This document shows positions 1-64,000 of a stretch of DNA of 64,000 nucleotides, one piece after another. Origin of the DNA: a virus (lineage: Duplodnaviria > Heunggongvirae > Uroviricota > Caudoviricetes). The stretch lies in the IMG/VR virus record IMGVR_UViG_3300032294_001260. One strand, given 5' to 3'. Positions within the stretch are counted from its first letter, which is position 1. Each line of letters opens with the position of its first letter. The translations under genes and the position numbers were made by a program. The notes beneath the pieces are model-generated. The model was given only the letters and a program-made list of their open reading frames with translations, searched no databases and was not told where the DNA came from.

Positions 1-613
1 GAGCATTATTCTTATAGACCTTTTTTAGAAACTTTTTCCAGACCTTTGGGTCGGTTTTACGAAAATGCTTGCGATACATGAATATCGATTCACACTCTGC
101 CCACCCAACTTTATGGGCTTTTCGTAATCTATTTATATCTAGTTTTTCCGCCTGTGTTTCGTGTGCGTGTGCGTCTATTTCGTCTGGCATTCCATAGTAC
201 GCGGCGTATGTCTTAGATTGCCCCTTTTTGGGCCTATATTGTTTGACATAAGCATATCCGCGACCTTTCTGCTGGTGCTTGTGCCTATACTCATGGTGAA
301 TGGCACGAACAATTTTGACGGCAAGGTTCTTTGCGCCTTTCTCGGTTATCTGTACTTTCTTGGAATCGTTAGGGAATGATAGAGTTATTAGGATATTCTC
401 TGGAATCATTCCCAAAATTCTAGGGCAATATTGCCCCGATACAATAACCGAATGATCTTTCAGATATTGGCTTTCAAACCTATTAGAACTGAATCCGACG
501 ATTGACTTGGTGAAAGCCAGATTCAGTCCACGGATAATGCTCGGGACATGTTTTTCGCCCACCCACCCCTCAGACAGTTTAAGAATCTTTTTCTCAATCT
601 TATTCAGTTTCAT
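1..613 (-). CDS. Putative zincin-like protein (HExxH), 3'-truncated by window edge; absent from ORF track
   Basis: Manual translation from ATG at 613 (TGATG overlap with gp41 stop) is open to base 1: MKLNKIEKKILKLSEGWVGEKH...RAIHHEYRHKHQQ...YYGMPDEIDAHAHE; HEYRH plus a downstream E-x-x-A-x-A motif. Confidence 0.7.
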   Translation of the reverse strand, partial: MKLNKIEKKILKLSEGWVGEKHVPSIIRGLNLAFTKSIVGFSSNRFESQYLKDHSVIVSGQYCPRILGMIPENILITLSFPNDSKKVQITEKGAKNLAVKIVRAIHHEYRHKHQQKGRGYAYVKQYRPKKGQSKTYAAYYGMPDEIDAHAHETQAEKLDINRLRKAHKVGWAECESIFMYRKHFRKTDPKVWKKFLKKVYKNNA

Positions 614-1992
614 CAGACTTTGAGGTTCTTAAACTTATCGGTACTTCGACCGCGATTGAAAACTGGCTTCGAGGGTTCTGGTTCTTGCATTACTGCATCT
701 TGGGCTTTTTGTTCAAGATCATAGAGTTTCATCTTGGATCTATCCACACCAACAGTAAATCTCTTGTGAAGACTTGGATCGTTGTATCGGTTCTTCAATT
801 GCTTCACGAGTAATTGATTTAACTGCTGCAGTTCTTCGGTGCTCACGAGAGCGAACATAAAGTCTGCGGTTGCTGGCAAACCAAAAGACTCCGAAGTATC
901 TTCCAACCCTGGATCCGAATTCGAAAATCCAGACCTTGTCGTTTGAGTTGCCGATACAATCGGTACATTATTCTCGACCGCCAGTCCACGAAGTTCCTCG
1001 GCGATAGCCTTGATGTAGGTGTAAGAGTTGACGTTGGCTCCAGCCTTAATTCTGGCGGAGGCGCAGATATTCAAGTAATCGATGAAAATGATATCTGGAC
1101 GGAAGTTCTTCTTCAGAGCCAGATCATTGATCAACGCACGGAAATGAGCGGGATTTGCTGATGCGGTTGGATATTCTTTGATGATCAACTTGCCTTTAAC
1201 GGAAGTTTTCAATTTTTCCATTCGACGCTCATACATATCCTTCGGCATATTGCCCAGATCCTCTAGGGTAACATTCAAAAGATTTGCGTCGATGCGTTCA
1301 GCAATACGCTCCTCTGCCATTTCAAGAGTTATGTACAGAACATTGTAGTTCTGTGTCAGGCAAGAAGCAGCCACATGACACATGAAAAGAGACTTGCCGA
1401 CGCCAGTACCTGCAAGAGCAATATTAAGGGTCTTTTGCGGAAGTCCGCCTTTAGTGATCTTGTTGAAGTATTCAAGATCAAACGGGATTCTTTTTTCGAC
1501 ACGATGATAGAAATCGTAGCGATCAGCGTAACTATCCAAAAAGTCGTGGCCAATATGAGGATCGAAACTAACGCCCAGAGCATCAGAAAGCAAAGCAGGA
1601 ATGCTTCCTTTGCCACGCGCTGGATCTTTCCCATCCAGAATCTGAATAGAGTCCATAATTGCATTGTAGACAGCCTTTTCCTGACAGAACTTTTCAGTCG
1701 TGTCCAGTAGCCACTCAAGTTTTTGTTCTGATTTGTCACTTGATATTTCCCCGATCAACTCAAGTGACTTATTTAACTCCCCTTCTGAGAGTTTGTTCGA
1801 TTCTTTAAGGCTGATCTCCAGAGCCGCTGCGGGCGGAAGACTGTTGTACGTCAGGACGAACTTCTTTATTTCCTCGAACACTTTTCTTTCGTGGCTTTCT
1901 TGTAGGTACTCGCTCTTCAGAAACGGTAACGCTTTCCTCATGAAGGACTCGTTCCGCATCAAGTTTGACAGAATCAACGTTTCTGTTTTCAT
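613..1992 (-). CDS. gp41: T4-like replicative DNA helicase (DnaB family)
   Basis: Walker A LAGTGVGKS, FIDYLNI, SATQTTRSG, EDTSESFGLPATAD, KQLKNRY; likely start MKTETLILSNL at 1992. Confidence 0.96.
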   Translation of the reverse strand: MKTETLILSNLMRNESFMRKALPFLKSEYLQESHERKVFEEIKKFVLTYNSLPPAAALEISLKESNKLSEGELNKSLELIGEISSDKSEQKLEWLLDTTEKFCQEKAVYNAIMDSIQILDGKDPARGKGSIPALLSDALGVSFDPHIGHDFLDSYADRYDFYHRVEKRIPFDLEYFNKITKGGLPQKTLNIALAGTGVGKSLFMCHVAASCLTQNYNVLYITLEMAEERIAERIDANLLNVTLEDLGNMPKDMYERRMEKLKTSVKGKLIIKEYPTASANPAHFRALINDLALKKNFRPDIIFIDYLNICASARIKAGANVNSYTYIKAIAEELRGLAVENNVPIVSATQTTRSGFSNSDPGLEDTSESFGLPATADFMFALVSTEELQQLNQLLVKQLKNRYNDPSLHKRFTVGVDRSKMKLYDLEQKAQDAVMQEPEPSKPVFNRGRSTDKFKNLKV

Positions 1993-2311
1993 TAAATTCT
2001 TTCTCCGCATTCTCGACAGCCGAACTAATCATATTACCGATGATGTATGAAGTAAACTTTTGAAATTTTTTCGAGTCCACTTTACAAAGATTAGGGTTCG
2101 CAATAATATTGATATTGTATGACAATTCCGAGTCTGTAGCCATAACCATATCAGAAACTTCAAAAATTACGTCAGGGTACTTTTTTAATACCCTGATAGC
2201 AAATGCCTCAGTGTTATTTACATCCAGCATGTACTCATAATGTTTGTCGAGTTTGATGAATTTCTTGGCATACCAAAAATTATATTTCGCTCTTAAATTT
2301 TCAAACATCAT
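1805..2311 (-). CDS. Hypothetical protein at the gp40 position; C-terminus overlaps gp41 by 188 nt
   Basis: Lies between uvsX and gp41 as T4 gene 40 does; identity inferred from synteny only. Confidence 0.5.
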   Translation of the reverse strand: MMFENLRAKYNFWYAKKFIKLDKHYEYMLDVNNTEAFAIRVLKKYPDVIFEVSDMVMATDSELSYNINIIANPNLCKVDSKKFQKFTSYIIGNMISSAVENAEKEFNENRNVDSVKLDAERVLHEESVTVSEERVPTRKPRKKSVRGNKEVRPDVQQSSARSGSGDQP

Positions 2312-3353
2312 CAGTCTCCTCGGCGCTCAAATTACCCGCTAGAGCAGAACTGAATTGGTAGTTGTTACGAATCCATTCCTTGAATGTTTCATCAGTCAAA
2401 ATACTATCCCAAAACTCGGGACATTCTGTATCAGCAATACGCCACTTCTTAGCGTCAACTTCGCCCGTGGCAGTATCGACCTTTGCATACCAACCGACAT
2501 TGGGCTTGGTTACATGACCCGACTCAAGTGCCATATCAAGAAGACCACTGTACTTACTAATACCACCATCGAAGCGAACAGTGACAGGGATACGAGACTT
2601 CTCTCTAAGATAACGCGACTTCTCCACATTAATAATAAAGTTGTAGCCAATCAAATCCTGACCATCCTTTTCCTGTTGGCGACCGAGAATATAGATGTTA
2701 TCGGCTGAATAATAGGGACCTGTTCCGCCACCGACAATATCCTTGGGATACATACCAATCTCTTTGTAGGTATGATTTACAACCACCATCGGAATGTCCT
2801 TTAGGGTGAGGTGTGGAGTCACCATACGGAACAGGGATTTTATTTGCTTGGCACGAGTCATGTCACCGACTGACTTTTGCTCAAGGGCATCTTCGACTTC
2901 TTTCGTTGACGCAAGGTTGCCGATAGAATCGACAACAACCATCACACGTTCACCGCGTTCAATATTCTGAAGTTGCGCCATGATATCAAACTTCAGTTGC
3001 TCAACATCCGTGATTGGAGTATGAACGACGCGATCCGTATCAATACCAAATGAAGTGAAATAGTTTTGTGGGGTGCCGAACTCGGAGTCATAGAAAAGAA
3101 CAACTGAATCGGGATACTTGTCTTGATATGCCTTTGCCATCAATAGACTGAATGCAGTCTTGAAGTGCTTTGAAGGACCAGCCCACATCGTCAACCCTGG
3201 CGTAAACCCACCATCAAGATCACCAGAGAATGCGACATTGACTACAGGAATGCTAGTCTGGATCATATCTTTAGCCGCAAAGAACTTAGACTTTGCAAGA
3301 ATTGCGGTGTCTTTAATCGTACTATTTTTCTTCAACTTATCGAGTAGGCTCAT
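2301..3353 (-). CDS. uvsX: RecA-like recombinase UvsX
   Basis: AGPSKHFKT, FYDSEFG, VVDSIGNL, VVNHTY, GGTGPYYSAD, VEKSRY. Confidence 0.96.
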   Translation of the reverse strand: MSLLDKLKKNSTIKDTAILAKSKFFAAKDMIQTSIPVVNVAFSGDLDGGFTPGLTMWAGPSKHFKTAFSLLMAKAYQDKYPDSVVLFYDSEFGTPQNYFTSFGIDTDRVVHTPITDVEQLKFDIMAQLQNIERGERVMVVVDSIGNLASTKEVEDALEQKSVGDMTRAKQIKSLFRMVTPHLTLKDIPMVVVNHTYKEIGMYPKDIVGGGTGPYYSADNIYILGRQQEKDGQDLIGYNFIINVEKSRYLREKSRIPVTVRFDGGISKYSGLLDMALESGHVTKPNVGWYAKVDTATGEVDAKKWRIADTECPEFWDSILTDETFKEWIRNNYQFSSALAGNLSAEETDDV

Positions 3354-3382
3354 TTGTATAACTCCATTATTGAGGTATTGAT

Positions 3383-3411
3383 ATTTTACAGTAATTCATT
3401 GAAAAAAGCAA
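3383..3411 (-). promoter_or_regulatory. sigma70-type promoter upstream of uvsX
   Basis: TTGCTT-17 nt-TAAAAT on the minus strand, followed by GGAG RBS and the uvsX ATG. Confidence 0.55.
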
Positions 3412-5936
3412 TTCAGAGAGTGTCCCTTCTCACTCTTCCAATTGATCGGTGAAAGAATAATTTCCAAAGGTTCGAGAAAGGATTTTTTAAACTGTAGGTC
3501 ATAGTCTATGTACTGATACGCACCTAACTGTTTCGGAATACCCGATATGAAAGCCAGCGTATTGTTAAAAAATATGTTGGGTTGCTTTAGATAGACGTAT
3601 TTGATCTTCTCGCCTTCTTGAATCAATTGATAGCGTTTGGTTAGATTCAATGTTCGCAAGAAATGATTATAAACCAGCGCACCCTTAACATGGATTGGTG
3701 TACCTTTCTTGAATACATGAGCAGAATCAGCATATTCCACCAAACCGTTCACGGATCTCGGGAATGCAATATCTTCAGGCTTAAGAGTTTTAAATTCATC
3801 TCTGAAGTCGTTGATAAACTTGTGTAAGTCATCTTGAGTTTGAGTCATGATGATATTGATTGCATCTTTAATCTTTTTGCGACATGCGGCGGGCGTCGAT
3901 GAGCGCACTGCTGAGATGCCCATCATTTTAAGTTTAGGTTTAGCGTAAGCAACACCCTCACTGTCATGCACATTTAGGATATAGTTTTTCTTTGCGACCC
4001 AGATTGCTTTATCGGCAAGAGACTCACGCTTCATTTCCATGCGCTGTTGATATGCGTTGAGATATTCTTTCAGTTCTTGATATGAAGCATCGATGAATGG
4101 CTGAATCTTTTGATCACAAACCTTATCCATAAAGGCAATGACTTTTTTGGTATCGGCGACATTTGGATAAAGTTTCTTGACCAACGGACCCATGTTCAAA
4201 TAGATTGAATCTGTGTCTGATGCGATTACATAGTCAACGTCTTTGGTTTTAAGCAACCCATTCATGTACTCGTTGATCTTGTTTTCAATCCAGCGAATGG
4301 ACAATTGACCCGCTTTTGTAATGGCTTCGGCGATACGAATGTCGAAGAAGCGGAAATATTGATTACCCATTGCACCGTAAGCGGAGTTCAGAGTAACTTT
4401 CTTGGCTAACTGCAGATTATTGTATCGAGCGACTTGTTTCTCAAGATATTGCACTTGATTCTTATCATCGAGAACAGTTTCGATCTTCTTCTTCGCCTCA
4501 AGAGCAAATTTTTTATAGCGTTTACGATCCTTGTACATATTATCCATAATCTGAGGCATTACGCCCTGTTCTTGGATTCTAAACAATTGACCATTAGGTG
4601 TCAGTGTAACTCCGAGTTCCTTTAGAATGCTTGTGTCCACCTGACGACTCAGAAGAGATTCGACATCGATATTGGAATCGCTGATTAATCCTCGCATGTT
4701 ATCGTTGTACGACTTTGGGTCAACAAGAGTTTCCATTGAGATGTTGTACTGCATAATCAAGTGTGGGTACAGACTGTTCAAGTCAAAAGAAGCAACCCAT
4801 TCATGCATGCCAAGAATAGGATCCTTGACATATGCACCTTCGTACTGTGAACTCTTTGTGCTCTTTGACATTTGCGGGATTATAATCTTCTTTTTCAAGA
4901 GATAATTGTAAACAATTGCGTCCCACATGCGCACCTGAGTAAACACATCATCGTAGTTGACCTTGTTGTCATACGCAAGAGTCAACGCCAACTCAATCAA
5001 TTTCATCTTGTCTTCGAGTCGTTCAACGAGTTCAACGTCCTTGATGTTATACTCGATGAATTTTTGATAGTCTTGTTTGTACAGTTGATGAAGAGTTTCG
5101 AACTCAGAATAATCTAATTTCTTCTCGTCCAACTCAACGTGAGCAATGTGACCGAGTGTATAGGACTCTTGCTGCGAATAGGTGAACTTGCGATATAGTT
5201 GAATGTAGTCAAGAATGGCAATTCCAGAAATCTCATAGAACTCCACTTCACGATTCATCATCGTCTTTTCACGCTTATTGATGCGGTTCCACGGTGAAAG
5301 TTTCTTGACTTCATCCTCGCCGAGAATTTTGGCGATACGATTGACAAGATATGGAATGTCGAATTGCTCGACATTCCAGCCCGTGACTACATCTGGATGC
5401 CATCGCGACCATAGGTCGAGGAATCTTCGTATGAGGTCTGATTCATCTCTACACTTTGCATAGTGCACGCCGTCACGATGCTTGATATAATCGCCACAGC
5501 CAAACACAAAATAATTATCTTTGACTTTGATAGTGATTGCTGTGATTGCTTCATTAGCATCTCTTGGTTCGGGAAATCCATTTTCGGATCCAACCTCGAT
5601 ATCAAGATAGGCAACAAGTATTTTACTGACATCCCAAAGAATATCATCATGATACTCATCAGCAATATAAGCATACTCATAACGATTGTTCCCAAAAACA
5701 GGAAAATTATCGACACCTTCGTACCTCTGTAAAAATTCTCTGCACTCTGGGATGGTTCCAGGCTGAATTGGTTTGACGTACTCGCCAGCAAGCGTTGTAT
5801 ATTCGCTCTGTTCTTGACTGCGGATGAAGAAAGTCGGGCGGAATTCGATCTTCCGCCTGACTCTTTTATCATTCTCAACGCCTCTGAAAAGGATATACTT
5901 TCCAGAGACGGTCACATTAGTGTAGAAATCTGACAA
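3396..5936 (-). CDS. gp43: Family B DNA polymerase (TTG start)
   Basis: Exo motifs DIEV, NVEQFDIPYL, YNIKDV; polymerase motifs DLNSLYP, KVTLNSAYG, SDTDS, KKNY; no intron or intein visible. Confidence 0.97.
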   Translation of the reverse strand: MSDFYTNVTVSGKYILFRGVENDKRVRRKIEFRPTFFIRSQEQSEYTTLAGEYVKPIQPGTIPECREFLQRYEGVDNFPVFGNNRYEYAYIADEYHDDILWDVSKILVAYLDIEVGSENGFPEPRDANEAITAITIKVKDNYFVFGCGDYIKHRDGVHYAKCRDESDLIRRFLDLWSRWHPDVVTGWNVEQFDIPYLVNRIAKILGEDEVKKLSPWNRINKREKTMMNREVEFYEISGIAILDYIQLYRKFTYSQQESYTLGHIAHVELDEKKLDYSEFETLHQLYKQDYQKFIEYNIKDVELVERLEDKMKLIELALTLAYDNKVNYDDVFTQVRMWDAIVYNYLLKKKIIIPQMSKSTKSSQYEGAYVKDPILGMHEWVASFDLNSLYPHLIMQYNISMETLVDPKSYNDNMRGLISDSNIDVESLLSRQVDTSILKELGVTLTPNGQLFRIQEQGVMPQIMDNMYKDRKRYKKFALEAKKKIETVLDDKNQVQYLEKQVARYNNLQLAKKVTLNSAYGAMGNQYFRFFDIRIAEAITKAGQLSIRWIENKINEYMNGLLKTKDVDYVIASDTDSIYLNMGPLVKKLYPNVADTKKVIAFMDKVCDQKIQPFIDASYQELKEYLNAYQQRMEMKRESLADKAIWVAKKNYILNVHDSEGVAYAKPKLKMMGISAVRSSTPAACRKKIKDAINIIMTQTQDDLHKFINDFRDEFKTLKPEDIAFPRSVNGLVEYADSAHVFKKGTPIHVKGALVYNHFLRTLNLTKRYQLIQEGEKIKYVYLKQPNIFFNNTLAFISGIPKQLGAYQYIDYDLQFKKSFLEPLEIILSPINWKSEKGHSLNCFFQ

Positions 5937-5939
5937 GTT

Positions 5940-6236
5940 TTACCCCGTAATCAATTGCTGTGGCGGAACAACTATTCCCGCACCGTACACTTGATTATAC
6001 CCGTTTTTCACTTCTTGCGCAACCTCGGCCAATACAACAATCTTGTCGCGGCTGATTGTAAATGGACCTTCGGCTGCTTGCATCCAAGGAATGAATCCAA
6101 TAACTGGTCCCTTTTCTGATCTCTGTAGAACTATGCCAAGAGGATTCTGAAATGTAACGGAAGAGTCAGTTTCCCCTACGATTTCTGCAATTAATTCCTC
6201 TCCACTTCCTAATTTGAACGCTTTGATGTTGCTCAT
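5940..6236 (-). CDS. Small conserved T4-like protein (Sm-like fold suspected)
   Basis: MSNIKAFKLGSGEELIAEIV...NPLGIVL...GFIPWM pattern typical of aquatic T4-like phages upstream of gp43. Confidence 0.6.
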   Translation of the reverse strand: MSNIKAFKLGSGEELIAEIVGETDSSVTFQNPLGIVLQRSEKGPVIGFIPWMQAAEGPFTISRDKIVVLAEVAQEVKNGYNQVYGAGIVVPPQQLITG

Positions 6237-6429
6237 TTTCTTGTATCCTTTTATATTCGTCAAAAATTATTTTATCCATCTTTAGATTTTGGGCTTGACC
6301 ATTCTTGTAAAAAACATCAAACGCCAAAGTCCACGTGTCTTCACACACTTTTAGTTGCCACCCATTGAACTCTTTGATCTTTATCTGTTTAGATGTTAAA
6401 TGATCGTATAGTTCTTTGAGGGTCGGCAT
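6166..6429 (-). CDS. Hypothetical protein
   Basis: 87-aa ORF; start overlaps the upstream stop. Confidence 0.55.
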   Translation of the reverse strand: MPTLKELYDHLTSKQIKIKEFNGWQLKVCEDTWTLAFDVFYKNGQAQNLKMDKIIFDEYKRIQENEQHQSVQIRKWRGINCRNRRGN

Positions 6430-6632
6430 TATTCTTCTCCGCCTCCAGTATTATCTGCAGACTGTCTCTTGATCTTATACGCCACGTGATTAGCGTGTGC
6501 ATCAATGAATAGCCTTCTAACCTTCCCGCTTTCATGCGAATCTTTAGTCCAACCCCTTGCATCTGCCATCGCCAGCATTCGCTTGAGTTGTCGTGGAAGT
6601 TTCGCATCAAAAAAATCCGATCTATTTGCCAT
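6429..6632 (-). CDS. Hypothetical protein
   Basis: 67-aa ORF MANRSDFFDAKLPRQLKRML, operon-packed. Confidence 0.6.
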   Translation of the reverse strand: MANRSDFFDAKLPRQLKRMLAMADARGWTKDSHESGKVRRLFIDAHANHVAYKIKRQSADNTGGGEE

Positions 6633-7344
6633 TTAGTATTTCCTCACATTTTTTCCAAAAAAACTGCTCTTGTTCTGGCATACGAATTTGAAAGTTGTGC
6701 CAGAACAAATCCCCGAGTTCAGCAGTACCATAGGTCGTTCCCAATCCATAGTTTGGCTGACCATTCTTCAATTCCCAGTAAGGCATCTGATCCTTTTCCC
6801 ACTCATATCGATGTGGTGGGCGATCAAATCTAACTGGTGGAATCATCTCAACTGGAACACCGACTTCTTCTGCTCTGAAAGTATATTCTTCGAGAACATC
6901 GCCACGGTTTGTTTCTAGCGCCGATGGTGATCCGATCTTGATGAAATTTTCCCTTGAAATCGCTGAACAAGAGGGTGCTGCAAACAGATGGTCACCGTTA
7001 TCTATGTGACCAGATCTTTGCATGTTACCAACAAGTATACCTTCTTTCGCTCTAGAAAGAAAGTATTCGAACGCTTTCTCGCTGACTGGAATGCAATCAA
7101 TATCAAGAATGATCACATAGTCATAATTAAATGAATCTGGGATTTCAACATTTTCTAATGTTTTGACTTTTGCCTTGTTGGCAGACCAAAAATAGTCAAC
7201 GAATAGTCCGTGCGGGATTTGCCCCTGCATCACGTGATGCGGTAAAGACATTGTATTGAATTTCTTGACTACCTCACTCTGAAGACGAACAGTATATTGA
7301 TTGATGTTCGGCATGAAGTAGGAAATGATGCACGCATTACTCAT
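6622..7344 (-). CDS. GT-A-like glycosyltransferase (putative)
   Basis: YVIILDIDCIP (DxD motif after a hydrophobic strand); adjacent to other glycan enzymes. Confidence 0.55.
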   Translation of the reverse strand: MSNACIISYFMPNINQYTVRLQSEVVKKFNTMSLPHHVMQGQIPHGLFVDYFWSANKAKVKTLENVEIPDSFNYDYVIILDIDCIPVSEKAFEYFLSRAKEGILVGNMQRSGHIDNGDHLFAAPSCSAISRENFIKIGSPSALETNRGDVLEEYTFRAEEVGVPVEMIPPVRFDRPPHRYEWEKDQMPYWELKNGQPNYGLGTTYGTAELGDLFWHNFQIRMPEQEQFFWKKCEEILNGK

Positions 7345-8066
7345 TATGATTTCCTCATGTCTTCGAAGATCAGATTCACATAATTTTGCGCAACCAAACG
7401 AAATTCAAGAGGTTTCAAGTAATCGATGATAGCCTGAGTGGTGCCAGGGGCGATGTGTTCGCTAGGTTCAATCGTTATGAAATGGGGTCTGAGGATACTA
7501 AAGTCTGCGTCTTTGAGAACTCTCAGATCCATGCCCTCGACATCAATACTCAAAAACAACGAATCAATCTGATACTTTTTAAACTCTTGCAGTAGCGTAT
7601 TAATACGAACCGTCTTTACCTTGATTGGTTTTACCGTCAATGCATTTTTTTCAACAAACTCTTTACTCAGAGTAGAAAGTTCATTTTCTGTGCTAACGTA
7701 AAATTCCATTTCAGGCTCATCTGTATCAGTTACAGCAGCCTCTACAATGTAATCGGTTAATCGATGGTGTCTTAGAACCGCAGCCAACTTTGGATCTGGC
7801 TCAACGATTATCCCATTAAAGCCATATGTCTTGTGAAGAAGAAACGACGCGCTAGTGCATACTGGATGATTGCCGCCGATTTCAAGATAAGATGCACTAA
7901 CACTTACAAGGTTATTTCTTCTCATGTATGCATTAAACATCTGACATAGAACAATGTCTTCATAGTTTTGGCTATATGTCTCATCCAACCATGCTGGGAT
8001 AGTTGGGTTCGGCATTTTATTATCATTCACATACTGATATACGAACGGGTTAACGATTCTGTGCAT
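7344..8066 (-). CDS. FkbM-family SAM methyltransferase
   Basis: YLEIGGNHP, GIIVEPDP, FLSIDVEGMDLRVL, PHFITIE. Confidence 0.85.
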   Translation of the reverse strand: MHRIVNPFVYQYVNDNKMPNPTIPAWLDETYSQNYEDIVLCQMFNAYMRRNNLVSVSASYLEIGGNHPVCTSASFLLHKTYGFNGIIVEPDPKLAAVLRHHRLTDYIVEAAVTDTDEPEMEFYVSTENELSTLSKEFVEKNALTVKPIKVKTVRINTLLQEFKKYQIDSLFLSIDVEGMDLRVLKDADFSILRPHFITIEPSEHIAPGTTQAIIDYLKPLEFRLVAQNYVNLIFEDMRKS

Positions 8067-9417
8067 TTTTTACTTCCTTCATGTAAGCATTTTGTTTTTC
8101 GAGATAATTTGGAATTGTTCTTATCGCACCCACGCTGACATTCATGATGTTCAACAATTTACCAAAAATTGGAAGCAGATTTTCTGCCCCCTGAAGTTCC
8201 TTCCTAATATTTTCCTTGTGATATGAACAAGCATCGACTGCCATATCGATTGCGCTGTGGATAGTATTCATCGAATCAGAATCAATTTCGGTGTCGCCGA
8301 AGATTCCAATGTAAATGTCGTTATGATTGATGATCTTGGTCAAAACGCCGTGGTCAGCACAATTCAAAACCTCTATCATCTCATTTGTTTGACCTATTAT
8401 ACTATTCTTTGTTGTAAAAGAAAAACCTTCTGGCAGCACTGGCTTTTCAGAAGAGTAGTGGAATTGGTCTGAGTAAATTAAAACCTCAATATCAAACTTG
8501 TGCAAAGAATTGATCTTCTGCCACGTTGCTCCAGTGCTGGAGATGTCAACCATGACGTAATTTGGGGGAAGATGTGCCTTCAAATAATTGACAGAATCTT
8601 CTGGCTGTTCATAAGCAACCTTGCGAGAGAACGGCAGGTAATATGCGCCACCATAAAACTTGTTGTACACTTTGTATAGAAGTTGGCAGTCTCTACCCAA
8701 AAAAACCAAATTTTTACCAGCATACTTTCTATTCAAAAGTTCGCAACTGATCAGCAACCAAGGCAGATTTATTTGATTAGAGAGTTTGAACAGATCTGAT
8801 GTGTTGTCAGACTTCAGCCTCACCTCTCGAACGAGATAGGACAGAATTCGCAGACCAGAATCAAACAAAGAAGTCTCAATAGTCGATGAATTTATAGAGT
8901 TGTAGTATCCCTTCACTGGGATGTTATATCTTTTTGGGTTTTCTACGTCTGAAACTTGATTGTCTCCACAATGCTGTTTTATTCCGAGGTCTTTTAATTT
9001 TTCCCAAACAGCATTATTCCGCTTGTCACCGCTAGACTGGTATATGGTGACTTGCTTCTTCAACCCAGCATTTCTAACAAGTTCCAAAATATCAGCGCCA
9101 GACAAATACATGTCTGAAATTAAGAAATCATTCTCAGAGACTTGATTGATATTTTCGGCGATGCCAAAAGTATTTTGTTTTTCTAGATCTACTTCAAGTC
9201 GATATAGTTCATGAATCTGGTTCTTAGAGATGACATCCTGATCCGCCAGATTTTCATAGATTTGTAGTAGAGATCTCTGCCCGTTATCAGCGTTTTTTCT
9301 CGCAACAAAAAACCCATTTATTTTTGAAATGGATTCAATGGTTTTAATAATAGGATCGTTATTGACGTATCTTCGAGCAATCAATGTGTCGAATACATCC
9401 CAAGTTTTTATTTCCAT
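8050..9417 (-). CDS. HAD-superfamily hydrolase of the polysaccharide-locus type
   Basis: WDVFDTLIAR (motif I), LISDMYL, HCGDNQVSDV (motif IV); C-terminal FLGRD and VDISSTGATWQ. Confidence 0.8.
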   Translation of the reverse strand: MEIKTWDVFDTLIARRYVNNDPIIKTIESISKINGFFVARKNADNGQRSLLQIYENLADQDVISKNQIHELYRLEVDLEKQNTFGIAENINQVSENDFLISDMYLSGADILELVRNAGLKKQVTIYQSSGDKRNNAVWEKLKDLGIKQHCGDNQVSDVENPKRYNIPVKGYYNSINSSTIETSLFDSGLRILSYLVREVRLKSDNTSDLFKLSNQINLPWLLISCELLNRKYAGKNLVFLGRDCQLLYKVYNKFYGGAYYLPFSRKVAYEQPEDSVNYLKAHLPPNYVMVDISSTGATWQKINSLHKFDIEVLIYSDQFHYSSEKPVLPEGFSFTTKNSIIGQTNEMIEVLNCADHGVLTKIINHNDIYIGIFGDTEIDSDSMNTIHSAIDMAVDACSYHKENIRKELQGAENLLPIFGKLLNIMNVSVGAIRTIPNYLEKQNAYMKEVKNAQNR

Positions 9418-10148
9418 GGCAATTTACCGTTGTGTCTGTTTAACATTTCTTGGTTCCCGCGAACGAAGAAGTCCCGCTGAACAGAAATCCCAGTGCTACC
9501 GACACGATACTTTAGAGAATACTCGCGTGTGCAATCGAACTTCAAATTGTTCTGTGGGTTCATGAGAACTGCGCTCAGAGCGCGATCAACTTCAACCACA
9601 TTAGGTTCTCGGGCTTTTCTGTGCCAGATTGGCGATATCCCCAATGCGACTTCTTTCTTAACAAAGAAGCAATTCAGATCGATGAAATTGTCATCCAATA
9701 CCGATTTCCATAGACCTAAACTCTCGCAGTCATCATAACAAAGGAATCGGTTTTCATCGTCTACAATTTGTCTAAATGAGAAAGCCCAATCAAGGTTCTT
9801 ATCTTTGGCAAGATTGACCAACGTCTCAACGTGAGTTGGTTCTAGCGAGTTGTCGTCATCCAACCAAATAATAAAGTTGCCGTTGGCAAGATAGGTGAAC
9901 GCGCCATAGATACGATGACCGTTGTATCGATCTTTGCCCGTAGAATACGGCAACATGCAGACATACTCATTGAAATTCGTCATTGGGAACTTGAGTGAGC
10001 AAAGAACTGATTCCGCTTTATCCCAATGCTCTTTCCCGTCAACTACTACAATATGTTCTATGTCTGTGTAGGTTTGCTCTCTGACCGAGGCAATACAGTA
10101 CGCAAGTTGGGGTTTACCAACTGTGGCAGTGATCACTGATACTTTCAT
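9408..10148 (-). CDS. Glycosyltransferase family 2
   Basis: VSVITAT, SVREQTY, HIVVVDG, IIWLDDDN. Confidence 0.85.
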   Translation of the reverse strand: MKVSVITATVGKPQLAYCIASVREQTYTDIEHIVVVDGKEHWDKAESVLCSLKFPMTNFNEYVCMLPYSTGKDRYNGHRIYGAFTYLANGNFIIWLDDDNSLEPTHVETLVNLAKDKNLDWAFSFRQIVDDENRFLCYDDCESLGLWKSVLDDNFIDLNCFFVKKEVALGISPIWHRKAREPNVVEVDRALSAVLMNPQNNLKFDCTREYSLKYRVGSTGISVQRDFFVRGNQEMLNRHNGKLPWK

Positions 10149-10151
10149 AAA

Positions 10152-10640
10152 CTAATCCCACAAGTTGGAATAATACTTCCCAAACAAACGGAAACCGTTC
10201 TTCTTTCTGTCGTAGTATGCCTTGGATTTTGCCTCGTCATACTCACCCTTCGTGACGGTGACCATTTCTGAGTGATCAGAACCTTCTACCTTCACCCACT
10301 TGTACTTTGGTCGCTTGATCCAGAAGTTTGGCTCACGATCTTTTGAGTGTTCACCGAAAGCCCAGATCATTTCCTTCATGATCCAATCCCAACGCTTGAA
10401 GTGAAACTCATCTGTATCCCAATCGTTTTTCTTTGGCTTGGCGGCAGTTGAACGGAGATGTTCGGGAACATCTTCATCGTCGGTGCAAGGCGCACCGTGA
10501 CTGGTTTTGTGCAACTGCTTGAGCATCGGATGAATGATGTCCGCGAGAGTGCTGTCCATGTTCCATGTGTCCCATGGATCAATTTTAATGGACTTCTTTT
10601 GCTTACCCTTGTTGGGGTATTTGCCGATAGAAATTTTCAT
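10152..10640 (-). CDS. Conserved phage hypothetical protein
   Basis: DPWDTWNMDSTLADIIHPMLKQL...WDWIMKEMIWAF...GFRLFGKYYSNLWD. Confidence 0.75.
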   Translation of the reverse strand: MKISIGKYPNKGKQKKSIKIDPWDTWNMDSTLADIIHPMLKQLHKTSHGAPCTDDEDVPEHLRSTAAKPKKNDWDTDEFHFKRWDWIMKEMIWAFGEHSKDREPNFWIKRPKYKWVKVEGSDHSEMVTVTKGEYDEAKSKAYYDRKKNGFRLFGKYYSNLWD

Positions 10641-10803
10641 TATTTTTCACCTCACGTGTTTTACATTCTTCAATAATACGCTGCTTTTCTATTATATAGG
10701 GTAACTTTATCCAATCATTTATCTCTTTCAATGTTCGAAAACACCCAACGCAATATTCGCGTTGGGTGTCGAGAGTGCAGATACCTTTACACGGACTTAT
10801 CAT
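10603..10803 (-). CDS. DUF1289-like Cys-rich (putative Fe-S/Zn) protein
   Basis: SPCKGICTLD...CVGCFRTLKEINDW matches the DUF1289 pattern. Confidence 0.75.
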   Translation of the reverse strand: MISPCKGICTLDTQREYCVGCFRTLKEINDWIKLPYIIEKQRIIEECKTREVKNNENFYRQIPQQG

Positions 10804-11011
10804 CTGTCTCTTTCAATTCTTCTCTGTATCTAGTGAGATTAAACGTGTAACAAGCCCTCGCAAAAAATCCCACTGTTGTTAACAAAAGTAGCCAGATCAT
10901 CACTTCAACACTAGTAACCGTCAAAAAAACAAAACCCGCTATAGCAAATGCGGTGCACAGCCCCAACATTTTTGCGGTTTCAATCAAAGCCTTCTTTTCG
11001 GCAGTAGTCAT
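10787..11011 (-). CDS. Small membrane protein
   Basis: Two hydrophobic segments; GGAG RBS upstream. Confidence 0.6.
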   Translation of the reverse strand: MTTAEKKALIETAKMLGLCTAFAIAGFVFLTVTSVEVMIWLLLLTTVGFFARACYTFNLTRYREELKETDDKSV

Positions 11012-11060
11012 ATATAGTCTCCTAAATTTTAACCACGACGCATTCTCGTAGAATCACTCG

Positions 11061-11399
11061 TTACAGGAACTTCCACGGGAACTTCCATTTAGATTTACTC
11101 TTTACAGGAACATCAATCTCATCAATTACATCATGAATTTCTACAAACCCGTCAAAATAAATTTTATCGGCTGCTTCTCTGGCTTCTTTTTCACTTGAGT
11201 GATGAGATGCAGTAGGCCAAGTTTTATGTAAAATATCATTTTTGTCTATATATTTTTGCGTTACTGGGATATATTTAACGCACCAGAATTTATCAGTCGC
11301 TCTCATAAAGTCTGTTCCGATATGAGAAGCCAAATCTACACAAACTTTACGGACATAAACTTTTTTCTTTTTTTTGTTTGTAAACGGTCCATTTTCCAT
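11061..11399 (-). CDS. Hypothetical protein
   Basis: 112-aa ORF, operon-packed. Confidence 0.55.
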   Translation of the reverse strand: MENGPFTNKKKKKVYVRKVCVDLASHIGTDFMRATDKFWCVKYIPVTQKYIDKNDILHKTWPTASHHSSEKEAREAADKIYFDGFVEIHDVIDEIDVPVKSKSKWKFPWKFL

Positions 11400-11412
11400 A
11401 ATTTATTGACAC

Positions 11413-11610
11413 TCAGTTAAAAGTATGCCTATCAATATGCCCGACGTACCAAAGATTGATCTTTGATACCATGCCTTTAAGTTCATCTCCACAGTCAGAA
11501 GTATTTACAGCATGACTGATGTTCTTGACGAACTCTCGAAGAACACGCAGTTCTTCTGATGTGCCAACTGGATGGACTTCAAAATCGCCGTAACTTTGAC
11601 TCATAATCAA
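11413..11610 (-). CDS. Hypothetical protein
   Basis: 65-aa ORF; ATGA overlap; GAGG RBS. Confidence 0.6.
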   Translation of the reverse strand: MIMSQSYGDFEVHPVGTSEELRVLREFVKNISHAVNTSDCGDELKGMVSKINLWYVGHIDRHTFN

Positions 11611-11768
11611 CCCCTCTTATCACGCAAAGAAGAAACCGCATCCTCGCAAATTTTTATTCCATTACGAAGAGCCTCATATATTCGATTCAGATGATAGTTG
11701 ACGACGAGTAGAGACACCGAAGTCAATGAAAGAAGAATTACAGTCAATGAAAGTAGTACGATATCCAT
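11607..11768 (-). CDS. Small single-TM protein
   Basis: Start MDIVLLSLTVILL at 11768 overlaps the upstream stop; GGAG RBS. Confidence 0.5.
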   Translation of the reverse strand: MDIVLLSLTVILLSLTSVSLLVVNYHLNRIYEALRNGIKICEDAVSSLRDKRG

Positions 11769-11989
11769 TATACCTTCTCCACGAGTTTTGAAAGTGTGTA
11801 ATCTGCAATCTTTGCTCGAATCATCGTAGGAATATCCGTGAAAGGATCTTCCAAGAAATAAGAGCAACCTTCCGTCCAATTATTATACTTTACAAACTTC
11901 GCAAAGTCAATCATATGCTTGCGATTGCGAGGATTGAACTTCACCCTCTCCTTCGGAGCAAGAACAGATCGTCGATATTCATTTGTCAT
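11768..11989 (-). CDS. Conserved phage hypothetical protein
   Basis: RVKFNPRNRKHM...CSYFLEDPFTDIPTMI. Confidence 0.65.
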   Translation of the reverse strand: MTNEYRRSVLAPKERVKFNPRNRKHMIDFAKFVKYNNWTEGCSYFLEDPFTDIPTMIRAKIADYTLSKLVEKV

Positions 11990-12004
11990 TGTATTAACAC
12001 CTTC

Positions 12005-12286
12005 TTAAATGCTATTAAGTTTTCTCTTCGCGAAACCCACTACATCTTCAACATCACCAGATGAAATGCTTTCAAGTGCTTTGAAAAGTGTGTCATAGTT
12101 CTGCTGCAACTTTATGTATTTCCGCTCAACCTCTTGAAGAGTTCTAACTTGTGTTTTGAACTGCTCAAGATTGTCGTAAATGACAGATTGACGATCAACC
12201 AAGGTTTTATTGTCTTTCTCAAGACGATCAATTTGCTGATTGAGTCTTGAGATAACTATATCTTTTTCATCCAACAAACGGCTCAT
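12005..12286 (-). CDS. Coiled-coil hypothetical protein
   Basis: Heptad-like 93-aa ORF. Confidence 0.6.
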   Translation of the reverse strand: MSRLLDEKDIVISRLNQQIDRLEKDNKTLVDRQSVIYDNLEQFKTQVRTLQEVERKYIKLQQNYDTLFKALESISSGDVEDVVGFAKRKLNSI

Positions 12287-12490
12287 TTAATTGTCCTCTA
12301 ATTCAACTATTCGAAATGGAATATAAGTTTCGACTGTTAATTTGCACTCATAACAGTGGTGTCGAGAAATTGATCGCCCAGTCAGTCCATGTTCGAACAC
12401 AACTTCCTCATCGGGGTCGTAACCGTGAAACTCGTGGCGAGGCGAAAAGGAATACATCACGATCACGAAGTTGCAGCGGGGACAGTTCAT
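12287..12490 (-). CDS. Zn-ribbon mini-protein
   Basis: MNCPRC...HCYECK; ATGA overlap at 12487-12490. Confidence 0.6.
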   Translation of the reverse strand: MNCPRCNFVIVMYSFSPRHEFHGYDPDEEVVFEHGLTGRSISRHHCYECKLTVETYIPFRIVELEDN

Positions 12491-12732
12491 TGACCCCTCG
12501 CACGGATGGCGACGACGCATTCAAGAGCGGTTCCTGTCTCAAGCCCTTTCCTGGAATTCCACACGTTGTCGCATACCTTCTCACACGCCTCCCGCTCCTT
12601 CTTCCGCTCAACCTCAGTCACTCGGTCGATCAGGTAGCGCAATTGGTTCGGTGCTAGCGGGTAATGAAAATCCTCTGTCGGCACCACCTTGAATGCCTCC
12701 AACATCAACACCTTCAGTTCATCGTCACTCAC
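12487..12732 (-). CDS. Mini-gene, EREAC/AIRAR family
   Basis: KEREACEKVCD...VAIRARGQ; GTGA overlap. Confidence 0.65.
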   Translation of the reverse strand: MSDDELKVLMLEAFKVVPTEDFHYPLAPNQLRYLIDRVTEVERKKEREACEKVCDNVWNSRKGLETGTALECVVAIRARGQ

Positions 12733-12998
12733 GGCTTCGCCTCCTCCGCTCTAGCGATGCGCTCAATCGCAAATTTTGCCCACATTTCTGCATCCACCAA
12801 CGAAGCCGCAGCCCTCGCCGCCGCCCACGCCGCCGCCCACGCCGCCCAATCCGTGTCCCCCGCCGCTGCCCCCGCCGCCGTAGCCGACTCTGGTGTGCGC
12901 TCTCGGCACATCTCGCGCCACTCAAGACCATAGCCGCGAGCGTCGGCAATCGGCTGATGCGCTTCCAGCGCCGCCCACATTTCGTCAAGGTCGGTCAT
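12729..12998 (-). CDS. Mini-gene, DLDEMW Ala-rich family
   Basis: MTDLDEMWAALEAHQPIADARGYG...MCRERTP...AAWAAAWAAA. Confidence 0.7.
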   Translation of the reverse strand: MTDLDEMWAALEAHQPIADARGYGLEWREMCRERTPESATAAGAAAGDTDWAAWAAAWAAARAAASLVDAEMWAKFAIERIARAEEAKP

Positions 12999-13138
12999 GA
13001 TTTCTTCTTCCTTTCTTTCTTGTAGTAATCGTTGAGTGTTTTTTCCCATTGCTCGGGTGTCGGGTCGCGAAAATACCCTTTCGGGGGGTTTGAATTGCGA
13101 CCTCTTTTAAAGTCAAAATACGCTGCTCTAAAACTCAT
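12995..13138 (-). CDS. 47-aa basic mini-protein (not in ORF track)
   Basis: MSFRAAYFDFKRGRNSNPPKGYFRDPTPEQWEKTLNDYYKKERKKKS; ATGA overlaps at both ends. Confidence 0.55.
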   Translation of the reverse strand: MSFRAAYFDFKRGRNSNPPKGYFRDPTPEQWEKTLNDYYKKERKKKS

Positions 13139-13209
13139 AATTTTTTAACTTCTTTAGCAAAGGGCTGATGCTTTTCAAGACGCGCCCACATTTCGTCAAG
13201 GGTGCTCAT
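13135..13209 (-). pseudogene. Truncated 24-aa copy of the DLDEMW family
   Basis: MSTLDEMWARLEKHQPFAKEVKKL*; first 17 codons match the family, then it diverges; ATGA-coupled on both sides. Confidence 0.65.
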
Positions 13210-13472
13210 TCGCTTTTCCTCGCACGGATGGCGGCGGCTAAATCAGTTAGCGCAGAAAAACACTCTCTTTGGGCGTCATCCCACGCCCGACCACCATTCG
13301 GTCTCATTGATTCAGCCATTAGCGCACACGCCTCCCGCTCGGTCTCTGCGACAAGGGCGGCGAACCGTTCAAGTTCTGACTGCCCCGCAGTCCAGTAATT
13401 GTTGTAAAGGAACTCCGTCGGCTCGGCCATTCCCGCCTCCCGCGCCAGTCGGATTACATCTTCATTATTCAT
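13206..13472 (-). CDS. Mini-gene, EREAC/AIRAR family
   Basis: DVIRLAREAG...LERFAALVAETEREAC...AAAIRARKSE. Confidence 0.7.
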   Translation of the reverse strand: MNNEDVIRLAREAGMAEPTEFLYNNYWTAGQSELERFAALVAETEREACALMAESMRPNGGRAWDDAQRECFSALTDLAAAIRARKSE

Positions 13473-13684
13473 TTACTTTCTCCCCCTGCACGGATAGCGG
13501 CGGCGATGCACCGCCCGTAATTCGTTTCGGGATGGGCGGTGTCCCATGCATCGGACACCTTTGCACACGCCTCGCGCTCGGCCTTTGCAACAAGGGCGGC
13601 GAAACGATGAAGTGATTCGGCGCTGTAAGCATCATCAGCAGACCAAACCTCTTGCGCCAGTCGGATAATGTCGTCGCGGGTCAT
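13469..13684 (-). CDS. Mini-gene, EREAC/AIRAR family
   Basis: MTRDDIIRLAQEV...AEREACAKV...AAAIRAGGESK. Confidence 0.7.
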   Translation of the reverse strand: MTRDDIIRLAQEVWSADDAYSAESLHRFAALVAKAEREACAKVSDAWDTAHPETNYGRCIAAAIRAGGESK

Positions 13685-13914
13685 GTCTCCCCCCTCGCAC
13701 GGATAGCGGCAGCGCAGTCTGCAATAGCAGCCAACAACATAACTTCCTCTTGTATAGGTCGGGTTTGGCGCAAATACTCATCTCGCAAATTTTCTTCACA
13801 CACCTTCGCACACCCCTCCCGCTCGGCTGCGACAGCAAGATCAACCTGTTCAACAATCAGATCAACCTGCCAGCCTGCAATCTCTGGGCATAGTTTTTTA
13901 ATCCAGTCTTTCAT
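13681..13914 (-). CDS. Mini-gene, EREAC/AIRAR family
   Basis: MKDWIKK...AEREGCAKVC...AAAIRARGET; ATGA overlaps. Confidence 0.65.
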   Translation of the reverse strand: MKDWIKKLCPEIAGWQVDLIVEQVDLAVAAEREGCAKVCEENLRDEYLRQTRPIQEEVMLLAAIADCAAAIRARGET

Positions 13915-14135
13915 TTGCTTTCTCCCCTCGCACGGATGGCGTCGGCGCAATAAATCGGATCAGGGCTGCGCGGCTCAAATACAAACTCCTTTGATATCCT
14001 TTCGCACACCTCAGCACACGCCTCCCGCTCGGCTGCGGCAACTAGGGTGGCGAAACGATGAAGTGATTCGGCGCTGTAAGCATCATCAGCAGACCAAACC
14101 TCTTGCGCCAGTCGGATAATGTCGTCGCGGGTCAT
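13911..14135 (-). CDS. Mini-gene, EREAC/AIRAR family
   Basis: First 87 nt identical to those of 13469-13684; ends DAIRARGESK. Confidence 0.7.
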   Translation of the reverse strand: MTRDDIIRLAQEVWSADDAYSAESLHRFATLVAAAEREACAEVCERISKEFVFEPRSPDPIYCADAIRARGESK

Positions 14136-14167
14136 TTACTTTCTCCCCTTGCTTTGAAATAACTCAT
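14132..14167 (-). pseudogene. Vestigial 11-codon cassette MSYFKARGESK*
   Basis: Retains only the GGGGAGAAAGTAAATGA junction shared with 13469 and 13911. Confidence 0.5.
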
Positions 14168-14181
14168 TAGAATGTGACCTC

Positions 14182-14679
14182 TTAAGACCCTGTACGGAGG
14201 AAAAGGTACTCGCTTCCCTGTGCAAAGCCTTCAATGAACACATGGTGGTTGTCACCACTCTGCTTGATCGCAGCATCAGCAGCAACCCAAAGATCAGCCC
14301 AAGTTATGCCCGCAATGGGAACATATACAGGTTTTTCACCGAAGTGATCCTTGTACACAAGAGTCTGCGCACCTCGGTAGGGGTGCGGAGAATTCAAATC
14401 GTCAACTTCAAACATGCTCCAGATAGTGGAGAGTCCGAGTTTATCACCCACATCATCGTAATGATCACTCTTCGTAAACTCATCATCGTCGTCGGAATCA
14501 TCATCCAGATCATAAGATCTATCCAGATCATAAGATAGTTCGCCGAGTTCATGTGCAGCAAGAATCTCATGAACCTGTAGGACCGAAATACCAACAGATT
14601 TGGCAATCTCAATCTCATTCATGCCATCTTTGCGATACATCTCGATGACGTCAATTTCAATTGTACTCCAATGCCTCAT
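14182..14679 (-). CDS. Hypothetical protein: HTH-like N-terminus, acidic linker, second domain
   Basis: EIEIAKSVGISVLQVHEIL; YDLDRSYDLDDDSDDDDE; C-terminal ITWADLWVAADAAIKQSGDNHHVFIEGF. Confidence 0.6.
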   Translation of the reverse strand: MRHWSTIEIDVIEMYRKDGMNEIEIAKSVGISVLQVHEILAAHELGELSYDLDRSYDLDDDSDDDDEFTKSDHYDDVGDKLGLSTIWSMFEVDDLNSPHPYRGAQTLVYKDHFGEKPVYVPIAGITWADLWVAADAAIKQSGDNHHVFIEGFAQGSEYLFLRTGS

Positions 14680-14903
14680 TAGAACGGCGCTCCATCAGTT
14701 TCGGGAATCCGATTCAAGTCTTCCTGCGTCTTGCGATCACCGATCACCAAGAGCAGATGACACGCACGCTCAAGACGTTCAGCAAAATCGTAACAGTTCT
14801 TGGCGCTCAGATCATACTGCGTCATCGTGTTCGCAAGAACATGATCGACACCGTTGACGAGATCAATTGCTTCAGAAAGCAGAGTTTCAGTTTGCTTCTT
14901 CAT
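14679..14903 (-). CDS. Hypothetical protein
   Basis: 74-aa ORF, AAGGA RBS. Confidence 0.6.
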   Translation of the reverse strand: MKKQTETLLSEAIDLVNGVDHVLANTMTQYDLSAKNCYDFAERLERACHLLLVIGDRKTQEDLNRIPETDGAPF

Positions 14904-14915
14904 GATATATATTCC

Positions 14916-15266
14916 TTATTGAGTGACCTTATACGGATTACACCACTTACCAATCGTGATTCCCATGTAGTACGCAGTATCGAAATAGTCGATCATGGCA
15001 TTGCTATTATCATACCAACCAGCGGATTTGAGCGCGGCAAACGCTTCAGCGAGGAAGTCTTTAGCAACACCTTCGAAGTCTTCGTGAAACCAATAGGGAT
15101 TGGCGTCCCTGCAGTCACTGCCAAAGTCAATCGGACCGCTCTGCAACGTGAGTGTAATCGCCATATGATTGCGGACACTCAGCGTACCTTTCATCCCGTA
15201 CTTCTTAAGCACGGGCTTGAGGTTAGCGGCGATGATCTTCTTGCGCTCTTGGTTCATGTATGCCAT
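14916..15266 (-). CDS. Conserved phage early protein
   Basis: MAYMNQERKKIIAANLKPVLKKYGMKGTLSVRNH; AAGGAG RBS; downstream of an IHF/sigma70 promoter. Confidence 0.75.
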   Translation of the reverse strand: MAYMNQERKKIIAANLKPVLKKYGMKGTLSVRNHMAITLTLQSGPIDFGSDCRDANPYWFHEDFEGVAKDFLAEAFAALKSAGWYDNSNAMIDYFDTAYYMGITIGKWCNPYKVTQ

Positions 15267-15301
15267 TTCGCAATCTCCTTAAATCTCTACCCTATAAGCC
15301 T

Positions 15302-15361
15302 ATTATGCCTAATAGATTGAAAAAATGCAACAGGAAAAACTCTAGGGAAATCAGTAACTTA
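15302..15361 (-). promoter_or_regulatory. IHF-box/sigma70 promoter module, copy 1
   Basis: IHF-like AATCAGTAACTTA 15349-61 (one mismatch), 18-nt gap, TTGCAT-17-CATAAT. Confidence 0.75.
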
Positions 15362-15533
15362 AGAGGACGCTCTGGAAAATCTGCAGAGCCTTTTCAAAAT
15401 TGGTGTCATTAAGGGCAATCTTTTTGCCCGTGTCGCGACATTCGATCTCGTATTGGTAATTGCCCACGTGCCACAGGGTGTGACGCGCACCAAACTTGTC
15501 GTTACCCGACTGAATGTATTGATAAGATTTCAT
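15351..15533 (-). CDS. Hypothetical protein
   Basis: 60-aa ORF MKSYQYIQSGNDKFGARHTLW. Confidence 0.55.
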   Translation of the reverse strand: MKSYQYIQSGNDKFGARHTLWHVGNYQYEIECRDTGKKIALNDTNFEKALQIFQSVLLSY

Positions 15534-15574
15534 AGAATTATGGTATCTCTTTCCACTGAATATGTCGATGTTTA

Positions 15575-15847
15575 TTAGGCAACCACCTGCACGCGAGGAG
15601 CGAGACCCTTTTCTGCAGCCCTGTCGTCACCGAAGTAGTAACCAGGGAGCGGGGCGATGAAAGTCGGACTCGTCTGCACCTCCGAGACCATTGTGTGATC
15701 CCACACACGCTTGATGGTGTTTGCCTTGAAAGTGAAGTCCGAGGCATTGATGTCAGTTACGATGCCGACATAGTAGCAGCCAGTGTCACCAACGAAGTCA
15801 AGAGACTTGACAACGTCACCAATCTTTACAGTGTTTTCGCTTTTCAT
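15575..15847 (-). CDS. Hypothetical protein, probably leaderless
   Basis: MKSENTVKIGDVVKSLDF; ATG 6 nt after the -10 box, no SD. Confidence 0.65.
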   Translation of the reverse strand: MKSENTVKIGDVVKSLDFVGDTGCYYVGIVTDINASDFTFKANTIKRVWDHTMVSEVQTSPTFIAPLPGYYFGDDRAAEKGLAPRVQVVA

Positions 15848-15913
15848 ATTATCATTATCGCTTTTTTCGGCGAAAAACGCAACAGGAAAAACTCTAGGGA
15901 AATCAATAACTTA
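15845..15913 (-). promoter_or_regulatory. IHF-box/sigma70 promoter module, copy 2
   Basis: AATCAATAACTTA 15901-13, 18-nt gap, TTGCGT-17-GATAAT, 6 nt, ATGAAAA. Confidence 0.8.
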
Positions 15914-16483
15914 TCAAACGAACTTGTTACCTTCAAACCACGCAACCAGACTATATCTCTTGCCCCTTGTAACGGGAGTCAGTCTGTGATAGACGAATGA
16001 TGGGAATGTAATGACAGTTCCCTGTTGTCTAATTTCTGACGGATCTGGAACGTCGGTTAGGTTTTCTAGTACAAGATCGCCACCTTCATAAGTTGATGGG
16101 TCGGTCAACTGTAAAACAAGCGACAGTTTGCGGTGGCGATCTGTTGGGTTCAACCAAAATATATCCTGATGAGACTTATATTCACCCTGATACGACTCAT
16201 CGTACTCTGTAAATTGTAGTGGCGGTAGAGTGTGGAGATTGAATTTGTACCAGTCTGAATTTATGCTCAGTGCAATCTTCCAAAACTCGTCGAATACCCA
16301 ATCGAGGTGTGGATTTTCTTGATGAATCCATCTAATTTTTGATCTTCGGAATTCGGTATCTGTAACCGCATTACTGTAACCGATGACAGAGTCTTCGACT
16401 GGAAGATCCAGCGCGTGCTTTATTATTCTATTACAGTCTTCTACACAGAAATAATTTTTATTGTAAACCCATTCACCTTTCAT
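15914..16483 (-). CDS. 2OG-Fe(II) oxygenase (PKHD/P4H-like)
   Basis: YKSHQD (HxD), RKLSLVLQL, YEGGDL, FPSFVYHRLTPVTRGKRYSLVAW. Confidence 0.9.
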   Translation of the reverse strand: MKGEWVYNKNYFCVEDCNRIIKHALDLPVEDSVIGYSNAVTDTEFRRSKIRWIHQENPHLDWVFDEFWKIALSINSDWYKFNLHTLPPLQFTEYDESYQGEYKSHQDIFWLNPTDRHRKLSLVLQLTDPSTYEGGDLVLENLTDVPDPSEIRQQGTVITFPSFVYHRLTPVTRGKRYSLVAWFEGNKFV

Positions 16484-16492
16484 AGCATATAC

Positions 16493-16972
16493 CTACGGTT
16501 CTAAGTTACCTACTTCTATATATCTAACTTTAACACCAGCCTCATGAAGCATAGTTTCAGCGTGGTCGATTGAATAGTGCTTCCCCGCACCCTTACCCGA
16601 AAACGTTCGGTTCGGTCCTATGACCTCTTTAATGCCCGCCTGAATCAATGCGCGTGTGCAATCAGCACAAGGTTTCGGTTCCCAGTTTAGATATGCCTTT
16701 GAGTTGTTGAGCGAAACACCAACACGAGCAGCGTTGAAAATGGCATTACGCTCCGCGTGCTCAACCCAATGATATTTCTCTGGTCTCTGCCAACGGGCAT
16801 CAACGTGTTCGTCGATGCCTCTAGGAAAACCATTGAAACCCATCGAGAGAATCACATTGTCATCATTTACGATGACGCAGCCGACTTTCGTCGATGGGTC
16901 TTTGCTCTTTTGAGCGATCAATGCTGCCTGAAGAATGAATAGTTCATCCCACGATAGTTCATCACGAATCAT
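16493..16972 (-). CDS. cd: dCMP deaminase
   Basis: SKDPSTKVGCVIV, HAERNAI, PCADC. Confidence 0.92.
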   Translation of the reverse strand: MIRDELSWDELFILQAALIAQKSKDPSTKVGCVIVNDDNVILSMGFNGFPRGIDEHVDARWQRPEKYHWVEHAERNAIFNAARVGVSLNNSKAYLNWEPKPCADCTRALIQAGIKEVIGPNRTFSGKGAGKHYSIDHAETMLHEAGVKVRYIEVGNLEP

Positions 16973-16993
16973 AATATATTTTTTTCTCAGTTA

Positions 16994-17425
16994 TTACTTG
17001 ATTTGAATCTTACGAGGCTTTTGCTCATCGGGTATAACATTCTCAAGAAAAATCGAGAGAATACCGTCAGCAAGAGAAGCATCGCGAACCACAACAGTGT
17101 CAGACAGAACGAACTGACGCGAGAACATGCGACCAGCAATACCCTTTACGAGATAATTGCGATCATCGGTCTCCGCCTTTTTTCCTGTGACCTTCAAAGA
17201 ATTTTTTTCTGCTGTGATATCGATTTCATCTAGTTTGTATCCAGCAACAGCAAGTTCGACCGTGAATGTGTATTCGCCAGTCTTAACGATGTTTACGGGT
17301 GGAAAGGCAGATGCGCCAGTAGTCACTAGATGGGCTGCGTTATCAAGGGCTGCAAAGACATTTTCAAAGCCCAGTAGCGATGGAAGATAACGCTCATAGT
17401 TTACAGATGATAGTGCATTAGTCAT
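16994..17425 (-). CDS. Small heat-shock protein Hsp20 (IbpA-like)
   Basis: FPPVNI, VELAVAGY, YLVKGIAGRMFSRQFVL, ASLADGILSIFLE. Confidence 0.92.
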   Translation of the reverse strand: MTNALSSVNYERYLPSLLGFENVFAALDNAAHLVTTGASAFPPVNIVKTGEYTFTVELAVAGYKLDEIDITAEKNSLKVTGKKAETDDRNYLVKGIAGRMFSRQFVLSDTVVVRDASLADGILSIFLENVIPDEQKPRKIQIK

Positions 17426-17485
17426 TTTAATACTCCTTAGTAAGCAAGTTTAACAATTTGGAACCCCATATGGGCATTCCACCAT

Positions 17486-17493
17486 TATTTATA
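17486..17493 (-). promoter_or_regulatory. T4-type late promoter upstream of hsp20
   Basis: TATAAATA immediately after the dUTPase stop; gp55 is encoded in the window. Confidence 0.6.
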
Positions 17494-18060
17494 TCAGTTT
17501 GTGCCCGTACTACCGAAACCACCAGTTCTTTCTGAATGTTTTTTCGGTTTTTCTTGAACGACTGTAAAAGTTACGGTTTCATTGGACACAACCTCAGCCT
17601 GAGCGATGCGATCCCCGCGTCGAATTACATTATGCATCTTGGATATATTGGTCAAAAGAACAAAAACTTCTTCTTGATAGTCAACATCCACAATACCTTC
17701 GCTATTAGCCAAGACCAGCCCCTTTTTGAGCGCCAGCCCAGATCGAGGGTGAAGGCGGATGCTGTAATTTTGCAGGGTGTTAGAATTTGAGAATTTTGTG
17801 ATATCCGCAAAAGTTTCAATGGTCACGGGTTGTTCAATTTTAAAGATCAACCCAGTAGGAATCAGCAAACGATCCCCTGGATAAATATACACTTCTCCGA
17901 TTGCATTCACATCTCTTTGAATTGGTGCATTGAAACAGTCATAACCACTTACAACGTTCGATAACGGCTGAAAAGATAGATCAAAGCACGCCGCCATTGT
18001 CGTCCCGTAAGTAGGCAATTCAACTCTGTCATGAGTTCTATGAACGTTCACTGTAATCAT
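17494..18060 (-). CDS. dut: Trimeric dUTPase
   Basis: ACFDL, LIPTGL, PRSGLA, EGIVDVDY, GDRIAQ, RTGGFGSTG. Confidence 0.93.
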   Translation of the reverse strand: MITVNVHRTHDRVELPTYGTTMAACFDLSFQPLSNVVSGYDCFNAPIQRDVNAIGEVYIYPGDRLLIPTGLIFKIEQPVTIETFADITKFSNSNTLQNYSIRLHPRSGLALKKGLVLANSEGIVDVDYQEEVFVLLTNISKMHNVIRRGDRIAQAEVVSNETVTFTVVQEKPKKHSERTGGFGSTGTN

Positions 18061-18063
18061 ATT

Positions 18064-18684
18064 TTACACCCTGTAGATGAATTTTTCTTCGGTGCCGCCA
18101 AATTTCACTGCGCGACCATCAATAACGTCAAACACAAAGCAACCGCATCCCCAAGGATCGCTGAAGTTGCCCTCACCGAATATGTCGCGAACCGATTGTC
18201 TAATTGGCTCATGCCATCCATAGTCGTGTCCAGCCAAAACGCCACCATTCTTCACTTTTGGCAACCAAGCCCTGATATCTCTGCTGCAGCCTTCATATGA
18301 ATGGTCGCCATCAATGAAGACGAAATCGACAGATCCATCCGCATAGTTTTTTGCCGTCTCTGATGAATCGCCGCGAGTAGCGTTGATGATATGGGATACG
18401 GGTTTAGTGTTTTCCAAAAACCTGTTCATCAAGTCAACACCAAACAGGTCTTGAGTCCCGTCTTGGAGATACCCACCATCAGCCCAAATATCAATACAGT
18501 CGAACTTTATGTTTTTACCAGAGTTGATGATTTCTACAGCCATATATGCTGCTGACATTCCTTTCCAACTCCCCAACTCAACAAAATGACTGCCCGTATC
18601 GAATCTCTTCACCGTTTCCGCATATAAGGCTGGATAGGTAAACCAATTCTCGCCCATATGCGGTTGAAACCAAAAATGTTCCAT
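18064..18684 (-). CDS. Class I SAM methyltransferase (Methyltransf_24-like)
   Basis: VELGSWKGMS, DFVFIDGDHSYEG, GGVLAGHDY. Confidence 0.85.
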   Translation of the reverse strand: MEHFWFQPHMGENWFTYPALYAETVKRFDTGSHFVELGSWKGMSAAYMAVEIINSGKNIKFDCIDIWADGGYLQDGTQDLFGVDLMNRFLENTKPVSHIINATRGDSSETAKNYADGSVDFVFIDGDHSYEGCSRDIRAWLPKVKNGGVLAGHDYGWHEPIRQSVRDIFGEGNFSDPWGCGCFVFDVIDGRAVKFGGTEEKFIYRV

Positions 18685-18686
18685 AA

Positions 18687-19085
18687 TTAAGCCTCTTTCT
18701 TTTTCTTACCAATAGTATATTTGCTCACCAACTGCCATTCGCTCTTTTCTTTGAATGGAAGAATCTTAATCTGACTCAACGGAGCGACATTATCCTTTGT
18801 TTTTGCTGGATCGACAAGTTTTACCAATCCCCATTCAGCCATCAAATTCGCAATCGTATTGCGGCGTTGAATGTCATTTTCTGACATATTGCTAGGCTTA
18901 CCATCCAATTCGAACAGTTCCTTGAAATGCACGATGTAATACTTACCTTGCTTGTGCAGAATATGGCAAGACTGATAAAGGATATTATCGTTTTTTGCAG
19001 CGACACCGATGCGCGTCAAAGTTTCGCGGACCTTGAGGAAGTCGTCTTGCTTCTCTAGTGTGACTTCTACTAATTTTTCGACCAT
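18687..19085 (-). CDS. regA: Translational repressor RegA
   Basis: DDFLKVRETLTRIG, LYQSCHILHKQGKYYIVHFKELF, RRNTIANL. Confidence 0.95.
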   Translation of the reverse strand: MVEKLVEVTLEKQDDFLKVRETLTRIGVAAKNDNILYQSCHILHKQGKYYIVHFKELFELDGKPSNMSENDIQRRNTIANLMAEWGLVKLVDPAKTKDNVAPLSQIKILPFKEKSEWQLVSKYTIGKKKKEA

Positions 19086-19087
19086 GA

Positions 19088-19468
19088 TCAATCACCCTTG
19101 TATAATTGTTTTTTTATTTCGGTGATTTGGTCGTCAGTTAGAATCTTTAATACTTCCTCTGCCTTGGCGTCGGAGTAGCCATAATATTCCTTGACAGCAC
19201 TCAAATCACTACTTTGAACCTTTTTGTGCCATTTTGAATATGGGCGCTTGGAGGCTCTTACGATATATTTATAAAAATCGTATTGTAGCCTTTTATCTAG
19301 GTTGGGGTATTGATTCATCAAGTTAGCATAAAAAACAGTATCTCTATAATAAGATAGAGCCTTATTCACCAAAAATGATGGATAACTCTTTTCATCCGAA
19401 TCTGTTAGCAGTACATTTTCTTTCGTCTGGAGGATGGACGGAAGAATTTCTTTAAATAAATCAGCCAT
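19088..19468 (-). CDS. gp62: Clamp loader small subunit
   Basis: YPSFLVNKALSY, QYDFY, VKEYYGYS; position upstream of regA. Confidence 0.9.
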   Translation of the reverse strand: MADLFKEILPSILQTKENVLLTDSDEKSYPSFLVNKALSYYRDTVFYANLMNQYPNLDKRLQYDFYKYIVRASKRPYSKWHKKVQSSDLSAVKEYYGYSDAKAEEVLKILTDDQITEIKKQLYKGD

Positions 19469-19910
19469 TTTTATTCTTCCTCGCATATTTTTCCAAATAC
19501 TTCACTAGTCTCTTAGCATATTCCAAGTCATCATTCATATTGCCTATAGCCAAATTACATTTGTTGCAGATCCATCCCCTAAAATTTCCAGTTTCATGGT
19601 CGTGGTCGAGAGACCACACTCTACCAGCCTTTCGTTTCCTAAATCGAAGTGTATTGCGAATCGTTTGCTCATCTCGATTACACCCTGGACACAAGTAATT
19701 TTCGGGCGGCGGCGGTATTCTTTTTAGTAGTTGGGCTGTCTGCTTTTTCAATCTTTTAAGACACGAGTTACACGATGAAGTCAATTTGTTTGATCCACTA
19801 TCTTTACCGTAGTTTGACAATGGCTGCATAGACTTGCACTTTTTACAAAAAATGCTTTCTTCTTTAAATTCGGTGGTGTCTATGCATTCAAACAAATCAT
19901 ACAAATTCAT
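19461..19910 (-). mobile_element. Endonuclease VII-type (His-Me) nuclease, probable free-standing homing endonuclease
   Basis: CKKC, CNSC, CPGC, LDHDHETGNFRGWICNKCNLAIG; inserted between gp44 and gp62 with an ATGA overlap. Confidence 0.75.
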
Positions 19911-20842
19911 GGAAACACACATTCCCCCATCATCTCAGTGAGACATGCAGTAAGATTTAACTCCTGATCTGATACAAATGCCGCCTGATATTGGTACTTT
20001 GCAAGTATGACAACCGCGTTTGGAATGGTGGATTTATCCATTATCTCATAAAGAGAATCATATATCTTTCGGTATATTTTGGATGGATCCTCAGTCCCAA
20101 ATTCAGCAACCCATTTTCTCATGGCAGTGAAGTTCTGACTCTTGAGTGCACTTACCAAATCATCCAAAGAAACGTCAACGATGTTGGAAAGGATTCCAAC
20201 ATCAATTTTACCAGAAGTGGAATATCTCTGGAGTTCGTTCAATATTCTGCGGTAGTCTGGGAAATGCTTCTTTACCAATTCGACGACTGCGTTCTTATCG
20301 AAAGGAACTCTTTCCGCGTTCAAAATTTCAACGACACGTTTCATGAACTGTGATGCCATCTTTGGCCGCTCTTCTTTACGCAATCTAAATTCAATCACAG
20401 CACATCGACTGTGCAACGGATCGATGATTCGATTCTTGTAATTGCAAGTGAAGATAAACGTACAGTTGTGTGCAAACTCTTCCATTGCACCACGAAGGGC
20501 TGGCTGAACGCTGTTTGGATTCAGATAATCAGCCTCATCGATGATGATAACTTTTTTACTACCAGTCATTGAGATCGCGCTGGCATAGTTCTTAATCTTG
20601 ATTCTGAACGTATCAATACCCGATTCATCTGAACCATTTATGAAAAGGTAATCGCATCCAATCTCATCACACAATGCCTTGGCAACAGTCGTCTTACCCG
20701 TTCCTGACCCACCACACAACAACAGATGTGGGATATCTTTGCGGTCAACATATGATTGGAAAGTTGCCTTGTATTCATCGGGAAGAATGCAATCGGCAAT
20801 AGTATGGGGGCGATATTTTTCAACCCATAATGCTTCATTCAT
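19907..20842 (-). CDS. gp44: Clamp loader large subunit
   Basis: LWVEKYRP, GSGTGKTT, INGSDE, IIIDEAD, SRC. Confidence 0.95.
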   Translation of the reverse strand: MNEALWVEKYRPHTIADCILPDEYKATFQSYVDRKDIPHLLLCGGSGTGKTTVAKALCDEIGCDYLFINGSDESGIDTFRIKIKNYASAISMTGSKKVIIIDEADYLNPNSVQPALRGAMEEFAHNCTFIFTCNYKNRIIDPLHSRCAVIEFRLRKEERPKMASQFMKRVVEILNAERVPFDKNAVVELVKKHFPDYRRILNELQRYSTSGKIDVGILSNIVDVSLDDLVSALKSQNFTAMRKWVAEFGTEDPSKIYRKIYDSLYEIMDKSTIPNAVVILAKYQYQAAFVSDQELNLTACLTEMMGECVFP

Positions 20843-20851
20843 AATATAACC

Positions 20852-21064
20852 TCACGTTAAACTTTTAATACGTCTCGCGGCCACCAAACAATTCCTGATG
20901 TTTTCTGCGAGTGCATTAGTCATAGCAGTTCTAGTTTTGGCACTATTCATCTGAGCCAGATCAAACTGTCCAGTCAATTCATAGATGCGCATCTCGGACA
21001 ATATCCTGAGCGTATCATTCAAGTTATTTATCAGTTCGTCTGTTTTGTCTTGTAGTTCTTGCAT
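20852..21064 (-). CDS. Hypothetical protein (no clear SD)
   Basis: 70-aa helical ORF starting right after a U-tract. Confidence 0.4.
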   Translation of the reverse strand: MQELQDKTDELINNLNDTLRILSEMRIYELTGQFDLAQMNSAKTRTAMTNALAENIRNCLVAARRIKSLT

Positions 21065-21146
21065 AAAAAAAGATGGGGAGGGGAGGGTGAACTCCCACGG
21101 CGAGCAGTCTGGCGGATTGTGCCGTCAACAGAAGGTTGCACCCCAA
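21064..21146 (-). ncRNA. Candidate structured RNA (four-way junction plus U7)
   Basis: GC-rich intergenic segment that folds by eye into P1 UGGGGUG/CUCCCCA, CAAC/GUUG, ACGGC/GCCGU and GGGAG/CUCCC with no linkers, then a U-tract. Confidence 0.55.
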
Positions 21147-21151
21147 TACGA

Positions 21152-21388
21152 TTAGTTGGCCACGGTTTCGTAGATTTCTTGAAAGTCAGCGTTTTCCGCG
21201 ACTTCTTCAGCATAATTACGCTTATGATAAACCTTTGCCAACCTGCGGCTCAACTTCTTAGGAAGTTCACACTCATCTTGTAGTCGCTGCAGAATTTCTT
21301 TGATAAGATCACGCTCGGCTTCAATTCGAGTGAGTGAATTTGAAATTTCCTCTAGGCAACCCAATACCTTTGCTTTATCTACTTTCAT
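21152..21388 (-). CDS. dsbA: T4 DsbA-like dsDNA-binding protein
   Basis: ISNSLTRIEAERDLIKEI...LAKVYHKRNYAEEVAE...YE. Confidence 0.7.
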   Translation of the reverse strand: MKVDKAKVLGCLEEISNSLTRIEAERDLIKEILQRLQDECELPKKLSRRLAKVYHKRNYAEEVAENADFQEIYETVAN

Positions 21389-22065
21389 GACTGTTCTCCA
21401 AAAGTTGAATTTGCTGCTTCAATAGCGATGTAGTAAGTGATCGGAATATTCTTATGCTTGAATTGCGCAAGACCTTTCTTCGCAATCGCAACATCATATG
21501 AACCATCGAGGAGTTTGAAGTTTTCGATTTTCATAACAGCGCGAAATGTGCCCTTCTGATTGGCAGCACCAATTTTAATTCGAGATTGATCGGATGAATC
21601 ATCTTTGATATCCGTCGCAACAAAATAAATGTCGCTACCATCAGACTCGAAAACTAAATTTGGAGATCCAGAGATACCCGCACTCTTTCGCATCCATTCC
21701 AAATCTTCTTGCGAAATAGTAAATGAATAATCGACATCACCCAATACGATATTCTTCTCGGGCGGGCGAGCGATAACTTTCGGCGAACAAAATTTAATGT
21801 AGTCTGATTTGTTGTTCGAAGTTATGTGCACTCGATCTTGACTGAATGAAATCTTGGCATCTTTGTACAAAGAAATTTTAGCAAGAAGTTTATTAAGGTC
21901 AAACAGGGAAAATTCCTGCGGAATCGTCTCGCTGATTTTAGCCTCAACAAAAATAGTTCCGAGTGGAGAAATTGTTCTTAGAGTGCTTCCTGGCTTGAAT
22001 TGAAGACTTTGATTAATTGCCGAGAAATTTTTTAACACAACTATAGTGTCTTCAGAAAGATTCAT
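21385..22065 (-). CDS. gp45: Sliding clamp
   Basis: MNLSEDTIVVLKNFSAINQS, FSLFDLNKLL, MKIENFKLLDGSYDV, YYIAIEA. Confidence 0.93.
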   Translation of the reverse strand: MNLSEDTIVVLKNFSAINQSLQFKPGSTLRTISPLGTIFVEAKISETIPQEFSLFDLNKLLAKISLYKDAKISFSQDRVHITSNNKSDYIKFCSPKVIARPPEKNIVLGDVDYSFTISQEDLEWMRKSAGISGSPNLVFESDGSDIYFVATDIKDDSSDQSRIKIGAANQKGTFRAVMKIENFKLLDGSYDVAIAKKGLAQFKHKNIPITYYIAIEAANSTFGEQS

Positions 22066-22720
22066 AATTAATTACCTCATTTGCTTCAACATGATTATTA
22101 TATAACGACTTCAAAATATTATCAACTCTAACTTCCAACTCCTTCAATGTGCAATTATTGTCCAAAATAATATCGTAATGCGCACCAATCCAAGCCCATT
22201 CAGAGTAATGGACTTCTGGGTATGCATTACGCATTATCTCGGGCTTATTTTGTACATTGCATTCTCTAGCAAGGTTAAACCACTCAGGATCATCACCGCG
22301 ACGAATGCGAATAACAGTCCCACCAGAATCTTTAATAGAGTTGATTTCATTTGGAAACCTCACATCAGCAATTACATAGTCATTCCAAGGGGCCATTTCA
22401 CAACGACGCATTACTGTATGAACCCAGAGGTCGGGGTGAAATACATCACGACCCGCCTCTGTTCCCATTAGTTGCAATGCTAGTCTTGGTGAAAATTCTC
22501 TTCCGAGTTTCTTTGACCACCACTCATCTTTTTGCTCGCGCCATGCTCTGGATTCTGGAGTCGAACCTTCGAGAAGATCGCGATCCCATCCAAAAATTAT
22601 GGAACAAGCGTCTTTCAGAGAATTGGCGAAACTTTCTTTGACGAACCCGTGGCGTTCAACAAGAATATCAGCAACGGCTCCTTTACCAACTCCAATCGAG
22701 CCAACAAGCCCTATGATCAT
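22052..22720 (-). CDS. gp1: dNMP kinase
   Basis: IIGLVGSIGVGKG, SFANSLK, PRLALQLMGTE, IADVRFPNE, HYSE. Confidence 0.88.
   Translation of the reverse strand: MIIGLVGSIGVGKGAVADILVERHGFVKESFANSLKDACSIIFGWDRDLLEGSTPESRAWREQKDEWWSKKLGREFSPRLALQLMGTEAGRDVFHPDLWVHTVMRRCEMAPWNDYVIADVRFPNEINSIKDSGGTVIRIRRGDDPEWFNLARECNVQNKPEIMRNAYPEVHYSEWAWIGAHYDIILDNNCTLKELEVRVDNILKSLYNNHVEANEVINYESF
22097..22125 (-). promoter_or_regulatory. sigma70 promoter for gp45 inside the dNMP kinase 3' end
   Basis: TTGATA-17-TATAAT, then GAGG RBS. Confidence 0.6.
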
Positions 22721-23532
22721 AGAGTTCCCACGTAATTAGCAACGGCTGGCATATCACCAGTAAACGCATACGTTCCAATGTGGTGAGTCTTCATCCAAGG
22801 GCACAACCAGATCTGGCCACCCAAACGCCTCCACCACTGGCAGAACATATAATCTTCAGACAAATAACGATCTGATCCGAAGCCACCGTTTTCCTTGCTG
22901 TCGATAACAGTATCGAAGTACGCATGGATGTAACGAGATCCATCAAAATTCGCCTGACCAACATGATCTGGCTTATAGCGAAGTTGTGGGTATGCTACGC
23001 GGAATTTATCAAACACTTCACGCTTGACCATCATAAATCCAGTGCCAATTTCAAGAACCTCGATTGGCTCGGCAACTGAGAACTTTTCGGTGCCAGGGGC
23101 TGGATTGAAAACGAAATCGCCAGCAACTTTCTCAAGTTCTGCGGCATTGATTTCTGGGTTCTTCCTGACGGCATCTTTCACCGCAGACCACTTAATCGAC
23201 TTCTTTGGATATGGTCCACCGATGACATCTTTATCTAGCGCGAGCAACGCAATAACATCGCGGGGATCAAAGTGAATGTCTGCGTCCAAGAAAAGTAGAT
23301 TCGTGAATCCTTCTGCGCGAAGGAACTCATCTACAAGGTAGTTGCGGGCGCGAGTAATAAGGGATTCATTAAAAATGAACGAGAATCTACATTCAACGCC
23401 GTACTGGGAACAAATTGCTTGCAAATCCAAACAAGACTTTACAAACATACCGTGTGACATACCACCATACATTGGTGTGGCCACGAAGAGTTTCTTCTTT
23501 CTCAACTCTTCAATTTTTACCTCTAATTGCAT
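22717..23532 (-). CDS. GT-A-fold glycosyltransferase-like protein
   Basis: LFVATPMYGG, NESLITRARN, LLFLDADI, GTGFMMVKR, LSEDYMFC; paralogous to 58775-59416. Confidence 0.7.
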   Translation of the reverse strand: MQLEVKIEELRKKKLFVATPMYGGMSHGMFVKSCLDLQAICSQYGVECRFSFIFNESLITRARNYLVDEFLRAEGFTNLLFLDADIHFDPRDVIALLALDKDVIGGPYPKKSIKWSAVKDAVRKNPEINAAELEKVAGDFVFNPAPGTEKFSVAEPIEVLEIGTGFMMVKREVFDKFRVAYPQLRYKPDHVGQANFDGSRYIHAYFDTVIDSKENGGFGSDRYLSEDYMFCQWWRRLGGQIWLCPWMKTHHIGTYAFTGDMPAVANYVGTL

Positions 23533-23589
23533 ATCAAATTCTCCTAATCATACATAAAACTACACACATTCGTATATAGCACGAATGAA

Positions 23590-24336
23590 TTACGATTTCC
23601 TGAAAATCAGTAAATTTTCATGAACATGCACCGTGTATCCTAATCTTTTACATTGAGGCAGCATGATTTTAATTTTACTAATTTTTTTTCTACTAACGAT
23701 GACTTTGTCTATGACAGAAGCACCGAAGTCTTTAAACATTTTACAGAGTTCGAACTCAAGATCATAATAAACACCACCAGAACGCCAATCACCAACCATA
23801 ATACAAAACGTGGTGCCGACATCAGCCTTCTCGTAGCATCTAGAGAAGATGTGTCTAAGGCTATCGATAAAACCTTCCCAAGTTTTAATTCTGTCGATAC
23901 CCGCATCGGAATGATACTTTTCCAAGTTCCAATATGGAGGACATGTCAGTAAACCGTTAAAATTTGGAATATCGTTCTTGCTACTATCAGCCAAGATATT
24001 ATCGACACCGAAATCTTCTTTGGCTTTTTTTATAGCCACTTCTGATGTATCAAACCCAATGTAAGTTTTACCAGCAGATTTCACTGCATTATGTCGCTCA
24101 CCCCATCCCGCAAATGGATCGAAAACAATGGTGCTGTTCTTTAAAAAGAATTCACAACAGAGTGTTGCGATTTCTTTTGGAAATGGGGAATAGTTTGCGC
24201 GACTAGAAGATTTCGAATGAGATTCTGCTTGTCTTTTTTTCTGCGCTTCAATGTCTATCACTGAAACTGGGAGTATAGACAAGTAATCTTTTTTCGGTTG
24301 CTCTGATTGATCAAAAAAATTTAAAATATCGGGCAT
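23590..24336 (-). CDS. Amino (N4/N6) DNA methyltransferase
   Basis: VFDPFAGWGE (motif I), LLTCPPYWNLEKY (motif IV). Confidence 0.8.
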   Translation of the reverse strand: MPDILNFFDQSEQPKKDYLSILPVSVIDIEAQKKRQAESHSKSSSRANYSPFPKEIATLCCEFFLKNSTIVFDPFAGWGERHNAVKSAGKTYIGFDTSEVAIKKAKEDFGVDNILADSSKNDIPNFNGLLTCPPYWNLEKYHSDAGIDRIKTWEGFIDSLRHIFSRCYEKADVGTTFCIMVGDWRSGGVYYDLEFELCKMFKDFGASVIDKVIVSRKKISKIKIMLPQCKRLGYTVHVHENLLIFRKS

Positions 24337-24349
24337 ACTTTTTATATCT

Positions 24350-24381
24350 AAAAAAAATAGGGGTGCGATAACACCCCTATT
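24350..24381 (-). terminator. Intrinsic terminator
   Basis: 10-bp stem AATAGGGGTG/CACCCCTATT, 6-nt loop, U-tract on the minus strand. Confidence 0.8.
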
Positions 24382-24401
24382 ATTAAACGCTAGATTGTCA
24401 A

Positions 24402-24686
24402 TTAACTACCGACAACATCACGATATAGCGTCTTTCGCGCAAGTCCCAAATTGCCCTTGGTAATATGCTTCTGGAACAGGGCAGATGGATTACCGAGACG
24501 GTAAACAAAAGTCTGAGTACCATCCTTTAGGGTGGTGCGGTTTGTGTAAACCGAAATACCCTTATTACGAGCACGGTAGGCAAGATCGGCAGCATTATCA
24601 ACCTTGAACATCGCACGAACTTGGCGCGATGTCACGGTCTTGCCGCGAGCAAGATAACTAACAAAAGAAACAAGAGCATTAGACAT
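24402..24686 (-). CDS. Small winged-HTH-like protein
   Basis: GKTVTSRQVRAMFKVDNAADLAYRARNKG...VYRLG. Confidence 0.65.
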   Translation of the reverse strand: MSNALVSFVSYLARGKTVTSRQVRAMFKVDNAADLAYRARNKGISVYTNRTTLKDGTQTFVYRLGNPSALFQKHITKGNLGLARKTLYRDVVGS

Positions 24687-24760
24687 ATTTTATCACCTTC
24701 ACAAAAAATACCTCTTCAATAATATTACAAGAGCGAGGCTTATCTTGCAACATACCGTTT

Positions 24761-24789
24761 AGTATATAATACCAAACAGCAAAAGTCAA
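24761..24789 (-). promoter_or_regulatory. sigma70 promoter
   Basis: TTGACT-17-TATACT. Confidence 0.75.
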
Positions 24790-24989
24790 CCTTTTATTTG
24801 AAGATCCCCATCAAACCGTCTTATGATTTCATCTGGATCGTTCTCGGCACCTTGCATAGCCTGTTTGAAGTCCTTGTATGCAGTTTCCATATCATTGTGA
24901 TACTGATTCAGTTCAGTTTCATCGATCCAGATGAGACCAGGGCTGGTCACAGTGATCTTGGGTTGGTTAGGAATTTTAATTTTGTTCAT
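24786..24989 (-). CDS. Hypothetical protein
   Basis: Plausible start MNKIKIPNQ at 24989; the longer track ORF is an alternative-frame extension. Confidence 0.5.
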   Translation of the reverse strand: MNKIKIPNQPKITVTSPGLIWIDETELNQYHNDMETAYKDFKQAMQGAENDPDEIIRRFDGDLQIKG

Positions 24990-25275
24990 CGCTCGCCTCC
25001 GCTTTATTGATGAAATAAATCGCCATTCTTGACCACACCGCTGCGCGGGTCGGCGCACACCCCGCATCCGCCTCCACAACCTCCGCCACAGACCACGCCG
25101 CTGCCACCGCCCCATCCTCCACATATTTTGCAGCACAAGCCGCCTGCGCCGCCGCCTCCGCTGCTTCGGGTGTGCGCTGCTCGCACATGATCTTCCAAGC
25201 CTCGCCATACCCGCGAGCGTCGGCAATCGGTTGGTGCTCTCCTAGGCGAGTCCACATCTCGTTTAAGTCGGTCAT
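24976..25275 (-). CDS. Mini-gene, DLDEMW Ala-rich family
   Basis: MTDLNEMWTRLGEHQPIADARGYG...MAIYFINKA. Confidence 0.7.
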   Translation of the reverse strand: MTDLNEMWTRLGEHQPIADARGYGEAWKIMCEQRTPEAAEAAAQAACAAKYVEDGAVAAAWSVAEVVEADAGCAPTRAAVWSRMAIYFINKAEASDEQN

Positions 25276-25490
25276 TTGCCCCCCGCTTTATTGATGAAAT
25301 AAATCGCCACCGCCACCGCCACCGCCGCCTCCGCCTCCGCCCACGCTAGTTGTGCCGAGGCGCACGCCGCCCTCGCTGCCTCTTCTGTGCGCTGCTCGCA
25401 CATGATCTTCCAAGCCTTGCCGCAGCCACCCGCATCGGCGAACGGCTGGTGTTCTGCGAGACGAATCCACATTGTGTCAAGATTGTCCAT
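25272..25490 (-). CDS. Mini-gene, DLDEMW Ala-rich family
   Basis: MDNLDTMWIRLAEHQPFADAGG...VAIYFINKAGGK. Confidence 0.7.
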   Translation of the reverse strand: MDNLDTMWIRLAEHQPFADAGGCGKAWKIMCEQRTEEAARAACASAQLAWAEAEAAVAVAVAIYFINKAGGK

Positions 25491-25503
25491 ATTTTATCCT
25501 CTC

Positions 25504-25965
25504 TTACCAACTAGAATGGTATTCAAACTCCCAATCCTCTGAAAGAGCAAGAGCGCCGTCAATAATCTTCACCGTGCTTTCAAGATCACTGAAATAAAAC
25601 TTGTTGATTTCAGTGTTGCCGAAGAAGAATCCAGAAACGGGCGGCAAAAGTTTTTCGGCAAGGCTATTATCTGCCAAAACCTGTTCACAAAAACTCTTCA
25701 GTGCCAACAATTGTATTCGGCTGACATAATAGTTAGCGCAATTATCCTTGCCACCCTGTACGTTTTGAACGAACCAATTGTGGATTGCGTTTGCCTTGCG
25801 CCAGTATCCAACCTGAGCAGAAATCTGTTCAATGGGGTTGTATTCTTCGATGACGTATGCCTTCAATTCAGGAAACAACTCCATCATTGCTTCCTTCTTT
25901 ACCCTGTCAGCGACATCGTAATCAGAGAGATACCTTTTAGCATTCAAAAACATATCCAATCCCAT
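25504..25965 (-). CDS. Conserved phage hypothetical protein
   Basis: MGLDMFL...VGYWRKANAIHNWFV...GFFFG...YHSSW. Confidence 0.75.
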   Translation of the reverse strand: MGLDMFLNAKRYLSDYDVADRVKKEAMMELFPELKAYVIEEYNPIEQISAQVGYWRKANAIHNWFVQNVQGGKDNCANYYVSRIQLLALKSFCEQVLADNSLAEKLLPPVSGFFFGNTEINKFYFSDLESTVKIIDGALALSEDWEFEYHSSW

Positions 25966-25974
25966 GATAATCTC

Positions 25975-26145
25975 CTATTTGTGCCTTTCGGCAAAAGTTT
26001 CCATCCAGTTCTTAACGAGATCACGAGCCTCATGCTTGCTGACACCAAAAGTTTCAGCAACATACGGTGCGGCACCAAACATATTGATTGCACCAGTCTC
26101 GCGAAGATCGTCCAGAAACACATTCACTTCTTCTTGCAATGTCAT
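25975..26145 (-). CDS. Conserved phage hypothetical protein
   Basis: FLDDLRETGAINMFGAAPYVAETFG; likely start MTLQEE. Confidence 0.65.
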   Translation of the reverse strand: MTLQEEVNVFLDDLRETGAINMFGAAPYVAETFGVSKHEARDLVKNWMETFAERHK

Positions 26146-26146
26146 A

Positions 26147-26365
26147 TTAATTCCTCTTTGCTCGGTAAATGCTGCCAAGTTGCCCCGACTCGTTGCTGTT
26201 AGTACATTCCAGTCGATGGTCACTGGCTTTGGGGCATCGTTTGTTGCCGCAAATTGGACATACGATCATTTGGGTGGAACTCAACGGAAGAAATCCGTCG
26301 GGACCACGCAAATCCTGTTCCTTGATGCAGCGATGGCACACGCATATTTCTGCAAGATCACTCAT
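26147..26365 (-). CDS. Cys-rich Zn-binding mini-protein
   Basis: CVCHRC...MIVCPICGNKRCPKASDHRLEC. Confidence 0.65.
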   Translation of the reverse strand: MSDLAEICVCHRCIKEQDLRGPDGFLPLSSTQMIVCPICGNKRCPKASDHRLECTNSNESGQLGSIYRAKRN

Positions 26366-26594
26366 ACCTTTTGATATACTCGACCGCTGCCGCATCCGCT
26401 GCCGCCGCTGCCGCCTCTACCGCATACGCCGCATCCGCTGCCGCCTCTGCCGCATACGCCGCCCAAGCCGCATCCCATGCCGCATCTGGTGTGCGCTGCT
26501 CGCACATGATCTTCCAAGCCTTGCCGTAGCCACCCGCATCAGCGAACGACTGATGCGCCTCAAGCAGCGCCCACATTTCGTCAAGGTCGGTCAT
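26358..26594 (-). CDS. Mini-gene, DLDEMW Ala-rich family
   Basis: MTDLDEMWALLEAHQSFADAGGYGKAWKIMCEQRTP. Confidence 0.7.
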   Translation of the reverse strand: MTDLDEMWALLEAHQSFADAGGYGKAWKIMCEQRTPDAAWDAAWAAYAAEAAADAAYAVEAAAAAADAAAVEYIKRYE

Positions 26595-26836
26595 GGCTTG
26601 TCCTCTGCTTTGTTGATAGACTCGATTGCGGTCATTGCCCACGCCGCCGCCCACTCTGCCGACGTTGCCGCCCACTCCGCATTGTTCACAGCCCACTCCG
26701 CCGCACGCTGTGCAGCAAACGCCGCCCGTGGCGTCCGCTCTCGGCGCATCTTGGCCCATTCAGTACCGTAGCCGCGCTTGTCTGCGATCGGCTGATGCGC
26801 CTCAATACGCGCCCACATTTCGTCAAGAGTACTCAT
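26591..26836 (-). CDS. Mini-gene, DLDEMW Ala-rich family
   Basis: MSTLDEMWARIEAHQPIADKRGYG...AIESINKAEDKP. Confidence 0.7.
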   Translation of the reverse strand: MSTLDEMWARIEAHQPIADKRGYGTEWAKMRRERTPRAAFAAQRAAEWAVNNAEWAATSAEWAAAWAMTAIESINKAEDKP

Positions 26837-27204
26837 GGCTTGTCCTCTGCTTTGTTGATAGATTTGATTGCCAATTCCACAGCCTCCGCCGCAGCCTCCG
26901 CCGCAGCCTCCGCCGCCCAAGCCGCCGCATCTGCCGCCGCATCCGTTGCAGCAGCAGCAGCCTCCGCTGCCGCCTCCGCCTCCGCCTCATGATACCGCAT
27001 CGCCGCCTCCGCCTCCGCATACGCTGCCTCATACGCTGCCGACGCCAACTCCTCTGCCTCTGCCGCCGCCGCTTTCGCCGCCGCCTCCGCTGCTTCGGGT
27101 GTGCGCTCTTCGCACATTGTTTTCCACTCAAGACCATATCCTCGCTGGTCGGCAAAGGATTGGTGTTCTGCGAGGCGCATCCACATTTGGTTAAGGTCTG
27201 TCAT
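26833..27204 (-). CDS. Mini-gene, DLDEMW Ala-rich family
   Basis: MTDLNQMWMRLAEHQSFADQRGYG...AIKSINKAEDKP. Confidence 0.7.
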   Translation of the reverse strand: MTDLNQMWMRLAEHQSFADQRGYGLEWKTMCEERTPEAAEAAAKAAAAEAEELASAAYEAAYAEAEAAMRYHEAEAEAAAEAAAAATDAAADAAAWAAEAAAEAAAEAVELAIKSINKAEDKP

Positions 27205-27235
27205 TTTAAATGCCTGTCTTTATAGCAGTTTTGCA

Positions 27236-28588
27236 CTAAATCGTCTTCGCAAGGGTTTCTAAAGCCTTGAGTTTGATCTGTTCATCGGTCCACCCCTCTT
27301 GCTTCAAATTGTCGATTTCAGTAGCACATAAAAAGAGCGATCTACTCCCGTAAGTAAAAGTTACACTATAGTCATATGAATTTTTGTGCACACCCAACTC
27401 GCTCAAATCAACAGTTGGCTTGGCTGCGGCTTTCAGTGTCGCTTCCGCATCAACCTTCGTGTACAAATCCACGAACGCAGTCTTGGTGTCGCCATCGAAT
27501 CGGTTCAAGCACATTTCGATTGCCTTCAGTCGATTGCCGAAGATCGAAAATGCCTTGGCAATATGCACAAGGCGACGGGTCGAGATAATCTCATCGACTG
27601 CACCATCCGCGAAAGACTTTCGGATAATATCAGCCCAAGTGATTAGATGCTCGATGAAAGTAGCATCAGTAAGACCAAGAGTCTCAAAATTCTTCTCAAG
27701 AATTTTGCGCTCGGTTGCTGCTGGCGGATATTCCTGTTCAACCGTAATAGCGAATCGTTCAAGGAAAGCATCATTCAGCACATTCGTGCCGATGAATCGA
27801 CCGTCATCGCTGCCCTTGCCCTTCGTGTTCGCAGTCGCGATCACGTTGAAACCAGCGGCAGGATGAACAACCTCACCCGTCTTCTTGTCGAAGTATGGCT
27901 TGCCTTCAAGAATAGGCTGTAAGCACAGAATGTCTTCCGTGCCGAGATCAGTCTCGTCAAGAAGCAGTACAGCGCCACGACGCATCGCGGTGATGACTGG
28001 ACCCTCGCGGCGAATCGTGTTGCCGTCAACAAGTTCGTAAGAGCCGATAAGATCAGATTCATCGGTGCGCTTGGTGATGTTGACGCGAATCAACTCACGC
28101 TTGAGCGCAGCACAAACTTGCTCAATCATGAACGTCTTGCCGTTACCAGAAAGACCTGTGATGTAGATAGGATAGAAAATGCGAGACTTGATAATGTCAC
28201 GCAGATCATTATAAAACCCGAACGGAACATACGTTTCGTTGCGATCAGGCACAAACGACTCGGTGACGTTTTGCGCACGCTTCGCCGCGATGTTCACAAC
28301 CTGCGCAACCATCGCGGGAGCCGCAACTTCAGCAGCAACAGTCTGCTTCTGCTTCGGAGCAGCGGGAGTAATGCACCCTACATGCTTCGGGACGATGTTA
28401 TACTGACCGTGATTTACCTTGCGCTCGCGCAAGATAAAATATGGATAACCCTTAACGCTGTTGTTCTCGTCCTTGACAAAAGAATCCAATTCCTTGAGAG
28501 AAATAGTTTCCTTATCGAAATACGCAGTCAACTGTTCAAGTATTTCGATGCGCGAATCGAGAGTATCATAATTAGATTTTCTGGGCAT
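27236..28588 (-). CDS. cobS: MoxR-type AAA+ ATPase (phage CobS-like)
   Basis: GLSGNGKT, TDESDLIG, LLLDE, TANTKGKG, NDAFLERF, ISTRRL. Confidence 0.88.
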   Translation of the reverse strand: MPRKSNYDTLDSRIEILEQLTAYFDKETISLKELDSFVKDENNSVKGYPYFILRERKVNHGQYNIVPKHVGCITPAAPKQKQTVAAEVAAPAMVAQVVNIAAKRAQNVTESFVPDRNETYVPFGFYNDLRDIIKSRIFYPIYITGLSGNGKTFMIEQVCAALKRELIRVNITKRTDESDLIGSYELVDGNTIRREGPVITAMRRGAVLLLDETDLGTEDILCLQPILEGKPYFDKKTGEVVHPAAGFNVIATANTKGKGSDDGRFIGTNVLNDAFLERFAITVEQEYPPAATERKILEKNFETLGLTDATFIEHLITWADIIRKSFADGAVDEIISTRRLVHIAKAFSIFGNRLKAIEMCLNRFDGDTKTAFVDLYTKVDAEATLKAAAKPTVDLSELGVHKNSYDYSVTFTYGSRSLFLCATEIDNLKQEGWTDEQIKLKALETLAKTI

Positions 28589-28602
28589 TTTATTACTCAC
28601 TG

Positions 28603-28707
28603 TTACATTACAAAGTTAAATGTAGGAAATTTCGTTTTCATAAAACTATTATCCCCTAAAAACACTCGAAAGTAAAGGGAAAAAACTCTAATGAAATCAA
28701 TAACTTA
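28603..28707 (-). promoter_or_regulatory. IHF-box/sigma70 promoter module, copy 3, with a 12-codon leaderless uORF
   Basis: AATCAATAACTTA 28695-707, 18-nt gap, TTTACT-17-GATAAT, 6 nt, ATGAAAACG... (MKTKFPTFNFVM*, 28641-28603). Confidence 0.75.
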
Positions 28708-28714
28708 CGGTGCC

Positions 28715-31123
28715 TTACGAAACAGCCAATTCTTCAGCGAGTTTTGTCAACAGAAGTCGGTTGGTCTTCTTGCTATTGACAGTCTTGGTAAACTCGCGAA
28801 CCATCTTATTCTTGGTCATATCACCAGTGATCACGAGTTTTTGGTCGGTGATGTTGGTATTCGGAAGAACAACATAGAAATACTTCTCATAACCAATATT
28901 ACTGGTCACAAAGTGGTTATTTTCTTTGAAACTTTTATGAGCCAATCGACTTTCTTCATAGGACTTGCCATACATCAAGTGCTTGAAATTTTCTCTGTAG
29001 TATTTCTGATCGCCAAGATAAAAACCGATGTGCTTGCAGCCAGTAACATCAGCAACAAGTTGAGTGATGGCGCTCTGGTAAGCAGAAGCACCACTATGAG
29101 GCAACTTGATCTTTTTCTTGGTTTTCTTGTCTACAAGATACACAACAGATTTTAATACCTCTGACCAATTCGTGGTTTGAGGATGAACCAAATTCATGCG
29201 GCCTTCACCATCAGTCAGGTAGACAACGTTACAAACATCAACTTTATTGTCGCGCTGAAACTTGGTCACGATATCACGGGAAGCGAGCAGAGTCTCAATA
29301 AACGGGGTTGCGTTCAAACCAAACCCAGATGATTTTGGAAGATATCCATTGGATCCGATGGCAACAACACACATCGCGTTGAAAGCACGACGATATTGTG
29401 TATGTGACAAAGAAGAACCAATCAAGTGCTTCAGATGAAAACTACTAGCATCGAGTCCAATATCAACATTAGGGTTGCACACAAACTGACTACTTTTCCT
29501 TCGCATTTCGCGCAGTTTTTCGTTGTCGTAAAAATCATTAGAGAACCCATAAACGTCAAACGGAACCTTGGCAAGTTTGCAGAAGGACGCAAGCACAAGC
29601 ATCTGCTCAATCGTGTTGCGGAGAATATCTGTCATCGAGCCAGACATATCAACAAACATGATAAAGCCATGATTCTTGCCTTTCGGCACAACTTCGATCT
29701 TACGGAACAAGTCGTTACTGAAACGGTACTTGTGTAGTACATTCATGTTCAGTTCGCCAGTTCGAGCAGTCTGAGTTCGAGCATATTCGCTCGCCTTCTT
29801 GCGCATCTCAAATTCCTTCAAGATATGCATAATGACTTTCTTGTTGCTGGCATTAAATTTGCGTGTGGATTCCTGAGCAAGTTTTTCATATGCGATGCTG
29901 GTTACACGATAGCGTTCTGCCTTTTTGGTGGCATCGTCTCGGAAGTATTTTTCTAGGTCTTTGATGACTTCCGTGTTAGGAAGAATGATGTTGTCAAGAA
30001 CAGCATCAGGCAAGTCAAACATAAGGACTTTACCAGATTGATTGACAAGTTCCCGCTCACGGCGACGGAAATTGCGGTCAGTTACTGACTGCGGTCCATC
30101 ATTTTGGTCATCTTCGTCACTGTCTTCATCGTCATCTTCGTCGCTGTCTTCATCGTCATCTTCGTCACTGTCTTCATCGTCATCTTCGTCGCTGTCTTCA
30201 TCGTCATCTTCGTCGCTGTCTTCATCGTCATCTTCGTCGCTGTCTTCATCGTCATCTTCGTCGCTGTCTCCGCCTGAACCACTAGATTCAGAATTAAAGT
30301 CTGAATCATCGGAGTCGTCGGAGTCGTCGGACTCATCAGAATTATCTGGATCATATGAGTCGGAGCCATCAGACGCTTCATCTAATTCCGATTCGTCGTC
30401 CGATTCATCGCTTTCGCCCAGATCGTAAGAATCTTCTTCTTCTTCGTCTTCGTCTTCGGAGCCTTGAGAGTCATCGGAAATTTCTTCATTTTGAAGATTT
30501 CGCATCTGCTCTAGAATCTGATCTTGAAGATCGTCTTGGTTTTGGACTTTGTTTTTCTCGTGTGTCTTCACATAGTCATACACACGACCAGCGATGTCAA
30601 CAACCTGATCCCAAGTTTCAGCGGCATCAATTTCTTTGACGATTTCACGCTCGAAATCGTTGAACTCAACAACGACATGCGCGCCCATCTTAAACCGAAG
30701 ATTTACACGGTCAATAAGATTGAGTTTGTTCAGGTCGTCGAGTTTCTTGATGCCGAAGAAATCGCTTTCATACAGCGAAGCATAAGCACGAGCAAAGGAC
30801 TTGGAGAGTCCAGGGAACTTGCGCTTGATAAGTTTCTCGATGCGAGCATCTTCGATGACGTTCAAAAAATCTTTGAACTTCTTTTCGTTCTGGGTGACTT
30901 GATCATGCCACCCGTGCTCGGGGGTGTTCAGAGCATGACCCACTTCGTGACCCGTGAGCAAATCGTAAAGATCGCCGTCCATGTCCTTCCATACTGGAAG
31001 AACCATCGTGCGAGCCTTGAGATCAAAATATGCGGTCTTGACGTTTTGGTGCGAGACCGTGATATTCTCGGAAGCCAAAAGTTTGGCGAGAATAGATTTG
31101 GAAGACTGTAAATTAGTTTTCAT
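28715..31123 (-). CDS. CobT-like partner: HExxH N-domain, acidic linker, VWA domain
   Basis: LTGHEVGHAL, NVIEDARIE, MIDAS FVDMSGSM, YLTDGE; leaderless ATG at 31123. Confidence 0.85.
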   Translation of the reverse strand: MKTNLQSSKSILAKLLASENITVSHQNVKTAYFDLKARTMVLPVWKDMDGDLYDLLTGHEVGHALNTPEHGWHDQVTQNEKKFKDFLNVIEDARIEKLIKRKFPGLSKSFARAYASLYESDFFGIKKLDDLNKLNLIDRVNLRFKMGAHVVVEFNDFEREIVKEIDAAETWDQVVDIAGRVYDYVKTHEKNKVQNQDDLQDQILEQMRNLQNEEISDDSQGSEDEDEEEEDSYDLGESDESDDESELDEASDGSDSYDPDNSDESDDSDDSDDSDFNSESSGSGGDSDEDDDEDSDEDDDEDSDEDDDEDSDEDDDEDSDEDDDEDSDEDDDEDSDEDDQNDGPQSVTDRNFRRRERELVNQSGKVLMFDLPDAVLDNIILPNTEVIKDLEKYFRDDATKKAERYRVTSIAYEKLAQESTRKFNASNKKVIMHILKEFEMRKKASEYARTQTARTGELNMNVLHKYRFSNDLFRKIEVVPKGKNHGFIMFVDMSGSMTDILRNTIEQMLVLASFCKLAKVPFDVYGFSNDFYDNEKLREMRRKSSQFVCNPNVDIGLDASSFHLKHLIGSSLSHTQYRRAFNAMCVVAIGSNGYLPKSSGFGLNATPFIETLLASRDIVTKFQRDNKVDVCNVVYLTDGEGRMNLVHPQTTNWSEVLKSVVYLVDKKTKKKIKLPHSGASAYQSAITQLVADVTGCKHIGFYLGDQKYYRENFKHLMYGKSYEESRLAHKSFKENNHFVTSNIGYEKYFYVVLPNTNITDQKLVITGDMTKNKMVREFTKTVNSKKTNRLLLTKLAEELAVS
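30107..30268. repeat. 24-bp tandem repeat, about 7 copies, encoding (DSDEDDDE)n
   Basis: ctgtcttcatcgtcatcttcgtc(a/g) units differing only at one synonymous site. Confidence 0.92.
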
Positions 31124-31189
31124 GGAGCCATTATCCCTTAAAATCAACAAAAAGTAAAGGGAAAAAACTCTAATGAAATCAATAACTTA
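31121..31189 (-). promoter_or_regulatory. IHF-box/sigma70 promoter module, copy 4
   Basis: AATCAATAACTTA 31177-89, 18-nt gap, TTTACT-17-GATAAT, 6 nt, ATGAAAAC. Confidence 0.8.
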
Positions 31190-31786
31190 CGCTCCGACGG
31201 TTTTTAGGTACGTTTCAACCTCTTTTTCAGTGACCGAATCCATTCTCTTGAGATTTTTCTTGACTTTTCGTTTTGCTTTTTCCAAGTTTATTGGACTGAC
31301 CTTTTCAGTGAATACAACCCCGTCTAGATGATCTAGTTCATGTTGAACACAGACGGCAGTCAACCCATCAAATTCTTGTTCAACAAACTGGCCACCTAAC
31401 GCTTGGAATCTTACCTTGATATGATTCGAGCGATTCAGTTTTAAATACAATCCACGGTAACTCAAGCAGCCTTCAGAAAAATCTGCGGGCACTTCATTTT
31501 TTTCAATGATGTAAGGATTGAATAGCGTCCAAATTTTATCACCCATGTTGATAACGCAAACTCGATGCGGCAATCCGCACTGATTTGCAGACAAGCCCAA
31601 GCCACCATACTTGCTCATGGTTTCGGCGAGTGAGTATGCGTAATAGTCAATTACCTTTGTGACGTTGGGTTGGTTAAAGTCGAATGGTATAGTTGGCTTT
31701 CTAAGAATTGGGTCATAGAAATCTACCAGAGGCAGAATTTCATACTCTACCAACTCGCCATTGATATACTTTAATATTTTGCTCAT
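31187..31786 (-). CDS. def: Peptide deformylase
   Basis: GLGLSANQ, EGCLS, QHELDHLDG. Confidence 0.93.
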   Translation of the reverse strand: MSKILKYINGELVEYEILPLVDFYDPILRKPTIPFDFNQPNVTKVIDYYAYSLAETMSKYGGLGLSANQCGLPHRVCVINMGDKIWTLFNPYIIEKNEVPADFSEGCLSYRGLYLKLNRSNHIKVRFQALGGQFVEQEFDGLTAVCVQHELDHLDGVVFTEKVSPINLEKAKRKVKKNLKRMDSVTEKEVETYLKTVGA

Positions 31787-31790
31787 GAAA

Positions 31791-32462
31791 TCACCTGTTT
31801 TTGTGTCTGCCTAAAATCCATCCACTTGGCTCTAATCCTTCATAAAAGGCTTTAGTCTCAACACCGTTATTATATAACTTTTTACCTTTTAATTTACCAA
31901 TTTGACCATACATGCCATTTTTAACGCCAACATTTCTATTACTTTTTTCCCATATATCTTTGTTTTTTAAAATAATATTGGGATCTTTGCTCGGATTGTT
32001 TTCTAACATCCGTTGTTTAGCAGAATTTCGATGGGACAGTGCTCTATCTGTAGAATAATATTTTTTTAGCCCTTCGGAAATATTTTCTCCACCTTTATGC
32101 TTTTCGCCCTTTCGAGTTTTACCGAACATAGGGTTGTTTTTTCCATTAACATCCATACCAAAAAATCCATTTATTCTAGCCTCAGATTTATTCAACCATT
32201 GATCAGATTTTACAGCGTTATATTTTTTTTGTAATTTTAATTCCGCTTTTAATGCAGATTTTCTTGTTTTATGTTTACTCACGATCTCAACTTCAAATAA
32301 ATGTGGATTGTTTTTAATTTCTTGTTCCCAAAGTTGGTAATATTGTTTAGAGGCTACACTACCTTTATATCCCTGTTTAATTTTAATGAAAGAACTTGAT
32401 CCAATATATTTGTTTGGAGTAAATTTATCACCTTTATAAGTTGTTATATACACACAATACAT
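31791..32462 (-). mobile_element. GIY-YIG free-standing homing endonuclease (Seg-like) with NUMOD3-like repeats
   Basis: YCVYITT...KYIGSS, N-terminal E...N pattern, NNPMFGK and NGMYG; AT-rich; own late promoter. Confidence 0.8.
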
Positions 32463-32491
32463 ATTGAGCCTCTAGAAGTAATGTATTGATT

Positions 32492-32499
32492 TATTTATA
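32492..32499 (-). promoter_or_regulatory. T4 late promoter for the GIY-YIG gene
   Basis: TATAAATA between the gp46 stop and the endonuclease ATG. Confidence 0.6.
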
Positions 32500-32509
32500 T
32501 ATATAACAA

Positions 32510-34222
32510 TCAACTATCTACAATGACTGAAAAATTTTGTTTTTTAGCGAATCGAATTGTTGTTTTAAACTTGTCTAACATTTGTTCTGTTTTATGACTA
32601 ATGACGAATAAATTGGTGTCTTGACTCAAAGAGTCAAAAATTTTTAATAGACACTCAGTTCCCGAAGCATCTAAACTACCATCAAAAACTTCATCTAAGA
32701 TTAGAAGATTACATGAAACTGAGTTTTTTAGTTTAGCAATAGACCTCCAAGCAAAAAGTATCGCCAAATTCAATCTAGCCTTTTCGCCTTCTGAGAAGTT
32801 TTCATAACTGAAATCATCTCGGTGACGAGACTTGATGGTCTCCTTGAACTCTTCATCAATCGTGAAATTGACAAAGAAGTCCATCGCAGTCAAATACTTG
32901 TTAACCAGTTTGTTGATGACTGGAACGTACTGCTTAATGATCTGCGCCTTAATCCCGCCATCTTTAAGCAACTGCGCGACAATATCATAGTTCTGTGTTT
33001 GTTCTGATACTAGTTTTCTACTCTCATTAAATGTTTGTAGTGCATTCAGTAATTCTTTCGATTGCGCCTTGAATGCGTCACTCATCGCTGGTTTACTTTC
33101 TATCTCTTGGATTTCTTTTTCAAGTTTCGCAATATAGTTTCGAACCTGCTTGCGAGAAGTATTAATCCGCACAAGATCTTGTTCAAGAATTTTGAGTGCT
33201 TTCTGTACATTTTTAATTGTATTGATTCGACGTAGAACGGCATCACTCTCTTCCTTCAGTTTGGTTAGACCATCAGTCAGTTGTGTAATTTTATTGTTGC
33301 AAGTATGTACTTTTTCTTCTTTGTTATTGATAGTTTGATCGCAAGTTGGACATGTTGAATTTACAGAATAGAATTCGATGTCTTTCTCAAGTTTCTGAAT
33401 ATTTCCTTCAATCTTTGCTTCGAGTTGGTTCAGTTTTGTAAACTTTTTACTTATTGCATCGTCATCTGATACTTCGGTCAGTAGGTTTTCGATTTGTGCT
33501 TCTTTATCTTCTGCTTCAATTTCGAGTGCCGAGAGTGATGCCGCATTTTCGGCTATTTCTTGTCTCTTTGCGTCTACGATTTCTTTTGTGTTTTTCTTCA
33601 GTTCTTCAAGATGTTTCTTATGTAGTTCGATCTTATCTTTGATATTATCAATTTGAATCTTTAGTTGTGCTGCTTCATCTTTGAGTGTCGTCAGTTTGCT
33701 CTTTACAATTCCATTCATCGCAGAGAAGATCTGAATATCGAGCAAGTCTTCGATGACCGCACGACGATCAGACGCAGATAACTGCATGAATGGAGTAAAA
33801 TTGGTTGACCCTAGAATTACAATCTGTGTGAATGACTTGTAGTTCATCTTGAGAATGTTCTTCTCAAGATGTTCTTGGTAATCCCTCGAACTTGCGTCCT
33901 GATTTAGGAGTTCTTGGTCACAATAGATTTCAAATGTATTGGGTTTGATGCCGCGAATGATCTTGTATGACTTTTCGCCGATGTCAAATTCGATCTCAAC
34001 CACACAATTTTTTTCATTGATAGAGTTTACCAACTGAGACTTGTTGACGTTTCTGAAAGGTTTACCGAATAACGAAAACGTAATAGCATCTAGAAAAGTC
34101 GATTTTCCAGCGCCATTCTCACCAACTATGAGAGTTGTTGAGTTTTTGTTGAGATCGATTTCTGTGAATACATTTCCCGCTGATAGGAAATTTTTAAACT
34201 TCACGGTGCGAAAAACAATCAT
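32510..34222 (-). CDS. gp46: Recombination endonuclease subunit, Rad50/SbcC-like
   Basis: GENGAGKST, CPTC zinc hook, FSEGEK, LILDEVFD, VISH. Confidence 0.95.
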   Translation of the reverse strand: MIVFRTVKFKNFLSAGNVFTEIDLNKNSTTLIVGENGAGKSTFLDAITFSLFGKPFRNVNKSQLVNSINEKNCVVEIEFDIGEKSYKIIRGIKPNTFEIYCDQELLNQDASSRDYQEHLEKNILKMNYKSFTQIVILGSTNFTPFMQLSASDRRAVIEDLLDIQIFSAMNGIVKSKLTTLKDEAAQLKIQIDNIKDKIELHKKHLEELKKNTKEIVDAKRQEIAENAASLSALEIEAEDKEAQIENLLTEVSDDDAISKKFTKLNQLEAKIEGNIQKLEKDIEFYSVNSTCPTCDQTINNKEEKVHTCNNKITQLTDGLTKLKEESDAVLRRINTIKNVQKALKILEQDLVRINTSRKQVRNYIAKLEKEIQEIESKPAMSDAFKAQSKELLNALQTFNESRKLVSEQTQNYDIVAQLLKDGGIKAQIIKQYVPVINKLVNKYLTAMDFFVNFTIDEEFKETIKSRHRDDFSYENFSEGEKARLNLAILFAWRSIAKLKNSVSCNLLILDEVFDGSLDASGTECLLKIFDSLSQDTNLFVISHKTEQMLDKFKTTIRFAKKQNFSVIVDS

Positions 34223-35275
34223 GTAGTCTCCATAGACATCGCTTCACGATACACATCACGCAAAACACTTTTTATTTTACTAGATTCAACGGGCAAAGTC
34301 AAATTATCAACATAAGAATTCAGGATAGAAATTGTATCTTGCGCTTGGTCTATATCAATATCCACGTTCTCTGTAATATCCGAATAGTCTTCAACAATCG
34401 AAATCTCGACGGGCGAAACCTTCGTTAGGTTATCAATCAACGCATCAAACAAGAACGTGTTGTCACGTTTCTCAACTATAATTTTGACGTATTTATTTGC
34501 GTGCTGCGAGTAGTCCGCATTGACAATGTCATCATAAAGCAACTTATCGTCGTTATATTTGATCTTATGGAACATCTTCAACGGACTCTGGATGAAAGTC
34601 AGTTCTCTAGTCTCGGTGTCGAAGATATGAAATCCTTTGGGATCTCCGCAATCGCTCCAAGTCATTTCATATGGTGTGCCAGTATAAACTATGTTCCCCT
34701 TACTGCTTTTATAGTGGAAGTGTCCCGATAGCACAACATCATATTTTTTCAACAACGATGCATCCATACCTTCATGGCAAATATTACCGCGATCCATTTC
34801 AAACCCAGCAAGTTCAAAATGACCAAAGCATATTTGGTTCTTACTTCTCTTGATAAAGTCTAAAACCTCTAGTTCGTTGTCTTTGCAGATCCAAGGAATA
34901 ACATCGACACCATCTACCCATGAAAAAGGCTGATTGTAAACATAAACATTCTTGTAATCTTGAAGAAGCAATTCTGGAGAATTGACCTCAAGAGTATTCT
35001 TGAATGTAATGTCATGATTGCCAAGAAGTGTGTGTAGTTCTAAATCATGCCGAACAATTTCATCAAAGAAATACCTACGGCAAAGATCAAGAGACTGAAA
35101 AGAGATATACTTCCGACGATCAAATAAGTCACCCAACTGAAAGATGGTGGTAATTCCATTTTGCACCAAGTAAGGAAAAAAGTGTTGTGAATAAAACTCT
35201 TTGAAATGATTGTGAAAGGCGATGCTGTCACCTCTTGCGCCGAAAGTGTGTGTCGCCAAGAATTGCAATTTTCAA
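34219..35275 (-). CDS. gp47: Recombination endonuclease subunit, Mre11/SbcD-like; +1 frameshift at codon 11
   Basis: True start TTG at 35275 (GGAGG RBS) gives MKIAILGDTHF, then a stop; the rest (FGARGDS, LGDLFDRR, GNHD, GHFE, SGHFH) is in the +1 frame. Confidence 0.9.
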
Positions 35276-35475
35276 GCCGACCCTCCTTGACGGACTTTGT
35301 CCGTAGTTGATGTTGATGGGGCGGGACCGTCTTTACCGATTCTTGGTTCTGGATCGATCCCATTTAAATAATATTTTTTATATAAATCTTTGCTAACGCC
35401 AGTTGCTTCTCGTAACTCGCGCCAACCATAATATTCTACGCCTTTATATTCCAAAAGTAAAGCATTATGACTCAA
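35272..35475 (-). CDS. Small HTH-like protein (NUMOD1-like; possible endonuclease remnant)
   Basis: YKGVEYYGWRELREATGVS; overlaps gp55 stop and gp47 start. Confidence 0.5.
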   Translation of the reverse strand: MSHNALLLEYKGVEYYGWRELREATGVSKDLYKKYYLNGIDPEPRIGKDGPAPSTSTTDKVRQGGSA

Positions 35476-36008
35476 TCCATAAATTTTTCCAACGCAATCT
35501 TTTTGGTCTTTTTAACCTTCTTTTCTTTTAAAGACTTCTCATAATTTTCAATAAACTCTGCTATGTTATCATAAAGTTCAAATTGACGGAAGGGGGGAGT
35601 TCCGTCGTCGGTTTCGTTGATCTCGTATTCATCGGTGAGACCGCATATTTGAGTTGACTTATATTTCACATACAACTCTTGCTTCTCCCTCTTGATTCGA
35701 CGCAAGAAAGCAAAGAATGTAACCTGACTGAAATACGCAAACGGATTGCTAGATTTTTTAGGGTCAAAATTGTCTATGTACCTGACACAATTCTCAACTG
35801 CGTCGGAGATCATTTCATCTTTGAATGTATAAGCAATGAACTTGTGATTATGTGAATAGTTTTCAGCAATCTTCAAAAAACATTCGGCGATAAATCTAGG
35901 AATCTGTGGCCTCGGCTCTTTCGCTCTTTTTGCTTTGTTGACGGATTTTCGAAACTTTACCATCTCATCAAGAAATTGCTTGTTGTCAATATAATTATTC
36001 TTTGCCAT
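35472..36008 (-). CDS. gp55: Late-transcription sigma factor
   Basis: NYIDNKQFL, FLKIAE, DEMISDAVENC, FDPKKSSNPFAYFSQ, AFLRRIKREK. Confidence 0.93.
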   Translation of the reverse strand: MAKNNYIDNKQFLDEMVKFRKSVNKAKRAKEPRPQIPRFIAECFLKIAENYSHNHKFIAYTFKDEMISDAVENCVRYIDNFDPKKSSNPFAYFSQVTFFAFLRRIKREKQELYVKYKSTQICGLTDEYEINETDDGTPPFRQFELYDNIAEFIENYEKSLKEKKVKKTKKIALEKFMD

Positions 36009-36019
36009 ATAAATCCTTA

Positions 36020-36469
36020 TCAGTGAACTGGTTTATCTTTTTTGCTTGCTAGTGCCTCTAGAATAGAAACAACTTTTTGAGCGGCTTCTACTGGATCAGT
36101 TGGCATACTCTCAGTAGAACCTTTGGGGGTTTTGAATGGAGTTTTAATAGTAGATTTGTTGTTATAGAAAAACTCGGCAACGTATTGATACTGCTCAACG
36201 AATTCTTCTTTTACGGGAGTTATGAACAAAACATCACTCGTGCGGAATTCTATTTCTTGCAAGTCAATAACTGTCTGCGGCAAGTATTCTTGCATCGCCA
36301 AAATCTGACGACCCTCTTCAAAAATAGTTTCAACGTCTATCCTGAGCGGTCTCTCAATCAAAACGAAATCTTCATCATAGGTGACATAACCGACAAGATC
36401 ATCTGGAAGATTGCGAAGGCGAACGAATTTTAGTTCACCCTTTGGATTAAACTGCGTTTCTTCTGTCAT
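36020..36469 (-). CDS. Conserved hypothetical protein between uvsW and gp55
   Basis: 149-aa ORF, operon-packed. Confidence 0.65.
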   Translation of the reverse strand: MTEETQFNPKGELKFVRLRNLPDDLVGYVTYDEDFVLIERPLRIDVETIFEEGRQILAMQEYLPQTVIDLQEIEFRTSDVLFITPVKEEFVEQYQYVAEFFYNNKSTIKTPFKTPKGSTESMPTDPVEAAQKVVSILEALASKKDKPVH

Positions 36470-37933
36470 TTAACTTACCCTTACGTTACTAGTAGTGAAA
36501 GGAAATTGTTCTTCGCTGTAGATCCTCACTCGTTCCTCATAATGCTTCAGTGTGAAGTTTGTATAAGGACCATAACGTAAATCGTCAGCAATATCATAAA
36601 GTGTCGCCGCGTCTTTGTTTTCACCTAAACGCAGAACACGCCCAATAGACTGCAGCGTTCGAATCTTACTTTTAGTCGGAGAGGAAAATACAATATTATG
36701 TAGGTTACGAATATTGACACCCGTACTCATGCAACCATAACTACCTATTATAATCGCATCGCTTTCTTGTTCAGTAATATGTCTTACTGCTTCACGATCT
36801 TCTGCTTCAACCCCACCATGAATGAAAAATACTTTTCGACCGTTTGCCTTTTCATTTATCCAGTCATATAGTAGTTTACCGTGTTTCTCGACATAAGTAA
36901 ATAAAATCAGAGTGTTACCCTTGAGATTGATGGCGAGATTAGTGATGAATTTATTTCGCTCTTCATTTTGAACTAAAAATGCCATCTCATCTTGATATGA
37001 AAATCCTTTGACCGATTTACACACCGCTTCGGGGTACTTCAGAACAATACACTTGATACTGAAATTTGCGAGTTGCTTGCGATCAATCAGTTGTTTGGTT
37101 GAGATGGCTTTGAACACTGGACCAAATAAACCTTCTAGAACAAGTTTGTTTACTTTGCTGTCATCAAGTGTACCCGTAGTACCAATACGCACATCACAGT
37201 TGATGAGTTTCGTCATTATGCTTGTCAATGACTTGGCTTTGAACGTATGCGCTTCGTCGCCGATGATAAAATCAAACTGAGCAAAGTATTTTTTTGGCAT
37301 CTCAAAAATAGATTGCCACGTGCTAATGATTAGATCACTGTCGGGGATCTTACTCTCACCACCATAAATCTTCTGGCAGTGCTTTTCCACATCCCATCCA
37401 TTTACAGATGAATAGTTCTTGAAGTCACTGTGCATTTGAGTGACTAGATTGATCGTAGGGACAATCAACAGACCGCGCTTTTTACCCGTATTCAACAGGT
37501 GGCGGATCATCATGTAGATGATTAATGACTTTCCCGATGCGGTAGGTGAAATGAGTACAGTTCTCTTCTTCGTAATTCCGACGCTAGAAGCGATGTACTG
37601 ATAATCTCTCGGCTCCATCGGAAGTGATAGAGCGTTCGCAAGATTCTTTGTGTCAATCGGGTAGACTTCCTTTTCTTCATCGAGGTACTCGCACGTGTAG
37701 TTGATATCCTTGCAAAACTTTTTGATATATGGCACTAAACCGAGATAGATTTGTTTGGTCTTTAGGCTGAACAGCCTGATTTTGCCATCCCAGTATTTAT
37801 TCTTGTACTCTGGTGAAAACCTTGCATTCGGCACTGAAAAAGTAAAAAAGTCGGAGATTTCTTGTAGAATGGAATCTTCGGCAGTGATTCGAACATATAC
37901 ATTATTTATTTTTTCAATCGTCACATCACACAT
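36470..37933 (-). CDS. uvsW: SF2 helicase UvsW
   Basis: PRDYQ, SPTASGKS, DEAH, GTTGT, STGVNI, QSIGRVLR. Confidence 0.95.
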   Translation of the reverse strand: MCDVTIEKINNVYVRITAEDSILQEISDFFTFSVPNARFSPEYKNKYWDGKIRLFSLKTKQIYLGLVPYIKKFCKDINYTCEYLDEEKEVYPIDTKNLANALSLPMEPRDYQYIASSVGITKKRTVLISPTASGKSLIIYMMIRHLLNTGKKRGLLIVPTINLVTQMHSDFKNYSSVNGWDVEKHCQKIYGGESKIPDSDLIISTWQSIFEMPKKYFAQFDFIIGDEAHTFKAKSLTSIMTKLINCDVRIGTTGTLDDSKVNKLVLEGLFGPVFKAISTKQLIDRKQLANFSIKCIVLKYPEAVCKSVKGFSYQDEMAFLVQNEERNKFITNLAINLKGNTLILFTYVEKHGKLLYDWINEKANGRKVFFIHGGVEAEDREAVRHITEQESDAIIIGSYGCMSTGVNIRNLHNIVFSSPTKSKIRTLQSIGRVLRLGENKDAATLYDIADDLRYGPYTNFTLKHYEERVRIYSEEQFPFTTSNVRVS

Positions 37934-38376
37934 CAACGAGCGCCCTGAATAAACCGTTCCCAATCCATATGAGCCTTCAATTGATACGTGCGTGACTGCA
38001 GTTCCTTCATAACCGCTTCACAGAATCTGGACGATTCTTCGTGATAGGCTTTCTTTTGTTTGAGTTTACTTAAATCTTCGTCACCATCAATGTAAACGGA
38101 GATGTCTGATTTCAACGTGAAGCGAAATGGTTCCCAACCGAGTTCTTGCAACTTGGTTTGGTCCATTTTGCCATTGTAATACTCCCATTTGAGTTTCTTG
38201 AATTTGTTCAACTCCATCTCCACCCTTTTGGCGGCGAGATTGTGGAGCGACAAATATTTATTGTACTTGTTGTGTAGGATTGGGATTCTGAGGATTTCGC
38301 GGCCAGGGTCCGTGATGTCGATTTCGGAATCCTTTTCCCATTGTTCCATTAATTGTTCGAGTGGTGGTGTCTGCAT
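37933..38376 (-). CDS. uvsY: Recombination mediator UvsY
   Basis: WEKDSEID, IPILHNKY, KWEYYNGK, position upstream of uvsW. Confidence 0.85.
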   Translation of the reverse strand: MQTPPLEQLMEQWEKDSEIDITDPGREILRIPILHNKYNKYLSLHNLAAKRVEMELNKFKKLKWEYYNGKMDQTKLQELGWEPFRFTLKSDISVYIDGDEDLSKLKQKKAYHEESSRFCEAVMKELQSRTYQLKAHMDWERFIQGAR

Positions 38377-38408
38377 ATAAAATTTAATTTCAAAGTTACC
38401 AACAAACG

Positions 38409-38437
38409 ATTATACAACTAATTGATAATTAAAGCAA
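38409..38437 (-). promoter_or_regulatory. sigma70 promoter for uvsY with an IHF consensus in its spacer
   Basis: TTGCTT-17-TATAAT; TATCAATTAGTTG (WATCAANNNNTTR) at 38415-27. Confidence 0.7.
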
Positions 38438-38463
38438 ACTTTACCTTGACAGTGTGGAAAAGT

Positions 38464-38492
38464 TTGACAAAGGTTTGACAGACCCGTACAAT
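38464..38492 (+). promoter_or_regulatory. Divergent plus-strand sigma70 promoter
   Basis: TTGACA-17-TACAAT. Confidence 0.65.
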
Positions 38493-38546
38493 AAGTATGT
38501 GGCTCCGTTAAGCAATTCTTCATGAAGATTCATAACAAAACTTAAC

Positions 38547-38579
38547 AGGATTTAAGATCCCCGAGAGTTCTTAAATCCT
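38547..38579. terminator. Probable bidirectional terminator hairpin
   Basis: Perfect 11-bp stem AGGATTTAAGA/TCTTAAATCCT overlapping the gp3 stop. Confidence 0.7.
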
Positions 38580-39116
38580 TTCGTAGTTGTAGTACGAAAA
38601 CCTAAAAGTCGCATCAGCGACGATAATATTCTCCGCCGTATCACTGGCGCTAAAAACAATCGATCCAACGCTGGTTGGAAATAGATCAATCAACTTCACT
38701 CGAAAGTTTGGATTGTTCTTGTTCGTGTATATCGTCAGGATGGCGTCTGAATATGGTTTAGGGATCGTCGAAGAAAGAGTGCGAATGTTACCCGCTTTCG
38801 TATCCCTTGCTAGTTTTAAATACTCATCGAAATTGGTAGGGAATGTGATGTTGCGGATCCAGTCGTGGAGTTGAGTCCATGCGTAAAGATCCTCATCGAC
38901 CAGAAACGTGATGTTTAAAGTGTCGTAGATGGCTTTTTCGCCAGGGTAGAATAGATCGACGAATGGAGTTGCAACTGGGAACTCCGACAACGAAATCCCT
39001 GGCAAATTCGCAGACTGACAAAAATACGTCACCCCTGGCAACCTATCAAATGTCACTCTGAATTTTGTGCTTTGTAGTAAGTCCGTGTTACTCGGATTTC
39101 GTGTCGTTACTGTCAT
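38571..39116 (-). CDS. gp3: Tail completion / tube terminator (gp3-like)
   Basis: FFCQ-like YFCQSANLPGI, PGEKAIYDTL, FLVDED, SDAIL, FPTS. Confidence 0.8.
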   Translation of the reverse strand: MTVTTRNPSNTDLLQSTKFRVTFDRLPGVTYFCQSANLPGISLSEFPVATPFVDLFYPGEKAIYDTLNITFLVDEDLYAWTQLHDWIRNITFPTNFDEYLKLARDTKAGNIRTLSSTIPKPYSDAILTIYTNKNNPNFRVKLIDLFPTSVGSIVFSASDTAENIIVADATFRFSYYNYERI

Positions 39117-39117
39117 T

Positions 39118-39390
39118 TTACTTCTTCAATTGACCCAGATTATGCCAAACGACCCAAGTGTAAACTGCACACATAATTGCTGTAGCCCACCAAATATTTG
39201 CAGCCGCGAAACACCAAATAATTAAAACTTTGGTCGCGACAAATGTGGCAAGTACTCCAATTTTATCGAACAAAAAATTCATCACGGGGTTCAATTCTTT
39301 GCCACCCTTCTCTAAGATATTGATCGTGGTGATAGCGTCCCCAAATTGAAGCAGCACAAGTAAAGTCAAAAACGTTGTTGCTAGATCCAT
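39118..39390 (-). CDS. Small membrane protein (DUF5658-like)
   Basis: DAITTINIL..GGKELNPVM plus hydrophobic helices. Confidence 0.55.
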   Translation of the reverse strand: MDLATTFLTLLVLLQFGDAITTINILEKGGKELNPVMNFLFDKIGVLATFVATKVLIIWCFAAANIWWATAIMCAVYTWVVWHNLGQLKK

Positions 39391-39427
39391 GTTCAGTGTC
39401 CTATGCCTTTGGATATATTTAGACAAT

Positions 39428-39453
39428 AAAAAAGGGGGGCTTTTCAGCCCCCC
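39428..39453 (-). terminator. Intrinsic terminator after gp23
   Basis: GGGGGGC-TGAAAA-GCCCCCC-TTTTTT. Confidence 0.85.
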
Positions 39454-39513
39454 TCAGTTTCTTTAGCCTCTTGTATTTATTATCAATTCGGCAAAGAGTT
39501 TATCAACGTCAGA

Positions 39514-40830
39514 TTACTGGTTGATGTTTAGGACTTGGAACTTACGGTAATAAACGTTTGTACCAGTTGTAATTGCACCAGTTCCTGCTGTTGTAGCGAA
39601 TGGATTTGCAACTAGACCGTAACGAGTCTTGAATCCAACCTTTGGTTGGTAAGTCGTTGGATCAATTGCACGTACCATCTGTAGAGGAACGTATGGGCAG
39701 TAGAACAAGCCAGCGTCATAAGGTGTATTACCTTTATAACCAACAACAACGTAATCGCTACCCTGTACAGAGTATGGGTCAACGAATACCTTAACACGAC
39801 CGAATAGCGTACCAGCAAATGTATTGCCTGTATCGTCAACGGCTAGGTTGGTGTTGTTCGATAGTGCTGAGTTGTAGTCCAATAGACCAGTCATTGCAAG
39901 AGCAGATGCAACATCGGTTGAAACGATGAGCATGTTACCCTTACCACGACGAGTGTCCTTGGCAATCTTGTTACATGCACGTTCAATTGCGAATAATAGG
40001 CTCTTGTACTTTTCTACCTGCCAGCGACCGCTTGTATCAGCAGTGCTTGATAGGTTGAAAGTTGCAGTTGCAAGACTTACTACACCGACGTTAGCAGAAC
40101 CGTAGATTGTACGGATAACTTCGCGGTTGATTTCAGCAAGAATTTCAGTTGACAAAATGTTTGTCAATTCTGTTTCTGCGTCTAGACCATGAATTGCCTT
40201 GAGATCTTGTGCAAGTTCAAGGGTGTATGCTGCTTGCAAGCCGCGTGTTCTTGCTGTAACAGCAACACGATCAATCTGGAAGCCCATATATGCCATGGTT
40301 AGATCTTCAGAAGCAGCCGTAGTTACACCAACGCCAGTGTTTGCCATTGTCATAGCAGCAACGTTCTGGCTGAGTGTTGTAACAGCGTTAGCAACTGTAT
40401 CGCTTGCAGTACCAGCGAACACGGTGTTTGCTTCTTGGAACAACGCTTCACCTACTGACGCAGTTGTGTTAGCGTAGACTGAACGCATTGCGAAGATCAA
40501 GCCTGTTGGACCAGTCATTGGCTGAACGCCGCAAACATCGTAAGCCATTAGGTTAGGGAGCGCACGGCGAACCAATCCGATTAGAATTGGGTCAAAGCCA
40601 GCAACAGCCGCACCAGATGCGTTACCCAAGCCGTTAATACCAGCACCCATGGAAGGCTGTGGCGCTTCCCATAGATTCTGCATCGAACGGTTTTCTTCAA
40701 CTAGGGCACGTTCTTGGTTTTCAAGAACTAGAGCAGTAACAGCACGCTTGTATTGGTCTGTAATCGCTGGGAGTTCTGGATGATCAAGAACTGGTGCCCA
40801 CTTCTTTGCATATGTTTCGTTAATATACAT
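39514..40830 (-). CDS. gp23: Major capsid protein
   Basis: KWAPVL, GVQPMTGPTGLIFAMR, YTLELAQDLKAIHGLDAE, FYCPYVPL, FKTRYG. Confidence 0.97.
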   Translation of the reverse strand: MYINETYAKKWAPVLDHPELPAITDQYKRAVTALVLENQERALVEENRSMQNLWEAPQPSMGAGINGLGNASGAAVAGFDPILIGLVRRALPNLMAYDVCGVQPMTGPTGLIFAMRSVYANTTASVGEALFQEANTVFAGTASDTVANAVTTLSQNVAAMTMANTGVGVTTAASEDLTMAYMGFQIDRVAVTARTRGLQAAYTLELAQDLKAIHGLDAETELTNILSTEILAEINREVIRTIYGSANVGVVSLATATFNLSSTADTSGRWQVEKYKSLLFAIERACNKIAKDTRRGKGNMLIVSTDVASALAMTGLLDYNSALSNNTNLAVDDTGNTFAGTLFGRVKVFVDPYSVQGSDYVVVGYKGNTPYDAGLFYCPYVPLQMVRAIDPTTYQPKVGFKTRYGLVANPFATTAGTGAITTGTNVYYRKFQVLNINQ

Positions 40831-40849
40831 TTAGTGATACCTCAGTTAA

Positions 40850-42130
40850 TTATGCCTTTGGGGCAGTTTTTGAAATTGATTGAACATAACGAGCCATTAT
40901 CGAATTAGTAACTTCTGCTACTTCAGGTGCTTCAATAGTTCTTTCTTGAAGTACCTTGACCTCACTCTTCACATTTGTTTTATTTGGGAAGTAGTTCTCG
41001 CGTAGAACTGCGAGTTTATTATCAAAATCACCATCTGTGGTGAACTCCACGCCCTCTGCGAGCGATTTCAGTTTTCCAGCCTGTACTGCGGTTAGACCTT
41101 CGCACATGCTGTCAATTGCTTTAGCCTTCTTAATTTTCTTAAGTTCGCTTAGTATAGATTCTTTTTCGGTTGCTTTCGATGCAATGGCTTCTTCGAGTTC
41201 AACGACGCGAGTAGCCAATTCCTCAGTAACATTAACCTTTTCTTCTGGAATTTCCATGTAGTGTTCTACAAAGAGATTCTTCAATCCATTGATAAAGTCT
41301 TCGGCAAGTTCAGCGCGTAGACCAGTTTCAATGGCGATTTCGTTTTCTTTGACCCACTCTTCAACAACGTAGTTGAGATACTCGTCAACCTGCTCTGAAA
41401 GTTCTGTCTTGATTTCACCAATAGCAGCGTCAAGAACTTTATCATTCTCGGAAACGACTTCATCAACGATCTGCTCAACGCGAGACTGGACAGCCGATTC
41501 AAAAATCAGCGTTGCCTTGACACGGAAATCTTCAGATAGTGATTCGCCGTTGAACAATGCATCAACATCTTCTCTCATCGAACCACGATACTTTGCGATC
41601 AGATCTTTCTTCATACCTTCCATGAAAGACTCTTCGTTTACTTCTTCGCCGTCTTCGCCGTCTTCGTCGTCTTCGTCGTCTTCAGATTCTTCGGCAATGT
41701 TCATCGCACCGATCTTTTGACCTGGCTTCAATAGAGCCTTGGCGCGTGTCTCTTCTGGGCTTTGTGTGCCACCATCTTCCATTTCGCCTTCGTCTTCAGC
41801 ATCGGCTGCGCTAACTTCTAATGAATTGATTTCAAGTGCGCCATCCTGACCGATTTTTACATCAGACCCTGGATAAATCTTCTTTGGTTCTGCGGGAACC
41901 CCAGGAAGCCCTGGCTTCACCGCTTGAGTTGCGGCTTTAGCAGCATCAACACCGACGCTCTTATCTACGTCTTTCTGACCCTGCCATGGACCGCCAGAAT
42001 AATCATCTTCTGGTGTTGCTCCACCGAGATCCTGCATGTCTGCGCCCAATGACATCATTGGTTCTTTGTTGTTTGCTGCCATTGATGCTCTTAAAATTTC
42101 AGCAGCGGATTCTGATAATGTTTTAGCCAT
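40850..42130 (-). CDS. gp22: Prohead scaffold protein with long acidic N-terminal extension
   Basis: LSEDFRVKATLIFESAV, YLNYVVEEW, C-terminal MARYVQSISK; TATAAATA at 42158-65. Confidence 0.88.
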   Translation of the reverse strand: MAKTLSESAAEILRASMAANNKEPMMSLGADMQDLGGATPEDDYSGGPWQGQKDVDKSVGVDAAKAATQAVKPGLPGVPAEPKKIYPGSDVKIGQDGALEINSLEVSAADAEDEGEMEDGGTQSPEETRAKALLKPGQKIGAMNIAEESEDDEDDEDGEDGEEVNEESFMEGMKKDLIAKYRGSMREDVDALFNGESLSEDFRVKATLIFESAVQSRVEQIVDEVVSENDKVLDAAIGEIKTELSEQVDEYLNYVVEEWVKENEIAIETGLRAELAEDFINGLKNLFVEHYMEIPEEKVNVTEELATRVVELEEAIASKATEKESILSELKKIKKAKAIDSMCEGLTAVQAGKLKSLAEGVEFTTDGDFDNKLAVLRENYFPNKTNVKSEVKVLQERTIEAPEVAEVTNSIMARYVQSISKTAPKA

Positions 42131-42169
42131 TTTTTTTAACTCCTGAAGAGATAATGTTATTTATAAAAG

Positions 42170-42814
42170 TTATAGTTTTGACAAAAAATTCTCAAAGATC
42201 TTTAGAGAAATTTCGTCAATTTGTTTTTGCTTTGCGCTTTTGATTTGGTTGTAATAAGCGTTGACATCCATTTCTTTGACAACACCATTATCCCAAACCC
42301 ACTCTTTTCCTTCCATAATACCCTGCACAAACGCCCCTGGCGCAGACGGATCTGCGACAATATCAGCCGCTGTGGCTAGATAATAATCATCTTGAACAAC
42401 GTTGATACCGTTCATGTTTTTTAATGAACCCATACCACGTGATGAAACACCGAGAGTTGCACCACCTTCCATAAGAGACTTGGCGATTTTACCCATCGGT
42501 GTTTCAAGAATTTTTGCTTTACCTTCAAAAATATTACCATTTTGTGTGAGACTGGTAATAAGATGAGAAACGCGATCTAAATTGATAGATGGTGTATCTG
42601 GATGACCTAGTTCACCAAATGCACGATTTTTACAAATGTATTCCTCGTTATAGCGAGTTACTTCTTTAAGAAGAACATTGACGGGATATGTGCGCTGGTT
42701 ACGGTTTGCGGTCTCAGCAACTAGAAATGGTCCCTGAATGTAAAGGGTTTTGACACCGTTTTTTTCTTCGGTGATAACCTTAACTTCTTCTATCGTTTCT
42801 GTGATTAACTTCAT
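42170..42814 (-). CDS. gp21: Prohead protease
   Basis: NRNQRTY, GELGHP, DRVSH, GVSSRGMGS, DIVADPSAP. Confidence 0.95.
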   Translation of the reverse strand: MKLITETIEEVKVITEEKNGVKTLYIQGPFLVAETANRNQRTYPVNVLLKEVTRYNEEYICKNRAFGELGHPDTPSINLDRVSHLITSLTQNGNIFEGKAKILETPMGKIAKSLMEGGATLGVSSRGMGSLKNMNGINVVQDDYYLATAADIVADPSAPGAFVQGIMEGKEWVWDNGVVKEMDVNAYYNQIKSAKQKQIDEISLKIFENFLSKL

Positions 42815-42836
42815 CTAAAAGTCCTCTTATCATCGA

Positions 42837-44363
42837 TTAATTCTTGAGTTCCAGTCTCATGCGCTCGCGATTGTATCCGCCGCCCACCATTAATGGTTCA
42901 TCATCATCTTTCGTATTATCTCGGGCAACACCCAATATTTCTGCTCGATCTTTGAATGTTATTGTTGGATGATAAAGGGCTTCCCTTCGAACCGTTTCGT
43001 CACTATCTTTCAGTGCAATGTCCACATGTTTTCTGGTTGACTTTGGATTTTGAAGTGCTGCTACTTTAACGTAAGTGTGTTCTGCTGGGTTTCGAAGGAT
43101 TGATTCAATCTGTTCATCGGTTGCATTTTTATGTGCAGCCGCTTTTTCACGATTAGGCCAACTTTCATCATGTTTTAATACGTGATCGATATGCTCTGGT
43201 GTTGCGTTTGGATGCCTAATCGCCGTTGATCGAACAAATTCATCCTTATCTTTTAACCCTTGGGTGATGTGTTCTGGTGTCACTTGTGGTTGTACAAGTG
43301 CTCTGGATCGAACCCACGAATCTCTATCTTTCAATGCCGTTGAGATATGTTCTGACGTTGCTTTTGGATGTGCAACTGCACCCGATCGAACCCACGCATC
43401 TTCATCCTTCAATGCTTGAGTGATGTGGTCTTCCGTCGCATTTGGATGCGTGATGGCTTCTTGGCGAATATCTGGATCTTCGTCAGTCAATGCTTGGGTG
43501 ATGTGTTCGGGTTTTACATCGGGGTGTCTAATTGCCGCTGATCGTATTTGCTTACTACCATTTTTTAATGCACCTGTAATATCACTGGCGTTCATATTAG
43601 GATTAACAGCCGTATGGAAGTCTAAATCGTCGTAAACATTTTTATTAATTTTATAGACTCTATCATTTGGTGATTTTGAAGATAATTCTTTTGATACATC
43701 TAGTACCGCTTTTTTAAATGCGGGATGCTTGACGCCATATTCCGAATTTAAAACGTGAATGGTGTGTGATCCATTGTGGTAAGGCTGTAATGTTGCTCTA
43801 TAGATTTCTTTTCCATCATGATCGTGTCCGAAAACTACGACCGTTCCATTCCCAACCTCATTTTCCAAATATTCACGATGCATCCCAGATGTAATGTTCT
43901 TACAACTCAGCGAAGCCCATGAATGCCCGTTCGGGTGGTCTTCATTTGGTTCTGGGTTGGTTTGCCCAAACACCTCAGTCCCACGATGGACACTAATCTT
44001 CATAGATTCAACTGCTTTTGCACCAGACCTAGTGCTATCAGAAACAAACTGTTTCTGTAAATCAGGATCTTTGATTAGTTTACTGAGACGAGTTTTTCGA
44101 CCGTATTTATCAACTGCCAGTCCAGCCTTATAGTCATCTGGTTCTATAGTTCGACCTAAATGATCTTCAACTTTTTTATGAATTTCAGATTTACTAAAAT
44201 TAGTGTCCTCAACATCTCGCACAATTTTGTCATTTCCAACACCAAAAAAGTGATCCGTCGCTTGTCTAGCGTCTGCATTCATTTGAACGCCCGAATGCTC
44301 TGCACGCTGTTTAGGCGTTAAATACTCCAATAAATTTGCCTTCATTTGTTTAAGGGGTTTCAT
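42837..44363 (-). CDS. Putative internal head protein with HEAT/LRV-like 24-aa repeats
   Basis: N-terminus MKPLKQMKANLLE; about 8 repeats of HP.AT.EHI..AL.D.D..VR..A. Confidence 0.7.
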   Translation of the reverse strand: MKPLKQMKANLLEYLTPKQRAEHSGVQMNADARQATDHFFGVGNDKIVRDVEDTNFSKSEIHKKVEDHLGRTIEPDDYKAGLAVDKYGRKTRLSKLIKDPDLQKQFVSDSTRSGAKAVESMKISVHRGTEVFGQTNPEPNEDHPNGHSWASLSCKNITSGMHREYLENEVGNGTVVVFGHDHDGKEIYRATLQPYHNGSHTIHVLNSEYGVKHPAFKKAVLDVSKELSSKSPNDRVYKINKNVYDDLDFHTAVNPNMNASDITGALKNGSKQIRSAAIRHPDVKPEHITQALTDEDPDIRQEAITHPNATEDHITQALKDEDAWVRSGAVAHPKATSEHISTALKDRDSWVRSRALVQPQVTPEHITQGLKDKDEFVRSTAIRHPNATPEHIDHVLKHDESWPNREKAAAHKNATDEQIESILRNPAEHTYVKVAALQNPKSTRKHVDIALKDSDETVRREALYHPTITFKDRAEILGVARDNTKDDDEPLMVGGGYNRERMRLELKN

Positions 44364-44365
44364 GA

Positions 44366-44665
44366 TTACAAACCTAATGATTTACGCTTTCTTAGCGAAC
44401 GGCTTCTTTTAATAATTGATCTAGCCATTTTGGCTTTTCTTTTGATCTTACCTTTTCTTTGAGCAATTTTTCTTCGCATTTTTTCGGCAGAAGTCATGCG
44501 AGTAAGTTTGCCGCCTCTTATCGTGTATCCCTTTACCGCAGAAACGACTTTTCTTCTTTGAACCTTACCGCCACGTATTCTTGCCTTAACAAGTTTTTTC
44601 CTGCCCATTTTCTGGACATTGGCTTCAGATATGATCTGTCGAATTGTGTCGGAAATTGCGCTCAT
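44366..44665 (-). CDS. Basic prohead core protein (gp68-like)
   Basis: Arg/Lys-rich RIRGGKVQRRK...KRSRSLRKRKSLGL; upstream of gp21. Confidence 0.6.
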   Translation of the reverse strand: MSAISDTIRQIISEANVQKMGRKKLVKARIRGGKVQRRKVVSAVKGYTIRGGKLTRMTSAEKMRRKIAQRKGKIKRKAKMARSIIKRSRSLRKRKSLGL

Positions 44666-45297
44666 CGGTTTTCTGGTCTTTTTGCGTGTCTTCTAGCAAA
44701 AGATAACAATCTCTTGAGTTTTGCTGGGTCTGTAATATGGCGCATTAAAGCCTTTCGATTTTTATTATTTAATGCACCATGTAATGTTGTTATGTGCCCC
44801 AATTGTTCGGGAGTTAATGATATGTACTTCAAACCATTTCCAACTGAAGCCTTACCTTCATTCATCTGGGCCATTATATTTGAACCATCTTCAGAGTAAG
44901 GGACTGTAAACTTCAATCCCAATCTATCATTCACATAAAGAGCGACTTTTTGGCCGTCGGGGAAAACCCTTATGGCAGTTCTTTTTATGATAAGAGTGGT
45001 GGGTAGATCTCGATCTCGTTGCTCGTTGATTTCTTCTCTAAACAGATTTTTATTTTTATGAGCCGCCTCTGCCGCTGCCTCCAAAGATGCATCAACATAT
45101 CGATCATAATGATCCCTTACGCTAGGTGGTAAATTGTTTGGATTAGGATTTCTTTGTAATCTACGAAGCGCCCTTTCAACTTTTAAAGGATCTACGCCAA
45201 TTAATTTCGCAAGTGTACGATCAACATAAACGTCGTTAGAAACTCCGTTGTTGTTTTGTTTTTCTGCTAAATTTTGTCTAACTTGGCGAAAGTTCAT
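44662..45297 (-). CDS. Putative prohead core/internal protein
   Basis: MNFRQVRQNLAE N-terminus; IIKRTAIRVFPDGQKVALY. Confidence 0.6.
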   Translation of the reverse strand: MNFRQVRQNLAEKQNNNGVSNDVYVDRTLAKLIGVDPLKVERALRRLQRNPNPNNLPPSVRDHYDRYVDASLEAAAEAAHKNKNLFREEINEQRDRDLPTTLIIKRTAIRVFPDGQKVALYVNDRLGLKFTVPYSEDGSNIMAQMNEGKASVGNGLKYISLTPEQLGHITTLHGALNNKNRKALMRHITDPAKLKRLLSFARRHAKRPENR

Positions 45298-45312
45298 TTG
45301 AATTTATGATGT

Positions 45313-45756
45313 TTATGTTCTTCTTGAGATTGGTAATTCATCATTATCAATTCTAGGATTATCGACTGGTTCAAGGTTGCCAACTTTTCTTCTAAGATTT
45401 TTAGTGTCTTGTGCAAGATTTTTAGCGACTCGGTTGCGGCGGGCTTGTTCCCACCCCTTTTTCCAGAGATGAGACGCCATTGAACCATTTTCGTATGGAT
45501 TAGCAGACTTGGGTTCACCGTTGTTGTGAGCCTTACCCCCATTCTCATAAAATCTGCCAGATTCATCCACCCGCTCGACTTCTTCGTGGATTGTTTCAGA
45601 AGGAGCGATCAGAGTTGATGCAACTTCAACTTTTTTGACCTCAAGGGCATCAGAAACTTTGGTTGCTAGAGCAGCATTGAACGCTGCCATAAACGATTCT
45701 TTATCGCCCGCTAGGACGGCGTCAACGATATTGATTTGTGGACTCATGTTTTCCAT
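45313..45756 (-). CDS. gp67-like prohead core protein fused to an RMF-like domain
   Basis: N-half VDAVLAGD..F..AFN..L..KV..AL...K..VA; C-half G..A...G..K...PY...W..GW..A. Confidence 0.6.
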   Translation of the reverse strand: MENMSPQINIVDAVLAGDKESFMAAFNAALATKVSDALEVKKVEVASTLIAPSETIHEEVERVDESGRFYENGGKAHNNGEPKSANPYENGSMASHLWKKGWEQARRNRVAKNLAQDTKNLRRKVGNLEPVDNPRIDNDELPISRRT

Positions 45757-45785
45757 TTGTAAACCCTCGAAGGTTGAATTATAGT

Positions 45786-47369
45786 TTATTTAGTAAATTG
45801 CTTTTTGTATTGATCATTAATATCGGGCGCGGCTGGCTCTGCACCCCCTTGTTGCTTCATCATCTGAGCCTCCGCTGCGGCTTGTTCTTCAGCCTCAACA
45901 TCTAACTCTTCTTGCATACGCTCAATACCTTCTTCATCAAAGTGAAGAACTTGTTTCTTTACCCATGCTTTAGAGAAATAAACGCCAATATAAGGATCAA
46001 GTTGCTGCAACAATTGCAGTCTTGTAGCCATCAACTCAGATTCTTTGAGTTCTGCAAAATTGTTATCTTTGAGAAAATCGTAATAAATCTTTTCTTTTAA
46101 TTGATTCCACTCTTCGATAGAGCAGACGCCCTTAAGAGCAAGTTGGCGTTGCATCAACTCATCAAATAGAATGCTGAATTTTGATCTTAGACGCTCAACA
46201 AATTTGTTGAACTTCAACTCATCGCGAGTAATTTCATTAGTGCGCCCCAAACTAAATGCTTGGTTAGGCACCAATCTAGATGTGGGAACGTTCAGACTCT
46301 TGTATAGTTTTTCTTCAAAATAACGAACGTCAGCCAACTCTCCGAGGTTTTCACCAGCGGGCAGTGTAGTGATTTCAGTTGCCTTGCCTTCACCGCGACG
46401 AGGAATCCAAAAGTCTTCCATCATTGACATGAACTTACGGTCGTCTTTGACTTCACCCGTAGATGAATCATAGACAACTTTGTTTCTAAACTTCGTCATG
46501 ATGTCGCGTAGGTACTGCTCTGCCTTAATCTTAGGCATGTTACCCACATCGATATAGAATACTCGACGTTCTGGAGCACGACTTAAACGATAGATAACGA
46601 TGGCATCCTCAACCATGCGCAACTGATTGAGTGGCTTGATTGATTTGTGTAGGTATGAAAGAACTGTGTTCTTTTTAGGATCCAGAATGCCAGAATTGAC
46701 GTTCACAATAGCATCAACGGCAATCTTAACAGACGAATCAGATACCGAGGTTATGAGGGTTTGACCTTGGGTCGATGCTTTGTCGTTATAGACATAGAAT
46801 TCTGAAATCCCATCGACAACTTCAACCCCCGTTCTAGGGTCTTTTTTCTTGTTTACGATCTTGACCTTTTTGATCTTTCTAGGATCAATATAAAGCAGTT
46901 CTTGAATACCCAGATTTGGTTGCGCTTCGTCAATCAATACTTGATAAAACACTCTACCGTCGATGTACCAATTTTTAAAAATATCTGATCCGTTGTTTGA
47001 AAAGTCCAATTTTTTGAGGACGGTCGCAAACTCTTCGCGGATCATCTCTTTGATATTGTCGGGTAATTGCAAGTCATCCAAAATGATGGTGACCGATTTA
47101 CCCGTAACATCATGAACGATAGATTCGTTGACGATTTCATCAATCGCAGTTTCAAGTTCGGGTTGCATCGCCATTTCGCGGTATCGCGTAATGAGATCGA
47201 CCTCATTTTTAAAACTTGCTTCTAGATCGAGATACGTGCCAAAGTAACCACCAGATGTGATGTTAATAGCACCATCATCTGTTAGTGGGGGGGTTATCTG
47301 CGGCTGAATTTGGACATCATCTTCCTTCTTACGGAAGATTTCAAATCCAAAAAGATTAATACTTGCCAT
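45786..47369 (-). CDS. gp20: Portal protein
   Basis: LITRYREMA, WYIDGR, KPLNQLRMVEDAIVIYRLSRAPERRVFYIDVGNMP, EDFWIPRR. Confidence 0.97.
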   Translation of the reverse strand: MASINLFGFEIFRKKEDDVQIQPQITPPLTDDGAINITSGGYFGTYLDLEASFKNEVDLITRYREMAMQPELETAIDEIVNESIVHDVTGKSVTIILDDLQLPDNIKEMIREEFATVLKKLDFSNNGSDIFKNWYIDGRVFYQVLIDEAQPNLGIQELLYIDPRKIKKVKIVNKKKDPRTGVEVVDGISEFYVYNDKASTQGQTLITSVSDSSVKIAVDAIVNVNSGILDPKKNTVLSYLHKSIKPLNQLRMVEDAIVIYRLSRAPERRVFYIDVGNMPKIKAEQYLRDIMTKFRNKVVYDSSTGEVKDDRKFMSMMEDFWIPRRGEGKATEITTLPAGENLGELADVRYFEEKLYKSLNVPTSRLVPNQAFSLGRTNEITRDELKFNKFVERLRSKFSILFDELMQRQLALKGVCSIEEWNQLKEKIYYDFLKDNNFAELKESELMATRLQLLQQLDPYIGVYFSKAWVKKQVLHFDEEGIERMQEELDVEAEEQAAAEAQMMKQQGGAEPAAPDINDQYKKQFTK

Positions 47370-47398
47370 GCGGTATCCTCATAATATAAACGAATAAA

Positions 47399-47944
47399 TT
47401 AAAATACGCCTTCTGGCACCGCTTCCCACCATTGATATGCAAATGTTACGGTATATTCTTCGATGGCGTCATTGTTACCCCAATCAAGTTCGATTGGTGA
47501 TACGTCTGTTGGGAACATGCCAATGAATTTGTATGACTTGATGACATTCCCCCGCTTGCCATAATGCTTAACGGTAGCATCGACACCATATGATGTCGGT
47601 CCACCCGCTGCTGCAACACGAATATTGCCGCGATGCGTATTCATAGCATTTAACCAGCGTTCCATGGCATTTCGAACAACGAAATCTTCGTCGTTGATGA
47701 TGTTCACAGTCCAATCGACAAATGATCTGTTGCCCGCAAATTTGAGTTCACGGCCAAAATATTGAACTGGGACCGTCCCCACTGTTGACCCTGGCAACTG
47801 CGCCGACTTGCACTGGAATTGAATTTTCCTGCTAGCATTTGCTGGTGAAGAAAATGCTGGAAAATTCATTTCAATGTCAAACAGGTTGGCGCGAGCGCCA
47901 TCAAACTGCATTTGCGAACGAAATTCAGATACGTTAAAAGCCAT
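47399..47944 (-). CDS. gp19: Tail tube protein
   Basis: GARANLF, CKSAQLPGS, FAGNRSFVDWTV, FPTDVSPIEL. Confidence 0.93.
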   Translation of the reverse strand: MAFNVSEFRSQMQFDGARANLFDIEMNFPAFSSPANASRKIQFQCKSAQLPGSTVGTVPVQYFGRELKFAGNRSFVDWTVNIINDEDFVVRNAMERWLNAMNTHRGNIRVAAAGGPTSYGVDATVKHYGKRGNVIKSYKFIGMFPTDVSPIELDWGNNDAIEEYTVTFAYQWWEAVPEGVF

Positions 47945-47976
47945 TTTTATCTCCTGACTTTATCTAAATGTATTTA

Positions 47977-49980
47977 TTAGAATCGTCCAACGACTTCTTC
48001 AAACGCCACGCCGCTTCTTACCGCAACGAAGTTCAATTGAATAAAGTTGACGCTTCTTGCTGGCTTGATGTATATGTCGCCCACAAACTCGTTACGATCA
48101 AGGACACCCGCCGTATTGTTTGTTTCATCACAGACCACACGGAAATCGTAGATGCCTCGACGACCCTGAACGTCTCTCAAGAACGGCTCAACCAAGGCAA
48201 CAAATTGTGCTCTGGTGAATTCGTCGTTGATTTCAAAGAGACTTGCTCTTGATGCTCTAGAAATTGCCTTTTCAAGAACAATAAACAGACGACGAACGTT
48301 GATTCTATCGAACGCGCTAGGCTTGTTTTGCAGTGTCTTATCGCCGTAGAGTATGGTTCCTTCGCCAGGGAATGAGACTACTGGGTTGATGCCATTCTTA
48401 TATAGAGAGTCTCTAATGCCAGTTTGGGCTGGGTTGAATGACAGTTTAACCAAGTTGCGAATCTGACCGCGATTTACACCCGCTGGTGAGAACCACGGAT
48501 CTCGCTGTAGATCTGTACGAACGCATAGACCAGCGATATCAGCATTCAATGGAACCCAACGGTATACGTCGTTGTACTTATCGTACTGATACTTCCAACC
48601 CGAATCCATTACACCATATGAATCACCATTGTTTAACAGGTTTCTGTATGAAATGATGTCATTGAGTTTTGACGACGACGTTACAGCCGCCGCATAACTC
48701 GGTGAAACGAATGCCACGCAGTCTTTTCTTGTTGATGCTACGCTCAAGTACTCATCTGCAACTTCTCTGCCGTTGATCGATGAGTTTGCACTCACGAAGC
48801 AGTCTCCAGAGAAGATCAATGAGATGTCGATTTCTTCTTTGTTCTTGAACAGATCGATAGCGGTGAGCATATTTCCTTGGCTAGGAATACCATCTGCACC
48901 ATTACCTAGTGAATAGGTGGTGTTGGCTGGTACTGGTGACCAGAATCCACCAGAAGTGTTAGCCTGAATAGTTGTGTTACCCCACGCTGAAGTTGTGTTT
49001 GAGTTTAATGTATGACCCAACCAGTGGACATATTTCGAATTGCGGAATATCACTTCTTTGTAATAAATGGTTGCGCCGTCAGAACCTTTGGCATCAGACG
49101 CCTTTGATAGGTTAGAGTAGCGTTCTAGGACTGTATTTGCTACACCAGTGATTGCGCCATCTTCGTCAACAACCACCATGTGCAATTCATCGTTTAGGCT
49201 GGAATTGTTGGTGATTGATTGAGCATATTCAGAAGTTGTTGGAGCGGAATCAAAGTATGAAGAGTATGCCCAAGTTGCAAACTGTGAGGTATTACCACAA
49301 ACGGATACCTTGAGCGAATTACCTAGAGCACCAACATATCGCGCAACCCACGCTGCTTGAGAATTTGCAGAATTGTAGACACCGTTGAAGTATTCTTGGT
49401 CGTTTGCAATGGTGGCATAGTTCTGACGAGTTACGCCAGAAGACACCGAAATGTCTGGATCAGATACGCTAAAGTTTGATGTGACGATGAAACTGTTTGC
49501 GTTTGTAACAGAAGAAACAACACGTGAAACTCCATTCACGGTTACAGTATCCCCAGCAATCAACAGGTTATACCCAGCATTAGTTGATGCTGGTAGAGAT
49601 GCAGTGTTTACACTAACGACTGCGGAATTACTTGAAATATTAGCAGTACCATTAAATGTTAGAGTGACTGTGCTGCTTTGTGGACCGACAGCGTTGTTAG
49701 AAGAATTGATACCGCCCGCTGAACTAATGACGCGGACAACTCTGAGGTCATTGCCGTAGGACAAGAAGTTAGCGGCAGACATGAACGATACTGCTGTATT
49801 ATTATCTGGTTCGAAGAACTTTTCGACGAGTTCAACTTCGCTGGAAACTTGGACTACCGTATCTGCTGGACCCCAACGGAAAACGCCAGCAGTTGCACCA
49901 GTTGAGGTGCCTACCGCTGGAGCGGTTGTAGTTAAATCAAATTCAGAAGTATTGACACCTGGGGAATTTTGAAACGCCAT
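47977..49980 (-). CDS. gp18: Tail sheath protein
   Basis: SPGV, FRWGP, WFSPAG, GDKTL, FDRINVRRLF, IKPARSVNFI. Confidence 0.96.
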   Translation of the reverse strand: MAFQNSPGVNTSEFDLTTTAPAVGTSTGATAGVFRWGPADTVVQVSSEVELVEKFFEPDNNTAVSFMSAANFLSYGNDLRVVRVISSAGGINSSNNAVGPQSSTVTLTFNGTANISSNSAVVSVNTASLPASTNAGYNLLIAGDTVTVNGVSRVVSSVTNANSFIVTSNFSVSDPDISVSSGVTRQNYATIANDQEYFNGVYNSANSQAAWVARYVGALGNSLKVSVCGNTSQFATWAYSSYFDSAPTTSEYAQSITNNSSLNDELHMVVVDEDGAITGVANTVLERYSNLSKASDAKGSDGATIYYKEVIFRNSKYVHWLGHTLNSNTTSAWGNTTIQANTSGGFWSPVPANTTYSLGNGADGIPSQGNMLTAIDLFKNKEEIDISLIFSGDCFVSANSSINGREVADEYLSVASTRKDCVAFVSPSYAAAVTSSSKLNDIISYRNLLNNGDSYGVMDSGWKYQYDKYNDVYRWVPLNADIAGLCVRTDLQRDPWFSPAGVNRGQIRNLVKLSFNPAQTGIRDSLYKNGINPVVSFPGEGTILYGDKTLQNKPSAFDRINVRRLFIVLEKAISRASRASLFEINDEFTRAQFVALVEPFLRDVQGRRGIYDFRVVCDETNNTAGVLDRNEFVGDIYIKPARSVNFIQLNFVAVRSGVAFEEVVGRF

Positions 49981-50045
49981 GTTTTTGCTCCCATGTATGG
50001 AGAATGAGAAAATCTATTACTTATTTAGTAAAACACGGTTTTTAG

Positions 50046-51671
50046 TCAATTGACGGTCTTCCAGATAACCCCATCTGATACAAATCCCCTATCCTGATCG
50101 ACATCCAAGTGCCCAGCCAAGAATGTAGGCAACTGCTCTTCCTCAATCTGCTTCATCTGCTGCTCATGCAGTTTTTGTTTGATATTAGTATCAGTCAATT
50201 CTGCAAAGAAACTTTGACCCGACATCCATCCAAATAGAACCAATGTCATAACCAAATCGTCATGAGAGCCTTCTTCGGCTTCATAAGACCCCTTTTTAGC
50301 GATAAAGGTTGACAACTCGGCTATCGTATCGAAGTCTTGGATTAACAATTTTTGACCTTCGATCAGGTTCTTGATCAAAGAACATCCCAACCTTTTTACG
50401 GACTTGGTAGTTCTGACACCCCTATCCGACTTGTTTCCGTAACCCCAAGTCAGAGAAATTCTGCCCTTGATCTCTACGGTGGATAGAATGTTTTCGTATT
50501 CATAATCATCGAATAGAGAATCGACGATCTGCTGTCCATTGTCATTAATTTCAACCAGAGCGAATGCTTCGTTGTAGTATGTTCCGATTCGTTTAATGAT
50601 GCTCGGATATACCAACGGGCTGATGTTGTTATCTTTGTATGTGCAAACTTGGCGATAAGGTAACGTTGTGACATCTATGACGCTGAATGCGGAATAGTCC
50701 AGCCCTTTACCTCTACTTGTATCCACTACGATACAATAATTATGTTTTTCTATAGGGGCTTCGTATATTTTAATTCCATTTTCAGACTTGTGTAATGGTT
50801 CGACAAATGCCAAAGATTTGAGAGCCGCAGCGGATAACAAAGTCCCCGCTGACCCCATAAACTCGCATTCCATTTCTTGTAAGAACTTTTCTTCACCCAG
50901 AACCCTGCGTTGGTCGTCAGCCCACTTCTGATCTCGCCCTGGAACCTGTCGCCAGTTGGCTTCTATAAATTTGAACCCATTTCTACCCTCAACCGCTTCC
51001 GTCCACATTCTGTAAAAGTGGTTCATACCATTTGGCGTTGAGGAAACAAGGATCTTTGATTGTGTACCAGAAGAAATAGTTGGGTAGACGGATGTAAAAA
51101 ATTCTTCGGCAATGTTGCTCGGGACGAATGCAAACTCATCGAGGTACAGCAAAGAAATAGAATAACCACGGATGGCGCTAGAAGCAGTAGAAGTTGCCAT
51201 GACGCGGCAGTTGTTCTCCAGTTCGATATCACCCTTGTTCCAAGTTTTAACGCCCTGCTGCAACCACATCGGTAATGCTTCATAAGCAATCTTGATGCGG
51301 TTTAGGATTTCACGGGCAGTTGGAGCCTTGTTAGCCAGAATGGCAACAAATTTGTCTTCATTGAAAAGAATATACCAAAGGATATAACCAACAACCATCG
51401 TGGTCTTACCAACCTGACGCCCCGCTTTTACAACTACTTGTCGATTTTCATTGATATCTTTAACCGCTTGTTTCTGAAACGGGTATAGAGAAATTTTAAC
51501 AAAACCGTGATCTAGTGTAATAACCTTGACATAGTTTTCAATAAAATAAGTCGGATCTTTTGAACACTTTACATACTCACGAACTTGTTCTTCTGTGAGT
51601 TCAATTTCGGTGTTAATTCTTTTTAATTTGGGATTCCCCAAATAATGTTTGATTCGTTTAGCCAAATTCAT
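50046..51671 (-). CDS. gp17: Terminase large subunit
   Basis: GRQVGKTT, LYLDEFAF, VSSTPNG, VDTSRG, HDDLVM. Confidence 0.96.
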   Translation of the reverse strand: MNLAKRIKHYLGNPKLKRINTEIELTEEQVREYVKCSKDPTYFIENYVKVITLDHGFVKISLYPFQKQAVKDINENRQVVVKAGRQVGKTTMVVGYILWYILFNEDKFVAILANKAPTAREILNRIKIAYEALPMWLQQGVKTWNKGDIELENNCRVMATSTASSAIRGYSISLLYLDEFAFVPSNIAEEFFTSVYPTISSGTQSKILVSSTPNGMNHFYRMWTEAVEGRNGFKFIEANWRQVPGRDQKWADDQRRVLGEEKFLQEMECEFMGSAGTLLSAAALKSLAFVEPLHKSENGIKIYEAPIEKHNYCIVVDTSRGKGLDYSAFSVIDVTTLPYRQVCTYKDNNISPLVYPSIIKRIGTYYNEAFALVEINDNGQQIVDSLFDDYEYENILSTVEIKGRISLTWGYGNKSDRGVRTTKSVKRLGCSLIKNLIEGQKLLIQDFDTIAELSTFIAKKGSYEAEEGSHDDLVMTLVLFGWMSGQSFFAELTDTNIKQKLHEQQMKQIEEEQLPTFLAGHLDVDQDRGFVSDGVIWKTVN

Positions 51672-51672
51672 A

Positions 51673-52476
51673 TTAGTCTTCAACTGGCTCCAAGTGATGA
51701 ATTATTCGGTTTATTGTTTCATACCGATAGTTTTCTGTTAATTGATTTTCACCGATTTTTTTAAATTTTTGTCCTCTCGCCAGAACGACTTCATGTTCAT
51801 CAGCATTAACGCGGAATTTATTAGCAATATATCTACCTTTACTATATCCTTTCGGTAAATGAAATTGTATGTAATGTGCGTTGTATGTGATATGATCGTT
51901 CGATTCACTTTCTCTAATAAGTGATGAAAATTTTCTAGCGACATCGTGATCTAGTGATGTTGAAATATAACAAGGCGATTCAACATGATCGCCGACTTTT
52001 GTTTTACTCAAAACGTGCGCAATACTTGTACCTAAACCTGAATATGTTTTAATTGGTTTTTTGAGAGCGTTTTTAGGATTTGTTGTAATTTGATCTAAGA
52101 CGGTAATATGTTTTCTTAGACCAGATGAATCTATATCTTTATTTTCAATTAATGATTTATTTAAGTATTTAGAGTTGCGAGTAAAATTTTGAACTTCCAA
52201 TTGGTGATTACCACTCGGATCTTCTCTAATCTCTTTTGACATTAATTTTGCGTGGGGAACCAAAGACGATATATTATCGTTCAATTCTTCTAGACTGGCT
52301 TTATTGTGTTTAAGAGCAAAGTCTTCCTTTAAGCCTTCACAAACTTTGCTCTCGCTTTCTTTTGAAAATGGATCGTGGTTTTTATCTTTTCCGCTTCGGT
52401 AGTGCGCAAAGAACTTGTGGATCTTTTTTTTCTTTTTATTTTTTGCTTCAGCCAAAAAATTTTTAAATGTTTTCAT
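51673..52476 (-). CDS. ADP-ribosyltransferase-fold protein (VIP2/Alt-like) with capsid-targeting sequence
   Basis: MKTFKNFLAE; KTYSG, YISTS, EHEVVLARG. Confidence 0.75.
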   Translation of the reverse strand: MKTFKNFLAEAKNKKKKKIHKFFAHYRSGKDKNHDPFSKESESKVCEGLKEDFALKHNKASLEELNDNISSLVPHAKLMSKEIREDPSGNHQLEVQNFTRNSKYLNKSLIENKDIDSSGLRKHITVLDQITTNPKNALKKPIKTYSGLGTSIAHVLSKTKVGDHVESPCYISTSLDHDVARKFSSLIRESESNDHITYNAHYIQFHLPKGYSKGRYIANKFRVNADEHEVVLARGQKFKKIGENQLTENYRYETINRIIHHLEPVED

Positions 52477-52900
52477 TCTTCAGCCTCTTTAACAACTCTG
52501 CTGTGCTTCCAATGAACACAGCCTTGTCAACCGAAATTGATGGGGATGCTGGATTGTCGCCAGCAGCAGCATCTTGTTTTTTCAGCAGATCCTTCTTGTC
52601 TTTCTGCAGTTTTAGAAGTTTGTCTAGGTTTTCAGATTGAGTTTTCATCAACTGTCCGAGAACTTCGAATGCTCTCGGGTGCATGCTTTCTCTTGCGATG
52701 TCTGAGATATTCTCGATTGTATCGTTGCCCTTTTCAATCAGGCTATACAGATTTCTTCTTGCGTAATCGGCATCGTCGAGAATGTCTGCCTCAGAGGAGG
52801 TTGATTCTGGGACTTCAACGATATTTCTTGTTTCGTCTGGAACAGTGATCACTTCAGTGTTCAGAATTTCTGCTAGATTTTTATCTACGTGGCTTGTCAT
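52463..52900 (-). CDS. gp16: Terminase small subunit
   Basis: DADYARRNL, ESMHPRAFEV, VFIGSTAEL. Confidence 0.9.
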   Translation of the reverse strand: MTSHVDKNLAEILNTEVITVPDETRNIVEVPESTSSEADILDDADYARRNLYSLIEKGNDTIENISDIARESMHPRAFEVLGQLMKTQSENLDKLLKLQKDKKDLLKKQDAAAGDNPASPSISVDKAVFIGSTAELLKRLKNENI

Positions 52901-53904
52901 GGTAAGTTTGGATATTCATAAATTGTTTCAGTGAATCCGAAATCATCATTTGCATTAGCACTCAATGGATCTGGTTCGACGGTCAGAGTTATGACTTTAT
53001 TGACTGAATCGTCGAATGAAGATACCAAGTAGTTTGCATTGGTAACCACACCCCTCAAATTAGCATTAGGGGTTATATTCCCATTCACATCATAGACGAT
53101 GAGATTGTTTGAAGTTGAATCCCACGCCTTTACAAAAGCGGTGACGTTGGAGGTTTCTAGAGTTTTGCCTTGATAGACCAACTCACCAATTTTATAGTCA
53201 CCGCTACCCGAAGATACAGATATTCTTTGTTCTATCTCAACACCAGAAGTATCGACGTATGTGTTTGCAATAGTCTTTCTGATGAGTTTGCTGTTTCCAT
53301 CCGAAGTTATCGGACCAAACAAATATCCCTGCATCAAAAAGGTGAGATTCCAGTTTATAACACGAGTTTCTTGAGGTGAACCCGTATCATTCATCATCTG
53401 TGAACTGACCGTCTGCAAAACGATTGGAATGTCAATAGGATTTCCAACATCTACCAAATCAACAGTAACTGTGTAGTCTGGGTTGAAATAAGGCAATATC
53501 TGTTCAATTATTTGAGTGCCATCTTCTGTGTTTCTGACGTATATGCCCAAGTTGAAGTTGAAGTTGTATGGTGTTTTGTATGCTGATCTGACTGTATTGG
53601 TTGTAGACCCGCCAAATTCATTTAAAAACAGTGAACGTTTTCTTAATGGATCATAGTTGATAGATTCCAATTCAAAATACATTCTAGGCAAAGTCATCTG
53701 TACTTCTTTGAAGAGATCTGGATCTTGAGTGGTACGGGTGTAGAATTTTTCCTTACCCGAATAACTCAACGGCACGGTGACCCTTTCGATCTCCATGGTC
53801 CCAGCCTTGTTGTATCGAACCAAACGAATATTGTTGAAAAGGGTGCCGAATGTGACGACCATTTTACGAGTTATTCTGTGGTAAAAGTGTGTTTTAGAAA
53901 GCAT
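52897..53904 (-). CDS. gp15: Tail sheath stabiliser / terminator
   Basis: FYHRITRK, VPLSY, LPRM, QIIEQILPYFNP. Confidence 0.9.
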   Translation of the reverse strand: MLSKTHFYHRITRKMVVTFGTLFNNIRLVRYNKAGTMEIERVTVPLSYSGKEKFYTRTTQDPDLFKEVQMTLPRMYFELESINYDPLRKRSLFLNEFGGSTTNTVRSAYKTPYNFNFNLGIYVRNTEDGTQIIEQILPYFNPDYTVTVDLVDVGNPIDIPIVLQTVSSQMMNDTGSPQETRVINWNLTFLMQGYLFGPITSDGNSKLIRKTIANTYVDTSGVEIEQRISVSSGSGDYKIGELVYQGKTLETSNVTAFVKAWDSTSNNLIVYDVNGNITPNANLRGVVTNANYLVSSFDDSVNKVITLTVEPDPLSANANDDFGFTETIYEYPNLP

Positions 53905-53906
53905 GG

Positions 53907-54827
53907 TTATTCGTTTGGTGATCCAAATGGATTTGCCTCATCCCAATTCAAGATGTTATCGGCTTCTTGTTCTATTCGAATGTTGTCATCAAATGTATCA
54001 TTAGCATCTTCTTGAACGTCGCCGCTAACCATAAACCAATTAGCGCCACTCATAGAACCTTTGATAACAGTGTTTGAAGCAAACTCGCCTTTCGCATTTC
54101 TTAGAATCAAATTTCTGGTTGGTTTGTCCCACGAAGACACATATGCTTTAGCAGTCGCTGACGCCAAATTGGTGCCCTGATACACCACCTCATGATCTTG
54201 ATAAGTGCCAAACCCACCGCTTTGCATAGAATATGCAACACCAAAGGCATGTGCATCGGGTAGATTGTCCACCGCAGCAATACCAGTATCCAATATCTCT
54301 CCGTTATACTTGAACATTTCGACGCTCAATTCATACATGTATGGAATGAATCTGCCTAACTGCTCAAATGACCCAGAACCGCCGCCGTGAGCCGCAGCGC
54401 GACCCAACTGGAAGAAATTCTTTTCTTGTTCAACGAACTTGATTTCCATCAATTTCTGCATCATAGGAATCCAAATCAGATCCCCTTCTTTCGGTACATT
54501 TCTCAAGTCAGTTGGAACATATTTCTCAAAGGTTCTACGAGCAATTGCGACACGTGCAGTTTTTTGAACCTCAAGGCCAAACTTACTGAAGAATTCTTGA
54601 TTACCTTCGAAGTTATTGAACGTTTCAAGGAACATCTCCATCTGATAAGAAGACGTATAGGTCTTTACGGGATCATCACCAAAGAGTTCGTCTAATGATG
54701 ATCTTGAAGCCCGTGGAAGATAGAAAACGTCTATGCCATGATTTCGAATAGATTCGATGATCATGTCTTCAATGAGAAGTTGTTCTCTTGAGGCACCTTG
54801 GTTGTTGAAATACTGAGATGTACCCAT
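53907..54827 (-). CDS. gp14: Neck protein
   Basis: ESIRNHGIDVFYLPR, FFSKFGLE, PKEGDLIW, ANPFG. Confidence 0.9.
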   Translation of the reverse strand: MGTSQYFNNQGASREQLLIEDMIIESIRNHGIDVFYLPRASRSSLDELFGDDPVKTYTSSYQMEMFLETFNNFEGNQEFFSKFGLEVQKTARVAIARRTFEKYVPTDLRNVPKEGDLIWIPMMQKLMEIKFVEQEKNFFQLGRAAAHGGGSGSFEQLGRFIPYMYELSVEMFKYNGEILDTGIAAVDNLPDAHAFGVAYSMQSGGFGTYQDHEVVYQGTNLASATAKAYVSSWDKPTRNLILRNAKGEFASNTVIKGSMSGANWFMVSGDVQEDANDTFDDNIRIEQEADNILNWDEANPFGSPNE

Positions 54828-54830
54828 TTT

Positions 54831-55592
54831 TTATCCCACGATCATGCTAGGTGGGGCTTCGTAAGTATCGCGGAGTTTTGCTTCTAGTTTTTCAATATCA
54901 GCCGTCGCATCCGCATAAATCTTCTCCCCGTTCACCACCAACCCACCTGGCAGCGTATAATTAGCATACTTCGTGATGTTCGATCCCCATTGCTGCTTGA
55001 ATAGTGCTGTGGTGTATTCTTTTAACCACAAATCATCGAAGACCTTTTCATAAGAGTCTGGGTCAGTGATTCTCACTGCTTGGAAAACGATGTATTCACC
55101 CACAGAGGTTCTACCATTCCAATCCATCTGAACATCAATTGTTCCCGTCTTTTTGTTAAAGATGAAAGGAATCTCACCCGTAACGATCATATCCAACATA
55201 GAAAGATGTTGACGGGCGATGACATAGTATGTGTAGGATGAAGACGTAAGGCTGTAGAAATCGTTTAGACGAATCTGATAGTTTATGTCAAAGATATTGA
55301 ATCCCTGTTTTGAACCAGAAGAGATGCTACCCGATGTTACGGGTAGCAATCTGGTGACGCCAATTATGGTGTCTGGAACGGGGATCTGACCAGTTTTTCT
55401 CATCGACTCCGTGACCTTTACAGCCAAGTATTCATCAGATGTACCATCAAAGTGGTAATTGCTGAAATGCTGTAAAGCGTCGTCGATTCGATCTTCTAAT
55501 TGATCATCGTCTACGTTAATGTCGATGACTGGAAAACCCAGTTTACGGAGGCAATAATCTTTGAGTTCTGTTCGTGATGTTGGTCCAGCCAT
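54831..55592 (-). CDS. gp13: Neck protein
   Basis: YCLRKLGFPVIDINV, QLEDRIDDAL, KQQWGSN, LPGG. Confidence 0.92.
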   Translation of the reverse strand: MAGPTSRTELKDYCLRKLGFPVIDINVDDDQLEDRIDDALQHFSNYHFDGTSDEYLAVKVTESMRKTGQIPVPDTIIGVTRLLPVTSGSISSGSKQGFNIFDINYQIRLNDFYSLTSSSYTYYVIARQHLSMLDMIVTGEIPFIFNKKTGTIDVQMDWNGRTSVGEYIVFQAVRITDPDSYEKVFDDLWLKEYTTALFKQQWGSNITKYANYTLPGGLVVNGEKIYADATADIEKLEAKLRDTYEAPPSMIVG

Positions 55593-55661
55593 GGGGAACC
55601 TCTACCAAATAGTGGTAATCTATTTAGTTTGCTATTTTTTTCATGCGGCAGACCCCAAACT

Positions 55662-56582
55662 TTATATAAAGTTAGAGTCCTCGTCATCATTTGAGTCTAA
55701 CGTTTCTCCGAAAAACGACTGCTTGGGCTTTGTGAATTCCTCGCTGGCGTTATCGTCTCTCGTCAGATTTCGCCAGAATTCTGCACCTTCGCACGCCTCT
55801 ATCACTGATGCTGGAAGCACGCTTTCGGGCTTTTTGGATGTGGATTTCACCTTAGATCTGACTTGATGCATATCTTGGAACCCATAGATATCCGCATCAT
55901 TTTCTTGGTGCATGTTCTTCAAATTGTTGAAGTCGTGTTCGAAATAAGGCTCATCTAAAAATTCATAGACGCCCTTCATGATCTTTTTCGGATTGCTGAC
56001 CAAGTCTCTGTATTCGATGAAGTATATGTTTGACTGATACCCCTGAGAGAGCGCAAACTTGAGACCATCGAAAGATTGACCGAGGATGCCAGGGCCAGCG
56101 ATTAGGCGGCACCTGTTTTCGTCATTGATAGGTATTCCCTGCTGAACCAAGGTCTGATCTATGAAGTTCAAGCGACCATTGATGATCGTAGGATTTCTGT
56201 GTATCATGGAAATGAAAGAAGTCAAAATCTCGCTGACATCTCTCACTGGATACAGTATTTTTGGATTCTTGATGCCGAAATACCCAGAGATGTAATGTAT
56301 TCTGTTAACCCAACTGCGATTCTTCTCGAAGATTATCGGCTTGTCTGTATCTGAATAGTAATGATCTAGAACAGACGATATTAGATTTTTACCAAAATCC
56401 TGTTTCGGATAAGCCAAGAACAGTTCGTCCTGATTCAACGATTCTTCCAGTTTCAGCATCGTAGGCACAACTGGAGAACTCGGTCCAGAATAGAATTTAG
56501 GATTCTGGTTTAAAATCGCGGATAACATGGTGCTACCGCTTCTAGGTAGACCAGACATAAAGTGATATTTTTTCTTAGCCAT
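55662..56582 (-). CDS. PAPS-dependent sulfotransferase
   Basis: SGLPRSGST (5'-PSB loop), KILYPVRD...ILTS (3'-PB), YRDLV..P....VYEFLDE. Confidence 0.85.
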   Translation of the reverse strand: MAKKKYHFMSGLPRSGSTMLSAILNQNPKFYSGPSSPVVPTMLKLEESLNQDELFLAYPKQDFGKNLISSVLDHYYSDTDKPIIFEKNRSWVNRIHYISGYFGIKNPKILYPVRDVSEILTSFISMIHRNPTIINGRLNFIDQTLVQQGIPINDENRCRLIAGPGILGQSFDGLKFALSQGYQSNIYFIEYRDLVSNPKKIMKGVYEFLDEPYFEHDFNNLKNMHQENDADIYGFQDMHQVRSKVKSTSKKPESVLPASVIEACEGAEFWRNLTRDDNASEEFTKPKQSFFGETLDSNDDEDSNFI

Positions 56583-56592
56583 GATAAATTCC

Positions 56593-57492
56593 TTATTGTG
56601 CATCTATGGATTTTATGATTTCTTTTACGTTAAACAGTTCTTGATCTTCATCGAATGGATATTCGATTTCATTGCCATTGAAGTCGAAATCAAACAAATA
56701 ACTCGCTGGCAGTTTAAATTCGTATGGGATTTTGGTAGTGATATTCGTGTGAATATCATAGCCGAACACCTTCGGGCTGGTTCCGTTCCACAAAACAGTC
56801 GATGGCTTGTTCAGAGCCGCCGCAGCGTGTTGCATGCACGAGTCGATCAGCACTCGCTTTTTGCTATGAAGCAATATGCTGAAAAGTTCCATGGTGGACA
56901 ACGCCTGATTCTGAGTTGCAAAAATGTGCAATGCTCCCTTTAACTTCGGCGAATTGAGTTTCGTGATCTGGTAGACCTGATAATTTCGCTTGTAGTGATC
57001 TACAATCGCTTGTCCGACCGACTCTGGCATGTCCCTAGTCCATGCATAGGGTTTAGCGTCAGCCGACATTAGACCGCCGTTGGTCTGCAGTACCATTATG
57101 GGCTTGTTACCTTTGACCCAAAACTTTTTCGAGATGTCGTACTGCAGTTTATTGAATTTAACGGAAGGTAATTCCCCGTTATATTCTAGACCGTACAACT
57201 TGCACCAGTTCTGAATCAACGGCAACTTCTTGTGTATATGATCCGTTGTGTAGTATGGCTCGTGGTGGAAGATGATCGAGTCTTGATCGCGCACATAGTT
57301 TTGGTAAAAATATGACGTTGCGCCGATTTGATAAACTCGATCAATGTAATCGAGATTATTGAATATCTCTGGGTATGCACAAACTACGATGAGTTTTCTA
57401 TCTGGGTGATTATTCTTAATAGCCTTTGCTACGGCAGTAGCCGCCACGTGTTTACCAATACCACCCTGCACATGAAAAATACTATATTTCAT
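56593..57492 (-). CDS. GT9-like (heptosyltransferase-fold) glycosyltransferase
   Basis: GGIGK..AAT....IK..HP, IDSCMQHAAAALNKPSTVLW (cf. NDSGPMHLAAALGKP); the usual GD Asp reads K here. Confidence 0.7.
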   Translation of the reverse strand: MKYSIFHVQGGIGKHVAATAVAKAIKNNHPDRKLIVVCAYPEIFNNLDYIDRVYQIGATSYFYQNYVRDQDSIIFHHEPYYTTDHIHKKLPLIQNWCKLYGLEYNGELPSVKFNKLQYDISKKFWVKGNKPIMVLQTNGGLMSADAKPYAWTRDMPESVGQAIVDHYKRNYQVYQITKLNSPKLKGALHIFATQNQALSTMELFSILLHSKKRVLIDSCMQHAAAALNKPSTVLWNGTSPKVFGYDIHTNITTKIPYEFKLPASYLFDFDFNGNEIEYPFDEDQELFNVKEIIKSIDAQ

Positions 57493-57500
57493 AATGTTGC

Positions 57501-58778
57501 CTATGTTCTTTCGATTACCATTAATCCGTTGTTGTTTGTCCTATTTATCTTGAACTTCCAATGAGGATTTTCTATCATGAATTCAATTATGGCAGTCATG
57601 AGACCCTTTTGATCTTTCCCATCCTCACCCTTCAAACCAAACGTGTGTGTATCATGGAATGCAATGTACTTCTTAGCCTTGTTTCCGTGCAATTGCAGTT
57701 CTTTTCTCAACTGATCATACGTGTGGTAAGTGTCAATAAACAGCAAATCTGTCTCTTCTATTTCTATATTCAACACATCTTCCTTTATATATTGAACTTT
57801 CTTGCCCGCCTTTTTCGCTTTATCGAACAAGTCATAGACTCGACTGTCTATGAATAGATCGAACGCCAGCAGTTCCACATCAGCGTTTAAAAATGCTCTT
57901 GTACTCACGCCAGTCCTGACTCCCATTTCCACTACGGTCTTACACTCCTTGGCTAAATCGTATAGGATGTGTACGTTTTCATTGATGTCACTCGGAGTGT
58001 TCTTTGCATTCTCATATTCCTTCTGGAAGATGTTACTGCGTGTTCTGTCGTTCTTAAATTTGGAAATCATATTTTTCGGAATATCCCAATTGCCCGCATT
58101 CTTGAAATGATGGAACTTTAATAGATTCTTTGAGTCCAACTCTATTCTTTTGTTGACATCATTATCTGGATCTTTGAATTTCTGAAGAGTCTCAGATATT
58201 CTTCCCTTAATTTTGTTTGAGTTGATTGCGTAGACTGCTTTAGAATTCTGCGCTAAAAAGTCGTCGCCATACCAAATTTGATACAGGCTAGGTATCATTT
58301 TGTAAGTCTTTTTCAGCATGAACATGCAGATGCCGAAAGCCCACGCTTGCCCGCCTATCGGCGAAGAATCATCGTAGTTCAGTTTGACGATCTTTTCTTT
58401 GGTATTAATGTGATCGTCTATCTTATAGTTATCTTGATACCCCCGCAGATTCACTCCAATCAAATCACCGACCTTCCACTTGAAGTCACTCACCATCTCA
58501 AACACTTCATCTGCGATTGAGATGTCGTCATTCACTATGCCAAATATGTCCGAGGTACAATTACGATATCCCTCGTTCCATGCGGGATTGACGTAGATGT
58601 TTCTACCGTAACTTATCAGTTGTATCTTTTCGTGGTTTAAAATCTCTGATGCGGGTCTTTTCTTTTTGTTGTTGTCAACGACGATGATCTTGTTGATTTT
58701 AGGGCACGCCGCGTATTTTTCCAGTGAGTCGATAAACCCGTCACTGTGCCACATTGTAGGAATAACTATATCGATCAT
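57501..58778 (-). CDS. GT2 glycosyltransferase fused to a class I methyltransferase
   Basis: IVIPT, IIVVDN, YVNPAWNEG, NDDI, WYGDD; C-half VEMGVRTGVST, DLLFIDTYHTY, IAFHDT. Confidence 0.82.
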   Translation of the reverse strand: MIDIVIPTMWHSDGFIDSLEKYAACPKINKIIVVDNNKKKRPASEILNHEKIQLISYGRNIYVNPAWNEGYRNCTSDIFGIVNDDISIADEVFEMVSDFKWKVGDLIGVNLRGYQDNYKIDDHINTKEKIVKLNYDDSSPIGGQAWAFGICMFMLKKTYKMIPSLYQIWYGDDFLAQNSKAVYAINSNKIKGRISETLQKFKDPDNDVNKRIELDSKNLLKFHHFKNAGNWDIPKNMISKFKNDRTRSNIFQKEYENAKNTPSDINENVHILYDLAKECKTVVEMGVRTGVSTRAFLNADVELLAFDLFIDSRVYDLFDKAKKAGKKVQYIKEDVLNIEIEETDLLFIDTYHTYDQLRKELQLHGNKAKKYIAFHDTHTFGLKGEDGKDQKGLMTAIIEFMIENPHWKFKINRTNNNGLMVIERT

Positions 58779-59416
58779 AAGTCGTATTGTTTTTTAAAGT
58801 TACCCTTATACATCTTGTTGCCAATATGAGAAACCGTGTGCTCTGGATTCAACCAGATATCGTAACCCAACTCTTTAATTTTCTTGCACAGAGTAACGTC
58901 TTCACCGACAAAACTTCCATTCTCATACGTGTACTCACAGATATTCTTCAACTTTTTGTTTCTGAATACCAGTTCAGTATTGGACTCCCAGAGATCGATT
59001 AATACCTTTCTGGATAATTTCAAAAACCCAGTGCCACAATAGTCTATTTTGATGTAGCCGTCTGTGTCTTTTTCATATTCTTCGTTGAGCCAGATGTTGT
59101 AGTTTATATTCTTGTCGCCTTTGTTCACGACTGGAACTGCGATTACATCTTTCTCGGATTTAAGAATATCGATGAGCGTCTGATGATCCCAATACTCATC
59201 ATCGTCGATGAAAACGACTGTTTCGTAATCTTCTCTGTATGCCAATGCAAAGAGTTCATTTCGAGCCATTGGGAGTATGCTTTCGTTGGCAAGAAACACG
59301 CAATTTATATTGAAGTCGTTCTGTAAACCCAATTTTATGGATTCACATAGACTGTGTACGAAATAAGCGTCTACCTTTTGGTTGAGACACGGAGTCGCAA
59401 TTAAAACTTTCTTCAT
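58775..59416 (-). CDS. GT-A-fold glycosyltransferase-like protein
   Basis: VLIATP, NESILPMARN, VFIDDD, CGTGFL, VGEDVTLC. Confidence 0.75.
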   Translation of the reverse strand: MKKVLIATPCLNQKVDAYFVHSLCESIKLGLQNDFNINCVFLANESILPMARNELFALAYREDYETVVFIDDDEYWDHQTLIDILKSEKDVIAVPVVNKGDKNINYNIWLNEEYEKDTDGYIKIDYCGTGFLKLSRKVLIDLWESNTELVFRNKKLKNICEYTYENGSFVGEDVTLCKKIKELGYDIWLNPEHTVSHIGNKMYKGNFKKQYDL

Positions 59417-59451
59417 ACCATACCTTGCATATTTTAAAATATTGTAAGCAA

Positions 59452-59486
59452 CACCATATTATATATGGTGCGGTCAGTTAAATCAA
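59452..59486 (-). promoter_or_regulatory. sigma70 promoter for the modification cassette; -10 box inside a palindrome
   Basis: TTGATT-17-TATAAT; CACCATAT-3 nt-ATATGGTG at 59452-70. Confidence 0.7.
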
Positions 59487-59492
59487 ATATTC

Positions 59493-62369
59493 CTATCTTT
59501 GTTCCAGTACAGCAATTTTTGCTTTTAGACCATCAACTTCTCTCGAAAGTTCGTTCACGGCGTTGACCAGAACTGGAATGATATAATCTGATGTCAATTG
59601 CAATTTTTCTGGGTTGTCGTCGGATACGATGACTGGTTTATCGCCTTCGACCTCCAGAACATTCTGAGCAGAGAATCCATATCTTCTCTTGCCTTCTGGA
59701 TCAGTGATACATCCCGTAGTTCTGTCCTTGAATGCGAATTCAATTGGCTCAATATTTTGCAAGAATCCGCGTCCGTGTGGGACTTTGCCAAATATGCACT
59801 TGTCTCTTATGTCAGATACTGTGGTCCAGCCTATTTGAATTTGAGCGCAAGCATGGGAACTGTTGCCCATAATAATGCGGTTGGATTCGGTGGTTATGTT
59901 GGCGAGACCCGCAGTACCCACACCAGCATAGCATCCAAAGAATAAATTATTAGTTCCAGTAGTATTACAAAAACCAGCACACAATCCAGCAAAAAAGTTA
60001 TGGGATCCATTGGTGTTACAGAAACCAGCCCATCGACCTATAAAGTTATTATTAGATCCAGTAATGTTACATAAACCAGCAGATTGACCTATAAAGTTAT
60101 TATTAGATCCAGAGGTGTTACAGAAACCAGCACATTCACCTATAAAGTTATTATTAACCCCAGTGGTGTTACCGAAACCAGTACAGCAACCTATAAAGTT
60201 ATTATTAGATCCAGTGGTGTTACAGAAACCAGCACATTGACCGAAAAAGTTATTAGTAGATCCAGTGGTGTTGTTGCGACCAGCATATCGACCTATAAAG
60301 TTATTACCAAATCCAGTAGTATTACAAAAACCAGCGCATAGTCCAGCAAAAAAGTTATGGGATCCAGTAGTGCTACATGCACCAGCACATTGACCGAAAA
60401 AGTTATTATTAGATCCAGTAGTATTACAAAAACCAGCACATAGTCCAGCAAAAAAGTTATGGGATCCAGTGGTGTTGTTGCGGCCAGCAAATGCACCTAT
60501 AAAGTTATTATTAGATCCAGTGGTGTTGTTGCGACCAGTATATCGACCTATAAAGTTATTATAAGAACCAGTGGTATTACATATACCAGCACATTGACCA
60601 GTAAAAAAATTATGAGTTCCAGTGGTGTTACATAAACCAGCGCATTGACCTATAAAGGTATTATTAACCCCAGTGGTGTTTCGTAATCCAGCACATTGCC
60701 CAGCGAAAAAGTTATGCGATCCAATCGTATTGCAGTTCCCAGCAAATTGACCTATAAAAGTATTATTAACCCCAGTGGTGTTACCGAAACCAGCACATTG
60801 TCCAGCAAAAAAATTATGCGATCCTGCGGTGTTACATAAACCAGCAGATCGACCAAAAAAATTATTATAACATCCAGAATTTGTATTTCTTCCAGCATAA
60901 GCACCTATAAAATTATTATGTGCTCCAGTGGAGGCAAATTGGCCAGCGTAACGACCTATAAAATTATTGTTTGCTCCAGTGGTATTGCGAATACCCGCAA
61001 AACGACCAGCAAAAAAGTTAAACGATCCAGTGCTATTCCAGCAACCAGCACTAGAACCTATAAAGGTATTGTCTGTGCCAGTGGTGTTACACTGCCCAGC
61101 ACATAGACCAGCAAAAAAGTTATGGGATCCAGTTGTATTACAGAAACCAGCGCATTGACCTATGAAATTGTTATAATTGCCAGTAGTATTATTATACCCA
61201 GCACATAGACCAGCAAAAAAGTTATGGGATCCAGTGGTGTTGCTGCGACCAGAGTATCGACCTATAAAAGTATTATTAGATCCAGTGGTGTTGCTGCGAC
61301 CAGCGTAACTACCAAAGAAATTATTATCCGTCCCAATAGTATTGCATAGACCAGCATATTGACCAATAAAATTATTGCGAGAACCCGAGGTATTATATCG
61401 CCCAGATCCATAGCCTAAAAAGTTATTATGAAATCCAAAGGTGTTAGATTGACCAGCGTAAGTGCCAATAAAGTTATTGAAAGATCCAGAGATGTTAGAA
61501 AAACCTACACGCTGCCCGATAAAGTTGTTATTAGTCCCAGTGGTGTTAGATTGACCAGCGTAATCGCCAATAAAATTGTTATAACGTCCAGTGGTGTTAG
61601 AAGAACCTACACGCCGACCGAAGAAATTGTTGTGACGCCCATTGGTATTGCAACGACCAGCAGAAAAACCGAAAAAGTTATTGTAATTTCCTTCAAGATT
61701 ACTTTCACCCGCCCAACGACCAAAAAAGTTGTTATAACATCCATTGGTATTGCAACGACCAGCAGAAAAACCTAAAAAGTTATTATCAGACCCACAACTG
61801 CTAAATCCAGCACACTGTCCAGCAAAAAAATTATGGAATGCATTACTGCATTCACCAGCAGATCGACCAAAAAAATTATTGTAAGAACCTGTAGTGTTGA
61901 TGCGACCAGCATTTCGACCAAAAAAATTATTGTGTGTGCCAGTGGTGTTACAGAAACCAGCAGATGCACCTATAAAATTATTGTAATTGCCAGTTGTATT
62001 GTAGCGACCAGCATTCCCGCCAAAAAATAAATTATTAGATCCAGTATTACAACGACCCGCAGAATTTCCAATAAAGGTATTGTTAGATCCACTAATGTTA
62101 CCGAAGCCAGCCATACGACCGATAAAAGCATTACCAGTCCCAGTGGTATTATTAAAGCCAGCACATCGACCCGCAAAAGTATTATATTGTCCAATGGTAT
62201 TGCAACGACCAGCATAACGACCTATAAAAGTATTGTCTGTTCCAGTGGTGTTGCACACCCCAGCATTCTGCCCAGCAAAAAAATTACACCCCAGCAGGTT
62301 GTAATTTTTGATGTTCTGTATATCGCAATTACTTGTGATAACTGTATTTGAGCCTACATTAAATGTCAT
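59493..62369 (-). CDS. Fibre/spike protein: 14-aa Gly/Asn/Cys solenoid repeats plus C-terminal S74 chaperone
   Basis: Dozens of CNTTG.NN.FxG..AG repeats; VSDIRDK and DYIIPVLVNAVNEL coiled-coil end. Confidence 0.85.
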   Translation of the reverse strand: MTFNVGSNTVITSNCDIQNIKNYNLLGCNFFAGQNAGVCNTTGTDNTFIGRYAGRCNTIGQYNTFAGRCAGFNNTTGTGNAFIGRMAGFGNISGSNNTFIGNSAGRCNTGSNNLFFGGNAGRYNTTGNYNNFIGASAGFCNTTGTHNNFFGRNAGRINTTGSYNNFFGRSAGECSNAFHNFFAGQCAGFSSCGSDNNFLGFSAGRCNTNGCYNNFFGRWAGESNLEGNYNNFFGFSAGRCNTNGRHNNFFGRRVGSSNTTGRYNNFIGDYAGQSNTTGTNNNFIGQRVGFSNISGSFNNFIGTYAGQSNTFGFHNNFLGYGSGRYNTSGSRNNFIGQYAGLCNTIGTDNNFFGSYAGRSNTTGSNNTFIGRYSGRSNTTGSHNFFAGLCAGYNNTTGNYNNFIGQCAGFCNTTGSHNFFAGLCAGQCNTTGTDNTFIGSSAGCWNSTGSFNFFAGRFAGIRNTTGANNNFIGRYAGQFASTGAHNNFIGAYAGRNTNSGCYNNFFGRSAGLCNTAGSHNFFAGQCAGFGNTTGVNNTFIGQFAGNCNTIGSHNFFAGQCAGLRNTTGVNNTFIGQCAGLCNTTGTHNFFTGQCAGICNTTGSYNNFIGRYTGRNNTTGSNNNFIGAFAGRNNTTGSHNFFAGLCAGFCNTTGSNNNFFGQCAGACSTTGSHNFFAGLCAGFCNTTGFGNNFIGRYAGRNNTTGSTNNFFGQCAGFCNTTGSNNNFIGCCTGFGNTTGVNNNFIGECAGFCNTSGSNNNFIGQSAGLCNITGSNNNFIGRWAGFCNTNGSHNFFAGLCAGFCNTTGTNNLFFGCYAGVGTAGLANITTESNRIIMGNSSHACAQIQIGWTTVSDIRDKCIFGKVPHGRGFLQNIEPIEFAFKDRTTGCITDPEGKRRYGFSAQNVLEVEGDKPVIVSDDNPEKLQLTSDYIIPVLVNAVNELSREVDGLKAKIAVLEQR

Positions 62370-64000
62370 TTTAGTATCCTAGATCTTAGTTCTTCGACTT
62401 CTCGGTGCAGTTCTTTTATCGCTGCAATCAATACGGGAACTAAACGATCATATTGAACAGTCTTGTACTCTTTGTCTATTGCACTTGCCAAAATCACTTC
62501 GGGATAAACGTTCTCAACAGATTGAGCAGACACGCCGATATAAACCCTATCGGAATAGTCGTTCAAGAGTGATTTTGCCAAATCGTTGGTTGTATAGTAA
62601 AAAGTCTCAATTTGCTTTATATTATTTAGAGCATTGTCAATTTGTTTGATGACAGTTTTCAATCTTTCATCTGAAAACGCTGCGCTGATAGATCCAGTTG
62701 CTACGATGTTGCCGACAACGTGTAGTTTTTCTGATGGCGCTGCAGTTCCAATCCCGACATTGTCTGTCACCAATAGTCCACCAGAACTAATGTTTAACTG
62801 ACCAGTCATCGTATCGCCAGCCTTGAGAACACGATTGTTAGCGGCTGCAAACGAGTCTGTTGCTATTTTAAATAGACCGTTAGCCACGTTTGCAGAAGCG
62901 GCGGCTGACGTATTACCAGAAGCGGCATAGGTATCGTCTATACTGACTCCAGATCCAGATGCCGAGGTAAATGATATATTAGAATTAGTTCCATCTTGAG
63001 TCACAGAAACCGAGACAGTCGATGTATTATTGAACACCAATGTATTTGAGGATATGGTCGCGCCATTATTTGCCGCAACTCTGACTGCAGCATTATTGGC
63101 TGCATTGAATGCGGAGTTTGCTTGAGCATATGCAGCATTCGCTTGGCCATACGCATTCTGTGCTGTCGTGGTTGCTGTATTAGCCTGATTGTAAGCAGCG
63201 GTGATTCCAGAGCCAGCAGTGTTCACCGTAAATGTGACGTTACCATTACCAGCGGTTCCAGCGCCAACAGATACGTTTACTGTTGGACTGGTGTTAAAGT
63301 TGATCGATACCGCATTGAGAGTTGACGCCGTGTCTGCAGAAATTCTAACCGTGTTTGCAGCAGAATTTGCTTGATTGAATGCAGCCGCAACTCCAGTAGA
63401 AGTTGTGTTAACTGTAAATTCTAGATTTGACTGAACAGTACCATTAGCAGTTACGCTAACGTTTACTGTAGAAGTATTGTTGAAGTTTAAATTGCTTCTG
63501 GTCAGAATCAGGCCACCGTTAGCAAAGACTGCAACGGTGTTTGATGCGTTATTTGCCTGATTGAATGCGGCTACAATACTGGTAGAAGTCGTATTGACTG
63601 TAAACGCCACGTTTGATTGAGTGGTGCCATTAGCAGTTACGCTAACGTTTACTGTTGCGGTGTTGTTAAAGTTGATGTTGCTTCTGGTTAGAATCAGACC
63701 GCCGTTGGCAAACACTGCAACCGTGTTTGCAGCATTGTTTGCTCCGCCAAATGCGCTCTGCGCGGTGGACGTTGCGGTAGTAATACCCGCACCAGACGTA
63801 TTCACATCGAACGCGACGTTACCATTACCAGCAGTTCCAGCACCAACAGATACGTTTACTGTTGCGGTATTGCTGAAATTGATTGATACAGCATTTAATG
63901 TTGAACCAGTATTTGCTGATATTCTTACGGTGTTTGCTGCACTGTTCGCCTGAGTGAACGCTGCTACAACACCAGTAGAAGTTGTGTTGACTGTGAATTC
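62366..64000 (-). CDS. Long fibre protein, 5'-truncated; about 59-aa Asn/Thr/Ala repeats plus S74 chaperone
   Basis: Frame open from 64000; FSDERLK, GVSAQ, YDRLVPVLIAAIKEL; two repeat types (VRIS.NT.STLNAVSINF and VAVFANGGLILTRSN). Confidence 0.85.
   Translation of the reverse strand, partial: EFTVNTTSTGVVAAFTQANSAANTVRISANTGSTLNAVSINFSNTATVNVSVGAGTAGNGNVAFDVNTSGAGITTATSTAQSAFGGANNAANTVAVFANGGLILTRSNINFNNTATVNVSVTANGTTQSNVAFTVNTTSTSIVAAFNQANNASNTVAVFANGGLILTRSNLNFNNTSTVNVSVTANGTVQSNLEFTVNTTSTGVAAAFNQANSAANTVRISADTASTLNAVSINFNTSPTVNVSVGAGTAGNGNVTFTVNTAGSGITAAYNQANTATTTAQNAYGQANAAYAQANSAFNAANNAAVRVAANNGATISSNTLVFNNTSTVSVSVTQDGTNSNISFTSASGSGVSIDDTYAASGNTSAAASANVANGLFKIATDSFAAANNRVLKAGDTMTGQLNISSGGLLVTDNVGIGTAAPSEKLHVVGNIVATGSISAAFSDERLKTVIKQIDNALNNIKQIETFYYTTNDLAKSLLNDYSDRVYIGVSAQSVENVYPEVILASAIDKEYKTVQYDRLVPVLIAAIKELHREVEELRSRILK

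Follow-up and report, generated by a model that had tools for sequence, protein, structure and literature searches.

The closest described systems are the PeSL (promoter-early stem-loop) cassettes of T4-type phages (Arbiol et al. 2010, PMC2839356; Comeau et al. 2014, PMC4122927), which consist of an intergenic sigma-70-like promoter and a terminator stem-loop, and for which mini-circles have been shown experimentally (PMC2839356, PMC4122927). The array described here lies in a 64,000-nt stretch of phage DNA (the window) and resembles these cassettes in that short conserved repeats occur among small non-essential ORFs in a plastic T4-like region, with integrase-free exchange points and an expression signal for the adjacent gene. 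The PeSL trait of a repeated short motif bordering indels and replacements also recurs, with coding blocks in place of PeSLs. In contrast to the PeSL cassettes, the array has no intergenic DNA, promoter or stem-loop, its repeats being coding sequence of one protein family together with an SD and ATGA; one of its joints falls in mid-gene, such that half-genes are exchanged, and the array is known from sequence alone.

The modular theory of phage evolution is reportedly Botstein's. Temperate-phage mosaics are bordered by short diverged homology, and phage Rad52-like recombinases tolerate divergence (Martinsohn et al. 2008, PMC2327257; De Paepe et al. 2014, PMC3945230); De Paepe et al. reported no exchange between virulent and temperate coliphages (PMC3945230). 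The array shares mosaic borders with lambdoid modular evolution, and the donor-like contig L091 encodes Erf and YqaJ. However, the modules are kilobases long in the lambdoid case, whereas 120-230-nt pieces are found here, across T4-like and Erf-/PolA-type phages.

Integron arrays likewise consist of serial, small, promoter-less genes on the same strand, with a recurring junction and content that varies between elements. Unlike integrons, the present array has 0-nt spacers, and hence no room for attC hairpins, its joints are inside coding sequence, and its genes are paralogues instead of unrelated cargo. No attC sites were found between the array genes (nine 4-nt overlaps; stem-loop scan), the surroundings of the array showed neither IntI nor attI, and the flanking ORFs tested lack an integrase domain. 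As in ATGA-overlap translational coupling (Huber et al. 2019, PMC6728339), stop and start overlap by 4 nt and the SD lies within the preceding gene, but the SD-bearing tail is here a family-defining protein motif that stays constant whichever gene follows, and the coupling is predicted. Compared to a phage moron, the region lacks a promoter and terminator of its own, and deviating GC is the only moron-like trait. The region is a variant of linker-mediated modular shuffling in which the linkers are coding sequence.

Layout and composition of the array

Ten minus-strand ORFs between 14167 and 12287 are chained through nine 4-nt stop/start overlaps, eight of them ATGA and one GTGA. An earlier sequence-only reading of this DNA had described eleven coupled mini-genes; the chain is real, but eleven is reached only by counting the next gene (12286-12005), which abuts as TAA directly followed by ATG with no overlap. 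Of the 65 minus-strand ORFs of at least 90 aa that lie outside both GC-rich islands, only 8 end in such an overlap, so that the array, at 9/9, is far above the backbone rate. Most array genes belong to two paralogous families, famA (EREAC...AIRARG) and famB (DLDEMW). The features are as follows.

14167-14132, minus strand: 11-codon ORF MSYFKARGESK; its last 21 nt are a famA 3' stub (ARGESK-stop) with SD and ATGA for the next gene
14135-13911, minus strand: g2, famA, 74 aa, chimera by segment comparison with g4 and L093
13914-13681, minus strand: g3, famA, 77 aa, matching a gene of L092 (PolA-type phage contig) over 224 nt at 90.6% nt identity
13684-13469, minus strand: g4, famA, 71 aa, matching L091 (Erf/YqaJ/Cro-type contig) over 230 nt, upstream tail included, at 89.6% nt identity
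13472-13206, minus strand: g5, famA, 88 aa, junction, N module and central block 85% to L096, C module of a different type
13209-13135, minus strand: truncated famB copy, 24 aa, homology to full-length copies limited to the first ~53 nt
13138-12995, minus strand: 47-aa ORF, GC 0.42, with one 89%-identical homologue of equal length inside another small-gene overlap chain
12998-12729, minus strand: full-length famB gene, 89 aa, whose tail AEEAKP encodes GGAGGAGG ahead of GTGA
12732-12487, minus strand: g9, famA member, 81 aa, GTG start
12490-12287, minus strand: 67-aa CxxC...CxxC ORF, 86% aa and 87% nt to the gene directly 3' of a famA gene in L096 and L097
14049-14135 and 13598-13684, minus strand: copies one and two of an exact 87-nt N-module repeat
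14001-14064, minus strand: central conserved block of g2 (RFAxLVAAAEREACAxVC)
13795-13839, 13550-13613, 13311-13374 and 12568-12612, minus strand: equivalents of the central block
13911-13940, minus strand: tail/junction of g2 (AIRARGESK, AGGGG SD, ATGA)
13681-13707, 13469-13498, 13206-13232 and 12487-12510, minus strand: equivalent tails
24976-27204, minus strand: second GC-rich island, five famB paralogues and three other small genes
26833-27204, 26591-26836, 26358-26594, 25272-25490 and 24976-25275, minus strand: the famB paralogues of the second island
2301-3353, minus strand: UvsX-type recombinase of the phage backbone (RecA_N and T4_UVSX_C)

Several observations of the sequence-only reading were reproduced on re-counting. 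Five array ORFs end in AIRA(R/G), and the junction words recur: ATCCGTGCRRGG is present five times and GGGGAGAAAGYAAATGA three times (13469, 13911 and 14132), against 0.00 expected in shuffles for each. The genes g2 and g4 are exactly equal over their first 87 nt (134 nt at 93%, 14135-14002 against 13684-13551), the 24-codon DLDEMW copy is truncated as described, and GC is 0.51-0.53 at 12-14 kb vs ~0.41 for the rest of the window. Gene by gene, the family members have a GC of 0.50-0.67, and the 11-, 24-, 47- and 67-aa ORFs, which stand outside the junction scheme of famA and famB, one of 0.33-0.44. A site scan of all nine chain junctions found zero intergenic DNA and neither a promoter-like nor a terminator-like site; the sole good promoter-like site (11910-11882) is outside the chain. 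No Rfam families were found in 11800-14800, and no tRNAs within the 64-kb window.

The two protein families and their tail

Searches of famA and famB against Pfam, PHROG, NCBIfam and PDB returned zero sequence matches and zero significant PDB fold matches. The AF2 model of g2 is a three-helix protein (pLDDT 87), and that of the famB gene at 12998-12729 is all-alpha (pLDDT 89). The predicted famA helices 1, 2 and 3 correspond to the head, central block and tail, with invariant E36, R37, C40, R68 and R70. Look-alikes of famA and famB in the Atlas are viral hypothetical proteins; an EncFtn-like lead was weak and without confirmation, and an Imm5-like lead for famB (Atlas score 0.84-0.86) was given no support by a Pfam search. 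From their context, we can only guess that famA and famB are early-region accessory or host-takeover proteins.

Metagenomes hold famA in 8254 representative clusters (E<=0.001; 50% identity clusters), with more than 7400 matches in a separate search, and at least 91 homologues of famB were found. The very large famA family, outside Pfam and PHROGs, is almost confined to uncultured freshwater phages and absent from isolate genomes. A near-DNA search of the array against 50,697 GenBank phages gave zero matches, tblastn with g2 and the famB gene gave none, and g5 retrieved one weak match in Phage DSL-LC05. Multi-copy loci are common (30/80 hold at least two copies), L092 having ~18 consecutive 4-nt-overlapping mini-genes, and a double profile match in 25 of the 150 best representatives indicates fused or duplicated units.

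The double use of the tail, as SD and as start for the gene that follows, had been proposed by the sequence-only reading for this array and is seen throughout the famA family. In unrelated viral contigs, the famA stop context is ATGA in 76/83 cases and GTGA in 4, and in 77/86 genes the tail is AIRARG followed by 2-3 residues. AGG encodes the second Arg of this motif in 67/83 vs the first in 1/83, which positions AGGGG 6-9 nt ahead of the next start. An ATGA that opens an ORF is seen for 101/122 famA genes vs 415/1513 other ORFs on the same strands, and an SD-like word for 99/122 vs 363/1513. The same tail design is seen in famB (27 ATGA and 4 GTGA among 35). Stop/start overlaps with an SD 5-9 nt upstream inside the preceding ORF, the pattern by which a coupled polycistron is recognised, are present here. 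The reusable junction is thus a family-wide trait extending beyond this phage; rather than being a dedicated cassette site, it consists of an SD and the conserved coding end of a single protein family.

Module exchange and source of the pieces

The g2 gene is chimeric. Its nt 1-87 (14135-14049) equal those of g4, the crossover interval is 14048-14043, and its nt 94-216 (14042-13920) are identical at 122/123 positions to a gene of L093, an unrelated PolA phage; the identity switches at either end of this exchanged 123-nt piece coincide exactly with block edges. Modules reassort more widely as well: the combinations N2-C2, N3-C3, N2'-C3 (P0003) and N3-C2 (P0011) are all present, thirteen N clusters are paired with at least two C types, and in two independent gene sets unrelated C modules precede the same downstream gene, with the identity switch within the ~30-nt tail.

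Breakpoints are confined to conserved blocks. An initial survey was discarded because it returned mostly matches of the conserved central block alone, and the survey given here uses partial segments of at least 93% identity that contain variable or neighbouring sequence. Among 25 such segments with 37 internal end-points, 14 end-points fall in the head, 14 in the central block, 6 in the tail, 3 in the upstream junction and 0 in the variable modules, although the latter make up 32% of the length. The claim that gene halves are shuffled at the junctions therefore stands as to exchange with breakpoints in conserved blocks, but the main internal joint is the central EREAC block, which had not been singled out.

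Four contigs from other types of phage, with GC of 53-61%, contain matches to parts of the array, and pieces of 120-230 nt at 90-99% identity are common to the T4-like phage and to Erf-/PolA-type phages. The best-matching donors are GC-rich (L091, Erf/YqaJ/Cro-type; L092 and L093, PolA-type), and since these are phages of other types, the bulk of the shuffling probably predates entry into this T4-like genome. Homology to L091 begins at 14152, inside the 21-nt stub. A search with the 165-aa gene of the flank retrieved relatives at 10 viral and at 30 metagenomic loci. None of them exceeds 57% identity, synteny is slight, and famA and famB are absent from these 40 loci; the downstream flank retrieved no relatives.

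Explanations for the array

Taken together, we consider it probable that the region is a horizontally acquired, tandemly expanded, block-joined array of two small alpha-helical accessory protein families, located in a plastic part of the genome of a distant T4-like phage from freshwater. Its genes would be translated as one polycistronic unit, with coupling at the overlaps. The conserved C-terminal codons (famA ...AIRARG-x-x; famB ...KAE-E/G-K-P) place an SD (AGGGG/GGAGG) 5-9 nt before ATGA, so that each gene brings a translation-initiation region for whatever comes after. The famA plan is [head]-N module-[central block]-C module-[tail], and its three conserved blocks appear alike enough between unrelated phages for homologous or homeologous recombination to use them as joints. 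With the blocks as joints, N modules, C modules and whole genes could reassort among phages and paralogues with frame and coupling kept. The central block has 80-93% nt identity over 45-60 nt to dozens of unrelated contigs, and within this genome 62-86% identity with exact common runs of ~15-17 nt. Exact runs of that length are short for efficient T4-type homologous recombination. That the blocks serve as recombination substrates is what we infer from these sequences, as is the identity of the acting recombinase.

On this explanation, the array shows clearly, at sequence resolution, how phages put together and move very small genes, a case in which the exchange unit is a half-gene of ~90-125 nt bounded by conserved coding blocks, and in which any recombinant should stay expressed, since the conserved end supplies the next gene's translation start. 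It carries the PeSL/linker idea, so far one of transcription signals between genes, over to signals that lie within coding sequence, and documents near-identical segments between a T4-like phage and temperate- or PolA-type phages. The famA family could be a natural model for the homology requirements of phage recombination, and is a candidate diversifying accessory protein.

A further-reaching proposal, which we put forward tentatively and regard as somewhat unlikely, is that famA and, in simpler form, famB are recombination-ready modules. The portable ribosome-binding tail would be joined by a central ~30-nt GT-rich pairing or recombination signal under nucleotide-level selection (consensus GAG CGN GAG GCG TGT GCG AAG GTG TGT), and half-gene swaps between unrelated phages (virulent T4-like and temperate-like) would generate variants of an accessory protein that may interact with the host. 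In the central block, synonymous positions are fixed in departure from local codon usage, e.g. TGT in 63/66 vs a background of 24%.

Breakpoints only in conserved blocks would also arise if selection had removed random joints in the variable modules. According to this alternative, the blocks reflect protein function and the need for an SD alone, and illegitimate recombination at random sites was followed by selection for intact three-helix proteins. It agrees with the blocks being helices of a confidently predicted fold with invariant residues, and with the short exact identities within them, and selection could remove chimeras joined inside variable loops. Nevertheless, we judge it unlikely, given that none of the 37 end-points lies in a variable module, that the switches flanking the 123-nt segment are at exact block edges, and that the fixed synonymous sites are not explained by protein function alone.

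Less likely still is the proposal of the sequence-only reading, a dedicated integrase-free cassette system of a T4-like phage in which UvsX recombines the short junctions and empty or truncated cassettes are placeholders. A UvsX gene is present in the window, the junction words recur exactly, breakpoints coincide with the junction and central blocks, and the exact 87-nt repeat suggests a recent event inside this genome. However, there is no link between UvsX and the exchanges. Erf-/PolA-type phages, which are not T4-like, show the same design of junction and the same exchange of modules and also contain the nearest sequences to the array pieces, and this phage's relatives are without the array. 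What had been taken for a separate cassette site is the coding end of a protein family plus its SD, and the supposed 'empty cassette' is the 11-codon ORF, whose 21-nt famA stub marks where the acquired block ends on the left.

A second public assembly (ENA scaffold, 71,620 bp), the only return of an exact-protein look-up with the famB gene and from the same phage, is 100% identical over 20,270 nt, repeats included, which argues against an assembler-specific artefact, though the same reads may underlie both. Collapsed or mis-joined reads from co-occurring phages with the same family are a very improbable source of the repeats and chimeras. In favour of such an origin, the contig was assembled from a metagenome, samples of this kind are rich in the family, and the 87-134-nt repeats approach read length. 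Against it, besides the concordance of the two assemblies over 20.3 kb, frames and overlaps are intact through ten genes, T4-like backbone is found on both sides of the island in one contig, and L049 has an analogous paralogue pair with only the N module in common (98.5% over 136 nt).

A chain of overlapping mini-genes and its two protein families

Ten minus-strand ORFs, running from 14167 to 12287, form the array and overlap at every joint, eight times as ATGA and once as GTGA. In the window outside its two GC-rich islands, only 8 of 65 ORFs of at least 90 aa have such an overlap at their end. The earlier sequence-only reading had counted eleven coupled genes; the chain of overlaps is present, but the eleventh gene only abuts it, as TAA directly followed by ATG. 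The recurring junction words that it described were found again, with ATCCGTGCRRGG occurring five times and GGGGAGAAAGYAAATGA three times (13469, 13911 and 14132), each expected 0.00 times in shuffles. Likewise, the shared start of two genes, g2 and g4, is exactly 87 nt counted from the ATG (134 nt at 93% identity), and the array has the higher GC content that was claimed for it (0.51-0.53, versus about 0.41 for the window). The array is a real and non-random feature.

Features of the window (famA and famB are the two small-protein families of the array)
14135-13911, minus: g2, famA gene
14001-14064: central block of famA, example
13684-13469, minus: g4, famA gene
13550-13613: central block of famA, example
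13311-13374: central block of famA, example
13209-13135, minus: famB stump, 24 codons
12998-12729, minus: famB, full copy
12490-12287, minus: 67-aa gene
12286-12005, minus: gene abutting the chain
24976-27204, minus: second GC-rich island
26147-26395, minus: 82-aa Cys-rich ORF

The array carries five famA copies (g2, g3, g4, g5 and g9), each with a head, an N module, a central block (EREAC), a C module and a tail; the consensus is MTRDDIIRLAxEAG - variable - LERFAALVAAAEREACAKVCE - variable - CAAAIRARGxx. The famB proteins start with MTDLDEMW..HQPxAD.RGYG..W..MC..RT and end in ..INKAExKP. Neither family retrieved a match in Pfam, PHROGs, NCBIfam or PDB sequences. AlphaFold yielded a confident three-helix model for famA (pLDDT 87), in which helices 1, 2 and 3 are the head, central block and tail, and a confident all-alpha model for famB (pLDDT 89); neither model had a significant PDB fold match, and the Atlas look-alikes of both are viral hypothetical proteins. 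A profile search retrieved 8254 representative famA clusters at 50% identity (E<=0.001), a word-indexed search retrieved more than 7400 famA proteins, and famB has at least 91 homologues. Cultured phages are almost without famA, and 185,579 species genomes yielded only 37 MAG contigs with it, mostly freshwater Burkholderiales and other Betaproteobacteria. In other phages, the genes lie in early or replication regions, with Erf/YqaJ/Cro adjoining, PolA and primase downstream, or a repressor before them. The array is carried by a very large, uncharacterised protein family of freshwater phages.

The second island (GC 0.50-0.58) holds five famB paralogues and three other small genes; the 82-aa ORF (CxxC ... 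CPICGNKRC) lies amid these famB copies, and a CobS-like AAA ATPase (phrog_249) and a large peptidase-like protein (phrog_459) adjoin the island (27236-28600 and 28715-31150, minus strand). Six further famB copies lie at positions 4900-8220 of L118, a 58-kb scaffold from the same sample and apparently the remaining half of a genome of about 130 kb. Together with those of the array, the famB units of this genome thus number at least 13, spread over three places.

The junction as a proposed portable ribosome-binding site

Junction statistics were compiled for famA genes from 80 unrelated IMG/VR contigs. In 77 of 86 genes the tail consists of AIRARG followed by two or three residues, and the stop codon lies within ATGA in 76 and within GTGA in 4 of 83. 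The second Arg of AIRARG is encoded by AGG in 67/83 famA genes; the first, two codons before it, uses five other codons and AGG once. The resulting AGG-GGN places AGGGG 6-9 nt before the following ATG. An ATGA ending at which an ORF of 30 codons or more begins was found for 101/122 famA genes versus 415/1513 other same-strand ORFs, and a Shine-Dalgarno-like word within the final 17 nt for 99/122 versus 363/1513. The end of famB, ..AAAGCGGAGGAnAAnCCATGA, has the same design (ATGA in 27 and GTGA in 4 of 35 genes). Since the gene downstream varies among loci behind this constant design, the tail would work as a portable ribosome-binding site, in agreement with the reusable stop/RBS/start unit of the sequence-only reading. 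Rather than a dedicated site, the junction is the coding end of a protein family; the AIRA part belongs to helix 3, and the ribosome-binding role determines how long the tail is and which codon is chosen at one position.

Two to five famA copies are present in 30 of the 80 loci, and in L092, from a PolA-type phage, about 18 mini-genes follow one another with 4-nt overlaps, and at least five of these belong to famA. Chains of overlapping mini-genes are not peculiar to the phage of the window.

Exchange of modules and apparent constraint on the central block

Protein comparison showed that the N and C modules of famA assort independently. The g2-type N module is paired with many C types of about 20% mutual identity, the g3-type C module (80-93% identity) is paired with more than 15 unrelated N modules, and two N types and two C types occur in every possible pairing (g2, g3 and the homologues P0003 and P0011). 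DNA comparison shows g2 to be a clean chimera: nt 1-87 equal g4, and nt 94-216 (14042-13920) are identical at 122/123 positions to a gene (L093:270-506) on a PolA/primase phage contig of 61% GC from an unrelated run. The switch point lies at nt 88-93, the 5' edge of the central block, and the right-hand border lies in the tail. Further matches join g3 to L092 (90.6% over 224 nt), g4 and the preceding tail (13708-13483) to the Erf/YqaJ/Cro-type contig L091 of 57% GC (L091:5243-5472, 89.6% over 230 nt), and the junction, N module and central block of g5 to another contig, L096 (85% over 178 nt). In two independent gene sets from other phages, one and the same downstream gene (copies 90-95% identical) follows famA genes with unrelated C modules, the identity switch lying inside the tail of about 30 nt. 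One other locus (L049) has a paralogue pair with only the N module in common, like g2 and g4.

A census of 25 partial segments, non-redundant and at least 93% identical, gave 37 internal end-points: 14 in the head, 14 in the central block, 6 in the tail, 3 in the upstream junction and none in the variable modules, which make up 32% of the gene-plus-junction length. The chance of this under uniform placement is about 0.68^37, for events that are not fully independent. The proposal that gene halves are exchanged at joints in conserved blocks is borne out: exchange of halves and of whole genes at such joints is supported, in a way that would keep both frame and coupling. The main intragenic joint is the central block, which the sequence-only reading had not singled out. 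Unequal exchange at conserved blocks would be expected to produce fused or duplicated famA ORFs, and two profile matches per protein were obtained for 25 of the 150 best representatives, which are fused or carry an internal duplication; examples with two heads or two central blocks per ORF are L096:5001-5444 (P0047), P0029 and P0105.

A survey of 66 non-redundant famA genes showed fixed synonymous sites in the central block, contrary to the codon usage of those genes.

Codons of famA (background: codon usage of the same genes)
C40, TGT: 63/66, background 24%
E38, GAG: 61/66, background 39%
A39, GCG: 55/60, background 26%
K, AAG: 50/52, background 49%
V, GTG: 50/50, background 29%
C44, TGT: 44/55, background 24%
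Cys of tail, TGC: 42/45, background 76%

The two central-block Cys residues depart from background usage, whereas the tail Cys follows it, and the central block therefore appears to be constrained at the nucleotide level. The fixed codons (TGT 95%, GAG 92%, GCG 92%, GTG 100%) yield a GT-rich word of about 30 nt. No Rfam match was found in 11800-14800. The constraint could stem from a signal for pairing or recombination, from an element acting at the RNA level, or from frequent exchange that homogenises the block, and we prefer none of the three.

Two partial ORFs had been read as an empty cassette and a truncated copy. The first, of 11 codons, is instead a 21-nt famA-type 3' stub (ARGESK-stop) with five unrelated codons. 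It lies at the left border of an imported block, homology to L091 starting at 14152, and stub, g2 N module and central block together match that contig at 92.5% over 146 nt. The stub ORF may be a short relay between the upstream gene (stop 14182) and g2. The famB stump does exist, but its homology is kept over only about 53 nt. The 47-aa ORF behind it has one homologue, 89% identical, in another chain of overlapping genes. The 67-aa gene is 87% identical to the gene following famA in L096, with homology beginning exactly at ATGA, and famA and this zinc-ribbon gene seem to travel together. Its product is zinc-ribbon-like (CxxC...CxxC) and 86% identical to that of a gene directly behind famA in another phage; counterparts lie at L096:5441-5644 and L097:2375-2578. 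The gene behind famA in L034 begins with a similar motif, MNCPICN.

Relation to known systems and probable origin of the array

The nearest concept to the array is PeSL-mediated modular shuffling in T4-type phages, where short expression signals, repeated within plastic regions, serve as exchange points without an integrase (PMC2839356, PMC4122927). In contrast to PeSLs, what is repeated in the array is coding sequence together with a translation signal, and one of the joints lies inside a gene; the array junctions showed neither promoter nor terminator and have no DNA between the genes. Mosaicism generated by phage recombinases acting on homeologous sequences (PMC2327257, PMC3945230) is likewise compatible with the array, although the units exchanged in the array are far smaller. 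ATGA coupling in itself is an established phenomenon (PMC6728339). An integron was ruled out, as the array has no attC sites and no space for any. The array represents linker-mediated modular shuffling in a new form, the mechanism of which we infer from comparative sequence.

The large ORFs, among them a gp43-type DNA polymerase, a gp41-type helicase, a gp46/47-type nuclease, a tail sheath and a CobS-like ATPase, identify the window as a T4-like myovirus. A UvsX-type recombinase, to which the sequence-only reading ascribed the shuffling, is encoded at 2301-3353; its role there is putative. An ENA scaffold of 71,620 bp, from a second public assembly, matches the window at 100% identity over 20,270 nt. 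For the polymerase, identity to that of any GenBank phage does not exceed 52%, cyanomyoviruses being nearest, and the backbone seems to belong to a freshwater T4-like lineage not yet described. No near-DNA match to the array was found among 50,697 phage records. Its pieces have their closest relatives in other, GC-rich types of phage, an Erf-encoding one among them, and forty relatives of the T4-like backbone have neither famA nor famB; most of the shuffling is therefore likely to have occurred elsewhere, before import of the array. Only the exact 87-nt repeat hints at a recent event in this lineage itself. Segments of 90-99% identity are common to this T4-like, virulent-type phage and to PolA-type or Erf/Cro-type phages of much higher GC, which suggests that phages of different lifestyles have recently exchanged DNA in freshwater. 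Such exchange appears to cross the virulent/temperate divide, whereas De Paepe et al. saw none in coliphages (PMC3945230).
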